Below are positions 1 through 64,000 of a DNA stretch of 64,000 nt, piece after piece. The stretch lies in NCBI RefSeq assembly GCF_009914755.1, contig NC_060944.1. The stretch is one strand, 5' to 3'. How positions within the stretch are numbered: the first letter of the stretch is position 1; each line of letters opens with the position of its first letter. This DNA comes from the human T2T-CHM13v2.0 reference genome, Homo sapiens. Both the position numbers and the translations under genes were made by a program. The notes beneath the pieces are model-generated. The model saw only the letters and a list, made by a program, of their open reading frames with translations, was not told the origin of the DNA and did no database searches.

Positions 1-149
1 GGGAATGTAAAAGAAAAATTATAGGCAACTTTGCATGACATGCTTGAGTCATTTCCTGTTAATGTTTTCTTTCTCTATAAATAATATATGCAAATAAAAC
101 TAACTGAATTATTTTACAGAACCCCTGCACTTCTGAGGTTTTACACACT

Positions 150-325
150 ACTCCTCACTTCCTCCAATTCCTCTGTCCCTTAACCCCAGCCCTAGGCAAC
201 TTCGAATCTATTTCCTGACCCTAGGGATGTGCCGATTCTAAACATTTAAAATAAATGGAATGATAAAATATGTGGTTCCTTGCGACTGGCTCTTTTCACT
301 TAGCACAATGTTTTGGAAGCTCACT
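150..325 (-). mobile_element. Old L1M (L1MB/MC-like) 3' UTR fragment
   Basis: Motifs cccagccctaggcaac...aatcta, ataaatggaatgataaaatatgtgg and cttttcacttagcacaatgtttt are typical of antisense L1M 3' ends. Confidence 0.7.
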
Positions 326-869
326 AAATTTTGTTTTCATTCTGCATTTCTTTGAAATAGAAAAAAAGAAACTTAGGCTAAGGAAGATATTAAAATATTA
401 CAGAAGTACAAGTGACTCCCAAAGCTTGAGCTACATCATGCTTTTGTTTATAAATGTAGAAACACATGTGTTCCTTCTGTTTCTCTTTCAGCTGTCTTGA
501 ACCAAGTTTTTATTGGGTGTTTGGTGGGGCTTATGTGAGAACTGGATGGCCCTAGGAAAAACTGAGAAATGTATGTTTATTTTCCATGCCTCTTCTTTCC
601 AATTTTTATATCCTCCTCTTCTCCTTAGATATCCAATATTCTAATGGTACATCTTTACCCTACAGTATTACATTCTGAAAATGAATGGCAAAGTTAGTTA
701 AACCTGTTAAATAACATTTTAATTCCCATAGCGGGCTTCTATTTTCCCACCTAAAGGAGAGACTAATGGTAAACATTTCAGGAAGACGGGGAAATGGGCA
801 ACTATTTTTGGTTAAGAACAATTTTCTAGACATTTGTTGAGAGCTTGTCAGGTGTTAGGCAAGTGCCGT

Positions 870-985
870 ATCAAAGAGGTAAAGTAATGCCCAAGACACA
901 CAGCTATTAAGTGGTGAAAGCAGAATTTGAACGGTTCTTCCTGATTACAGAACCTCAGTGCTTAATTATTGTGGTATACAGCCTC
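870..985 (-). mobile_element. MIR SINE fragment
   Basis: agaggtaaagtaatgcccaagacacacagctattaagtgg...gaatttgaac resembles the MIR core in antisense. Confidence 0.7.
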
Positions 986-1371
986 CTCGATGCTTGTTAG
1001 TCACCCTATAAATTCCTCAGCCAACAACCATTCCATCTTGCCCTTCCTAAAGCAAACACAGTATGTATCATTTGATATTTATTCTGTCTTTTGGCATTCT
1101 TTCTAGAGAGGATGTTATCAATTCTGTAAGTTGTAGTTTCTGTTGGTCATTTAAAAATATGAAAGTCAACATTTTGTTTGTAAATTCCCTTTTCTACTTA
1201 CTAGAAAACTCTAGATCTGAGTTTTCAAGATGTAGTAACCTGTATCTGTATTATATTGCATGGAGAACATAACTACTATCACTAGAGAGGGTTCAGTTCT
1301 TTAATTTGATGAAAATGTCAGGCTAAAGTGGAATGAGAACTTATTCAACTTAACAAGCATCCATTGACTTT

Positions 1372-1690
1372 CTAATCAAGAAATGCTAAAGGGAGTTCTT
1401 CAACTTGAAATGTAAACAGGAACATGAAGCATGAGAAAGTATAAAACTCATTGCTAATGGTAAATATATAGACAAATGTAGAATATTCTATTAGTGTAAC
1501 AGTGGTGGGCAAATCACTTTTAATTCTAGTATACTAATTAAAAGATAAAAGTATTAAATATAGTAATGTTAAGAGATACACAATACAAGTAGATGTAAAT
1601 TGTGCCATCAATAACGAAGTGTAAAGAGGGCATAATAAGAAGTGTAGAGTTGGATGTGATTGAACTTAAGTTGTTATCAGCTTAAAATAA
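1372..1690 (+). mobile_element. L1M fragment (end of ORF1 / inter-ORF region)
   Basis: aagaaatgctaaagggagttcttcaa matches the L1 ORF1 3' end; aagttgttatcagcttaaaata matches the L1M inter-ORF region. Confidence 0.7.
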
Positions 1691-2225
1691 ACTCAACAGG
1701 GAAGACAACGGCATGGGAAACCTTTCAGTGTCTCGCTAAGTGGGTGCTAGAAAGGACTTATGGGATTTTAGCTTGTGCTGGGTGATCTTAGGAAGGGTTT
1801 AAGGAAGGAGAGCTTTGCTTTTAAGTAGAGGCTGTTGGGAAGCAATTTTATGATTTGGTACAGAGATAGTTCTATGATTGGGTATCTTCATGATCCTATT
1901 TAGAAGGCAAAAGAAATGATATGAGGCTAACACTGTTAACTGGTGAAGAATCAGCAGACATTCGTATTAGCCAGGATATAGGAGTATTTAGTCATTATGC
2001 TGGCTTGGACAGTATTTATGCTTTTATCTGTGCTTACATGTGTTTATGGAGTGGTCTTGTTTTTTTCTTGATCCATCATGGTCACAGAGTGGATTTATCT
2101 GATCTTGGTGTTCTGGGAAATTTTGTATGTGTGACAGGACAGAATAATGACATAGCTGGGGACACAAGGCCAGTTCCTCAACACCAAGGCTGGCTGGCAG
2201 GGGCTTTTTCTCTTTCTCACCATGC
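1691..2225. mobile_element. Probable ancient LTR fragment, subfamily not determined
   Basis: Composition shifts and there is LTR-like sequence (gacttatgggattttagcttgtgctgggtgat...ggaagggtttaagg); weak recognition only. Confidence 0.35.
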
Positions 2226-2814
2226 ACTCAGTTTTGCAATGTCAAGAGTTGAGGAGAACTGAGTTTTATTTTAGTCCTTCAATTTATTTGCTACTAGCTG
2301 TTTAACTTGAGAAAACTCACACAGTATCAGAGCTTTAGTTTCCTTATACCCATAAGCTTTAGCTTCCTGATAATATGTTTCCTTAAATGGGAATAATAAA
2401 AACCACCTTGATGGTTTATTGAAAGGATAAAAGAAAATGTAGGAAAATCTCCCAGCTCTTCACCTTTCAGAAAATATTCCAATTTGATAAATGATTGAGG
2501 GAAGATTGTCTCCATTTTTGTACTATTAAGATGTCATTCAATGAAATTGCGTATTTATTGAGGACTTCTGACATAGCAATCTGGGTGTCACGTGGCCGTG
2601 CGATAGTTACAGTCCCCAAGGTGGCCTTAGCCATGAGAGTGTATCATGGGTTCATACTGTGCGTTCTTCTCATATGGGAGTCTGGGGCCTACCTACTTCA
2701 TAGGAAGTGTGCCTCAAAAGTCTCATTTCTCAGATTTCTCCCTTCAGTTCTGTACTGCCCATCTCCACCACCTAAAGGTATAAATCTATGGGTTGTCATC
2801 TTTGTACCTTACAT

Positions 2815-3210
2815 GTCGGTTCTGACATTTGGATGCATATTAGAATCAACTGGAGGGTTTTAAGAAACACTGATGTCTAGATTCCACCCCCAGGGACTCT
2901 AACTCACTGATTTTGGCTGAGGGTAGTTAGTCATTGAGATTTTAAAGAGTTTTTCAGATAATTCTAACAGGCAGCAGAGTTTGACAGCCATTGCTATAAA
3001 CAGTGTTTCTCAAACTTTAATGTACTTATGAGTCATTTAGGGAATCTTGTTAAAATGCAGATTTTTTATTAAATTTAAAATGCAAAATAAAAATTCAGAT
3101 TCGTAATACATTTAAAAGTTAAAATGCAGGCCTAGGAGTCTGCATTTCTGGCCAACTCCCAGATGATGTCAGTGCTGCTGGTCCAAGGACCACACTTTGA
3201 GTAATAAGGC
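2815..3210. mobile_element. Two adjacent MER5-family (hAT-Charlie) elements, about 2815-2993 and 3001-3210
   Basis: tgcatattagaatcaactggag...gcagcagagtttgacagccattg, then cagtgtttctcaaacttt...ctcccagatgatgtcagtgctgctggtccaaggaccacactttgagta. Confidence 0.75.
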
Positions 3211-4662
3211 TAGATACATCTGTTCTCACTTAGCCTTGTAGAACAGTCTATAAAATTTGTAATGGTGTGTCAGGTGGGATCTTTTAATGGAATAAGCTAG
3301 AGGGAAGGAGGGAGGAATATAGTCATATGGACTTGCACTTCCACTGTCAAAAGAACACATTCAACAGTTGGAATTTGCTATATGTATGTTGAGGATTTGT
3401 TACTATAGGTGACAAGACTGTGTGTCTGTACCTATGAAGATCAAATTCTTATATTCCTCGTTGTAATAAGCCTCCTAAAACAACTTCAGTTTCAAAAACA
3501 GAAAATATAGTGGGGAGGGAGATGGACAAGATAAGTTTTTATATTACGTCCTATGTTTCACATTTCTACACTTCAACCTAACTATGCTGTAAAAATCCAG
3601 AGCTTGACATCCTATTCCCTGCTAAGCTCACCTAACGGGGTTTTAACCAGCAAAAGGATGCCCTCACTACCTGGATAGACATGCAAAGGAAGCACTAGTG
3701 CTGTGTGGTGTCTCCTGCTCCCTTTGTAGAGTCTTTGTGAAAGAAGTGTGGGGTAAGAGCTTTGTAATATTTAGGTGCTGTCTGTAAGAAAGGACTTGTT
3801 TTACTTTTTAATGGAACTTGGAAGGAAATATAGAGTTGTAGGTGGCTGGATCCATTTCTAGGCTTTGCCAGTCCCCATTCTTACAAAAAAGCATTGACCC
3901 ATGATGAAGAGCCTTAAGGCACTTACTTGGAGATGCACATGATGATACTAGCTGTGCCTGGGTCATCTTAAGGCCGACTGCACCTTCCTCCAGCTTAAAG
4001 AATTTATAAGATGCTTCTTTGGGCATGCCTAGGAAAAGCACAGGCCTTGATTGACCAGGTTAAATGGAGGGGCCTAAGCATTACAGATAATTATGGAAGG
4101 AGCTTTAAGGAAAATAAGCTTAGTTGGTGATAAAACAATGATAAATAGAGACTACTAGCTATAAGACGATCTGTCTCTTATGACTGAGAGTTCTAGGAGG
4201 ACCAGGTAAATTCAGACTTGATACGGTGAAAGGGATTGGATTTGGTTTTCCTAATAGATTCTGGAAATAAAATTAGTGACTTGGTCTTTTTTACTATCTC
4301 CTCATCTTAGTTCCTCTCCAGAAAGAAATAGGTGGGACAGAGATGTTAAAGAAGAAGAAACTGTGCTACAGAGAAGGTGGAAACTAAGACATAAGTGGAG
4401 ATTAGAACTTGGCTGTTTGGCCCCAGGGCTTTTCTCACTAGACTATGATGTAGTATTTCAAGACAGCATGAGTAATGGGCAATGAACATGACAAACTTAT
4501 GTTGTGCAAGGAGTAACATTTGAGAAGCTTAGGTTCCAGCTGGGCATGGCTTTACTGCCTGCTAATTTTCCCTAGCTAAAAGCACAGCAATTTGTAATAG
4601 TTGAATCAGCCCTCTAATCTGAGTCAAACATCAGTTGCTTTCTTTGTATATCTGCTCCCTAG

Positions 4663-4779
4663 GATCACAAATGCTAGCTTTCATATGGATTTCAAGCTGG
4701 GTGAAATGACTTTTTTTGCTTGTAAAGAAGAAATGATGATGGAGGTCTCATCAGGAAGTGATGCAGAAGACTGGGACAG
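4663..4779 (+). other. Candidate 117-nt internal exon of an unidentified transcript
   Basis: Branch-like ctctaat near 4612, pyrimidine-rich tract ending ctccctAG at 4662, strong donor CAG|GTGAGT at 4780. Length is divisible by 3 with one open frame. Confidence 0.35.
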
Positions 4780-5930
4780 GTGAGTAAGCACCACTGGCAG
4801 AGTTAATTCTGGCTGCCATGCAACTCCGTAGTAAGTGTCAGTAGCAAAGCTGAAGTCAAACATTGTTTACTCCTCTGCTAAGGCTCTGCAAATCAGTAAA
4901 GATACCCAAATGCACATTCCCTGCATGGTCATCAGAAACATATATTTTTTATTGACAAGGCTTAGCAGATCTTAGCCATTGACTGAAGTGTAATTTAGAT
5001 GGATGAGCTATTCTGCTGAAGAGTGCTACTAGTCTTCTCTAAGCAGTAGTGCAAAACTGCAGGGACTAGGAAAGGGCTAGATCCGTGCAAAGAAGGAAGG
5101 AAACACCTGAAGGCTCGTGATGCAAAAAGTAATTACTATGCTTAACAGGGAGTATCACCCCGCTTATTTACAGTCAGGGTAATTGAAATTTCATGTTTGG
5201 CATTTCCCAAGATTTCACAGTGCAGAATCAATCTACCAAAAGCTTTCATGTATACCATATCAATTAATCAGTCGGTATCAGCTTGGTACCTAATATACAC
5301 TCAATGGTTCAGTCAGACGGACTATATGGACACATACTGAAATCGCTATGAAAATGAAAATTAAAACTTTGGTCCTTTAAAAATAATACAAAATGCTTTT
5401 TTCAGGACCCAAAATAAAATAAGTAAAAACCAAAGAAAATGTTCTAAGGAGTTAAAATGGAATGGCAAGGCCTAATTCAATAATCATTAATCCCAGTGAG
5501 TTTTAGGCATCTTTAGAATCAGAATATGGTTTTCAAGAGAAATATTAGAAGGAAGGCTAATATTTGAAAAGTGAGATGATTGAAGTAGCCCTGGCAGAGG
5601 CAGGGATGGGACTATATCCTAGCATCTTCTCCCCTTCATCTTCACCTTCTTCTCCTATGTACTCTGTTTCCTTTAGTGCATATAGTTCAGCACCATAAGG
5701 ACCTCTTGATTCTGTGTATGACTTGCAAAGCAGTTTGGGAATGTCTATTTTGGCTTGATTCTTCCATTTAACAAATTGGTAAACTGAGACACAGACTTTG
5801 TTTAAAATGACAGGACAAGTTAACAATAGAACCAAGAACAGAGCTCAGGTCTCTAACGCCCAGCCCTGAGAGTCCACGCCCCACGCCAGGTGACTTCCCC
5901 TGAAAAAATAGACCAAGGAATAAGAAGCTA

Positions 5931-6347
<417 letters not shown>

Positions 6348-8505
6348 TCATGTACCTAATACTTCTCCTCACTCGGAAGTTGATAGAGTACATGATTGTT
6401 CTTTGATGTTGTGATTTAACATTTTCTTCCTCTGTCATCTGACTGTCCAAAGTCTCCATTTTAGATTGTAACTCTTGGATGGCTGGCAGAGTGTCTAGCC
6501 GTCTAGCAGTTTCTCTTTGTCTCATATACATTTTGGAGTCAGGGTGCTTTTTGAGCATGATGGTAATGATTCTAACCTGACATGCCATGCACTGGGTCTG
6601 ACTCATGAAGACACAGGAGCTGGGCTGTAACATTTCACCAGGTTTTGTGATGTGGGGTAAAGGAAAGAAGGGATGGGAGGATGACTACTGGAATGCAACT
6701 TTTACTCCTCTCCTACCTCATCTTGTTGATGTCACAGCCTGGAAAATGCTGTGCCTTGCATTATTTTTGAACATATAATTTGTATGCCTTTCATGTGTAT
6801 ATTGATGAAAAAAAGTTTGCGCTCCATCCTTGCACTGGAGGTTTTTTGCTATGGCCCACTGATGTTTAGCTGGGAAATGAAGTATACAAAGAACCTAATG
6901 GATTTGGGCAATTCCTTTTATAGGAGACATAAAAACAAGGTGAGTATATCTGGGCAGTAAATCCTAAAGTTTCATTTAGCCCCCTGCCACCCACTTAAAT
7001 CAATTCCTCTATCCAAACAGGCATAATTTCCTATTATTTTAGCCTTTATCTTCTCATAGTCTTTTTCATACCCATTGCCAATATCCTGATTCTTACTCAA
7101 CGCAGTAAGTCTCATAACTGGTTTCCCCATGTTTAATATTTTGAATCTAATCTATTTTTCAATTTGTTATTTGAATATTGTTATAAATACAAATTGAATT
7201 CCAAGTATGAATAAACAGAGAATATAATAAAGAATGATCTCTAATTAGAGATTCTGAATTATTATAATCTAAGCCCCTAAAGTAAACCATAGATTTAAAA
7301 TGATTTTTATAGTACTGATATTTTCTCTATTTTGTTATGTGTAAATGTAATAAAAATTTGTATTGAAAATAATAACCCAGGTTCTTATGAAGAACACATG
7401 ATGGTGAAGAAAGGACCCAACAATGATGTCATTTTTTTTTAACATTATCAACACTTTGTGGCCGTTTTAAAGCCATGTTTGCAAGTAAGTAAGTGTATGC
7501 CCCATGGACTCCATTCTTTTCCCTAAAGAGCCTGTGGACTGGGTGAGAACCTCTCATGCCATGGGGAAGAAGCCTTCTTTCATTTCTCTGTCATGCAGGA
7601 ATGAAAGATGTGAGCCTTGGACTTACAAATGAGGCTGCTCTGTGTGTGGTGGGGGGATGGGTGGTTCTCAGTGATTCTTTCATTTTTCATCAGGTCCTAG
7701 ACCTCAGTCTTCACCTCTGGCCCCAGGCCCTTTGTTCCTCTCACCTCAGTCTCAGAAATGGTCACATTCTACAGTTCTTGATGATGAGCTTTCTCTGGAG
7801 CAATGGGGGTACCTGCCAAACCCTTTCTTCTCCAATGAAACCTGTGTGTCCAAGACAAGGAAACCTCACACACTGCTTTGTGAACTAGACAAGAAGGGAA
7901 TAGGTGAGCAGACGCTGTAGCAAAGTGACTCTGCCCTGGTGTGAGATGGTGGGAAAGGGGGTAGTCTGAGCCTGGGCTTAGCTTTAACTCTGAGGGTAAG
8001 GGCCTGCACCCCAGGCATACACAGCAGTCATCTGTTCTCTCTTCTGTGTATTTACTTCTTGGAGTATGGTTGGATTTTAATGAATGTGAAAATCTGGTGA
8101 TTATTAATTTGAAGAAATCTTCGGCTTAGACCAGCAAAAGAGATGTGAGATATGAGTATTACAAATCAAAGGTTTAATGCTTAGCCTGAAGTTTTCTGTG
8201 AGAACTATGAGAACTTTGACATGTACAAAGTATCCACAGACAAAGAGGGGAAGAAGCTAAGTCCAAGTGGAGCTCTGGAAGTTTCTGTTTCTAGCCTCTG
8301 GCTGGCTTCTGTAGACAATAAGATGTGAGACATCATTTCTTTCTCCCAATGTAGGCCTTAGCTATAGAGTTCATTTACCTTATATTTATTTTTAATTTCC
8401 CACTCCATGTAGCATGCAGTGTATACATATTCTCCTCAACTTAAGATGGGGTTGCATCCTGATAAACTCATCATAAATTGAAAATGTGGTAAGTAAAAAA
8501 TGCAT

Positions 8506-8678
8506 GCTGGGTTCAGTGGCTCACACCTGTAATCTGACTTTTGGAGGCTGAGGCTGGAGGATTGCTTGAGCCCAGGAATTTGAGACTGCAATGAGCTAAC
8601 TTTGTGCCACTGCACTCCAGCCTGGGCACCAGAGAAAGGCTGTCTCTTAAAAAAATAAAAATGAAAAAAAAATTAAAA
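8506..8678 (+). mobile_element. Alu monomer (FRAM/AluJ right-arm-like) nested in MER47
   Basis: Single monomer with A-rich tail; TSD aaaaaatgcat / aaagaatgcat. Confidence 0.85.
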
Positions 8679-8806
8679 AGAATGCATTTGATGTATCATA
8701 GTCTAACCTACCTTAAACATGCTCAGAACACTTACATTAGCCTATAGCTGGGCAAAATAATCTAGCACACAGCCTATTGTATAATAAAGTGTTGGACATG
8801 TTATGT

Positions 8807-9426
8807 CAGGGGTCCCCAAGTCCTCAGGCCATGGAGGTACTGGTCCATGGCCTTTTAGGAATGGGCCACAAAACAGGAGGTGAGTGGCAGGCGAGAGAGT
8901 GAAGTTTCATCTGTATTTACAGAGGCTTCCCATAGCTCACATTACTGCCTGAGTCAGCCTTCTGTCAGATCAGCGGCTGGCAGGACTGATTTTCATCGTG
9001 GCGCAAACCGTATTGTGAACTGCACATGCCAGGGAACTCTATTAGATTCTCATAGAAGCACAAACCTTATTGTGAACTGCTCATGTGAGGAATCCAGGTT
9101 GTGCAGTCCTTATGAGAATCTAATGCCTGATGATCTGTGACTGTCTCCCCTAAAATAAATCATAGATTTAAAATGGTGGAACCATCTGGTTGCAGGAAAA
9201 CAAGACCAGGGCTCCCACTGATTCTACATTATGATGAATTATATAATTATATCATTACATATTATTTTACAATGTAACAATAATAGAAATAAAGTGCACA
9301 ATAAATGTAATGTGCTTGGATCATACCCCAAACTACCCCCCGCCCCCCCCATCACGCCCCCTGGTTCATGGAAAAGTTGTCTTCTACAAAACCTGTCCCT
9401 GGTGTCAGAAAGGTTGGGGCCTGCTG
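8807..9426. mobile_element. MER1A (hAT-Charlie3 derivative), complete, nested in MER47
   Basis: TIRs caggggtccccaa and ttggggcctgctg; 8-bp TSD tgttatgt (8799-8806) / tcttatgt (9427-9434). Confidence 0.9.
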
Positions 9427-9939
9427 TCTTATGTAATTTATTGAGTACTCTGCTGAAAATGAAAGACAGATTGGTTGTATGGGCATAATTGTGAAGTTGA
9501 AAAATCATAAGTCAAATCATCGTAAGGTGGGGGCCGTCTGCATTCTGGTAGAAATAAGTAAATGCTAATTATACTTGACTTTTCAGAGGGGGCTGGCATG
9601 AGAGAAAAAGCAAAAGAGAAAGAGAGACAGGAGTTAATATAATACCTGTTATTTGAACAAACTAATTTATCATAAGAAATAGTAATTAAGGTAAAATGGA
9701 ACAAAGTTACTCAACTTCAAAAAAAACAGTTTTAATTACAGGTATTAGTTCCTAAAATTATCCTATCAGAAAAAAAAACAGATATGAAAAATGTGAAGTG
9801 TTTGGAGTTTTAGAGTTTTCATTAATTTTAAGCTAATATTTTAATTTGAGAATCCATTGACTACCTACCACAAAATATTAAAAGAATATCCTACTGATAC
9901 TTCCTCTGATTCCATTTCCCTTCATCATCTAAATTCTTG

Positions 9940-10401
9940 TGAATTATATTTTAGAGTCAAGGTTTTGAACACTAATATTCTCCTCTTTATAAATTCTCAT
10001 TCTACTTTTTTTTGTTTGTTTGGTTTTTGTTCCTATGCGTTAACTTCCTAGGCTGTAAATTTGGTTTGGAATGGTACAAATCTCATATGGAAGTTTGTAA
10101 GGGTAAAATCAATTATTCTCTATAAATCACTCACAACAGTACCTGGCACTGTTAGCCATTTTTACTTTTTTGAATTATATTTTAGAGTCAAGGTTTTGAA
10201 CACTAATATTCTCCTCTTTATAAATTCTCATTCTACTTTTTTTTGTTTGTTTGGTTTTTGTTCCTATGTGCTAACTTCCTAGGCTGTAAATTTGGTTTGG
10301 AATGGTACAAATCTCATATGGAAGTTTGTAAGGGTAAAATCAATTATTCTCTATAAATCACTCACAACAGTAGCTGGCACTGTTAGCCATTTTTACTTTT
10401 T
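9940..10401. repeat. Tandem duplication, 2 x 231 bp
   Basis: 9940-10170 and 10171-10401 are identical except for 3 substitutions. Confidence 0.97.
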
Positions 10402-10764
10402 CTGGTATAAATTACCAAACTCATATGTAAGGCGTGGCCAAGTGCTACGGTGAAATCATCATCAGAGCCACTTCACTCTCAAATTTTATATTTTTGAACT
10501 TAAATGTCTCTCTTTCCAAGTTAGCACTCATCTTTCTCTTTCTTAATAAAGTCTGTTTGAACTCACTATGATCCTTTAGAAAACCAGCTATGGTTCCAGG
10601 CCATTGTGGGTGACCTACATTCCTTTGTTTAATTGAGCAGATATTGATGGACTCATACTCTGTTGAACATATATGCTATCTGCCCCATATTTTGTAATTT
10701 TCTTTATTATATCAAAAGCCACAGCCACCTCTTTTTGATTGAGATGAGTGTTTCTGATTTACAT

Positions 10765-11040
10765 TTTCATTCATTTATTTATTCAACAATCTCTTATTAG
10801 GCATCTACTATGTACAAAAAATCACTTTTAAAACACTGTAGGAACTGTAATGAAGAATAAAATTTTGTCTTGTTCTTCGAGGATCTTATGAAAAGAGTGG
10901 ACAAGGTAGTTTTGTAAACAACCCACTGGAATGCAAGGCAGAATGAAATATTGTAGCTTTCTCAGGAAGATAGAAACTCTAAGTGTTGTTGAAACTAAAA
11001 GGAGCAATCTGGGAGAAGATAGAACCAGGAATTAGAGAGA
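10765..11040 (-). mobile_element. L2 3' end fragment
   Basis: ttcattcatttatttattcaacaa...ttattaggcatctactatgt is the typical L2 tail in antisense. Confidence 0.6.
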
Positions 11041-12730
11041 CATTTGGGAACAGACCCAGATCCAGTAACGGGGATCATCAGCCAGGCATATTGTAACACA
11101 TTCTATGGCTATACTCAGTGAAGACTCAAAATACACATGGAATGAGCTGAACACAAAAGGAAGGTCATTATATGGCACTTCATGCATGCAAAGTATCTTC
11201 TCACATCAATGAATGCAGCAATTACTTCTTTAAGAGAGTTCTCCACAGAACTGAGGTTGGCTTCAGATCTCCATGTACTGGAAATTCAGTATGGGCCTCA
11301 ACAGGGAGCCAAGATGATGTCTTGATTGTAGGGTCCAAGTGGAAGATCAACCGTTAAACCTGAAACAGCAAATTCTACCTAAAATTTAATTCCAAGAGTT
11401 TTATAGAGTACTTTATATTCCCATGAAGCCTCCAGAATCTGGAGCAAGACTAGCTGGCAGCTCAGGAGGAGGCAGCCTCAGCTAGCAAAAGAAAGCGTGT
11501 TGGAGGGTTGGGGCCCAGGAGAGTCAATATAATGAATCTCTTTGCTTGTTTCCAGTTCCCTGTCTATTAGCTCCTATATTCACTGTCTGGCAGGTAGGTT
11601 GTACTTTTGGATTAAGTTCTTCTTTTGAACCTTATCTGAATTCTGTTTGCTCAGGTTTCCAAATTGCTCTGGGTGACATCTGCTTGTCACCAGTAAAACC
11701 AAAAGGACAGCAGGGTGGATTGCCTTGCACAGGGCAGGCAGGTAATTGCAGCTTTAATTTTGTTTCGTTTTTGGAAGGATCCAGGTGTCCAACCTCTTTA
11801 TCGCACAAAAGAACCTTAATAAATGTGGGAGTGTTGGCAGACAAGATGGCCCAGTGGGCAGTCTGCCCATCAGATGTGTTGGCCTTCTGCTATTGAAATA
11901 GTACTTCCCATGGAAGCATCACACATTAGGAATTCTCTGCGGGTCCAAGCACCCCAACAGCTTCCAAGCTAGGAGCACAATTAGAGACATGGAGACTTCT
12001 AAGCAGCCAAGAGATACATTTCACCCTGGAAATTCAGACCTCAGCAGAGAATACTCAGGCCGTGTGAACATAAATCATTCCCCTGAAAAGTCTTTCTTCT
12101 TGGGAAACAAAATTCCCCAGAGTTGGAATCTGTTGGATCGTTGGTAGGTGTGTCTCTGACTTTGAAGAACTGACCACTTTAGAAATCATGCAAATGTCGA
12201 ATAAAAGCTGGGTTATCTAGAATCTGGCCTTAACTGTCTTCCCTTTCAAAACTGAGCTGCTTTGCTGCACACATGCACAAATTGGAGTCAGATGTGGGAA
12301 AAGCAGGGCTCAATCAAAAGTGGAATAGGCCAAGGCTTGGATTTAGCCTGAGCAGCCATCATGGGAGGCTGTCTGGGGAGGTTCCACAAGATGAGGAAGG
12401 AAGTCAGTGAGAATCAGGGGCAACTGGCAGTAGGCAAAGGCTGAGGCCTCAGAAGGTGGGCAGAGACCAGAAAACGGAAAGGTGATAGGTCTACTGTCCA
12501 CAAGGGCTGGAGTCTGTTGTAGAACTATAATTCCTAGAAACACTAGGGGATGGTGTTGGAGGCACCAACCAACCCTAGGGCTCAGAGATGGGGGCTAGAG
12601 AAAGTTCCATTTACTAAAATTGTGGAATAAGGGTAACCAGGTGTATGTCAGGTAGTGTTTTTTTTTTTTAACAAGAAAGAACTGCTAAAAAAAAAAAGAC
12701 ATCTTAAACTTAGAGTATGCAGCTAGCTAG

Positions 12731-13576
12731 ATCCAACCATGAACTCTTACAGAACAGCCTTGATTATTGGATTCTGGCAAGTGGGTCTATTTCCAGGGCA
12801 CTGGAAATAGATTGGCTCAGACCTACTGTCCTGAGATGTGGCAGGGTCATGGGTAAAAGCTTAGGGAGACTTCACTTTAGTGAAGAGCTTTATTCGATGA
12901 AGAATATTTGCCTCTTTTCCTCCCTTTCTGCCTTCTAAAATAAGCAGGCACAAGCTCCTTTGATAAGGTAGAAATGGTTTGGAAGGAACAGGTGGACTTA
13001 GCTCTGGATAAGTCAGGGGACTAGCTGAAACTAGATACGGGTGTCAAATAAAAGATTTCTGGAACTTGGGCTTAATCACGGCCTGCCTGTGCAGCCTCAG
13101 TGAAAACAAAATAGTAGGAATCCAAAGATGAAGTAGACTAGAGGATCAGCAAGGGCTCCAAAGAAAGAGTATTTGGTGAATCTATGGTCAGGCTTTAGTG
13201 GTTCAGAGAAGAATGGCACAGTATTTCAATACTCAGAGGAGACAGACAAATCTGGAGAGATGGGGACAAAGCAAATCTAGATGTCTATGTTTCTATGGAA
13301 GCAGGTCTCTGAAGGCTTCCCTGATTCTAGCAATATCCACCTATTGAGTATCTAGCACACATGAGTGCAGATGTTGGGTATCTTGTCACATTAGTGCATC
13401 AGTTTACCAGACATGGATCCACTCAGTCAGCGAGGCTATGGTCTAAGCTTTTACCCATGACCCTGCCACATCTCAGGACAGTAGGTCTGAGCCGATCTAT
13501 TTCTAGTGCCCTGGAAATAGACCCACTTGCCAGAATCCAAGAATCAAGGCTGTTTAGTAAGAGTCCATGGTTGGAT
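12731..13576. repeat. 134-bp inverted repeat (12731-12864 and 13443-13576) with 578-bp spacer
   Basis: The reverse complement of the right arm matches the left arm at 128/134 positions with no gaps. Confidence 0.95.
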
Positions 13577-13688
13577 AGTGAGGATGGGGGACAGATATAA
13601 TTATGTGTACAATTCAGTTTGGAAGTTAAAACTAGAGTACAACTGGGGTTTTATTGTATTCTTCTGGCAAGCTACCAGTATTCTCAGG

Positions 13689-13787
13689 CATTCCACTCCA
13701 TTTCCTTCAATTTGATTTGATTCCATACCATTCCACTCCCCTCCACCCCACTTCACTCCATCCCATTCCATGTGATTCCATTCCAAT
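13689..13787. repeat. Degenerate (ATTCC/ACTCC)n pentamer simple repeat
   Basis: cattccactccatttcc...gattccataccattccactcc...cattccatgtgattccattcc. Confidence 0.75.
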
Positions 13788-15196
13788 GTAGTTTTTATTC
13801 ATGGCTAGAACTGTGCAAATGGAATAGTTCAATGACAAATAGACATGCTATTGGCTCACAAGGAGTTCCATAAAGTATGTTTCATGAGGGAATAATCTTG
13901 TGAAATGCTCTTCAAGGAAGAGAGCTCCATCTTATTCTCTTATGGAGAATCACATCATTATTTAAAAAATGTATCCAAACTTTGTCATAAATACATTAGT
14001 TTACTTTTTAACTTGAATTACCCTAAGATATTTGGCTGAAGTCAAGTTTTTGTTTTGTTTTGTTGTTTTTTTTTTTATATACCTATTGATAGCCTGTCAA
14101 ATTATTTTAGGGGATCCAGTCAGATTGGCACATGTGGTGGCTGGTTGTGTATTTGAAGGCTGGCCCTCAAATTTAAATGTCCAGACAGACTGAAAAGAGG
14201 AAATGCTTTTGGTACAAGCTGGATGCCACTGGAGTTTTACGGATATTGAAGTGCTGGGGTGGGGCTTGATCATGGAAACAGGCTTTGGTTCCAGGACTAG
14301 CTCAAGAAATGTCATTAATGTCTGGGTGGGAAAGCACAGGAGGGAGCAGATGCTTTTTTTCCCTGTTGCTTGGCTTTAAATTTTAAGGTTTACCAACTGG
14401 ATAGTGTAATTGTTCTCAGGGTTTTTTTTTTTTTTTTAATCACAGAACATATGTTGAAAGACATTCACATGAGAACGCATGTCTATGGCTGTACCCAAAG
14501 GCTTATGCTAATCCCACTCAGGATGCTGGCTCCTATACTCTGGGCAGAATCTTTAGTCACTGAATGTTTGAAGACACTGGAGCACAGATCTGGCCTTAAT
14601 CTTGCTGTGTCTAGATTGCGAACATGAAGTCCAGTAGCTCTACAAAGCATTGCTGAAGTTCCTCGTAGGAATTTGGTTATTTTGATGCCTAGTATATTGT
14701 CAAATTCAGCACTGAGAGGCCTTTTCTGCATCACAGGCTCCTTGCACCCCAAACAGTGATTTCTTTCTTTTTCATTTTTTTTCCTATTTGTCAAAACAAT
14801 ATGACTGGGTCTAATATTCCAGATAAATGTGCAGCAGTGAGGTGACAGGGAAATTGAGGCAGGTATGGACATACAATTGTCTTGATAAAAGGGCAGCAGT
14901 TGGAGCTAATGGTAGAGGGAGGCATGAAACAGAAATGAGAACAGAGCATGAAGCCTGTTTTTTCAGCCAGAAGCAGGGTCTAGAAGAAATCCTGTTCTCA
15001 GCCAAAAGACCTGGTGTCAGGTCATGAAGAACCAGCTGTGAGGACTGAGTTTTAAATTGGTTTCAAGTTTTCTGAAAGAGAGCTGAAGCTGAGATCCTGA
15101 CCACAGCACCACTGAAATTAAAACAGTGGCCGGTACTTGGAGAAAAGTAACAGATAAGCAGTAAGACTGGTGATACTTACCGCAGAACTAGAGCCT

Positions 15197-15504
<308 letters not shown>

Positions 15505-17404
15505 AGAACTAGAGCCTCTTGTATGCAAAAAGCCAATGGCCAGAATTGGGACTGGGCAATCCTGGTTGAAAGCTCAACTTTGAGATAGATTCTATGGCTA
15601 CAGCTGAGAAACTTGCGGTAGAAGGAGGATGATGTCATCAGTTTATACTAAGCTAAGTGCTCAGTGGTTACCTTTGCAGTTGTTTAGCGTTAGTAATCAA
15701 TATAATGACACAATTAGAATTACATGAGTGTGTTTGAAGACGTCATCTATGAATATTCTTGATTCTATTGATAACATAATTTAAAAAATATTCCAGGACT
15801 CCCAAGGAAAATTTAAAAAGCATGAGCAAATATCAAACAGTATCGGTTTCACAGTGTGATGTGATACTGTTCACGATATTTGTCATGTTGCTAGATATAC
15901 TACAGCATTATGTCCATTATCCCATTTCTATTTCATTGAGTTTTTCAAAATTTCAATTATTTTCTAATTCCAAAAAAAATTAAAAAAGTTTTTCCTCCAT
16001 CTTTTTTTCTCTTTCTCATAAACAAAATGCACTCACATTTTCATTCTTATTCTACTTTGCATTTTTCCCTCCCTCCCTCCCTTTATTCCTTTCTTATCTT
16101 TTTGTCCCCCTTAAATATTGATTCTTCTGGAAAGGGCCTCTAACAATGTTTTATTTAAGCCATTTGGCATTTCTGCATCACAGGATTCTTGTATCCAAAG
16201 CAGTGATGTCTTTCTTTTTCTTTTTATTTTTCTGTTTTCTTTTTTTAAATAAAATTGTGTACAATTTTTTTCCCTTTTCTATGAGGTAGGTAGCATGGGT
16301 GGTGTTTCCCTACAGATAAAGAAACGGAGGAGTAGAGGCAAGCAAAGATGTATCTAAAGCCATAGGAGTGGTTTCTGTAAGATTCAAGATTGCAATGCAG
16401 TTGAAAGGTTCTCTTCTCATAGTTCTCTGCAGTACTTGGAAGTCAGGATGTGTGAAAGATTTCCTATGGAGCATTTTCAAAGTATCAAAAACCACAGAGA
16501 TTCTCTGATGTCCGGTAAAATTTGGGTAACTGGGACTTTTTCTTGCACACTCAACGTCGAGAACCTCCTCCCCAAAGCATATCTTATTGTCCTCATTTAT
16601 TGCAGTCGGGTAACACATTGTCAAATTCACCTTCTTAAGCACACAGCACCAGCTTTGCCACACAGATAAGAATGATCCTGGGAGATAGAGTTTCAAATCA
16701 GACTTGTGGGAAGCAGATGTTAACTGTCACCTGCCAAGGGAACGGGAGGACCCTGACACTCTTTGATATATTTGGAGGTGACAAAAAATGACACTTTAAG
16801 TCTGTAGCTCTTCTAGGAAATATATCTGAATACTAACGCGAGATAGAGGCCATCAGATTGAGATTATGAGTGCCCACTGTCACTCCTTATAAAGTAGTTT
16901 AATGAGCCTTGTTACATAGTATAGTAAACATATTGAAACTACCTGAACTCTAACTGTATTATTTTATTTCACAATTTGGAGATAAAGAAGGTATGTTAGA
17001 GCCTGGTTAATGCCTGCAGTAACTTGAGTAGTTTGTGCACATCACATAAAATTTTTTGTTGAGTACTTTGTTCATTTTGTGAGAGAGATGGTATCGAGTT
17101 TCTATCCATCACACATAGGCATTTACCTTGGGCTAGAGCTACAGTTCTTATATTTGATTCTCAGTACAGCAGGAAAGCAAACATTCTTGCATAGATTACC
17201 ATCCCCTATTTTTTAAGGCAAAGAGCAAACTAGAAAATGAATCTCCCACCAAAAGTGAGGTGACGATGAGGGATTCTAGAAACCATCTTCTCAGGAAAGA
17301 GGAAGGGGTCTTCAGGATTTGGCTGTGTACCAGCCTCAAGAGAAACGGTTAACATGAGACATACAGTGCTTGGGTCAGGGATGATCCTCAGAAGTTAAGT
17401 GGCT

Positions 17405-17740
17405 ATCTCGGTTTGGGTTTCTTAAAAGTAGCCCTTGAGACAAGAATTTGAGTTCAAATATTTATTTGGGAGGTGATGCCAGGAAGGATGAGAGTAGGGA
17501 AGTAAGACCGGAAAGCCAATAAAGCGAGCGTTTATCAGTGAGTTACAATGCTGGGCAATGGGGTTCACTCCTGCTAGGGACCTCTGAATTGTTCAACCCA
17601 GGGACAAAGAAGCTGGAATATTTGACTCCCACTTACCCCTTATTGCACCCTCAGGCAGAAAGGTGCACATGTTGTTGCATGTTTGAGAACTGAGGAAGCT
17701 CCAGGTGCCCTCTGGGGTGGGCTAAAGATATCTATTATGA
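17405..17740 (-). mobile_element. ERVL solo LTR fragment (LTR33/LTR16-like)
   Basis: tgagacaagaatttgagttcaaatatttatttgggaggtgatgccaggaag...gaaagccaataaag. Confidence 0.7.
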
Positions 17741-18850
17741 CCGAGATGTCCTCAGGGCTTAGACTCTAATCTTGGATCTGCCTTTATATGCTGGGCAGAC
17801 TGTTTAGCTCAGTGCAGAGTTGAGGGAGGTGAGAAACCCAATTTGTTCAGTTATTTGTGTACTGTGGATGATACCCATTATTAATAAATGATTTTGGTGT
17901 TGGATGGTTTTGTATATATTAGTTTGTTTTTTTAAAGAAAACCCTTGAGCTTATTCAATACTTTAAAATTGGTTTGTACGTTTGGAAGAGTATAGTGTGT
18001 GTTGTGTGTGTGTCTATTTGTGTACTTGACAGTATGCACAAACCTTAGTTACTGCAGGAGAATCAGTTGGACATTCAGTGCATATATGATATGAAACATC
18101 ATGCTTATGGTGCATGTGTGAATGTCCTTAAGAGGAAATGGCAAATGTCTTGATTAGAAAATGGCCTTTCTTCTCAATGTGATATGTGTAGTATGAAATA
18201 TTTTCTTGAAATAGATCTGAGGTCAGGATAGCTGCTGAGTGGAAACCATGTGCTTATCTTGGACCCTTTAAAAAAACCCTCTTTCCTATTGAGTGCTCTG
18301 TGTGTTAAAATTAGGAATAGGAAAGTTGACCACACGAAAGGCCTCCCTGTGTTGTGGAAATCTGAGGCCTTTGGTAAGAGTCACAAAGAGTGAGAGCCAG
18401 TGTGGACAACTGTGTTAGAGTCAACCTCTATATTCATATGACCTGAGGTACGGCAGATTCCCAGCAGAGCCTAAGCTTGTGAAGGGCAAGTGAGCATAAT
18501 GCTGAAAGTAACAGCCCTATTATTTAGGGTGAGTAACTTAAAAAGCCTGTGTGTCAAAACTGGGCAGAGTTTTTAAAAAAATCGTTGAAATATCTGAATA
18601 AATCAGCTATCTAATCCACTTTTTCAAATGACCCGTAGGAAAAAAAATGAACTGATTATGTTTCACTATTTATCATCATCTTTCTAGTTTGGCTGGGTGG
18701 CAGCCTGATGATATTTAAACTGTGTTGGCATAAAGTCAACTCATAGTTTTCTTGCCACTTGGGTACATTTTCAGTGGGCTTGGGGGAGGTTGAACTTTAG
18801 TAAATACACAGTTTCAACAGCTGTATTGTCTGAGGGTATTAAAATATGTA

Positions 18851-19199
<349 letters not shown>

Positions 19200-19270
19200 C
19201 TACATTTTTCTCCATATGTATAATGTAACCATGTGTACATAAAATGGACATTTTAAATATGTATACATAC

Positions 19271-19820
19271 TATATCAGTCATAATCTAGTCATGAAAGCA
19301 GATACTATGCCAGTTATTTTAGCAAAGAAAATTTAATATATGAAATTTGTTAAGCAGATATTGGAGGATTAAAATTTGTTACAGAAAAAAATAGGTATTG
19401 TAAGCAGCTACTACTTCTTAGACTATGGGAACCAAGAGAAGGACCTGACTTTATGAGAACCTTAGAGGAGTGACCCTGCAGGGCTGGATCTGAGGAGGTG
19501 CAATGGGATTCATTCTTGGAGCATGGGCTAAAAATAAATACATAAAACCACACTTTTGGAGTTCGGGATCAAAAGCCATTGCCAGGTAAAGTAGCAAGCC
19601 TAGTGGGATGCTTACAGGAATAGCAAGCCAACAGAAAGAGGCAAGATTTTCTTCCTCTTCTCATCTTGCAGGTTCCCTCTGGCACCCCTTACTGGCCCAG
19701 CCCAACAGAGAGCTGGCTGCAACACAGAAATATGGTCTGCAGGGTCCCAGCCTCAGCATCCAAATCAGAGTTTAGAAGCTGGGCTTGGAGAGGAAACACA
19801 GTGGCTTAATGACCACTGTG
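19271..19820 (-). mobile_element. Ancient ERVL/MaLR-type solo LTR
   Basis: Start tatatcagtcataatctagtcatgaaagcaga...ccagttattt...aatttaatata resembles an antisense ERVL/MaLR LTR end. Confidence 0.5.
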
Positions 19821-22224
19821 CATACAAAATTGGATTGAGCTGTATGAAATTGCTGATGCCCAACTTAAGTATTTTTGTTAATCTACCAAAAATACCTCAT
19901 ACGGTTTAAACAAATATAGACAAATACGTATTAGATTGTATGTAATCAAAATATATTTTATATGTTCACAAACTTTCACACCTCATAAACGTGTATATAC
20001 ATACACATATAATCAAGCATATTTAAGGTGGAGGGAGCCCATTCCACACCTAATTATGTCAAAGGAAGCTGGTGTCATTCCCTGAAGGAGATGGAACATA
20101 TTTTTGTATCTAATTCAACCTATCAATAAAGTGCATTCATCTTGAGACCCTATGATAATCACACTGATATGTTTTTGTACGGTTCCTTTTACATCTGCTG
20201 AATGTTTTTCCATAATGGATAAATCATTGATTCGTCATCCTATTGCCTTGACCATGCATGATCTGTTGAGTCTTCAAGGAGTCACAGTGCGCAGGTCCCA
20301 GAAGCCAGAACTTGACTTATACTGTCCTTCAATAGATCTAGATTAGAAGAGGAAACACAGACCATCCATGAAGTTCTTTAAAGATTTGAAGCCCCTTGAA
20401 ATTGCTGCTGCTACGGGGCTGCCATGATGCTTCAATACAAAGTCCCTATCTCTTAGAAAGCCAGCTGTCTGTGTTTGGTTACCTGTGTGCATTTTCGGGG
20501 TGGGCACTCTTAGTCTAAAAGAAAAATATGTTTGCACTTTCTTTATGGGAGTGATTCAGAGACCATTGCGTAAGTCATCATTGAAGGCACATGGTGTGTT
20601 CATTGCGAGCCATGGGAAGACTCCTTGGGTACTTGTCAATGACTATTGTGCTCCTCCCTAGGGCCAAGGTGCAAATTCCTATTTTGTTTACTCTTTAAAT
20701 AGAGTACAAGAGAAGGGAGAGTGAGGCCCCGCAAAACAGGACAAAGAGCGGGGCCGTGACTCTAAAAGATCTCAGAAGTATTTGCGTAGCTGCAACATGC
20801 ATCTCATTTCAGGGAATCCCACAGACAGCTTTCCCAAAGTGGGCATTTCCTCTTGAGCAACCCACAAGCCTTTCCTGGCCCCTGGGGCCTGCAGTCCCCT
20901 CTCTCCCTGAAAAACCAATGCCACAATTTCAAAGTGATTCAACTGGCGTCCCCACAATGCCTTCTAATTCTGACTCTTTCACAATAGCAGGGAGTAGAAG
21001 AAACTGACAAATGAGCTATTTTTGAACCAGAAGTTGGCCCAACTGTCAGGCGTAATAGCAGTCGGGTAGCATTTGTGGGATAGCCCGCTCATGAAAGATG
21101 ACTTTATAATTGCCTTCCAGATCCCAGGGATAAGAGCGTATGTTGAAATCAGCATAACCCTCTTAGGCTTTCAAAACGCAACCTCAAGAGGCCAAGAGAT
21201 GTGTTGGCAGCACGAGCACTTGGCTGTTTGTATGGCGATCATCTCCCCCATTTACCCAAATATGTTCTGGGCATTTTGTTGACCCCTCACATTGTCTGTC
21301 TGTGCGCTTTAACAGATCAAATGGCACCTATTAGTATGTTGTGGCCTCTTTCCAGAGGGACTCATTACCGCCTTTACTGCTCATAAAATCCTTTTGTGTT
21401 TAATCCTCTCAGCACTTTCCTTCTTTTCGTGCCATCTGTCAGTGGGCTTTTGTGCCCTGTGGGTCAGTATATCAACACTTCACTTTTCCTTTCCTGAAGA
21501 CAGGTCCTGTTTCTGAAGTCTTTTCACTGGGGAAGGCTGTTGGAACAACTTTCACAGGACAAGTAGGCAAACTGAAGGAAAAAATAATAAATAAATCCAC
21601 TGCATTAGGGTTAGTACAGTTGAATTTATAGCCTGATGCAGGGTTCTTCCCTGGACCAGAGTTTCACATTTTTATCTTGGAAACATCTGCTTTCTGTGCT
21701 TTGCAGTACAAAGCAAAGGTAAATTGTGGAAACCCATTCTCTGCTGGGAAGATGGAATACTCTAAGTGAGATGACGGTGGCTTCTTACATTTGCTTCTTC
21801 TATTAAATATGTAGGTATTTGTAGGATGTTTTTAACTTTGGGGCAAGGGCCACTGCCCCTGCCCCAAAATAGGGGCAAAATAGGTTTGCAGATTTTCTTG
21901 ATAATTCTCAAACCCTTTCATTCTCCCAGTGCAATTAAGTTACTCGTGTGTTTTCAATCGGAGAGTTTCTATAGGGAAGTCTGGGGTAAAGTTGGCATTG
22001 AATCCAGTCAGCAGGCAGGATGCGGGGGATTTCTGTGACCTTGATCTGATGACCAGGTGAGCATGTTTCTATTTGTGCACTGCAGCATTGCTTAGTTTAG
22101 TGTTAGAAAGAATGGGGCAGGGTTTATATGTCTTGCATTTTTCAAACTTCTGTCTGAATGTTTGAACTGTCAACGACATTAGGACCAACACATATTAGTA
22201 GTTCAGCACTGTTGGAATGTGGTC

Positions 22225-22402
22225 AGCAGTTATGGAGTCTCAAAGTCCAATCTGTGGGCCTACTGCATCACAAGTACCTGGAACGTTTCACAGAAGTGCA
22301 ATTTGCAAGACTCACTTCAGACCTGCTGATTCAAAATATTGGGTCTATGTGTTTAATAAGCACTTCTGGTTATTCTAACTCACATCAAAGTTTGAAAATT
22401 AC
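22225..22402. mobile_element. MER5A-like element
   Basis: tctcaaagt...cagacctgctgattcaaaat...aataagcacttctggttattctaactcacatcaaagtttgaaaa. Confidence 0.65.
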
Positions 22403-22569
22403 TTTTATAGAGAGCGAAACAGTAACTCTAAATGGGATCAGCAAAGATAAAATATTTCCCCCTTCCTTGGTTAGAAAAATGTACTGTGTATTGTTTAACT
22501 ATGCCAGGAAAGATATTCTTGCTTATCTATGAAAAGAGTTCATGTGGAAGAATATAATGAAAAGAGTTA

Positions 22570-22885
22570 GGCTAGGCATGGTGGCTCATGCTTGTAATCC
22601 CAGTGCTTTGGGAGGCTGAGGCTGGAGGATCGCTTGAGACCAGAAATTTGAGACCAGCATGGGCAACCTAATGAGACCCCATCACTACAAACAAATGAAA
22701 AAATATATATTAGCAAGCACTGTGGCACATGCCTGTGATCCTAGCTACTTGGGAAGATGAGGTGGGAGGATGACTTGAGCTCAGGAGTTTGGGACTGCAG
22801 TGAGGTCTGATAGCACCACTACACTCCAGCCTGGGTTAAAAGAGTAAGACACTGTCTTAAGAAAAAAAAAGAAAGAAAAGAAAAG
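22570..22885 (+). mobile_element. AluJ, full length
   Basis: ggaggatcgcttgag and ggaggatgacttgagctcagg are J-type diagnostics; highly diverged; A/G-rich tail. Confidence 0.92.
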
Positions 22886-24394
22886 AGAGGGGAGGGGAGG
22901 GACCTATGGAGGCTTTTCTCCCTAAATCTCATTAGTCTGAATAAAAAAGTTGGCCATATTCTCATTTCATGTGTTGTTTACTTTTATCTCCATGCAGTTT
23001 GGCTCATTTGGTATTTTAAACACAATAACAACTCTTAAAAGTAACAATAACCATCTCCTCTATATTGTCTAGAGGGCTGGATCAATGGGAGTATCAAAAT
23101 AAACTGAACATTAACCAGCAAACCCTTTTTGTTTTAACCCTAGCTGTTAAGCATTTCTCCAAAGCATTAATCTAGAGAGTTTCATTGAGGATTTTGTGAT
23201 GTCTCAAGGTCACCTTTTGAAGACAATAAAAATCCTCATGTAACTCTAGGACTCAAGTTGTAGCTGAAGAAAATGTCTGTGTAACTTCTGGAGAAGACTA
23301 TGTTCTCCCAATTTAGATGAAAGTACAGCATGAAATACAATTTGATAAAGACTTAATGATTAAAGAGTCCAATAAATTGAGGTTTCACTGTCTATGGTTC
23401 TAAACCGAAAGCTAAACATTCAGTGTCTGGACAAAGGAGACAGTGGCTTTTATCACAGGCATATTATTCTGCCACCGAGGCTGTCCTTGCATCTGTTGGC
23501 ACAACACCACAGAAAGTAAAACAGGCTCCCGGAATGGAGTTATTTCCATCCCCTCCCACATAGTATTCCCTTTGGAGCAAGCAATTTGTCTATACTCAAC
23601 TTTTCCCTGTTGATTCTCTGAATCAGACAGACTTTCCCCAAACCCCTAGAGCTATTAGCCTTGTTAATCTTTGCCCTTCACAAATGAATCTTTTGTGCTG
23701 CCTGTGACTGGACTTGGATTGCTGTCTTTCCTTTCCTTTCATTCTTTTTAATTTTTTTTTCTCAAATGAACAATAAGAGCAAACAGCTCAGGATGAAGGA
23801 GGGTGGTGAGGAACGATGAACTCTGGTTGGTCAATCTTGATGACACAGTTTATGGGTTTGGAGGATTCCGTTGTCAAGGGACACAGGGCAGGGTTACCTC
23901 GTAAGGAAATAATGTGGTCATGTGATGAAGAGCTAAGGCTGAGAGAAACTGCAAGGTTTCTGCTGCTGAACAATGACAAAGTTCACTGGTGTTCTCAGGT
24001 GCAAGGGAGAGAATAGGCCCTCATTGTAAGGCAGCATCAGCCCTGCCTTTGTTTCTGTTTCCCTTACTGCGGCATTAACGCTATCTTGTCAGTTTGTAGG
24101 CAAGTTGACATGGTATATAACACTGATGGATATTGAGACAGTGCATCAGAATGGCTTGTCTTTGTTGATATGTGTCTTTGTACACTCCTAGACTAGGTCT
24201 ATAAGTAACTGAAAGCTTTACCATACACAAAGTCTCATGAGGAAGCTTAACCCTTCGTCAACTAGTTCTATCTATTTGTCTTAATATCATGGTATGGTGA
24301 AACCTAATAAGGCTTGACAAATTAAACTTGGCAAGCTATGAACACTGGCCTTTTAAATATTTGTTTTTTTCCCTAATTCTAGGTGAAATTTTCT

Positions 24395-24950
24395 TTTCTG
24401 TTTTTTTAAAGGTGTTATTAATATACCTAGTGCACCTATTTATAGTCTATAGCTTGATGAATTTTTATAATACATGCACCCATGTAACCATCATCCAGAT
24501 TAAGATATGGACCATTTCTAGCAGCTGAAAGACTCCCTGCTGCCCCTTCTCTGTCAATACCTACCCCCAAGAAACACTATTTTAATTTCTATTCCCACTG
24601 ATAAATTTTGCCTGTTCTTGAAATTCACATAAATGGAATAATACAGAATTTATTCCTTTGGGTCTGGCTTCTTTCACTCAAAGTTATGTCTATGAGGTCC
24701 ATCCATGTTGTTCCATTCTTTTTCATGGTTGTGTAATATTTTGTCGTGTGACTATACTACAGTTTATCCATTCTACTGTTGACGAGCATCAGATTGTTTC
24801 CAGTTTGCATCCCCAGTGAAAATTTTTATACAAGTCTTTTGTGTATATATACTATCATTTCTGGTGAATATGCCCAAGACTTTCAGAAGCATATATGCTG
24901 TATGGTGGGCAGATATGTTTAGCTTTAGTAGATACTGCTTAACAGTTTGA
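24395..24950 (-). mobile_element. L1ME/MC 3' region
   Basis: acccatgtaaccatcatccagattaagatatggaccatttc...aaatggaataatacag...tctggcttctttcactca. Confidence 0.75.
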
Positions 24951-25882
24951 TAGTATTTTTAAAAAGTTGTTAATGTAAATTTAATCCAGATATAAGAAGT
25001 AATAGATTTAAAACGTTTAGATTACATACATTATTTGACTAGAAGTAAACACCTCATTGGGTTATTTATTTTCCAGCAATCTCAGAAATAATGGTTAGCA
25101 AAATTAGATGATGATTGAATGCCCTTCTTCATAAATAGTTGTCCACTTGATTGAAAGAATGATAACCAGAAAGGAGATAAAAGTTGTTTATGAATCAAAA
25201 TCAGCAGCACATTTTTCAGCTTAGCTATCTTAATGAATTTTCAGCTGTGGGTAAAGTTATGAGATATTACTACTTCCTGAAACTGCAAGTGGAAACCCTT
25301 CTAAGGTTCAAACAACTCTACATCTTTCAAGGTAAATAAAATGAAAGCAGGGCAGATTTATTTGGGGTGAGTGAGACTTTGGAAACATAAACTTTTTTTT
25401 TTCCAGCTTGGAAACAATTATGTTTCTGCGAAACTCACAGACCCTGCTTCCAAATAGGAACACAAAACTTGATACTGGATTACCAATATCAAAGAAAGGG
25501 GAAAGGTGCTGCTTTTCCATTTTGGGATACAATTTCATGTTCATTGTCCTATGGAATAAATCTTAACTTCTCTTATAAATGAAACATTCAGTTTCACCAG
25601 GGTGAGCTTCTACAAATCCATGAAGTCAATACAATATTGACTATCGGCTCAATGTGAAAGCCTCGACTGTTTATCTCTTTTTATGTTAGAGACTATGGGA
25701 AATACAGAAGGAGTAAGGATGGATTCTGCCTTGAGGAGTTCTAAGTTTAGCCTGGAGGAAGAAAGAAACTCATGAAATTGTTATGGAGTTGGGCTCAACT
25801 GTTCCGTGCTGATGACAGGGAAAGGGGAGATCAACATGGGCTGGAGGAGTCAAGTAGGCTTGTGGAAGAGGTCAGGGTTAAG

Positions 25883-26306
25883 GTTAAATTAAGTTTAGCC
25901 TAAAGTTACCTCCTTACATATTTTAAGTTTGGGTTAAAGTTTCCTGTGTATATAGTGAATGGTAACCTAAGCGGATGTGTTACCTACTCTTGTACCTATT
26001 GTAACCTACTCTTGTACCAATCACTAAGTGTCAGCAAATCACATGCAGCCAACTGCTCAAACTGTATCCAAATAAGGCAAACACAGAGCTGTAACCAATT
26101 CAGCCATTTCTGTACCTTCTATTTTCTGTACATCACTTTCCTTTTTCTGTCCACAAATCCTCTCCGACCGTGCAACAGCATCAGAGCAAATCTGAGCCTA
26201 TTCTGATTAGGGGGTGTCTAATTCGTAAATTGTTCTTTGCTTAATCAAACTCTGTTAAATTTAATTATGCATTTAACTTAAAACTTCTGAAGTTTTTCTT
26301 TTAACG
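25883..26306 (+). mobile_element. MER57-like ERV1 solo LTR
   Basis: gttaaattaagtttagcctaaag...aaataaggcaaacacagagctgtaaccaat...aagtttttcttttaac. Confidence 0.85.
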
Positions 26307-26614
26307 AAATATTTGGGGTAATCTACATGAAGAGAGAGAATAAGAAATCTATTTGGAAGAGGCTTGTGGAGAAAGAGAGGGTAGAATAATCTTTGAAAAA
26401 AGTGTAGGAGAGGACATTTGGGAACATTTCAAAGAAAGGATAATTTTCCCACAAATCAACCAGCTGTGAATGTGTCTTTTTCACAGGCAAGTTTCAGGTG
26501 GTTTGTTTTAAAGTGGGGCTGCTTTAGAACAGTAAGAATAGTGCAGTGTTTCACAAGTTCTATTATTGTACACAGGCTTGGAAACACAGACTCCCAGGCC
26601 ACACCCCAAGATGA

Positions 26615-27010
26615 TGTAGTATCAGTCAACTGTTGCTGCATAAGAAGCCAGCCCAAAACTCGATGACATACACCAAACCTTTATTCACACATTCAAGGTT
26701 ATGAAGGTTTGGCTCAGATGTGTTTCATGAGTGTTCATTCTGGACCCCAGAACAAAGAGGCAGCAGCTACCAGGGTCATAGTCTACTCATGAAAGAAGTT
26801 GGAAGCTTCCACAGGGTATTCCTCTGAAGGTATATACTATAAGCTCTACTTACATTCCATTGGTAAAACAAATTGTATGGCCAACCTTGACACCCATGGC
26901 ACAGGGAAATAAACGCTGCCTTTAGTAAGAAGAATGGCTAAGTCACATGGGAAAAGGTATGGATACAGAGAAGGGTGAAAAACTGGAAACAATAATTCAA
27001 AGGACCACAT
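26615..27010 (-). mobile_element. MLT1 (ERVL-MaLR) LTR
   Basis: gtatcagtcaactgttgctgcataag...cccaaaact, cattccattggtaaaacaaattgtatggccaacc, aagtcacatgg. Confidence 0.7.
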
Positions 27011-27014
27011 TTGT

Positions 27015-27170
27015 TAAACCTTTAACACATTATCACACAAGCTGAGAAAACCCCTAAGGAGTTGGCCCTATTATTACTTTAATTTACAGATAATGAAATC
27101 ATGGCTTAGAAAGGCCAGGAAAGTTATCCAAGGTAATTCTGTTAATAAGTGACCATGATAAAGCTCTAAA
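27015..27170 (-). mobile_element. MIR fragment
   Basis: tattattactttaatttacagataatgaaatcatggcttagaaagg. Confidence 0.65.
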
Positions 27171-30100
27171 TGTATTTAAACCTTAATATAACCCCAGAAG
27201 CACAAAATATTTACTCAAGTCTCTGTAAGAGGCTTTGAATAGTATTACAAGGCATGTTACCTGAGCCACACCCTTAGGATCCCCTTGTCCACCTGCACCT
27301 GAAATCTTCATTCCTCCGGGTGGCTGTTCCCAACCTCTCTTGTCTGTGTTTCCAGATATACACACAAAACAAATTCCATCAGCACTTCCTTTTCTATCTC
27401 AGAAAGAATCTTGGCCAAACCTGGCCTCCTACCCATTTCCTTCTCCATTAGGGACATCAATTAATATCATAAATTCATTGGCATTTCTTAAAATAATTGA
27501 AAATAGCAAAAGTGTAACTAGCATTGCCTCATTACAAATTGCTTGGTCAGTCATTAAGAAGGTGCATGTTTTGTGACTCCTACAACCTTTTGCTTCTTAC
27601 CAAAAATACCTGCTTTTCATTTTCCAACTTTTACAGGATTCTGAAAGCAAGTTGGACTCACTGAAGTGCTGATAGGTTGACCTTCACTCCCCTCACTTCT
27701 GACCTTCACTTCGTGCTGTTTCTTCCCCTCTGCCTTTTTCTCCTATCTCACCCCCAACTTCTACTTCTAGTGTGAATCAAGTCTGCAACGTGACTACCTG
27801 TATTCTAAATTTTCTTGAATATTTAAACATCCTTTGTGCAGCCATCAGGGCCCAAACCAAGAGATTTCATCACCACTCCTCACCTACATATTCTCAATCC
27901 CCAGATCACTAACTCACTGAACCAAGATGAGTTGGGATATCTCCAAAGGCATTGTTATGTTTGTTTGTTTGGTATCTTATGGAGATGCTTAACATTGTAC
28001 ATTGATGTAGATTGGATGGGCCTCAGAGTTCAAGAGAATAGTGATGATTGTGGACTAGTTTAGAAACTGCCTGATGATATTTCCTGACACAGGGCTCATT
28101 GAGGAGGGCATCTCAGCAGATAATGCTCAGCAGTGCCTTGGCCTGTGGATTAATGGGTCAACCTAGAAAGTAGCACTTCAGAGTGTTTGAAGGACCACTT
28201 GGCCTTTCTTTGCCCTCTGTGAGGTGCTCCTGGATGTGGGCAGAGGCACCTGATTTTTCTCAAGGGCCTGTTCTCTTCCACCCTCTGACTTCCACTCCCA
28301 TCAATATTACCCATTTCAGTTTTGGTTAACTTTAATATTTTTCTATTTGTGGATCATGAAATAATAGAACATTTGATCCACCAACCATTATTAGTATAGT
28401 AACAATGGAAAGTGTAAAACTAATGAAATGTTTTAGAACTTAATCAGAGGCAAGAATGAATGGGGGACATGACATGTAGAGTTCACCTAGATTCTAGTTT
28501 TTGTTTACAAATAACCTTTCTGTAACATTCAAAAACTTATTTATTAATTTTAATTTAAAAAGCCTTTTAATTAAAATAAAGTCTCATTTAGTAAAAGTTC
28601 ACTTACATTATATGTATAGTAATTAGACACTTCTCTAACTTCATAAATGTAATGGACCTTTGTCTAACACATAGTTTCTCAGTTGATATTTCCTTCTTTT
28701 TATATTCTAATAAAGCAGCAAAGTATCTGTAGCCACAGCTGCAGTTATGTCTGTGTCTTTATTTTAAAATGGATATACTTCCCCATATATTCCTGTAATA
28801 GAAACTCTTCTTCCTTAAACAGTTAATTTTTATAGATGAATTGATTAGCTTATCTTGGGGGAATTCTTTAGCCGTCAGTTGGAAGATGAGCTAGGCTTGG
28901 CTTTTGGAATACTTAAATGTTGTTCCAACTTATTTCAGACAGCGAGAAGACCTAAACAATTTTCCCAAAGCCTAAATTCACAGGAATCACAACTTTGCAT
29001 TTGTTTCAAAAGAAGACATGTAACTTTTCCCTACACTAAGCTTAGAGAAATGTGGCTTCTTCCTTATGTTTACTTTGTCACTCAAAATAACAACAACAAA
29101 AAGAGAACTTTGGAGATCTTTGAAATTTGTGTAACATGGAAATCTTCAAGTTGCTCAAGTTCTACAAATTTTGAGAGTCATTCGCAGTGGAAGTAAGTAG
29201 GCAATCGTTAGCACATCTGTAAAATGGTATCCACAGTTTTCTTTGAATCATTGTTGATTTGCTGTGCCCCAGATCTGCATGGTAATAAGATATTCACATA
29301 CTTTTAAGTAGTTTAAAATGTTATACCTATTATTCATTGAAAAATCGAGTATCAATCTAAGTGAACTTTCCCCAGCTCTGTCATTTCCAGGAATAGTTAC
29401 TACTCTGAGAACAGAAGATTCTCTGCCATTGTTTTATGAAAATTCCTTTCACCTAAAAATTCGTGGTCTTCTCATAGTCTAGGCTTCTTCAATCAGTTCT
29501 GGTCTCCTGCCTCAGCAGTGACCAGGTAGAGAAGCCGGCCAAGGGTGGGAAAGGGCAAAAAGGAAGATGCTGGAGCCAATCAGCTCCTGTTTCAGTGGCT
29601 GGCATTGCCTGTAAATTTTTTTTTTAATCAAGCTTTCTATGTTTTCATGACGATGGCAGGAATCAGGCCATTAGAGTTGATGGAGGGGACTTGGGACAAT
29701 CACACACTCTGCACTTCTCTCCACTTCTTTCTGGATTAGGAAAAGTTTCAGCTCCATTTTAAGAAGAAGTGTGTCTGTTCTGTAGTGAGATCCAAAGGCA
29801 GCTCTGAAAATCCCAGATTCAAAATATCATCCCCTTCCCCATCTTTCAGAAGACTTTACTGGCTCTTTAATCCTTCAGGAATTTTATGCTCTTCTTTAAT
29901 CAATTCAAGGAAAGATTTCTGAACTTTTTTAGTTGCCAATGAGATGCAAGTAAAAGCCAGAATGGACAAAATGTAAAAAAGAGTGACAACATCAAGTGCT
30001 GCCAATGCTGTGAAGCAACTGGAACGTTTATATGTTGCTAGTACCAATGCCTTGTTTTCCTAGTTACTTTTTCATTTACATGTGTGTATGTACCTACTTT

Positions 30101-30255
30101 TTAATTTGATGATTCGGAATAAAATAACTCCATTTTTTTGTCTTATTCCTTTGCTACATCTCTTCCCACCCAATTATATTTTTGACTCAGTAAGTAAAAA
30201 ACAAAATATACACACTGCAAAATGATGAAAGTAGATTCAGTTTGTGTTTGGCATA

Positions 30256-31476
30256 AGAGAGGGAAAAATGACTTCCCTCAAACCTCCTAGGTTCTTTGGC
30301 TGAGCTATGAATTACATTGACATGAAACAGCTTAAAATGAGAAAAACCATTTTAATTACATATGTACCCACATATGCGTGCAAGTTCCACAAAAATACGA
30401 TATTCACAAAAGGATATAATTGTGATCTGAGAAACCAAAATAGATGCTCCTTTATCAATTAAGACGAGCCCTAAGATTAAGAAAACAAAAGTTACCTACA
30501 GGTGGAGGGTTCCAGGCTCAGCTAGCAAGGCAGGTTTCTAAGTTCCTACAACATATAAGAAAAACCACACCCTTGCTAAACTCCCTAACCATAGAAGCTA
30601 TCAGGCTGATTTACAACCCAGACCACTACAACTCTGTTTGGGTACAGGACCATCCTTACAAACATTCTTTTATAATGGGCTGTTTCAGACCTCAAGCCAG
30701 TTTTATCTACTTATAGAGGCTGTGCACAGACTGTCTTTCTATCCTGTAATTCACCTTTTGACATAAAACCAAATTCTACCTTATTTTAATGCTAAAACCC
30801 TGCCCTAAAGTGAACATGGACTGTATGGTTATGTATATGTTTACCCATTGCACTTGTACTCAGCAACCCTCATAAATATGTATAGCTTTTCCCCCAAACA
30901 TGCTGAATATGCATGATACTAGCCCTCTGAGGCATAAAATCCAACCTGTTTTTCCCCTCTTCAAAGAGAGACAGAGTACCTTCTATCCATGCTGGAAACT
31001 TTCTCTTTCCACTTGCAAATTGATATAATCAATAAAGCTCTCCTTTCTATTACTCCATCCTGGTGGTCTTTTGGATGACAGATTGAAGCTCAGAGAGCAG
31101 CATCTTTAGCTACAGAAAGCAACAAGGGCCTGGAGCTTCTGAGGAGTGGTGGAGACAAATTATGGAAGGGGAGGAGGAGGAGGAGGACATGTATGGTAAA
31201 TGAAGATTGTCTTGTTATGTAGACAAAAGCGTCTCAGATGGTAAAAGTCATCTCAGAGCAGCTGTCTTCCTGATACAGATACTCTTACTAATAAAAGTTT
31301 CCTTATAGATGTAAATTTCCTTTACAAAGGAACAGCTTTTCAGTGCTACTTCTGTGTCTGCAGTTTCTTAAAGTAACCAGCTTGAAATAATCAATATACT
31401 AAACAGCTATATTATATGGTGGCACATTCTAGTCTCCTGCAGTCATGTTTTGGGGTGGCATGTCCTGAACCCCAAC
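30256..31476 (-). mobile_element. ERV1 MER4-group solo LTR interrupted by a second LTR
   Basis: Terminus ggggtggcatgtcctgaaccccaaca (tgttggggttcagga on the minus strand), internal aagtaaccagcttgaaataatcaatat. Confidence 0.65.
30421..31080 (+). mobile_element. Nested ERV1 solo LTR (TG...CA, 660 bp)
   Basis: Begins tgtgatctgagaaaccaaaatagatg, has TATA-like gcataaaa and AATAAA near 31031, ends ggtggtcttttggatgaca. Confidence 0.75.
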
Positions 31477-31964
31477 ACTAATATATTTGGGATTGGTGAG
31501 GACTCTACCTTTGAGCAAAAGCAACAGAAAGTTTTGTTCAAGATTTTTTATTGTTCCTCTTTGTCTGTCAGAGCAACTTTGCCAGCTCTATTTTCTGCAA
31601 GGTGTTTCTAAGTGCACGTTTTTAGGAACTCAGGAGTGATACCTTAGCTTTTTCTTCTCATTGGTCTGGAGATATGGTCTTCAAGTCTACTGAGGGGTAT
31701 AAAGGGTTATGCAAGGATATGGAAGATTTCTGGGGTCTTTACAGCTGGGTAATATGGCCATATGTGGGCATTGTCTACATAGGTTTGTCATCACACGAAC
31801 AGGCTGCCTGAGTATGCTGAAACAGAGAAAAATCTCTGTGTTCATCACCAGTGTTATTAAAAAATGTTTCCTCTTTTCCTTCTGGATCTGGATGTTGGGT
31901 ATAGTCATATATTATCTGCTTTAGCCAAGGACATGAGAAGTTATTCCAAGTTACCTATAGGAGA

Positions 31965-32212
31965 AAGCTTTCAGAGTCGGTGTGAGATTCACCATTCTCT
32001 GTCTTTCCATTTGCCACAGTGGCCAGCAATATTCCAAATAGAGGCTCTTTTGTCAGCCTGGTTCCCAGCATGAAGACAGTGCTGAACTCAGCCCCCAGCT
32101 GACCCATGATGGACATGTAGCATGAGCAATAAATTAAACCTTTGATGTTTTAGCCCACTGAGTTTTCTTTGTTTTTGTTACTGCAGCATAACTTAGCTCA
32201 TCCTGAACTTTA
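31965..32212 (+). mobile_element. MLT1 (J/I-like) LTR 3' half
   Basis: gacccatgatggacatgtagcatgag...aaacctttgatg...ttgttactgcagcataacttagc. Confidence 0.75.
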
Positions 32213-32827
32213 CAGATGGGTCCAATAATTGGTGTCTGAAAGACCAATTTTATTAACATGCCTCAAACAATAGAGCTTCATACACCAGAGAGCACAATCA
32301 TTCCCAGGAGACAAATGGGGCTGGAAAGACACCTGATGATTCAGAATCCTGGGGCACAGAGGAACAACATCCTTCCTCGTCCTGCCATTCTTTGCCAAAC
32401 TCCCAAGCACAAGTGAATCATGGTTCAGTGACTCATTGTGTGAATAGGGTCACAGAGAATCCCTAAACCATTGCTTTTCATATCAGGAGTCCAACAGTCT
32501 TTCAGGTTGCCCCTGGCTGAGGGCTTTGAGGATTTAGTGGAGTTTTCTGGTAAATCATAGCTATTCTAATTTAGGTTTCAGCCCAACTAGATGCTTCCTA
32601 CTGTCCCTGGTAAGGAATGGAACTGGCTCACAGTAAATGTAGCTGTTTAGTAATAGATGTAGATATTCTTATTATCCTCTCTAGGTCTTCTATTCTGATT
32701 TCTTATTTTTAAGATTAAGAATTTAATGTCTAGAAAAGTTAAGTGACCATGTCATAGCTATACAGAAAATAAGTGGCAGAGTCTGGCTTGGAAGCCAAGC
32801 CCCAAGTCCCTGTTAAAAGCCTTTTGA

Positions 32828-33129
32828 GGCCGGGTGCGGTGGCTCACGCCTGTAATCCCAGCACTTTGGGAGGCTGAGGGGGCAGATCACAAGGTCAGGA
32901 GATCGAGACCATCCTGGCTAACGCAGTGAAACCCCGTCTCTACTAAAAATACAAAAAAATTAGCTGGGCGTGGTGGCAGGCGCCTGTAGTCCCAGCTACT
33001 CGGGAGGCGAGGCAGGAGAATGGCATGAACCCGGGAGGCGGAGCTTGCAGTGAGTGAGATCGCGCCACTGCACTCCAGCCTGGGTGACACAGTGAGACTC
33101 CTTCTCAAAGAAAAAAAGAAAAAAAAAAA
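32828..33129 (+). mobile_element. AluY, full length
   Basis: Y diagnostics gagatcgagaccatcctggctaac, gagaatggc and ggagcttgcagtg; CpGs retained; TSD aaaagccttttga / aaaagacttttga. Confidence 0.95.
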
Positions 33130-35699
33130 GACTTTTGACACACACACACATAACTGTGTGTTTGTCAGGAACCAGAACAGAAACAGAAGGTGGGTTATCC
33201 CTACTTGTGGTTCTCACAACACCTTTTGCAAGTGATCCCTAATCAAGCCATGAGGGCTATTTGCACCAGTGTATGGTTGGGATACCTACCTAAGAAATAA
33301 GTTAGAAAGTTTGAGAACTGGGGTAAGAAGATAGAGGAGAGAAGGAACGTCATTCACCCACAAGTGATTTTACAATTCAGACTTCACTAGCTACAGCAGA
33401 AAAGAATTGGCTTTAGTTTCTAGTGCAGATCCACATTCATAGTGAAATCTAAGGTCTGTGGACCTTATCTCAGCCACTGCTAGTTGTCACTGGAGAAACC
33501 ATGCCAGAATGAAGGACAAGATGAGGTCAGGAACCTCCCAAATGATTAGAAGCATAAGGTCAGCTCTCAGGTCTCAAGAGAACTGCTGTAAATGATGAGT
33601 GACTTATAGCCACTGACTTGGATAAAAAGAAAATTGGCTGGCTTCCCCCTCTGCTAATCAGTGAGCCTATGTGTCAGGAGCTGCCTGGAAAAAGGGTGGT
33701 GAATGGGGAGGAGAGTTGCAGAGACCGTCTCTAAGGAGAGGGGCAACAGATAATCCACGCTTCTGAGGGTCTCTTACTTTACACATCTCCCAAAGTCTTT
33801 GCCTCTCACCAGAAATCTAGCTTTTGTTCTTCCCTATATTTGCCCAGAGGATGAAATGACAAAGGTTAGAAGTCACCAAAAGTAGAACGGATGAAAGCGA
33901 ATGGTGCACACGAACATTTATCACATCTAAGCAGTTCTTACCTGAAAAGTTGTTAAGATTTCATGATTCAGGAAGATTTTGTTTGTGTAGGTGGCTACTT
34001 TTTAATTCACCTTCATTCAAAATGAAATAATCCCAATGATGGTTTTGTCTTATTTATGTTATCTACTTCCAATTATTTGTATGGTTTAGTAACTAAAAAA
34101 CAAAATGTACACTCTCTGCTAAATGATGAAAGTGGGCCCAGTCAGTGTTTGGCGTATACCCTGTATATCTTTATTACTGGATTACCTTTACTCCCTGAAC
34201 TTGAATCCCTCCCACAGGAATTTCTATTCCTGGGAGATGCTTTACAACATTTGAACACTGAGGAAGTGCTGAAAACATGAGATGAAAACAGGAAACTTCC
34301 CCAGCAGTGAAAGGCTGTCTGGATTCCTGCTTAGCTCTTCTGTCACTCTTATCTCTGGAGGCTTTGTAATAACATCTGTCACTCCAACCACAAACCTCCT
34401 TGAAGCCCAACTTTTCCCAAGGAAGGTGATTCTCTGGGGTGTGCCAACCTGGCCTAGTGACTGATTTCACCACCTTGAGCCTTCCAGACAAAGTTCACAA
34501 TCTCAGGCTTGCTCGAGATGGGCTCAACTGAGACCAAAAGAACAAAGTTGCACTGTATAATAAAATTTTAAAAAATATAGTTTCTTTCTACACACAGCCC
34601 AAGAGGGAGAAGGCAGGATTCATGAAATGAGAAGAAGATAAGATAATTAGAGGAGACTAGGGACCCAAATCACAGATGATGGCCAATTCCAGGATGTGAG
34701 AGTGGCTTGCATATTTTTGACAACACTGCTGGCTAATGCAATATTAAAATGTTTTCTGTTCTATGTTCTGTGTTTTCTCCTGTCCCACCATTATCCTTAC
34801 TCTTTGACACAGTTCTATTGCCTTAGACGAGTGGCACTTTGAGGAAACTGATTAAATTGATTGACATATGGGTTAGCACAGAATGGAGAAGCATGAACAT
34901 CAGCCAAGGGCTGTGAGATAAGAGAGTTCAAGAATTAATCAGAAGCAGAACACTGCAACAGAAGGTGACTTGGAGAAGGGAAACTTGGACCACCTCCTCC
35001 TCCTCCCCACTCCATGGGGAGAATGGAGTGAATCCCCAAATATACGGAGGGTAGGGGCAAAGGAATTTGAGTTTAGGACATCCTTTTAAATGTTGTGAGT
35101 TTGGACATCCTTTTTAAACGCTGTGGAGCAGGGTAAAACCTGCTGTCTCCGCGACGTTGGGGGTTATCCGAAGGAGACCTTTGCTGTGTATTTGTACTGA
35201 ACCATCATTTTCTTTATTTTTAAAGAAAAGTAGAATGCACACATGTAATACAATAGAAAGTAAACCTTATTGGCCATGCCTGTAAACAGAGACCATCTGA
35301 AAGAAACTATGTTTTTGATTACCCTGTATATTTCCAGCTCACCTTGATATTCTACAGACCTTTGATTTCAGTTTGGATCCCTTGGGCTTCTGGCTTCTAA
35401 ATTTTTATTTGCATTTTCTTTGTTAGATAAGTGAGAACCAAACCCAGTGAGGTATATGAACAAGCCATTTCACCTTTAGGGTTTTGGGATGAGGAGTAAA
35501 AATGCTGAGTGGGTTAATCTTGCCTGAAGGACCCAAGCTTATGCTTCAAATTTATTGAGATTCCACAAATCACTCACAGAAACTTAAACAACTGGGAACG
35601 GATCCCAGAGATGCAGAGTTGGAGGAGTGGCAGGGAGCAGAGCACGGTCATTTAAGGATGTTGGGTATGTGGCCAGGTAGACCTTTATTAAAATCCTTG

Positions 35700-36520
35700 T
35701 TCTTATTTATCATGCTATCATATTGATAACAACTCTGAGTCCCAGTTTCCTCCTCTGTAAAGGATGTAATAATGCTACCTGCGTATGTAATAAAATGCAT
35801 TTGGCACAGTTCCTGGCATATGGAAAGTACTCAACAATAGTAGCTGCTATTTTATGATTGATAATGTAATAATAATTATTATTATTTAATTCATGCCCCT
35901 CCTTTCATGGTGAGAAAATTTAGGCCCATGGAAGCTTGATGGGGCCACATAACTCATAGTTAGAGCTGGAATTAGATATCCCAACTCCGCATCCTGCTTT
36001 CATTCAATGAGTTTGTAAAATTTCTCACAGCTCTTGCCAAGCTGTGGTTCAGTTTTGTCTTGCACGATGTCTGTATGACTTACCAGGGAGAAAAGATGAT
36101 GCAGAGATATGACCAAATGGGTCTGTGGAGCAGTGGATGACTGGGGACACGCCATGTTGGTGAGCTCACTGTGCAGGCTTCCTGCCTTTCCTAGTCTGCC
36201 CTTCCCTTCGAAACCAGATACTCTCACCTGGAAACTATGCATCCTTTTTGACCGTGATGCCCCACCAGTGTTCCAACCCGATCTATGGCTCGAGCAGCTG
36301 TTTACCTTCCTCAGACCTTGACCTCACATTTTCTAATGAAGGAGAACAGTATGATGTAGTGGAAAGAACAGTGAGGTGAGAGTTGAGAAATACCAGTTTC
36401 TAGTTCTGGTATACTCTTCAACCAGTGGGCACTAGAGATAACTTAACCTCTCTGAACGGCAGTTTATTTCTCTAAAAAATGAGGGGATTCAATTAAGAAA
36501 TCTCTCTTGAGCATGAATTT
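35700..36520. mobile_element. Cluster of MIR fragments (about 35735-35850 +, 35895-35995 -, 36345-36510 +)
   Basis: cagtttcctcctctgtaaa...ggcacagttcctggcatatgg and atgtagtggaaagaaca...acttaacctctctga. Confidence 0.6.
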
Positions 36521-36809
36521 CTGTATCTATTAAAAAAGGAGCAATGAATACTTGCTAAGTATACATGGATCTAACTACGCTGTTGTTTCATGTTTCATTG
36601 TTTTGTGAAAATGGAGAAAAGAAGCAGTGTAGTGGATTTTTTTTTACACAAATAGAAATTTGTTATAAATTTAAAAATTCTTTTAAATAGGTGGTCGTTG
36701 GCAAACCTTTACAAAATAAAAGGCATCAGTGTGTCTTTCTTTGGTGGATTTTTGTGAAGCAAGTAGGTAATTTCCCGCATAAAATTAAGATGCTAGCTCT
36801 TTTATTTAG

Positions 36810-37042
36810 ACCCGGGTTTCTCAACCTCAGCACTACTGACATTTTGGGCCAAATCATTCTTTTGATGTGGACGCTGTCCTATGCATTGTAGGCTATTTAG
36901 CAGCATTCCTGGGCCTGCTACAAGCACATCCCCTTCCTGCTATGACAACCAGACTACTGTGACAACCAAATACATCTCCAGACATTGCCAAATTCCCAGG
37001 GAGTAGGGTGAAATAAATACACCCCCTGGTTGAGAACCTGCT
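36810..37042. mobile_element. MER20 (hAT-Charlie)
   Basis: tttctcaacctcagcactactgacattttgggcc...gtgacaaccaaa...ctccagacattgccaaat...ccctggttgagaacc. Confidence 0.88.
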
Positions 37043-37106
37043 ATAGGCACATGTATGTGTTAATTTTAATGGAATGCTTCTGTGCTCCTAATCAATGTAT
37101 TTTTAT

Positions 37107-37640
37107 TGTATTAGTCAGGATACAATAAGCAGGCAGTAACAAACAAATTCCACGTGGCAATGCCTTAATGGAACAAGTTTATTTCTTGTTCCAAGGCAAC
37201 TGCCCTCCATGTGGTGATTGAACAGCCTAGGCTGCTTCCATTTGGATTCCATCATAAGGCCTCCAGGGCTGTGGAGACCTTTTAAGAAGGCACACAGAGG
37301 CTGGATGTGGTGGCGGGTGCCTGTAGTCCCAGCTACTAGGGAGGCTGAGGCGGGAGAATCACTTTAACCTGGGGGGTGGAGGTTGCAGTGAGCCAAGATT
37401 GCATCACTGCACTCCAGCCTGGTGACCGAGTGAGACTCCATCTCACAAAAAGAAAAAAAAAAAAAGCACACAGAGAACTCAATCTACTCTTGCATGATTT
37501 AGCCCAGAAGTGACACACTGCCCTTATATCCACAGAGCATGATGAGATTTGGTCTTATGGCTCTTTTAAACTACAAGGGGATGGAGGGAACACAGCCCAT
37601 AGGCACAAGACAATTTGGAGAGCAGTACTATATCTACCAC
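37107..37640 (-). mobile_element. MLT1 LTR interrupted by an Alu right arm
   Basis: tgtattagtcaggatac...gcagtaacaaacaa...aagtttatttcttg, ccagaagtgacacactgc, ends tatctaccaca. Confidence 0.75.
37299..37465 (+). mobile_element. Alu right monomer only (truncated or collapsed AluS)
   Basis: ggctggatgtggtggcgggtgcctgtagtcccagctact through to the A tail; TSD gcacacaga on both sides. Confidence 0.9.
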
Positions 37641-38747
37641 ACCATTTACAACTTGAAGAGTTGGATGCATATGGTGGAGGCCCAGAGGGAAGTTTCCATT
37701 TCTCTGTCATCTTTTATCTTGAGAGAGGCTACTAATCACTAGAACAGTGAATATACACAAATTCTTCCTTGTGCTTTGTGTTTTACTCTTTATTGAATAG
37801 ATGCTAATTCAAATCATCATGATGATATTTTAGTTGCTCAACAGTTATTTTGTAAAGTCTTACTCCACTCTTATTTCAACAAATTAAAGTCTCCAGGAAA
37901 GCCTAGAATATAAGCAATTAAAAATTAACCTGGAGTAGTTATAGTGGGATGAGTACTTTATTTTCTTAAGCTTTCAAACACACAGTGCCTAGTGGGACTA
38001 TGGAGAAGTTTGCAGACCTGTGATCTACTTTCTAAAGAACTTTCTCTGAGCAAATATAACCCAACTGATCTGGTTGTAACAACTGTTACATTGCTTGGAG
38101 AAAAGCAATGGGGAGGATGTACAGGAGCATCCATCTCCACAGGCTAGGAGAAGTCTAATTTCTCCCCGAGCCCCATTAGTAAAGTTGTTGGAATCCCAAC
38201 TGCTCCGGAAAGTCCCTTGTGGCTGATGAGACTGAGGAGCACGGGACCCTGGTGCTTTTGTTAACATTCTTGCCTCATGTCCCAAACCTCACATCATCCA
38301 TTGCCACTTGAATTATAGTTCCTACTCCTCAGTACATCTCTATCAGCATGAGCTGCCCAAATTCGCATTGTCTCCTTCCCAGGCCTTGGAACACCAATGG
38401 ACTCCCTCAGAAACTCAGATTCTCCTTCCATACCTGGAGGGATTAAGGCAGGTGTCCTGAGGCCATATGGAAGCAATTCTTCCCTGAATCTCCAGCACAG
38501 ATTTGCTTTCCCTTTCCTCACTTGGCTGCATTAATCCTCAACTCTTCCTGTAAATGAGTTTTCTGGGTTGGTTCTGTCTTTATGATCCTTCTCTTTGGGG
38601 GAAGCACTAGTAACAGTATCATTTGATATCATTAATTAAAAAGTGCCAAGCTACTTGCTTGTTGTTGAAAGTAGGTAATTTCTTTTCACCGATATAAAGT
38701 TAAAGCATCTTAGAATTTGGGGAAGAAAGAAATGAGCACCTGTGCTA

Positions 38748-39005
38748 AGGCAGCATGTAGAATGGTTTAAGAGGACAAATTTGGGTGCCAGATTGCTTTG
38801 GTTCATGACATCAATCTTATAAGCTGCTTGAACTTGAACACATTATTCAAGTTGACGGCCTCCATTTCCTCATCTGTAAAATGGGAATAATAATAGTACC
38901 TACTTCACCTCATTGGGCCATGATAATAAGTCTTAAAAGACTTAAATTTGTAAACCATTTAAAAGAGTGCCTGGCATGTAGTATATGCTGCATACATGTT
39001 GTTAA
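38748..39005 (+). mobile_element. MIR, near full length
   Basis: tttcctcatctgtaaaatgggaataataatagtacctac and agtgcctggcatgtagta. Confidence 0.85.
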
Positions 39006-39159
39006 ATTAAAATAGGTAGATAGATATGTTGATATTCCCCATTATAGTACAACTCTGCTATACAAAAAGAATTTGCTATATCCTGGAGAATCCTCAAGAG
39101 AAGGCCCAATTATGATTCTAGAAAGATAATAGAGGCCAACCAGAAAACCCTAGTTAGCT

Positions 39160-40168
39160 GGTAAAGCAGATGTCAGGTTGTTTGCCAACTTTAACATTGA
39201 AAAGTGAATTTTCTATTTGGCATTCTATTGTAAGGAAGAACTTTCCCTTCTCCAGAATGAAGAATTTTGACAATCGCAATATTGTCAAAATTATCATTGA
39301 ATACCAAAAATTAGGTGAAAGTCTGATGAGAAAGAGGACATTTACCTTGTCTTAAATTATCTTCCTAGATTTTATATATTGATTACAAAATGAAGCATAG
39401 TAACTTATCAGTGGAAAAACTTGGTAGACACTGCAGTAACTAAGTAATCAAAGCTGACATCACTAACAATGGAACAAACTGACCTTTATGTTTTGATGGG
39501 ATGTAATGAGAACATTACAAATGTAATGATCGCTTGTGTAATATTCCTGCCAAACTTTCATAAACTGACCTAATCCTAGGAAACATCAGATCAACCCAAA
39601 CTCAGAGACAAGTTATAAAGTAACAGTCCTCTATTCATCCAAGATGTCAATATCATGTAGACAAGAAACTATTGAGGGACTCTTTCCATTTAGTCTCTTA
39701 AAGGAGACTAAAATAATATGATAACTATATGCCATAGGTAATCCTGGACTTGGGGGGAGGGTTAGCTATAAAGGACAGTATTGGATCAGTTCATAAAATT
39801 GAATATGGATTCTAGATTAGATAATATGAATTATATTAATCATAAATGTACTAATTTTGATAATTACACTTTAGTTATATAAGACTATGTCCCTGTTCTT
39901 AGGAAATACACAATGAAGTACTTACTGTCAAATGATTCAGAAAATAATTTACGATATATGGATGTTTATTTCTTGTTCCAAGGCAATTGCCCTTCATGTG
40001 GTGATTGAACAGCCTAAGCTGTGTGTGTGTGTTGAAATAATTATAAAGTGAATGCATGAAAATATTGCAAATGGGGTATCTGGATGAAGAGTATTTAGAA
40101 TTTCTTGGTACTGTTCTTGGCATTTTTTTGGTGAATTTTAAATTGTTTGATATAAAAAATTAAAAATT
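39160..40168 (+). mobile_element. L1MC/ME 3' end
   Basis: cagtggaaaaacttggtagacac, aaacatcagatcaacccaaa, tctggatgaagagtat...ggtactgttcttg, A-rich end. Confidence 0.75.
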
Positions 40169-42948
40169 TACAGAAGGATATATTGTCCCTCTTGCTTCCA
40201 GGAAAAAGTACATTTGTTACTCAGCTCTTAAGGTCAGCACGAACCTAGATAATTAATATGGAAATTCAGTAGGTGCCTCAGAGCTTAGGTCCTGTGAGGA
40301 ATTAGTAAAGAACAACAATGGTGCCCTGCTTTGGGTTTAGAATCTATAAAGAAAAGCCTTTTAAGTAACCTCCTGGAGGCCTGAGGTATTTGCTGAAAAT
40401 TTTCCAGATGCAGTTTTGTCTTGTTGAATTAAAAGATCTTGAGGCAGGCATGGGGCTTCTCTGGTGGTAGCTATTGGATATATGTCACACCAGAGAAAAT
40501 CATCCCAGATGATGGGATTGCTGGTTTTAATTATAGATATAGTATACATAAGAATTTGTACTAAGTGCCTTCATTCAAAGGTATGCCAAATGTGGGCTAT
40601 TTGTATGCCTAGCACATTCACCTTCTTCGCAGCTATGCATGAAAAATTCAGTCTCTTATGAGGGCACCAGGGCATCCTCAGTTACCATGTGCTGACTCAG
40701 CAAATGTCCTTAGCAGGTACTCTGGTAAAAGCCCTGAGAAAAGAGGAGACAACAAATATTGGTTTTTAATCATTTCTTCTGGGACATGGAAGAGGAAGGA
40801 GGGGCTCTATAGCTGAAAAGGCATTTGTTTCCTGAGCCAAGGGTTGGTGAGTGTATCTAATTTTGAAAATATAAGCAATTTCTGTGCATAACAGAGGAGA
40901 AACCAGTTTTGGGGGTGATGGGAAGAGGGATTTCCTGGGCAAAGAATTGCCAGCAAATAAGACTGTGGAAAACTGTGCGCACCCGGGTTGCATGTTGCAA
41001 CCTGGTTGCAAGTAAGGACATAATTATTTTCTTTTCATATAGCACTGGCTGGTTCAGAGATCTCAAGTGGCTGCCCAATATTTCTCTAGGTAAACTCTAT
41101 CCATGTAATACAAATTTCTGGCCAGTATCGGAGAAACAAACAAAAATGTTTTTCTTTTGTTAAATATGTGAGTGAAGAACACCATACTAAAATTAATTAC
41201 CTCCATACCTTTTGTAAAAATTCACTGAGAAAGTGATTTCATTGAAAAGTTTCTAGCAAGTGTGATGCCTCCGACATTGTTTTTCTTTCTCGAGATCTCA
41301 GAATTGTTTCAGCTATTTAGTTTTTTGTGTGTGGTTTGGGTTTTAGAATTTTTATAGCTTTTTTAATTAAAATTGTTTTCTATTGTTGTGAAAAATGCCG
41401 TTGAAATTTGATAGGGATTATAAATCTATGTATCACTTTGGGTAATATGAACACTTCAACAATAGCAATTCCTTCAGTCTATGAACATGGGATATCTTTC
41501 CATTTATTTGTGTCTTCTTCAATTTCTTTCATCAATGTTTTATAGTTTTCAGTGTAAAGATTCCTTCACTTGCTTGGTTACATTTTTTTTTGTAAATATT
41601 TTATCCTTTTTGATGCTATCATATATGGGATTGGTTTCTTGATTTCTTTTTCAGAAAGATCATTCATTGATGTGAAGAAATGTGAATGATTTTTGTATTT
41701 GTTTTTGTATCCTGCTAATTTACTGAATTCATTATTCGTTCAAACAGGTGTGTGTGTGTGTAGTATTTAGGGTTTTCTGCATACAGGATCATGTCATCTA
41801 AAAACAGGAATAATTTTACTTCATTTTTTAAAAATTCAGATGCTATTTGTCTCCTTTCCTTGTCTATTTGCTCTTGCTAGTACCTCCGGTGCTTTGTTGA
41901 ATAGAAGTGACCAGAGTGGACATCCTTGCCTTTTATTAGATCTTAGAGGAAAAGCCTTCACTTTGCCCAACTTATTACAAGGTTAGCTGTGGGATTTTAA
42001 TAAATGGCCTTTACTATGTTGAGAAAATTTTCTTCTATGCCTATTTTGTTGAGAATTTTTTATCATGAAATAATAAACTTCGTCAAATGCTTTTTCTGTA
42101 TCCATTGAAATGATCATGTAGTTCTTAATCTTTCATTCTGTTAATGTGGTATATAGCATTGATTGGTATATGTTAACCCAACCTTGCATCTTAGGGATGG
42201 ATAAATGCCACTTGATCATTGGTGTACTCTTTTTGATGTATTGTTGAATTCAATTTGCTACTATTTTATTGAGGATTTTTGCATCAATGTTCATCAGAGA
42301 CATTGGCCTATGATTTTCTTTTCCTGTGATATCTGTGGCTTTGGTATCAGAATGAGGTTGGCCTCAGAAAATGAGTTTGGAAGTATTACCTCTACTTCTG
42401 TTTTTTGGAATTGTTTAGGAGTATTGATGTTAATTATCTGAATTTCGTAAATTCAGCCATGAAACAATCTAGTCCTAGGTTTTTCTTTGTTGGGTGATAG
42501 TTGATTATTACTTCAGTCTCTTTATTTTTTATTGATTTGTCAGTCTTTCTATTTCATCTGGATTCAGTCTTGGTTGATTGTTTTTTGGAATTTATTCATT
42601 TTCTCTTGTTTATCCAATTTGTTGGTGTATAATTGTTCATTATAATCCCTTATAATCTTTTTTATTTCTGAGGCATTCATTGTAATAGTTTTTCTGTTTG
42701 TATTTGATTTATTTCTGCTCTAATCTGTATAATTATTTCCTTCCTTCTGTTAACAGTGAGCTTAGTTTGTTCTTCATTTTCTAGTTCCTTGATGTGTAAA
42801 GTTATGTCGTCTATTTGAAATCTTTCTTCTTTTTAAATGTGTTTATCTCTAGAAAATTCCTTGTTATGACTGCTTTTGTGGCATCCTGTAGGTTTTGATG
42901 AGTTGTGTTTTCATTTGCATTGTCTAAAAATATTTTAAAATTCATTCC

Positions 42949-43243
42949 TTTTTTTTTTTTTGAGACGGAGTCTCGCTCTGTCGCCCAAGCTGAAGTGCAG
43001 TAGTGCAATCTTGGCTCACTGCAACCTCTGCCTGCTGAGTTCAAGCAGTTCTCCTGCCTTAGCCTCCTGAGTAGCTGGGACTACAGGTGCGTGACACCAT
43101 GCCTGGCTAATTTTTTGTATTTTTAGTAGAGACTGAGGTTTCAGCATGTTGGCCAGGTTGGTCTCGAACTCCTGACCTTGTGATCCACCAGCCTCGACCT
43201 CCCAAAGTGCTGGGATTATAGGCATTAGCCACCGTGCCTGGCC
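42949..43243 (-). mobile_element. AluS (Sg/Sc-like)
   Basis: Antisense dimeric Alu with poly-T. Confidence 0.95.
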
Positions 43244-43533
43244 TTTTTTTTTTTTTTAGACAGTCTCATGCTGTTGCCCAGGCTGGAGTGCAGTGGCGTG
43301 ATCTCAGCTCACTGCAACCTCCCCCTCCCAGGCTCAAGCAATTCTCCAACTCACCCTCCCTAGTACCTGAGATTACAGGCATTCACCACCATGCCTGGCT
43401 AATTTTTTTTTTTTTTTTTTGTATTTTTGGTAGAGATGGGCCAGGCTAGTCTCAAACTCCTGACCTCAAGTGATCTGCCTGCTTCAGCCTCCCAAAGTGC
43501 TGGGATTACATGCATGAGCCACTGCACTCAGCC
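43244..43533 (-). mobile_element. Second Alu directly in tandem
   Basis: Poly-T abuts the 5' ggcc of the previous Alu; extended T linker; small internal deletion. Confidence 0.93.
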
Positions 43534-43681
43534 TAAAATTTCTTTTGACTCAGTGGTTGTTCAAGCTTGTGTTTGTATAGACATATTTGTAAACTTTTCC
43601 ATTTTTATGCTGGTATTGATTTCTAGTTTCATTCCACTGTGGTCAGAAAAGATATTTCGTATTATTTCAAACTTTTTCATT

Positions 43682-45660
<1,979 letters not shown>

Positions 45661-47737
45661 AAGTTTCCAGTAAATACTCCCAAGCTTCCAGTGCATTGCT
45701 GGATTTTGCCGGATTTAGGGACCACCACTTGGTCTTACTTCATCCATTTTGAGTATATAAATTCTGAGAAAAAGCACACAGTTATTTTTATAGACAATTA
45801 TTCCCACTGCCTCTGATTGGTCCATTCCCCACTTTTTGATTGTCTTGTCCTGTTCAACACTAACAATCAACATTAACATTCCCCCCCCCGCACCTGGTTC
45901 TCTGGGCTGCTGATGGGCATTCATTGAGAAATGCTTTGGACAAGGCTGTATGTTACTGCTGTAAAAGAGGTAAGCAGTGCATGAACTTAGAGACTTTTTC
46001 TGGGCCCAATCTGAATAAGTGTCCCCACACAGGTAAAACAACTACATGATGCTTATCTCAATATGTATTCAACCAAAAATCTCAGAGGGCTGTCTGTCCC
46101 ATCCCCACTTTAGCTAGCATAACATGAAGATTTCTCAAAACAAAAGATGTGAGCTGAATAATTTTAACCCCATATGTCTGTTAAAGGAGGGTGATTATTT
46201 TGGTCTTCCCATGTAAGATAATACTAATTATTTAATACAAAGCTGTACTATACTTCATCAACTTTTCAGTATAGCTCAGCACCAAGGCTTTCTTTTCAGC
46301 ATAGGTTAGCGTTAAGTACCTACTAATGAATTACATTTGCAAAATGTATGAAAGAAGAGCTCCACTACTAGTACTGTGGACTTGGCAGGACTCCTCCAAA
46401 TGGTTAATCATGCACTACTTTATAGACTCAGCCTTCCATTATGCCTGATTAAATGGTGTTCAGTTTATCCCTCACCTGCTGAGGGAACATAGTCTTGATT
46501 AGCTTAGATATTCAGCCAGGCAGTAATTTTTAGACCCAGTATGGGTCTAAGAAAAGCTACATTGTCTGTACAGGAAATGACCCCAGCTTAGAAGCATTTT
46601 ATCACAAAGTGTGTATGGATGTTTGAAAAATCCCTCATTAATGTAATCCTCCATCTCCTTCCTCTTTCTTTTCCCTTAAACACCTCTTCTCTACCTCGAA
46701 TTGGAAAGGAACTTTTAGCTGGTGAATGCCTTCCACAATCTGAAGTAATTTACCATTGCTAGATGATGTCAGTGGGCTGATAAGCTGGCTGTTATTAGTA
46801 CTATGCTGATAGTAGGCTCTATCTATGCTTTTTTTGGGATTGTTGATAACTTTGGATATGAACAGAGAGTGAGTGAAGTCCTTTATGTTGTTTTTTTTTT
46901 TTAATCCCGAAAGTACTCTTTTTTTTTTTCTGGTGTTATCTAATCCACAATTCTAATCAAAGCTTCTATTCATTTGTTTATTCATCTGAGGTATTTTAGA
47001 ACTCCTAATATGTATCAGGTACTATAATAAGAGTTCACTGGTGGAAAAAACTTACAGAAACACAAGTAAATTAGAGTGATGCATGCTATTATCAAGGATA
47101 GGAGGATCATAGAAGTCCTACTTGGCTCTCCATGTAATCTTTGTCTTTCTGGTGTGATAGTTTTGGTAGTTATACTTATTAATACATAATTTCTACCACT
47201 TAAATAATTCTCCATGTATCTTCTATAAACTCCTTTCAGATGGCTAAGTATATCTCCCCTTGAGGATGACTCTCTAGCCTACATTAAGTTCTCACTCTTC
47301 CGAATTATAACCCTATTTGGCCATAATGTACTCTTACAGCAACTTGCCTTATCATCTTTGTTGAAGTTTAAATTTTGTCACATTTGTAAAAAAATATCTA
47401 ATAGTTTTGCATCTGTCTCCCCAGTTAAACTACAAGTTCCTTCAGGGCTAAGACTTGTCTTGTGCTTCTCGAATTGTACATGGGAGGGGCACTGTTCTAG
47501 ATTTCAAGGAGTCTGAATTCTAGCTTCAATTCTACAACAAACTGGCTTTGTGACTACAAGCCAGACATTTAGTCCCCGGGGTTGTTTAATATTCTAGTAT
47601 ACAAATGTGATGTTTGGATTTTCATGTCTCTTTAAGTTCTAAAGTCCAGACAGTATAGCCCAGGGCTCTTAGCTCAGTGTCTAGAGCAGTGCCTTAAATG
47701 TCACAGCACTCAATTTACATCTAAAAGTCTTTTGAAT

Positions 47738-47880
47738 ACAGATGGTCTCTGACTTATAATGGCTTGACTTATAATTTTTTGACTTTATGATGGTTTTATG
47801 GGGCATTAAATACATTTTCAATTTATGATATTTTTGACTTACAATGGGCTCATTGGGACATAACCCCATCCTAAGTCAAG
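47738..47880. mobile_element. Short MER47-like Tigger MITE
   Basis: ta|cagatggtctctgacttataatgg...gggacataaccccatcctaagtcaag is related in antisense to the element at 8426. Confidence 0.7.
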
Positions 47881-48019
47881 TATTGTTAATTATTGTTGGG
47901 TGCACTCAAATGTGGTCAACTTCGAATAGCTCACCATTTTTCAAAAGAAATCCTAAAATGCTGTGAATGGACTTCATACTAAGTCTTTATTGACAAGAAC
48001 CAATGGTTCTCCTCATGAT

Positions 48020-48170
48020 AGTGAGCATAACTGTGGAATCAAATTCCAGTCCTGTTCCTAGCTAGCTGTGTGACCTTGGAAAAATTATTTATTGCCTCTG
48101 ACCCTCAGTTGCTTTATGTATATTAAAAATAAAATTAAGAATAATGCTTGCATCAGTGTCGTTAGGAAGC
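48020..48170 (+). mobile_element. MIR fragment
   Basis: ctagctgtgtgaccttggaaaaattattt...ctctgaccctcagtt. Confidence 0.7.
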
Positions 48171-51100
48171 AAGGACAAATCTTAGTTGCTGCCTTGAGCT
48201 GATATAGAAATGAAAGTTAGATATATGTTTTATAAATTACTTGAGTTTTAAACTTTTTGTCTTTTAACTTGAAGCTTGAAATAATTTATCCAAGGATTTT
48301 AAGAAACTGTGGCAAAGGTTTTAGAGTAAATTCTGAACTTTCCAGATGGGAGTATTTCAAGGCCACAGAGTTTTATTAAGGCATGATGGCTGCCTTGGCT
48401 TTCTTTGGGTGGGCTTGTTGGTCTTTAGTAGCATCATTACTTTGTAGAGTAGATTGATAAATGGAAAAGCAGTGAAGTCTAATCAGCTAGGATTACGCCT
48501 AGCAGAAACCTTTCATGGTAAGCTGATGGGCAAAAACACTGAAAATAATAGCCATGCACCCACTCACACAAGAACTGAAATATCTGGGAACGTAATGCTA
48601 GTGCATTTGTGCTCCGTTCCCCTAACAGCACAATTAGTGAATTGGAATCAGATTTCATTGCCTGGCATTCTCCTGAGATCTTTTACTTTCTATCCTTCTA
48701 TGGCCCCATTCCCAAGCATCATAATCAGAAAGGCCAATTTACCTGAAATGAATATGTAACTTGTTTCGAAATGAAATGCAGTTGGTTATTGGATTGTCAG
48801 TCTCTTCCATTTGTGTGGCTGCAATTTTCACTATTTTAAGGGTCTGCTATTGAAACAGCTTCTGTCCATTCACGTTAGAATGCAAGGTTCACATTTAATA
48901 GTCTTAAGGGAGAGCGCCTGGCGCTTACTGAATTACCCAGTAGAACCATTCTGGGTACTTGGTGTCCTGGAGTCACCAAACTGCCTTCTTGGAAAACAGC
49001 CAACCATACCCCAAATAATAGAGGAGCCAGATTCCAGGGCTAATAGTAATAAATGTTTAAAAGAATGAAACACATTATATTTAAGGGGAAAACTACCCTT
49101 TGGGTTTTTTCCCTGGAAACTTTAGAAGTAATGACTAAATTGAAGCAACAATCTTACAAACAAACAAGTACACCTCTGGAGATGTCATTTTAATCACAGC
49201 ATACTGAAGAGAGCCTGTAGACATTAGCCAAACACATTATTTCTTCTTATTATAGCAGGCTCGTTTCTCCCATTTAATAGCAGTAGCTCACACATAGCTC
49301 TAAAACCTGGAGTTTGTTTTATTGAGGAATGTTTGGACCTAAACAGTTGCTTCATTATTTTCTTAAATTCCCAGCAGGTGATCTTCAAAAGACACGCGAA
49401 CTCGATTAAAATCAAATAGCAGGCAAAGCTAAAACATTCATATTCCCCTGTAAGTATCTTCTGGTCTTTCTTCAGTCTCTGGCTGTTCATTTATTGCAGC
49501 TTCCCTATGATTTTTCCCTTTGTCTTACACATTCTGGCTGGCTTCATTTCTAAGCTTTCTTAATTCAATCCACCAAATATCTGGCATACTAACATTTCAG
49601 GTGACAGAGGAAGCCAAATATAAGCTGGTTATAGAATTCAAGATTCTCAAGATTCTTCCTCCTACCTCTATCTGTGCTGTGAAAAGAAGAATTAGCCCGT
49701 AAATCCCAGACATACTGATACTTGGATAGTTAGCCCATGAAGAATGTCATTTACTCAGCCTCTTGTATGATCCTTCTTTGGGGATAACTTTTATAATGCT
49801 ATGGAAAGGCTCTGGCTATACTTGTTACAGTCCTCACACATCCATCAAGAGATGAGAGGTAGAGTGAGGGGAACATGCGCAGAAAGGAGGAGACATCGCT
49901 GGGAATTACAGATATTTCCAACACGATCAATTAATCAGATGGCTTTTTCAGATAATTGCTCACAAATCTTTATACTACGAGGAAGGATTTCTGGGCTCCA
50001 TTCATATCACTGTGAGTGGCAGTTGGAAAAGGAGCATCCAGAGCTAACTGAATTTAGCTAGAAGACAGATCTTACTGGTATTATGGAGGGACTTAACTCC
50101 TTGGAAGAATCTTAACAATGTCTTAGGGTTTGTTAATTTAATTTTAGTTGACTTAATTTTCTACTAAGAGTATAGTGTTCTGTTTTCAGCAATAGTAAGA
50201 AAGAATGTCTTGTGGAAGCAATTTCATGGTTGCCTTTCATGTAAATTTTAGAAGCCTAAAAGCACAGGCGATCAATCTCTAGTCTACTTGGTATCCCATC
50301 ATAAAGCTGCTCTCCAAACATTAGTTGCTTCTTGGTCTCCTGACTGAACTCTTGGCATTATCAATAAAGTAATATTTTTAAATTACTTATTTTTGTGACC
50401 TATAGTATCTCTTGGGATAATAAACTTGATATGCTTATTAACCAAGGAGAATTTTTCTCTATTACTCCTAGATTTAACTTTTTAAAATGTCGATGGTAAA
50501 GTCTGTATTCTTGTTAGCCACACACTTTAAGATTTTAGACTCTTTGCTATATTCTTTTATTCTTTTACTTTGTCTTTTCAAACCGAAGAGTTCTGTTTCT
50601 TAGTCTGTTCTCATAAAGAAGCCCCTTGTTCAGTTTAATAGCTCTTCTCTGGTTGTCTCCATTCCAGTTCTTGGTTTTCTTGAGCTATAATGACCAAATG
50701 ATACACATGGCTCCAGGTGTGGGTAAACCATGTTTCCATAGAGGGGGTGGATAAAGTTTTCTGCTTCGTTTCCAATAGTCTTTTTCATGCTGTTTAGGAT
50801 TCTGTAGCCTTCTCAGCCACAAGAGCACATTGTGCTTATTTCTTCAAGTCTGCAGTATGACTCTTTTCTGAGTCATAATTGTTCAGATTATTTTGAGAGT
50901 AAGGTACACTACTATCCTTTGTTTATCTAACTTCTGTTGCTACTGAAACATTTGGTAATAACCAGGGATCTTTGAAATAGTGTAGGAAAACCTCAATCTA
51001 TTGATCCCAGATTTATTTTCTCCTGGACAATGTTCTTATTTTAATTGAATCATTTTTTCCATTACAAGAATTTGGTTTTCTAAAGGAGTGAGGTTTCATG

Positions 51101-51669
51101 GTGGGAAACACTTTATAGATGGCGTAGATATCATATTTTTTTCAAAGTTAGTATACTGAGTGTACTTTTACCACATCAGTATTTTGTTCTTCATAACATT
51201 ATATGTATAATGTCTCCATTAAACATGTAATATATAAACACTGTGCGTTCAGTGTTCCAGTGAAGAGGACAGAAACGGAAAGCAGAAAACATGAGGTTTG
51301 ATTCAGATGGAGTCTGATCAGGGCAATTTAAGCTCTCTCTGTCTCAAAACCTCAGCATTACCATTCATAAGTCAAAGATGGTAACCCTTGGACTGACATT
51401 GTAAAATTAATAGCATGATCCTTCTGGGGGTATTTGGAGATTTTTGAGAATAAGGGACTATTTAGGTTTAATTGATGATAGTATTAAAACAATGAGTCGA
51501 AAAAAGTTTACATATTACTTATGGCAGTATCACATACTGATTAACAGAAAGACTCCCTGGACTCAGACTTAAGTAAGAATCTGAGCTCACCTCATATTGC
51601 CTCAGTGACTTTGGGGGAGTTTGTTGAACTTTCTCTCAACCCCAAGTTTACTGGGGGAAGAATGACAAC

Positions 51670-52480
51670 GAAAAATTGTATATATGTAAGGTGTACAATG
51701 TTATGTTTCGATGTATTCACACATTGTAAAATGTGTCTAGTCCCAAGTAGAGGAACCCACACCAGATTAATGGTAAAGTCTGTAGTAATGTAGAACCTTA
51801 CTAAAGTCAAAGACAAAGAGAAAATTCTACAACAGCAGGAGGAAAGTGTGTAAAATGATTATCACAATCAAGCTAACATATCCATCGGCTCACTTAGTTA
51901 CTATTTTCTTTTTTGTGGTAAGAACACTTGAGATCTACTCTCTCAGCAAATTTCAGGCATATGATATATTTGTTATTAACTACAGTCACCATTCTGTAGA
52001 TTGGGTCTCCAGAAATCCAGAACTTATTCATGTTATAACTGAAGGTTTGTACCCTTTGACTAACATCTCCCTTTTCTCCCCATCCCCAATCTCCTGCTAA
52101 ACACTGTTCTACTCTCTGTTACTTTGAGTTTGATTTTTTTAAAGGTTCTACCATTAGTGAGGTCATGCAATATTTGTCTTTCTGTGTCTGGATTATTTCA
52201 CTTAGCATGATGTCCTCCAATTTTACCTATGTTGTTGCAAATGACAGTATTTCCTTTTCTTAAAAGGCTGCATAGTATTCCATTGTGTATATATATATCA
52301 CATTTTCTTTACCCATTCTTCTGTATTCAGATACTTTATTTCCATATTTTGGCTACTATGAATAATGCTGCAACAAACGTGAGCATGCAGATATCTCTTT
52401 GAGATAGTGATTTTATTTCCTTCAGATATATATACCCAGAAGTGGGATTGTTGGCTAATATGGTAGTTCTATTTTACTTT
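51670..52480 (-). mobile_element. L1MA 3' end carrying a templated insertion at 51733-51849
   Basis: aaaattgtatatatgtaaggtgtacaa...gtggtaagaacacttgagatctactctctcagcaaatttca...atacccagaagtgggattg. Confidence 0.88.
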
Positions 52481-52489
52481 TTAAAATTG

Positions 52490-53298
52490 TGTTTATTTAT
52501 TTTTGATTGACAAAAATTGTATATATTTATGGTGGACAACATAACGTTTTGATATATGTATACATTGTGGTATCACTAAATCAAGCCAATTAATATATAC
52601 ATTACTTCACATATCATTTTTATGCATTGAGAACACAAAAATCCCTCTTAGCAATTTTCAAATATACAATATATTATTATTAACTATAATCATCAGGATA
52701 TACAATAGACCTCTGGAACTTACTCATTCTAACTGATATTACCAATATCTCCCCAATGCCCCCATCCTCTAGCCCCTGGTAATCACCAGTCATTCTGTTC
52801 TCTGACTCTATGATATCAACTTTTCTTAGATTCCACCTATAAGTGAGAATCATGCAGTATTTATCTTTCTGTGCCTGGATTACATTATTTCACATAACAT
52901 CCCCCAGGTCTATCTGTGTCACAAATGACAGGGATTTTTTTTTCTTTTTTAAGGCTGAATAGTATTCTATTGTGTATAAATACCACATTTTCATTATCCT
53001 TTCAACCACTGATGAACACTTAGGTTGATTTCATACCTTGGCTATTATGAAAAATGCTGCAATGAACATGAGAGTGTGAGTATCTCTTCAACATACTAAT
53101 TTCATGTTTTTGGATACATATCCAATGGTGGGATTGCTGGGTCATACCATAGTTCTATTTTTAATATTTTGAGGAACTTCCATACTGTATTACATAATAT
53201 CATACCAATTTACAAATTCACCAACAGTATACTAGAGTTCCCATGTTCCACATCCTTGCCAACACTTTTTATCTTTTGTCTTTTAAATACTAGCAATC
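52490..53298 (-). mobile_element. Second L1MA 3' end, adjacent to or nested in the first
   Basis: New antisense tail tttatttatttttgattgacaaaaattgtatatattt, then agattccacctataagtgag and gaggaacttccatactg. Confidence 0.85.
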
Positions 53299-53629
53299 TG
53301 TAAAAACCACTTAGCATAATATTTAGAATACAATAAGCCCTAAATATACTAGCTACAATAATAATTTCTACTACTACTATTATTATTAATTTGGGACCTC
53401 AGGATTTTTCATTATAACTAAATTTGAAATTTATCCACTATGGTAGAATATATTGGGTAAATGAATTAAAGTTTAAAAGCTTATAGACTAATGAAAAATG
53501 TTTTCCAATTACTATTTTATATGTCAAAGTAAAATTATAATTAAACTTGGTATGTAAAAAATAAACACATAAAACATTACAATATAATAAGGGCTACTTC
53601 AGAGGTTGCATAAAGGGCTGGAGAATCCA

Positions 53630-54108
53630 GTGACTATTGTGGATACCTGTGATTTATGAGAACTACTTTTTGTAATATCACCCACTTTTTCCTCTGTGGA
53701 ACTCCCTTAGGTGATCTTGACTCCACCTTTGACTCCAAAGCTGGATACTTGTTTCTGGCCTGGCCAATCACAGCATTGTATCCTGCTCACAGAGTGACTG
53801 GTTCAAAGACTGATACAGGACTGTGAAAATCAGGCATAGGACTTGGTTTAAACGTCTGGGAGAGATGCTTCTTCCTCTTTCCTGAACTCAAAATTGTGAT
53901 GATGGAATCCCAGAATGATTGGTCTTTATATTGCTGTAGTGAAAGAAGTTCCTGTTTGTCAATGGGACCAGCACAGAGGGCCACAGAGCAGAGAGATTGA
54001 GACTAGGTCCTAATAATCCTGACATTTCCAGTTACTAATACCTTTATGCTTAAGCTAATATGAGTTGGGTTTTTATTACTTGCAGTCAAGAAAGTCTTGG
54101 CATATACA
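53630..54108 (+). mobile_element. MLT1 LTR
   Basis: ctggcctggccaatcacagcatt and tgcttaagctaatatgagttgggtttttattacttgcag. Confidence 0.7.
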
Positions 54109-54344
54109 AATAATGAATTAGACTTGGACAACAAGAAAGGTTCTATAAGAATTGATTCTAATATCATAGAATGAGGTGGAATAGAAAAAATTCAAAAATG
54201 GGCAAACTTTTAAGATAAAGGGGAGTAAGAAGGCCGAGACACAAATATATGAAATGGCATGTTTGAAAAATACGGTATCAGTATGGCCAAATCTTATAAA
54301 TCTCTGATGGTAATGTTTTGACCAGCCAGTTTTCTTCTATCTGT

Positions 54345-54560
54345 GGGCAGTATGGTATGGTTTAGAGAAAATGAGCTTGGGAGAAATTTAAATCCAAGAT
54401 AAATAAATTATTAAGTGTATGCCTTTAGGAAATTACCTAACCTTATTGAAACTCACTTTCCCATTCTTTGCTATGAGTATAAAAACACCCACTTTTCATG
54501 GTTGTTTGAAAGACTAAGTTAAAATTATGTATGGAAAGTTCCTAAAACAGTTCCTGCCTG
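54345..54560 (+). mobile_element. MIR
   Basis: ggcagtatggtatggtttagag...ttaggaaattacctaacct...ctcactttccc. Confidence 0.6.
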
Positions 54561-54565
54561 TCATG

Positions 54566-56514
54566 AAGTCTGTTGTATTTGATATATAAGTACAGCTACT
54601 CCTGCTCACTTTTGTTTTCTTATTGCTTGGAATTTTTTTTTTCATCCCTTTCCTTGCAGTTTATATGTGTCTTTACGTGTGAGATGAGTGTCTTGTAAGC
54701 AGAATATAGCTAGGTCGCTTTTTAAAAACTCCACTCAGCCAGTCTATATCTTTTAAGTAAAGTTTAATTTTTTACCTTTAAGGCCATTATTGAGATGTAA
54801 GAGATTATTTCTGTGATTTTATTAATTGACTTCTGGCTATTTTGTGTGTCATTTATTCCTTTCTTGTTTATCATTGTGACTGTGGTTTTCTGTAGTGGTA
54901 ACATTTGAGTCCTTTCCTTCCTCTTCCTTATTTGTGTATTTGCTTTATCAGTGGGTTTTATACTTCCATGCGTTTTCATGATGGTAGCTATCTTCCATTT
55001 GCTGTCAGGTGTAGAACTCCCTTAAGCATCATTTGTAGGACCAGTTTAGTGGTGATAGAATCCCTCAGCTATTGCTTGTTTGGGAAAAGTTTTATTTCTC
55101 CTTTGTATATGAAGGATTGTTTTGGAGAGGTTATTGCATCCTTAGCAGATTTTTTTCAGCACTTTAAATATATCATCCCATTCTCTTCTGACCTGTAAGG
55201 TTTCTGCTGAGAAATCTACTATTAATCTGGTGTGGGTTCCTCTACTTGGGACTAGACACTTTCCTCCTGACTGTTGTAGAATTTTCTCTTTGTCTTTGAC
55301 TTTAGTACGTTTCTCTATAGTGTGTCATGGAGAAGACCTTTTTACATTGTATCTATTTGGGGACCTCAAAGCCTCCTATATCTGGTTGTCTAAATCTCTT
55401 GCTAGACTTGTGAAGTTTTCAGCTATTATTTTGTTAGATAGGTTTTCTATCCCTTTCATTTTTTCTTTGCCTTCTGGGACACTGAAAACTTGAATATTTG
55501 GTTGCCTTGTGGTGTCCTATATGTCACATAGGCTTCGTTCATTCTTATTTCTTATTTTTGTCTCCATGAGTTATTTTTAAAAACCCGTCTTCAAGTTCTG
55601 AGATTGTTTCTTCTCCTTGATCTAGTCCATTGTTAAAGCTTTCAAATGTATTTTGTATTTCATTTAATGAATTCTCTGCGTCCAGAATTTGTTTGGTTCT
55701 TTTTTAAATGATATCCACCTCTTCAGTAAATTTATCATTCATGTCCTGAATTGTTCTCCTGATTTTTGTCTTGCTTTTATATATTATCTTGTATCTCACT
55801 GAGCTTCCTTAATATCGGTATTTTAAATTTTTTTCTGGAGTTTTATAAATTTCTTTTTTATTGGAATCCATTGCTGGAGAATTATTGCATTCCTTGGAAG
55901 GCATGATATTTCCTTGCTTTTTCAGGCTTCCTTTGTTTTTATGTTGATACCTGGGCATCTTGAGTAATAGTCATTTATTCTAATTTTTTGGATTTGCTTT
56001 CATAGGTGAGAACTTTTTCCTGGAGAGGTATCTATGGTGTTGGTTGGGTAGGGCACTTTGGCTTTGTATCTGGGTATATGCAGTAGTGCAGTTTCCACAT
56101 GATTTCTTTAGCTGTAAACAGTGTCAGTGGTGTCTGCTATTTCCTCAGTGGCTTAGGGTGTGGTTGTTAGTGGAGGCTGTGGTGAAATTTTTCTGGGTAC
56201 CGGGATGCCAGCTGGGCCAGTTCTTGGACCTTAGTGGCTGCAGTGGTGGGTCAAGCCTACTGCCCTCTCCTTGGGCCCTGGGGTGGTATATACTGGCACT
56301 GATGTCAGCAGGCCCAGGTGGGTTAATTCTTGGGCCTCCAGGTGGCCTCCTTCAGGGCTGGTAGTGGCAGTGACTGGCTGGGCATGATCTCTGGTTCTTG
56401 GGCAGAAGGTATGGCATGGGCAATATCAGTAGCAGTAATGGAACAAGGCTCTGATTCCCAAGCAGCCTGCACTGGTGTCGGCAATGGCTGGGCCACACCC
56501 CAGGCTGGCAAGGT

Positions 56515-56560
<46 letters not shown>

Positions 56561-57590
56561 CGTGTGGTAGTTGTAGTGATAGAGGCAGATTGGGTGGGCC
56601 TAACCTCAATCCCCTGGGAGGAGTGCTCAGGCGGCAATAGTGGTAGACAGGGCTGGGCAATTCCCAAGTCTCCGGATGTTGTTTTTGGGCACTGGAATGG
56701 TGAGGCCAGGTTGGCTGAACCTGTCCTCAGGTCCCCTTGTGGTACACGTAGGCACTTGCTGTGGTAGGCAGTAGTGAGGTGATAGGTAGGCAGGAACAAA
56801 ATGCTTCGGTGGGGGTGGTATTGTCTGCACTGCAACCCTGCTATGTGTGGTTGTTTTCAGTAGCAGCAGCCATAGGCAGGCAGCTGGGAAGTGCAAGCTT
56901 TGCTCACACTTTGGCCACAGCAGTAGTGGCTATAGGCAGGGGAGTCTGTTCTTAGGACATATGAAACCGTGTGGCAGCTTAGCTTAGGGACAGCAGAGTT
57001 GCTCCCAGTGGCTCCTGCTTCGGCCCTGGTGGCTATAGCCAGCCATAGCAGTTGGCTGTAGATGGCAGGTATCAGTGGAGCTCCAGGAATGTGGAGATGC
57101 CAGGGCTGTTGAGCCCCAGAGGGGGCTGCATTCTGGTGGGGAATGGCTCTGAAAATGGTGCCTTGCTCTATCTGCTTATGACTCAGAAGTGTGTGGGAGC
57201 CAGACTTGAGCTCCCTCTCTGGAGCAATGTAATCTTGTGGTTTCCAGGCAGCTCCCTGTGTTAGTCTTAGGGCCCATGAGGATTGAGGGCCTCTTCTGCA
57301 GTTAGGATCACAGGAGTCTACCTTGAGCATGTGGACCATTGGGGGTCCCTCATGTACCCTCTCCCACATTGGGGTCCTCTCCAGATTCCCAGCTGATCCT
57401 GGCTGAGCAGACTGCCTCACTTCCCTCTCCTTCCTTGCTTGAGGGGTTGCCTATCACTTCCCTGAATTCCAGCGTTCTCTTTTAGATGATCTATTTGAAG
57501 TGTGATTATGTACTTGCCATTTTGGCTCTATTTTTTGGAGGAGGCAAGTACCAGATGACTCTAGTAAGCCATCTTGAAGCCACCCACCCC
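54566..57590 (-). mobile_element. Old L1 5' portion (5' UTR, ORF1, start of ORF2), 3'-truncated
   Basis: Antisense ORF1 motifs ctgtaaggtttctgctgagaaatct, gtcttcaagttctgagatt and ccattgctggagaatt; GC-richer 5' UTR ending gccatcttg. Confidence 0.85.
56517..56557. repeat. (TG)20 microsatellite
   Basis: Uninterrupted TG run inside the L1 5' UTR. Confidence 0.97.
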
Positions 57591-58080
57591 TGCATCTTTT
57601 GTTGTTATTTTTTATTTTTCTCTTGCTATTTTGGTAGGGCTTCTTCTTCTTCTTTTTTTAAATAAATACTTGTTTTAAATTCACATTTTACTGATTTTTG
57701 TTTTTAATTTATTTACAAAATAAATGCTATACATTGTTCTCAAAACCAAGCTTTCGCTGCTTTCAGAAGTTTTGAGAGAACTCTAATGATTTTCATCTTT
57801 TCTGAATAGTATTTATTTGTAAATTTTAAGTAATAAAATCATTCATTGTAAAACTATATACAGTTGAAATTTTTGGTATATATAGATAAATATAAAAAAT
57901 AAAATCCCAATACTATAATATTTGTTATATGTAGATAAATATGAAACTAAGTATTGTTATTCCAACCCTCCCTGAGCTGTGACAACTATCATTGGCATTC
58001 TGATGTACTTCCTTCTAGTCTTTCTCCACAAAGGACAGGCTTTTTTGTTTTAAACAAAATTGTGATTCCATTATATGTAA

Positions 58081-58422
<342 letters not shown>

Positions 58423-59119
58423 CATCATAAGTATTTTCATGTATCATCATGTATTTTAGAAAATGGTATTATTGACTATATATCAGTTCATTGTGTGCAC
58501 ACATTTTATTTAATTAATTTGCTCTTTTCAGTTATTTAGTTTTCTTTTTTTGTTATTATAAATTTCATAGTAATATATGTCCTTATACATAAATCTGAGT
58601 ATGAATCTAGGATTATTTACTTAAAATGAATTTCCAGACACAAATTGTGGGGTTAAAGTGGGAGGAGCATTTTTAAAGCTTTTGATATATACCGCTAAAT
58701 TGTCTTATAGGAATGTATAAATTATGAAACAACCAGCTGTCCATGTGAGACCATGCATTTCCTTATCCAAATGAAGTTAAAGAAATTATTTGTCAGCTTT
58801 TTTGGTGGTATGTGGTAACTCCTTTTCCTGATTTGAATGTTTTTCTAGTACTAGTGACTTTTTACAGGTTTTTCTTATGTTTGTTGGTTGAGTTTTTTTT
58901 TTTAATGTCTATGCCTATCTTAGTATCTATGCCTATTTTAATTTTTTAATGTCTATGTACTTTCTTTTGGAGCATGTTGTATGATATTTTATAAATAAAA
59001 GGTGTTAACTCTGTCATTATAGTGTAAATATATTTCCCAATATGTTTTTAAATTTTCATTTATGATATATAGAAATTTTAACTTTTATATATTAAAAATA
59101 TCTATATTTAAATGACTTT

Positions 59120-59318
59120 GTCCAGGTGTAGTGACTCATGCCTGTAATCACAGAATTTTGAGAGGCTATGTCAAGAGGATTGCTTGAGGCCAGGAGTTCC
59201 TGGCCAGCCTGGACGACACAGTGAGACCCCTATCTCTAAAAAAGTTTTTTTTCAAACAATCCTGCCACCTCAGCTTCCTAAAGTGCTGGGATTACAGGCA
59301 TGAACCATTGAGCCCAGG
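59120..59318. mobile_element. FLAM (+, about 59120-59243) followed by a partial Alu left arm (-, about 59251-59318)
   Basis: gtgactcatgcctgtaatcacag... is followed by ...ctgggattacaggcatgaaccatt in the opposite orientation. Confidence 0.8.
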
Positions 59319-60359
59319 TTCTTTGTAATATCTTCCTCCACGTTTTTACGTATCAATCCTGCATTCAAACATTTACTCATTCTGAAACAAATTTTAGTAT
59401 ATGTTATAAGGTATTGATCCAAATTTTTACGTTTATAAATAGTTAACATCTCCAAACCATTTATTGATATTAATTTCACCTTCATCATATTGTAAATTAT
59501 AGTTTTGATTTTCCTTTTTGACAATGAATTATCTAAGAGGATACTTTAGAATTTTCAAACTTAATAAAAAACTTTTGCATTCAAAGACTGTATTGTCTGT
59601 AATTTCTATATTTTGTTACTTTTTGAGTGTCTATTATAATCAAATATAATAGACTGAACTTAAGTTTAGTCAATGTTCAATATAGTTTTACAATGAAGGT
59701 TTATACTGCAGCTACGTGGGATAAAGATATACAATGATTCATTTAATTCTATTTATTTTGTTGTTTAACTTATCTGTGATAATAATTCTAATACTTATTT
59801 TTTAAATGGTTAAGTTTAACAAACTTTAAATAATTACTTGGTAAGATTTTCATTTGGGGATAATGTCCAAGGTTCTTGCTAGTCTAATGTACCTTAGTAG
59901 CACTTTGTTCATTTTCATGGTGTCCACAAATTAAACTATAGTAAAATGTGTGTAGTTATTGACTTACTGTGAATTCTATGGGGGTAAAGTTGATGCCTTC
60001 CTGAACCTATTCTGGCACAGGATTCATAGACAATAAACACTTTTAAAATGCAGTTGAATTTCACCCAAGTTAAATCCAATGCAAACCTGCAAGGAGAAAT
60101 TCCTAAAGAGAGTAAATCCTAGAAATAGTAAAGAAAATCATTGTGTCCTCAATGCCAGACTTATGGTAATTGAGTAGAAAGTGACAGGCTTTCAAATAGG
60201 ATTCTAATGACTGTTTATCTCTGCAAAGATTTACAAGATACTGTCTACTCCCATAAAGTTGTCCCCTGAAGAACTCAACCTTGACAGTGGATTGAATTTG
60301 GTGGCCCTGGGATATGGGATTTCTATTTCTAGAAAAACAGACACTCATCAAGTAAACTA

Positions 60360-62747
60360 CAGGTATACCTTGGAGATACTGCAGGTTTGGTTCCAGGTCA
60401 CCACAATAAAGTTAATATTGCAATAAAGTGAGTGACACAAATTTTTTGGTTTCCAAGTATACATGAAAATTACATTTACACTCTACTGTAGTCTATCCAG
60501 TGTGCAATAGCATGATGTCTAAAAAATACATACCTTAATAAAAAATACATACCTTAATAAAAAATACTTTATTGCTAAAAGAATGCTAACAATTATCCAG
60601 TCATACTCTTTGTGTTGGTAGAGGGTCTTGCCTTGATGTTAATGGCTGCTGACTGATCGGGATTGTGGTTGCTGAAGGCTGGAGTGGCTGTGGCAATTTC
60701 TTAAAAAAAAGACAGCAATAAAGTTTGCTGCATCAATTGACTCTTTCTTTTACAAAAGATTTCTCTGTAGCATGTGATGTTGTTTGATAGCATTTTAATG
60801 ACTGCAAAACTTCTTTCAAAATTGGAGTCAGTTCTCTCAAATCCTGCCAGTGCCTTATCAACTAAATGTATGTAATATTCTAAATCCTTTGTTGTCATCT
60901 CAACAATATTCATAGAATCTTCACCGGGAGTATATTCCATCTTAAGAGAAGACTTTCTTTGCTCATCCATGAGAAGAAACTCCTTATCAAGGAAAGTTTT
61001 TTCATGAGATTGCAGCAATTCAGTCACACCTGAAGGCTCCACTTGTAATTCCAGTCCTGTTGCTATTTCTACCACATCTGCAATTACTTCCTTCACTGAA
61101 GTCTTGAACCCCTTGAAGTCATCTATAAAGGTTGGAGTCAACTTCTTCTAAACTCCTGTTAACATTGATATTTTGACCTCCTCCCATGAGTCATGAATGT
61201 TCTTAATGGCATCTAGAATGGTGAGTCTTTTTCAGAAGGTTTTCAATTTATTTTGCACAGATCTATCAAAAAAGTCATTATCTATGGCAGCTGTAACCTT
61301 AAAAATGTATTTCCTAGATAGTAAGACTTATAAATCAAAATTACTCCTTGATCCATGGGCTACAGAACGGATGCTGTGTTAGCAGACAGGAAAACAACAT
61401 TCAGCTCCTTGTAAGTCTCCATCAGAGCTCTTGGGTGACCAGATGCATTGTTACTGATTTTGAAACAAATCTTTTTATCTGACCAGTAAATCTCAACAGT
61501 GGGTTTAAAATTTTCAGTAAACCATGCTGTAAACAGATGTGCTATCATCTAGGCCTTGTTTCATTTTTAGCACACAGGCAGAGTAGATTGAGTATAATTC
61601 TTAAGGGCCCTAGACATTTCAGAATGGTAAATAAACATTGACTTCATCCTAAAGTCACCAGTTGCATTAACCCCTAAGAAGAGAGTCAGCCTGTTCTTTG
61701 AAACTTTGAAGCCAGGCCTTGGCTTCTCTCTAGCCATGAAAGTCCCAGATGGCATTTTCTTCAAGACAAGGAGTTTTCATCTCCATTCAAAGTCTGTTTA
61801 GTGTAGCCACCTTTATCAATTATCTTCACTAGGTCTTCTCAGTAACTTGCTGTAACTTCTGCATCAGCACTTGCTGCTTCACCTTGCACTTTTATGTTAT
61901 GGAGACAGCTTCTTTACTTAAGCCTCATGAGCCAAGCTCTGCTAGCTTCCAAGTTCTCTTCTGCAGTTTCTTCACTTCTCTCAGGCTTCCTAGAATTGAA
62001 GAGAGTAGAAGTCTTGCTCTGGATTAAGCTCTGGCTTAAGGAAATGTTGTAGCTGGTTTGATCTTTAATCCAGACCACTCAAACTTTCTCCATATCAGCA
62101 ATAAGGCTTTTTCACTTTGTTATCATTTGTATGTTCACTGGAATAGCACTTTTAATTCCTTCCTTCTTTTCCTTTACATTTACAACTTAGCTAACTGGTA
62201 TGACCGGCTTAACTTTTGACCTGTCTGGGCTTTTGGTATGTCTTCCTCACTACGCTTAATCATTTCTAGCTTTTGATTTCAAGTGAGAGACTTACAACTC
62301 TTCCTTCCACCCGATCACTTAGAGGCCATAGTTGTGTTATTTATTGGCCTAATTTCAGTATTGTTGTGCCTCAGAGAATAAAGAGGCCAGAACAGGAGAG
62401 AGATGGAGGAACAGCCTATTGGAGCAGTCAGAACACATACAACATTTATGAATTAAGTTTACTGTCTTCTATAGCTGTGGTTAGTGGTGCCCCAAAAGAA
62501 TTAAAATAATAACACCAACGCTCACTGATCACAGGTCACAATAAGAGATATAAAAGTAATGAAAAACTTTGAAATATTTTGAGAATTACCAAAATGTAAC
62601 ACAGAGACACAAAGTAGGCACATGCTGTTGGGAAAACAGCACTGATAGGCTTGCTGGATGCTGGGTTGTTAACAAACCTTCAATTTGTAAAAATGCAATA
62701 TCTGAAAAACATAATAAAGACAAATGCAATAAATTGAGGTGTGCCCG
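60360..62747 (-). mobile_element. Tigger1 DNA transposon, near full length (about 2.39 kb), transposase decayed
   Basis: Ends ta|caggtataccttggagata and aataaattgaggtgtgcccg; minus-strand ORF pieces match the Tigger1/TIGD1-type pogo transposase ([31 protein letters not shown]; [28 protein letters not shown]). Confidence 0.95.
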
Positions 62748-63599
62748 TCTAGTTTGTATAGTATAGAAGATATTGAAATAATCTTCCCAGAAAATCATAT
62801 ATCAATCCAGAAGAGCCAAGAGCCTCCTCTACTCCAGACCATCAAGATTCTGCCAATGTTCTCTGCTAGCTAAGCCCTCATGGGACTTAAAAGATTCGCT
62901 TTTGCTCCATGATAAATTTCAGCATAGGAGTTTTAAACTTACATTGGTAACTGCATATCCAGCCTCAGCCTTTCTAGATAAGCAGCTATTCTCCTCTGAG
63001 ATTTTCCCGTGATGCTCTCAGTGGGACCTACCAACTAGCCCTGCTTTTCTCAGTCTGGGAGTCCTTCCTCTTCCACTCCTTTTGCCTCTCTTCTTTGAGA
63101 AACTCTCTTCTTTCTTTTTCCCTGGGTACTTAACATCTAACATTATTTCCTCAAGAGTTTGGGTTTTACAGGGTTAATTTAACACAAATGAATATCTCAA
63201 TGAATTACCTTATTAAAAGTGCTAGACTCTCATTCTCTCTCTCTAGAAATAAGCTATTTTTTTTTTCAGGGCCTATGTGTGCAACTAAGTGAGATCCTGC
63301 TTTGATACCCCAAGGCAGAGTCAGAGCAAGCCTGGCTGAGGCTGTGGTGGCCCTTCTGACCAAATTCAGAGTCAGACTGTTTGCTCTATGGAAGTCTCTT
63401 GCCTCTCCCTTCCAGACCTTCCTCTCTTCATTTCTTGCCTAGGTGTGTTAGACCCTTTCCTGCTTTCTTGAATTTTGCTTCACTCTTTTTCCCTCCCTCT
63501 GTCTCATGAACCCCAGAAGGAATGAAATTGTGGTCCATGTATGAATTCAATGGGCAGACATATTTGTTTGGTTTCCACTGCGGGGAAAACTGTACAGTG

Positions 63600-63735
63600 T
63601 GCATCTCATTTGAACTCGTGGTCAATATTTAACATTTGGAAATTTCACATAAGAATCCCTATTTCCAACTTCTCTGAAAATTTGAAAGATCTGGCCACAC
63701 TGGGCCCACATTTGTGGCAAACAATGAGTTGGAGT
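63600..63735. mobile_element. MER102-like (hAT-Charlie) fragment
   Basis: tttcacataagaatcc...ttctctgaaaatttgaaagatctggccacactgggccc. Confidence 0.6.
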
Positions 63736-63741
63736 CCTTAT

Positions 63742-64000
63742 AAAATTATGCTGAGTGAAAGAAACAAGTTACAAAAGACCAGGTATTGTATGATTTCATG
63801 TATATGAAATATCCAGAATAGGCAAATCTGTAGAGGTGATGGATTAGTGGTTTCCCAGGGCTGGGCATTTGGAGGGAAATGGGGAGTGACTGCTAAAGGG
63901 CACACGGGATTTCTTTTGGGGAATAAGAATGTTCTAAAAGCGATTGTGATAATGGTTACACAAATCTGTCACTATACTAAAAATAATGGAATTGCACATA
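63742..64000 (+). mobile_element. L1MB/ME 3' UTR fragment, runs off the window
   Basis: attatgctgagtgaaagaa...gtatgatttcat...atatccagaataggcaaatct...gattagtggtttcccagggctggg. Confidence 0.85.

What the first reader, a model, noticed from the sequence alone, without database searches (positions are those of the whole stretch)
51725..51857. Circularly permuted, inverted copy of nearby L1 ORF1 sequence inserted with a 9-bp duplication
Seen: an insert of about 115 bp interrupts an L1MA 3' end and is flanked by tgtaaaatg (51725-51733 and 51849-51857). Segment A (51733-51771) is the exact 39/39 reverse complement of 55221-55259. Segment B (51799-51849) is the reverse complement of 55256-55307 with one base missing. 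In the donor, B comes before A on that strand and they overlap by gtgt; in the insert the order is A, 27-bp filler, B. The filler has a 15-bp exact match to 50493-50507 (atggtaaagtctgta) and a gapped inverted match to 52142-52156. The donor is bracketed by imperfect direct repeats gtaaggtttct (55195) and gtacgtttct (55305). Inference: either a small circle of about 110 bp formed at those microhomologies, reopened and reintegrated 3.5 kb away, or serial template switching (Pol theta-mediated end joining, MMBIR/FoSTeS) copied several local templates. Near-perfect identity to this old, diverged L1 copy implies a local and relatively recent germline event.
Basis: partly seen in the sequence, partly recalled or inferred. 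Interest (0 to 1): 0.8.

Follow-up and report, generated by a model that had tools for sequence, protein, structure and literature searches.

The report
Patchwork DNA insertion copied from neighbours
A 115-base insertion in an old L1 repeat on human chromosome 20 is a repair scar stitched together from four short copies of sequences lying within 3.5 kb, and its swapped order looks like a re-inserted DNA circle but is better explained by error-prone copying at a chromosome break.

Summary
A 115-bp insert (51734-51848), flanked by a 9-bp duplication, interrupts an L1 3'-end. Eight of 8 printed L1 paralogs carry that 9-mer once.

The insert holds two inverted copies of one local donor, in swapped order: 39/39 and 51/52 identical. 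They abut at the same 4 bp of the donor (55256-55259). Genome-wide, the 39-mer occurs only in the insert and the donor.

The 27-nt filler is not the missing donor stretch. Thirteen of its nt, within an exact 15-mer, come from 50493-50507. This 15-mer has 10 genome copies, one of them 1.28 kb away. Another 13-14 nt match 52142-52156 inverted with a 1-nt deletion (local p about 0.01). One base is unassigned. Joints share 0-3 nt.

Best reading (about 0.8): iterative, low-microhomology, error-prone templated synthesis at a break or collapsed fork (MMBIR/FoSTeS or atypical Pol theta class). The swap arises because both sides of the break were extended outwards from one donor point.

A re-integrated circle of about 110 bp (about 0.1) would need an extra patch and does not explain filler templates lying beside the target.

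The event is at most about 15-20 Myr old. It sits in a CASC20 intron and has no evident function. Primate, pangenome and read checks were not possible.

The parts
51640..51960 (.). Host: decayed L1 3'-end sequence that the insert interrupts
   Evidence: both flanks match many L1 copies (1057 first-look candidates, 40 scored, 79-85% identity on the right flank); paralogs run through the site with one copy of the 9-mer. The orientation of the L1 was not settled by any search.
51725..51733 (+). Left copy of the 9-bp duplication TGTAAAATG
51733..51771 (+).
51770..51784 (+). Tract T2: direct copy of 50493-50507, 15/15. It shares AT with T1.
   Evidence: (family D8).
51785..51785 (+). Single G with no assigned template
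51786..51799 (+). Tract T3: inverted copy of 52142-52156 with one G of a GG pair skipped (14 of 15 template bases). Suggestive only.
   Evidence: (reached by 1.0% of 400 shuffles and 1.8% of 400 random 14-mers within about 1.2 kb).
51799..51849 (+).
51849..51857 (+). Right copy of the 9-bp duplication
55221..55307 (-). Donor, intact, inside a decayed L1 ORF1 frame. T1 and T4 both start from the 4 bp 55256-55259 and run in opposite directions.
   Evidence: Tnp_22_dsRBD E 1.8e-4 at 21.9 bits against a cut-off of 22.2; Transposase_22 E 1.2e-3 at 19.6 bits against 22.4.
55195..55205 (-). Imperfect direct repeat, lower copy, of the one at 55305-55314 that brackets the donor. It is the predicted closing point of a circle.
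   Evidence: 8-mer AACCTTAC shared with 51794-51801; pair I2.
55305..55314 (-). Imperfect direct repeat, upper copy
50493..50507 (+). Template of T2
   Evidence: 10 exact genome copies of the 15-mer against 14 for the reversed control. One of them lies here, 1.28 kb from the insert.
50483..50489 (+). TAAAATG, identical to the last 7 nt of the target's left end, 3 nt upstream of the T2 template. Possible anchor for a loop-out priming step.
   Evidence: chance of such a 7-mer within 5, 10 or 20 nt upstream of a random site is 0.18%, 0.36% or 0.72%. Noticed post hoc.
52142..52156 (-). Candidate template of T3, 0.3 kb right of the insert
   Evidence: 5 exact genome copies against 12 for the control; its 63-nt context aligns to the donor context upstream of and into B with score 16, against shuffles at 9.55 +/- 1.9; 0.85% of 2000 shuffles reach it.

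Best explanation
A chromosome break or collapsed replication fork inside an old L1 3'-end (at 51733) was repaired by several rounds of short, low-fidelity DNA synthesis. Each round was primed with almost no homology on a nearby template.

Four tracts were copied:
- 39 nt from 55259 down to 55221 (inverted)
- 13-15 nt from 50493-50507 (direct)
- about 14 nt from 52156 down to 52142 (inverted, one base skipped)
- 51 nt from 55307 down to 55256 (inverted, one base skipped)

The strand then rejoined the target so that 9 bp ended up duplicated. All donors stayed intact, so this was copying, not cutting.

The apparent circular permutation has a geometric explanation. The left junction and the right junction are exactly the two junctions that an inversion between 51733 and 55256-55259 would have.

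My preferred sub-model (about 45%) is two-ended. The left 3' end was extended on one strand, and the right 3' end on the other strand, of the same donor point. That point was possibly the two tails of a second break there, which would make this an aborted inversion. Both products dissociated. The right one folded back on its own tail to give T3, a further local template gave T2, and the two were sealed.

The alternative sub-model (about 35%) is one nascent strand hopping through all four templates in series (FoSTeS/MMBIR) and re-annealing at TGT, 9 nt upstream of where it left.

Shown: the tracts, their templates, their uniqueness, the joints and the single-copy state in paralogs. Inferred: the break, the enzymes, the order of the steps and the germline timing.
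For: - T1 and T4 are unique to this donor genome-wide. No other locus has the A-filler-B order (the 27-mer with up to 3 mismatches is found once, as itself).
- The filler is templated locally. The 15-mer has 10 genome copies and one lies 1.28 kb away. By arithmetic from that count, 9 other copies x 2.6 kb / 3.1 Gb is about 1e-5, and stays below 1e-3 after allowing for about 20 possible 15-mers.
- The filler tiles into 3 exact local pieces. None of 500 shuffles and none of 500 random 27-mers do so using 50400-52700.
- The remaining 14 nt align 13/14 with one gap to 52143-52156 inverted. Within about 1.2 kb, 1.0% of 400 shuffles and 1.8% of 400 random 14-mers reach this.
- All four templates lie within 4.8 kb and in both orientations.
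- Joints share 1, 2, 0, 1 and 1-3 nt.
- There are two single-base skips and no substitution in about 117 copied nt. This points to errors made during a low-fidelity synthesis rather than later decay.
- The T2 template is preceded by the target's terminal 7-mer. This is expected if T2 was primed by a strand already carrying the target end plus T1.
- The T3 context is homeologous to the donor context at the T3-to-B switch (junction J4 is 8/14 against a background mean of 4.45, P(>=8) = 0.034).
- T3 has the strand and direction expected for fold-back of the right-hand 3' tail on itself (reasoning).
- Literature read as passages: multi-step template switching with short templated insertions (PMC8421209); fold-back and cross-junction classes (PMC11541566); extended break ends joined by Pol theta giving duplications (PMC7368036).
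Against: - Tract lengths (39 and 51 nt) and template distances (0.3-3.4 kb) are far outside typical Pol theta insertions. Those have net templates mostly under 10 bp, peak within 20 bp of the break, and use 2-3 nt of microhomology (PMC11541566, passages).
- Priming homology at 8 of the 10 joint directions tested is at background, and one joint has none.
- T3 rests on p of about 0.01-0.06, depending on the region searched. The exact-tiling test of the same 14 nt is not significant: 317 of 2000 shuffles and 488 of 2000 random 14-mers do as well.
- The last 8 nt of the filler plus the B start also match the donor's own lower repeat (AACCTTAC). The whole filler aligns weakly to the missing donor stretch, reached by 1.8% of 2000 shuffles. 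A circle predicts both.
- The one-ended chain does not explain why copying left the donor within 4 nt of where it first entered.
- The two-ended version needs both ends to find the same ectopic point, or needs a second break. Nothing in the sequence shows either.
- The 7-mer anchor was noticed after the fact.
Confidence: 0.8

Rival explanations
1. Small-circle re-integration. A copy of about 110 bp of the donor closed into a circle at the imperfect direct repeats 55195-55205 and 55305-55314. It was then opened at GTGT and ligated into a staggered break 3.4 kb away.
For: - The swapped order of two contiguous donor blocks in the same relative orientation, with start and end at the same donor point, is the dot-plot signature used for eccDNA-mediated duplication (PMC7188851, read in part).
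- The donor is bracketed by 10-11-nt imperfect direct repeats 110 bp apart.
- The insert reads AACCTTAC across the predicted closing point.
- The filler aligns weakly to the missing stretch, reached by 1.8% of shuffles.
- Small circles from about 100 bp, direct repeats at their donor sites, and formation without a chromosomal deletion are all described (PMC11879418, passages).
Against: - About 15-18 nt of the would-be circle (within 55198-55220) are absent. Sequence whose 15-mer matches 50493-50507 takes their place.
- Under this model 7 nt stay unexplained, against 1 nt under the four-template model.
- The filler templates lie beside the target, not the donor.
- The T2 template is flanked by the target's own terminal 7-mer. 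A circle closed at the donor has no reason to show this.
[quoted passage not shown] That needs a staggered opening with fill-in.
Confidence: 0.1
2. RNA-mediated origin. A circular or lariat RNA from the CASC20 intron was reverse-transcribed across its joint and the cDNA patched a break. On the + strand the donor starts with GTAAGG at 55195 and has CTTTAG ending at 55304.
For: - The + strand, which is the CASC20 sense strand per the hub's table, shows splice-site-like motifs at both ends of the 110-nt interval.
- A cDNA made across a circle joint would be permuted.
- Class 2 templated insertions attributed to RNA patches are described (PMC5110952, passages).
Against: - There is no poly(A).
- The target is not a TTTT/A site.
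- The joint is one base off a 3'ss-5'ss join, and the implied branch point would sit 1 nt from the AG.
- The motifs are simply the reverse complement of the L1 ORF1 direct repeat.
- The filler comes from two other loci on different strands.
Confidence: 0.02
3. Assembly or sequencing artefact in T2T-CHM13.
For: None found. Raw reads could not be inspected.
Against: - The structure is clean: an exact 9-bp duplication, exact tracts and unique flanks.
- It lies in ordinary single-copy-like sequence.
- Chimeric reads do not usually produce target duplications.
Confidence: 0.03

Closest known systems
FoSTeS / MMBIR iterative template switching (complex breakpoint insertions; MMB-TI of Osia et al. 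2021, PMC8421209)
   Same: Several short tracts copied from nearby templates in direct and inverted orientation. Little or no microhomology at the joints, intact donors, and small synthesis errors.
   Different: The net result is a bare 115-bp insertion with a 9-bp duplication and no copy-number change of a larger segment. One donor point is used twice, in opposite directions. MMBSearch looks only within 100 bp for a single inverted template (passages read).
Pol theta-mediated end joining with templated insertions (fold-back, cross-junction and strand-switch classes; PMC11541566, PMC7368036)
   Same: 3' tails primed at tiny homologies, abortive rounds of synthesis, and inverted (fold-back) and direct (cross-junction) copies. 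T3 fits a fold-back on the right-hand tail.
   Different: Typical templates are under 10 bp and within 20 bp of the break. Here the tracts are 14-51 nt and lie 0.3-3.4 kb away. No enzyme can be assigned from sequence.
[quoted passage not shown]
   Same: Swapped order of two contiguous donor blocks, kept in one orientation, inserted elsewhere. The donor is retained.
   Different: Their 3 strong cases come from segmental duplications over 1 kb. Here the insert is 115 bp, part of the would-be circle is missing, and it is replaced by copies of two other local sites.
Short-range template-switch mutations (Loytynoja and Goldman 2017, PMC5453318, listing only; Loytynoja 2022, PMC9435742, passages)
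   Same: An inverted copy of nearby sequence written during replication.
   Different: That model is one switch and return within 250 bp or less, searched in 150-bp contexts. This event has four tracts and reaches 3.4 kb, so such scans would miss it.
Templated sequence insertion polymorphisms, classes 1 and 2 (PMC5110952)
   Same: A patch templated elsewhere in the genome fills a break. A target duplication of at least 5 bp is a class 1 trait.
   Different: It has no poly(A), no TTTT/A site and no distant or RNA-type donor. It has a duplication, unlike class 2.

Membership tests
Iterative template switching (FoSTeS/MMBIR class) | Two or more tracts copied from different nearby templates within one event | tested here: met
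   There are four tracts from three loci within 4.8 kb. T3 is only suggestive (p about 0.01-0.06).
Iterative template switching (FoSTeS/MMBIR class) | Microhomology (about 2-5 nt) at each switch | tested here: inconclusive
   Shared bases at the joints are 1, 2, 0, 1 and 1-3. Only one joint (T3 to B) shows extended homeology: 8/14, and a context alignment reached by 0.85% of shuffles.
Iterative template switching (FoSTeS/MMBIR class) | Donors retained (copying, not transfer) | tested here: met
   All three template loci are present and continuous in the window.
Iterative template switching (FoSTeS/MMBIR class) | Error-prone synthesis near the joints | tested here: met
   There are two 1-nt skips in about 117 copied nt and no substitution. 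That these arose at the event is inferred.
Pol theta end joining with templated insertion | Templates close to the break (peak within 20 bp) and short (mostly under 10 bp net) | tested here: not met
   Templates lie 0.3, 1.24 and 3.4 kb away and tracts are 14-51 nt. The reference values come from PMC11541566 passages.
Pol theta end joining with templated insertion | Dependence on POLQ | not testable with these tools
   This needs genetics.
eccDNA (microDNA)-mediated duplication | Two contiguous donor blocks in swapped order and the same orientation, with ends meeting at one donor point | tested here: met
   A and B overlap at 55256-55259.
eccDNA (microDNA)-mediated duplication | The whole circle content is present in the insert, with a single closing joint | tested here: not met
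   55198-55220 is replaced by 27 nt, of which 13-15 match 50493-50507 and 13-14 match 52142-52156.
eccDNA (microDNA)-mediated duplication | Short direct repeats at the donor flanks | tested here: met
   Imperfect 10-11-nt repeats lie at 55195-55205 and 55305-55314.
eccDNA (microDNA)-mediated duplication | Physical circle detected | not testable with these tools
   No circle-sequencing data were available.
L1 endonuclease / target-primed reverse transcription (class 1 TSIP) | Target duplication of at least 5 bp | tested here: met
   A 9-bp duplication is present.
L1 endonuclease / target-primed reverse transcription (class 1 TSIP) | Poly(A) tail and a TTTT/A nick site at the edge of the duplication | tested here: not met
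   No A or T run sits at either end of the insert. The duplication edges read CAT|TGT and ATG|ATT.
Short-range template-switch mutation (four-point model) | A single switch and return within about 250 bp | tested here: not met
   There are four tracts and templates up to 3.4 kb away. The criterion comes from PMC9435742 passages.

The most novel reading that the evidence does not exclude
The insert is the footprint of a microDNA-sized (about 110-115 bp) extrachromosomal circle. The circle was born at the L1 ORF1 direct repeats, picked up a templated patch when it closed, and was re-integrated 3.4 kb away in the germline. That would make it the smallest base-resolved case of circle-mediated duplication in a human genome.
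Probability: 0.1. Interest if true: 0.7.

Novelty: new member of a known kind. Interest (0 to 1): 0.4.

Why it matters
This is a clean, base-resolved example of a complex templated insertion fixed in, or at least present in, a human haplotype. It has four identifiable local templates.

It shows that a circular-permutation signature, which is used to call circle-mediated duplication, can also arise without a circle. That happens when both sides of a break are extended outwards from one ectopic point, which is the geometry of an aborted inversion.

Its template distances (0.3-3.4 kb) lie beyond the search ranges of published scans, which reach 100-500 bp. Events of this kind are therefore probably under-counted.

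The locus itself is a CASC20 intron, 0.7 kb from a RefSeq silencer that it does not touch. It shows no sign of function.

Tried and rejected
- Chance. Rejected.
- Another genomic source already in A-filler-B order. None was found in T2T-CHM13.
- The filler as a decayed copy of the donor stretch 55198-55220. Only weak similarity, reached by 1.8% of 2000 shuffles.
- Exact tiling of the last 14 filler nt from local sequence. Not significant.
- A better ungapped source for 51782-51801. There were 81 hits at up to 3 mismatches against 384 for the control, and none was better than 2 mismatches.
- L1 endonuclease insertion. No poly(A) and no TTTT/A site.
- Lariat or circular RNA cDNA. Considered because of splice-like motifs on the + strand. 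Rejected as above.
- Direction of synthesis from priming homology. Ten joint directions were tabulated and gave no clear winner.
- Orientation and ORF2 content of the host L1 by Pfam. Of 95 stop-free segments in 51500-56500, 93 matched no family and only the two ORF1 hits appeared. From recall of the L1 consensus (no call), the + strand at the target reads as L1 antisense.
- No primate, pangenome or read data could be reached with these tools.
- Supplements of the papers were not opened.

Full report
**1. Observation**

- TGTAAAATG stands at 51725-51733 and again at 51849-51857.
- Between the two copies, 51733-51771 is the exact reverse complement of 55221-55259 (39/39).
- 51799-51849 is the reverse complement of 55256-55307, as exact runs of 37 and 14 nt. 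Donor base 55270 is skipped.
- On the donor strand B precedes A, and the two share GTGT (55256-55259). In the insert the order is A, 27 nt of filler, then B.

**2. Not chance, and no other source**

- With up to 3 mismatches, the 39-mer occurs twice in the 3.1-Gb T2T genome, in the insert and the donor. The reversed control gives 0.
- The 133-bp stretch matches in full only itself. The next two hits are the local donor at 94% and 96%. The other 24 of the 27 listed hits are L1 copies covering only the B part at 83-91%.
- The 27-nt filler with up to 3 mismatches is found once, as itself.
- So no locus in this assembly already has the A-filler-B order.
- Among 23 exact repeats of 25 nt or more in the whole window, this pair belongs to one of only three duplications that are neither Alu nor simple sequence.

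**3. The target**

Both flanks belong to an L1 3'-end family. A search gave 1057 first-look candidates, of which 40 were scored.
- 19 paralogous loci were fetched. 14 gave a hit to both flanks and 5 to the right flank only.
- In 11 of the 14, the left hit reaches the junction.
- In 5 of these (L013, L021, L022, L023, L028) the two hits overlap by exactly 9 nt.
- In the other 6, a set of near-identical chromosome 9 copies, the two hits abut.
- All 8 paralogs printed show the 9-mer position once, followed directly by the right-flank sequence.
- The insert is therefore a 115-bp insertion (51734-51848) with a 9-bp target duplication.

I could not test the subfamily label L1MA. The donor lies in a decayed L1 ORF1 frame on the minus strand. 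It is supported only by two Pfam hits just under their cut-offs: Tnp_22_dsRBD at 21.9 bits against 22.2, and Transposase_22 at 19.6 bits against 22.4.

**4. The filler is the informative part**

It is not the donor stretch that a simple circle would carry. It aligns to 55198-55220 only weakly, at a level reached by 1.8% of 2000 shuffles.

*First template (T2).*
- 51770-51784 is an exact 15-mer copy of 50493-50507 in direct orientation. It shares AT with the end of A.
- That 15-mer occurs 10 times in the genome, against 14 for the reversed control. It is therefore not a repeat, yet one copy lies 1.28 kb away.
- By arithmetic from that count, proximity alone has a chance of about 1e-5. It stays below 1e-3 after allowing for the choice of 15-mer.
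- The filler tiles into three exact local pieces. None of 500 shuffles and none of 500 random 27-mers do so.

*Second template (T3).*
- The remaining 14 nt align 13/14 with one skipped G to 52143-52156 inverted, 0.3 kb to the right.
- Within about 1.2 kb this is reached by 1.0% of shuffles and 1.8% of random 14-mers. Within about 5 kb the figures are 2.5% and 5.8%.
- An exact-tiling test of the same 14 nt is not significant.
- The 15-mer template has 5 genome copies.
- T3 is therefore likely but not proven.

One base (51785) has no template.

**5. Joints**

- The shared bases are 1 (G), 2 (AT), 0, 1 (T) and 1-3 (T or TGT).
- Ungapped priming homology over 14 nt is at background (mean 4.45) for most joints in either direction of synthesis.
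- T3 to B reaches 8/14 (P = 0.034). The 63-nt contexts of the T3 template and of the donor around the start of B align better than 99% of shuffles.
- The T2 template is preceded, 3 nt upstream, by TAAAATG, the last 7 nt of the target's left end. The chance of this is 0.2-0.7%. I noticed it after the fact.
- This anchor is what a loop-out priming step would use if the strand already carried the target end plus A. A circle closed at the donor has no use for it.

**6. Mechanism**

All templates are intact, lie within 4.8 kb, and appear in both orientations. The copies carry two single-base skips but no substitution. This is the pattern of iterative, error-prone, templated repair synthesis: the FoSTeS/MMBIR class, or an unusually long-range form of Pol theta end joining.

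The permutation has a simple geometric reading. Target-left joined to inverted 55259 downwards, and inverted 55256 upwards joined to target-right, are the two junctions of an inversion between the two sites.
- If both 3' ends of the target break were extended on the two strands of one donor point, each copies away from that point.
- This is most naturally the two single-stranded tails of a second break at 55256-55259, where a search from the tips would start.
- After dissociation the products can only be joined far end to far end. That gives A-filler-B.
- The 4-nt overlap and the 9-bp duplication then reflect overlapping ends at the two sites.
- T3 has the strand and direction of a fold-back of the right tail on itself.
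- This is the ectopic counterpart of the model in which an extended break end joined by Pol theta yields a tandem duplication (PMC7368036, passages).

The alternative is a single strand hopping through all four templates and re-annealing at TGT, 9 nt upstream. That explains the duplication neatly. It does not explain why copying left the donor within 4 nt of its entry point.

I put the class at about 0.8. Within it, the two-ended version is about 0.45 and the one-ended chain about 0.35.

**7. Against this reading**

- The tracts (up to 51 nt) and distances (up to 3.4 kb) are far beyond typical Pol theta insertions. Those are under 10 bp, within 20 bp of the break, and use 2-3 nt of microhomology (PMC11541566, passages).
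- Microhomology here is minimal.
- The end of the filler also fits the donor's own lower repeat (AACCTTAC). A circle closed at the direct repeats predicts this.
- Small circles from about 100 bp, with direct repeats at their donors and no chromosomal deletion, are described (PMC11879418, passages).
- Swapped-order duplications over 1 kb have been attributed to circles in the human genome, with 3 strong cases (PMC7188851, first two of four parts read).
- The circle reading therefore stays at about 0.1. It needs an added patch from two loci beside the target, leaves 7 nt unexplained, and needs a staggered opening.

**8. Other readings**

- L1-endonuclease insertion fails on poly(A) and the nick site.
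- An RNA lariat or circle is suggested only by splice-like motifs. These are the reverse complement of the L1 repeat.
- An assembly artefact is unlikely but untested.

**9. Age and effect**

There are no substitutions in the 90 aligned nt of A and B. This bounds the copy-template divergence at about 3.3% (95%). With the recalled human-chimpanzee divergence of about 1.2%, the event is at most roughly 15-20 Myr old, and it may be much younger. Whether it is polymorphic is unknown.

The insert lies in a CASC20 intron and touches no annotated element (hub table).

**10. Novelty**

The kind is known: a complex templated insertion. The particular architecture is four tracts, kb-range templates, and one donor point used in both directions.

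Seven full-text searches were run. I judged them from their listings and from passages of seven papers. None described this architecture.

Published scans search only 100-500 bp around a break (PMC8421209, PMC9435742, PMC11541566), so they would miss it.

Noticed in passing
window 12731-12864 and 13443-13576: Inverted duplication with 134-nt arms, 96% complementary, and a 578-nt spacer. A whole-genome search finds no other copy, so it is a local inverted duplication rather than a transposon family.
   Followed up: partly
window 9940-10401: Recent-looking tandem duplication with a 231-bp unit (9940-10170 and 10171-10401). Exact runs are 90, 30, 101 and 28 nt.
   Followed up: no
window 52163-52475 and 52850-53161: Two L1 3'-region fragments in the same orientation, 74-80% identical and offset by about 687 bp. 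Two different old L1 pieces therefore lie between the target and the donor (families D1, D2, D4, D5, D7).
   Followed up: no
window 55195-55321, + strand: Read in the sense of CASC20, the donor interval looks like a mini-intron: GTAAGG at 55195, CTTTAG ending at 55304, and a pyrimidine-rich run ending in TAG near 55321. This is probably just the reverse complement of the L1 ORF1 repeat.
   Followed up: partly
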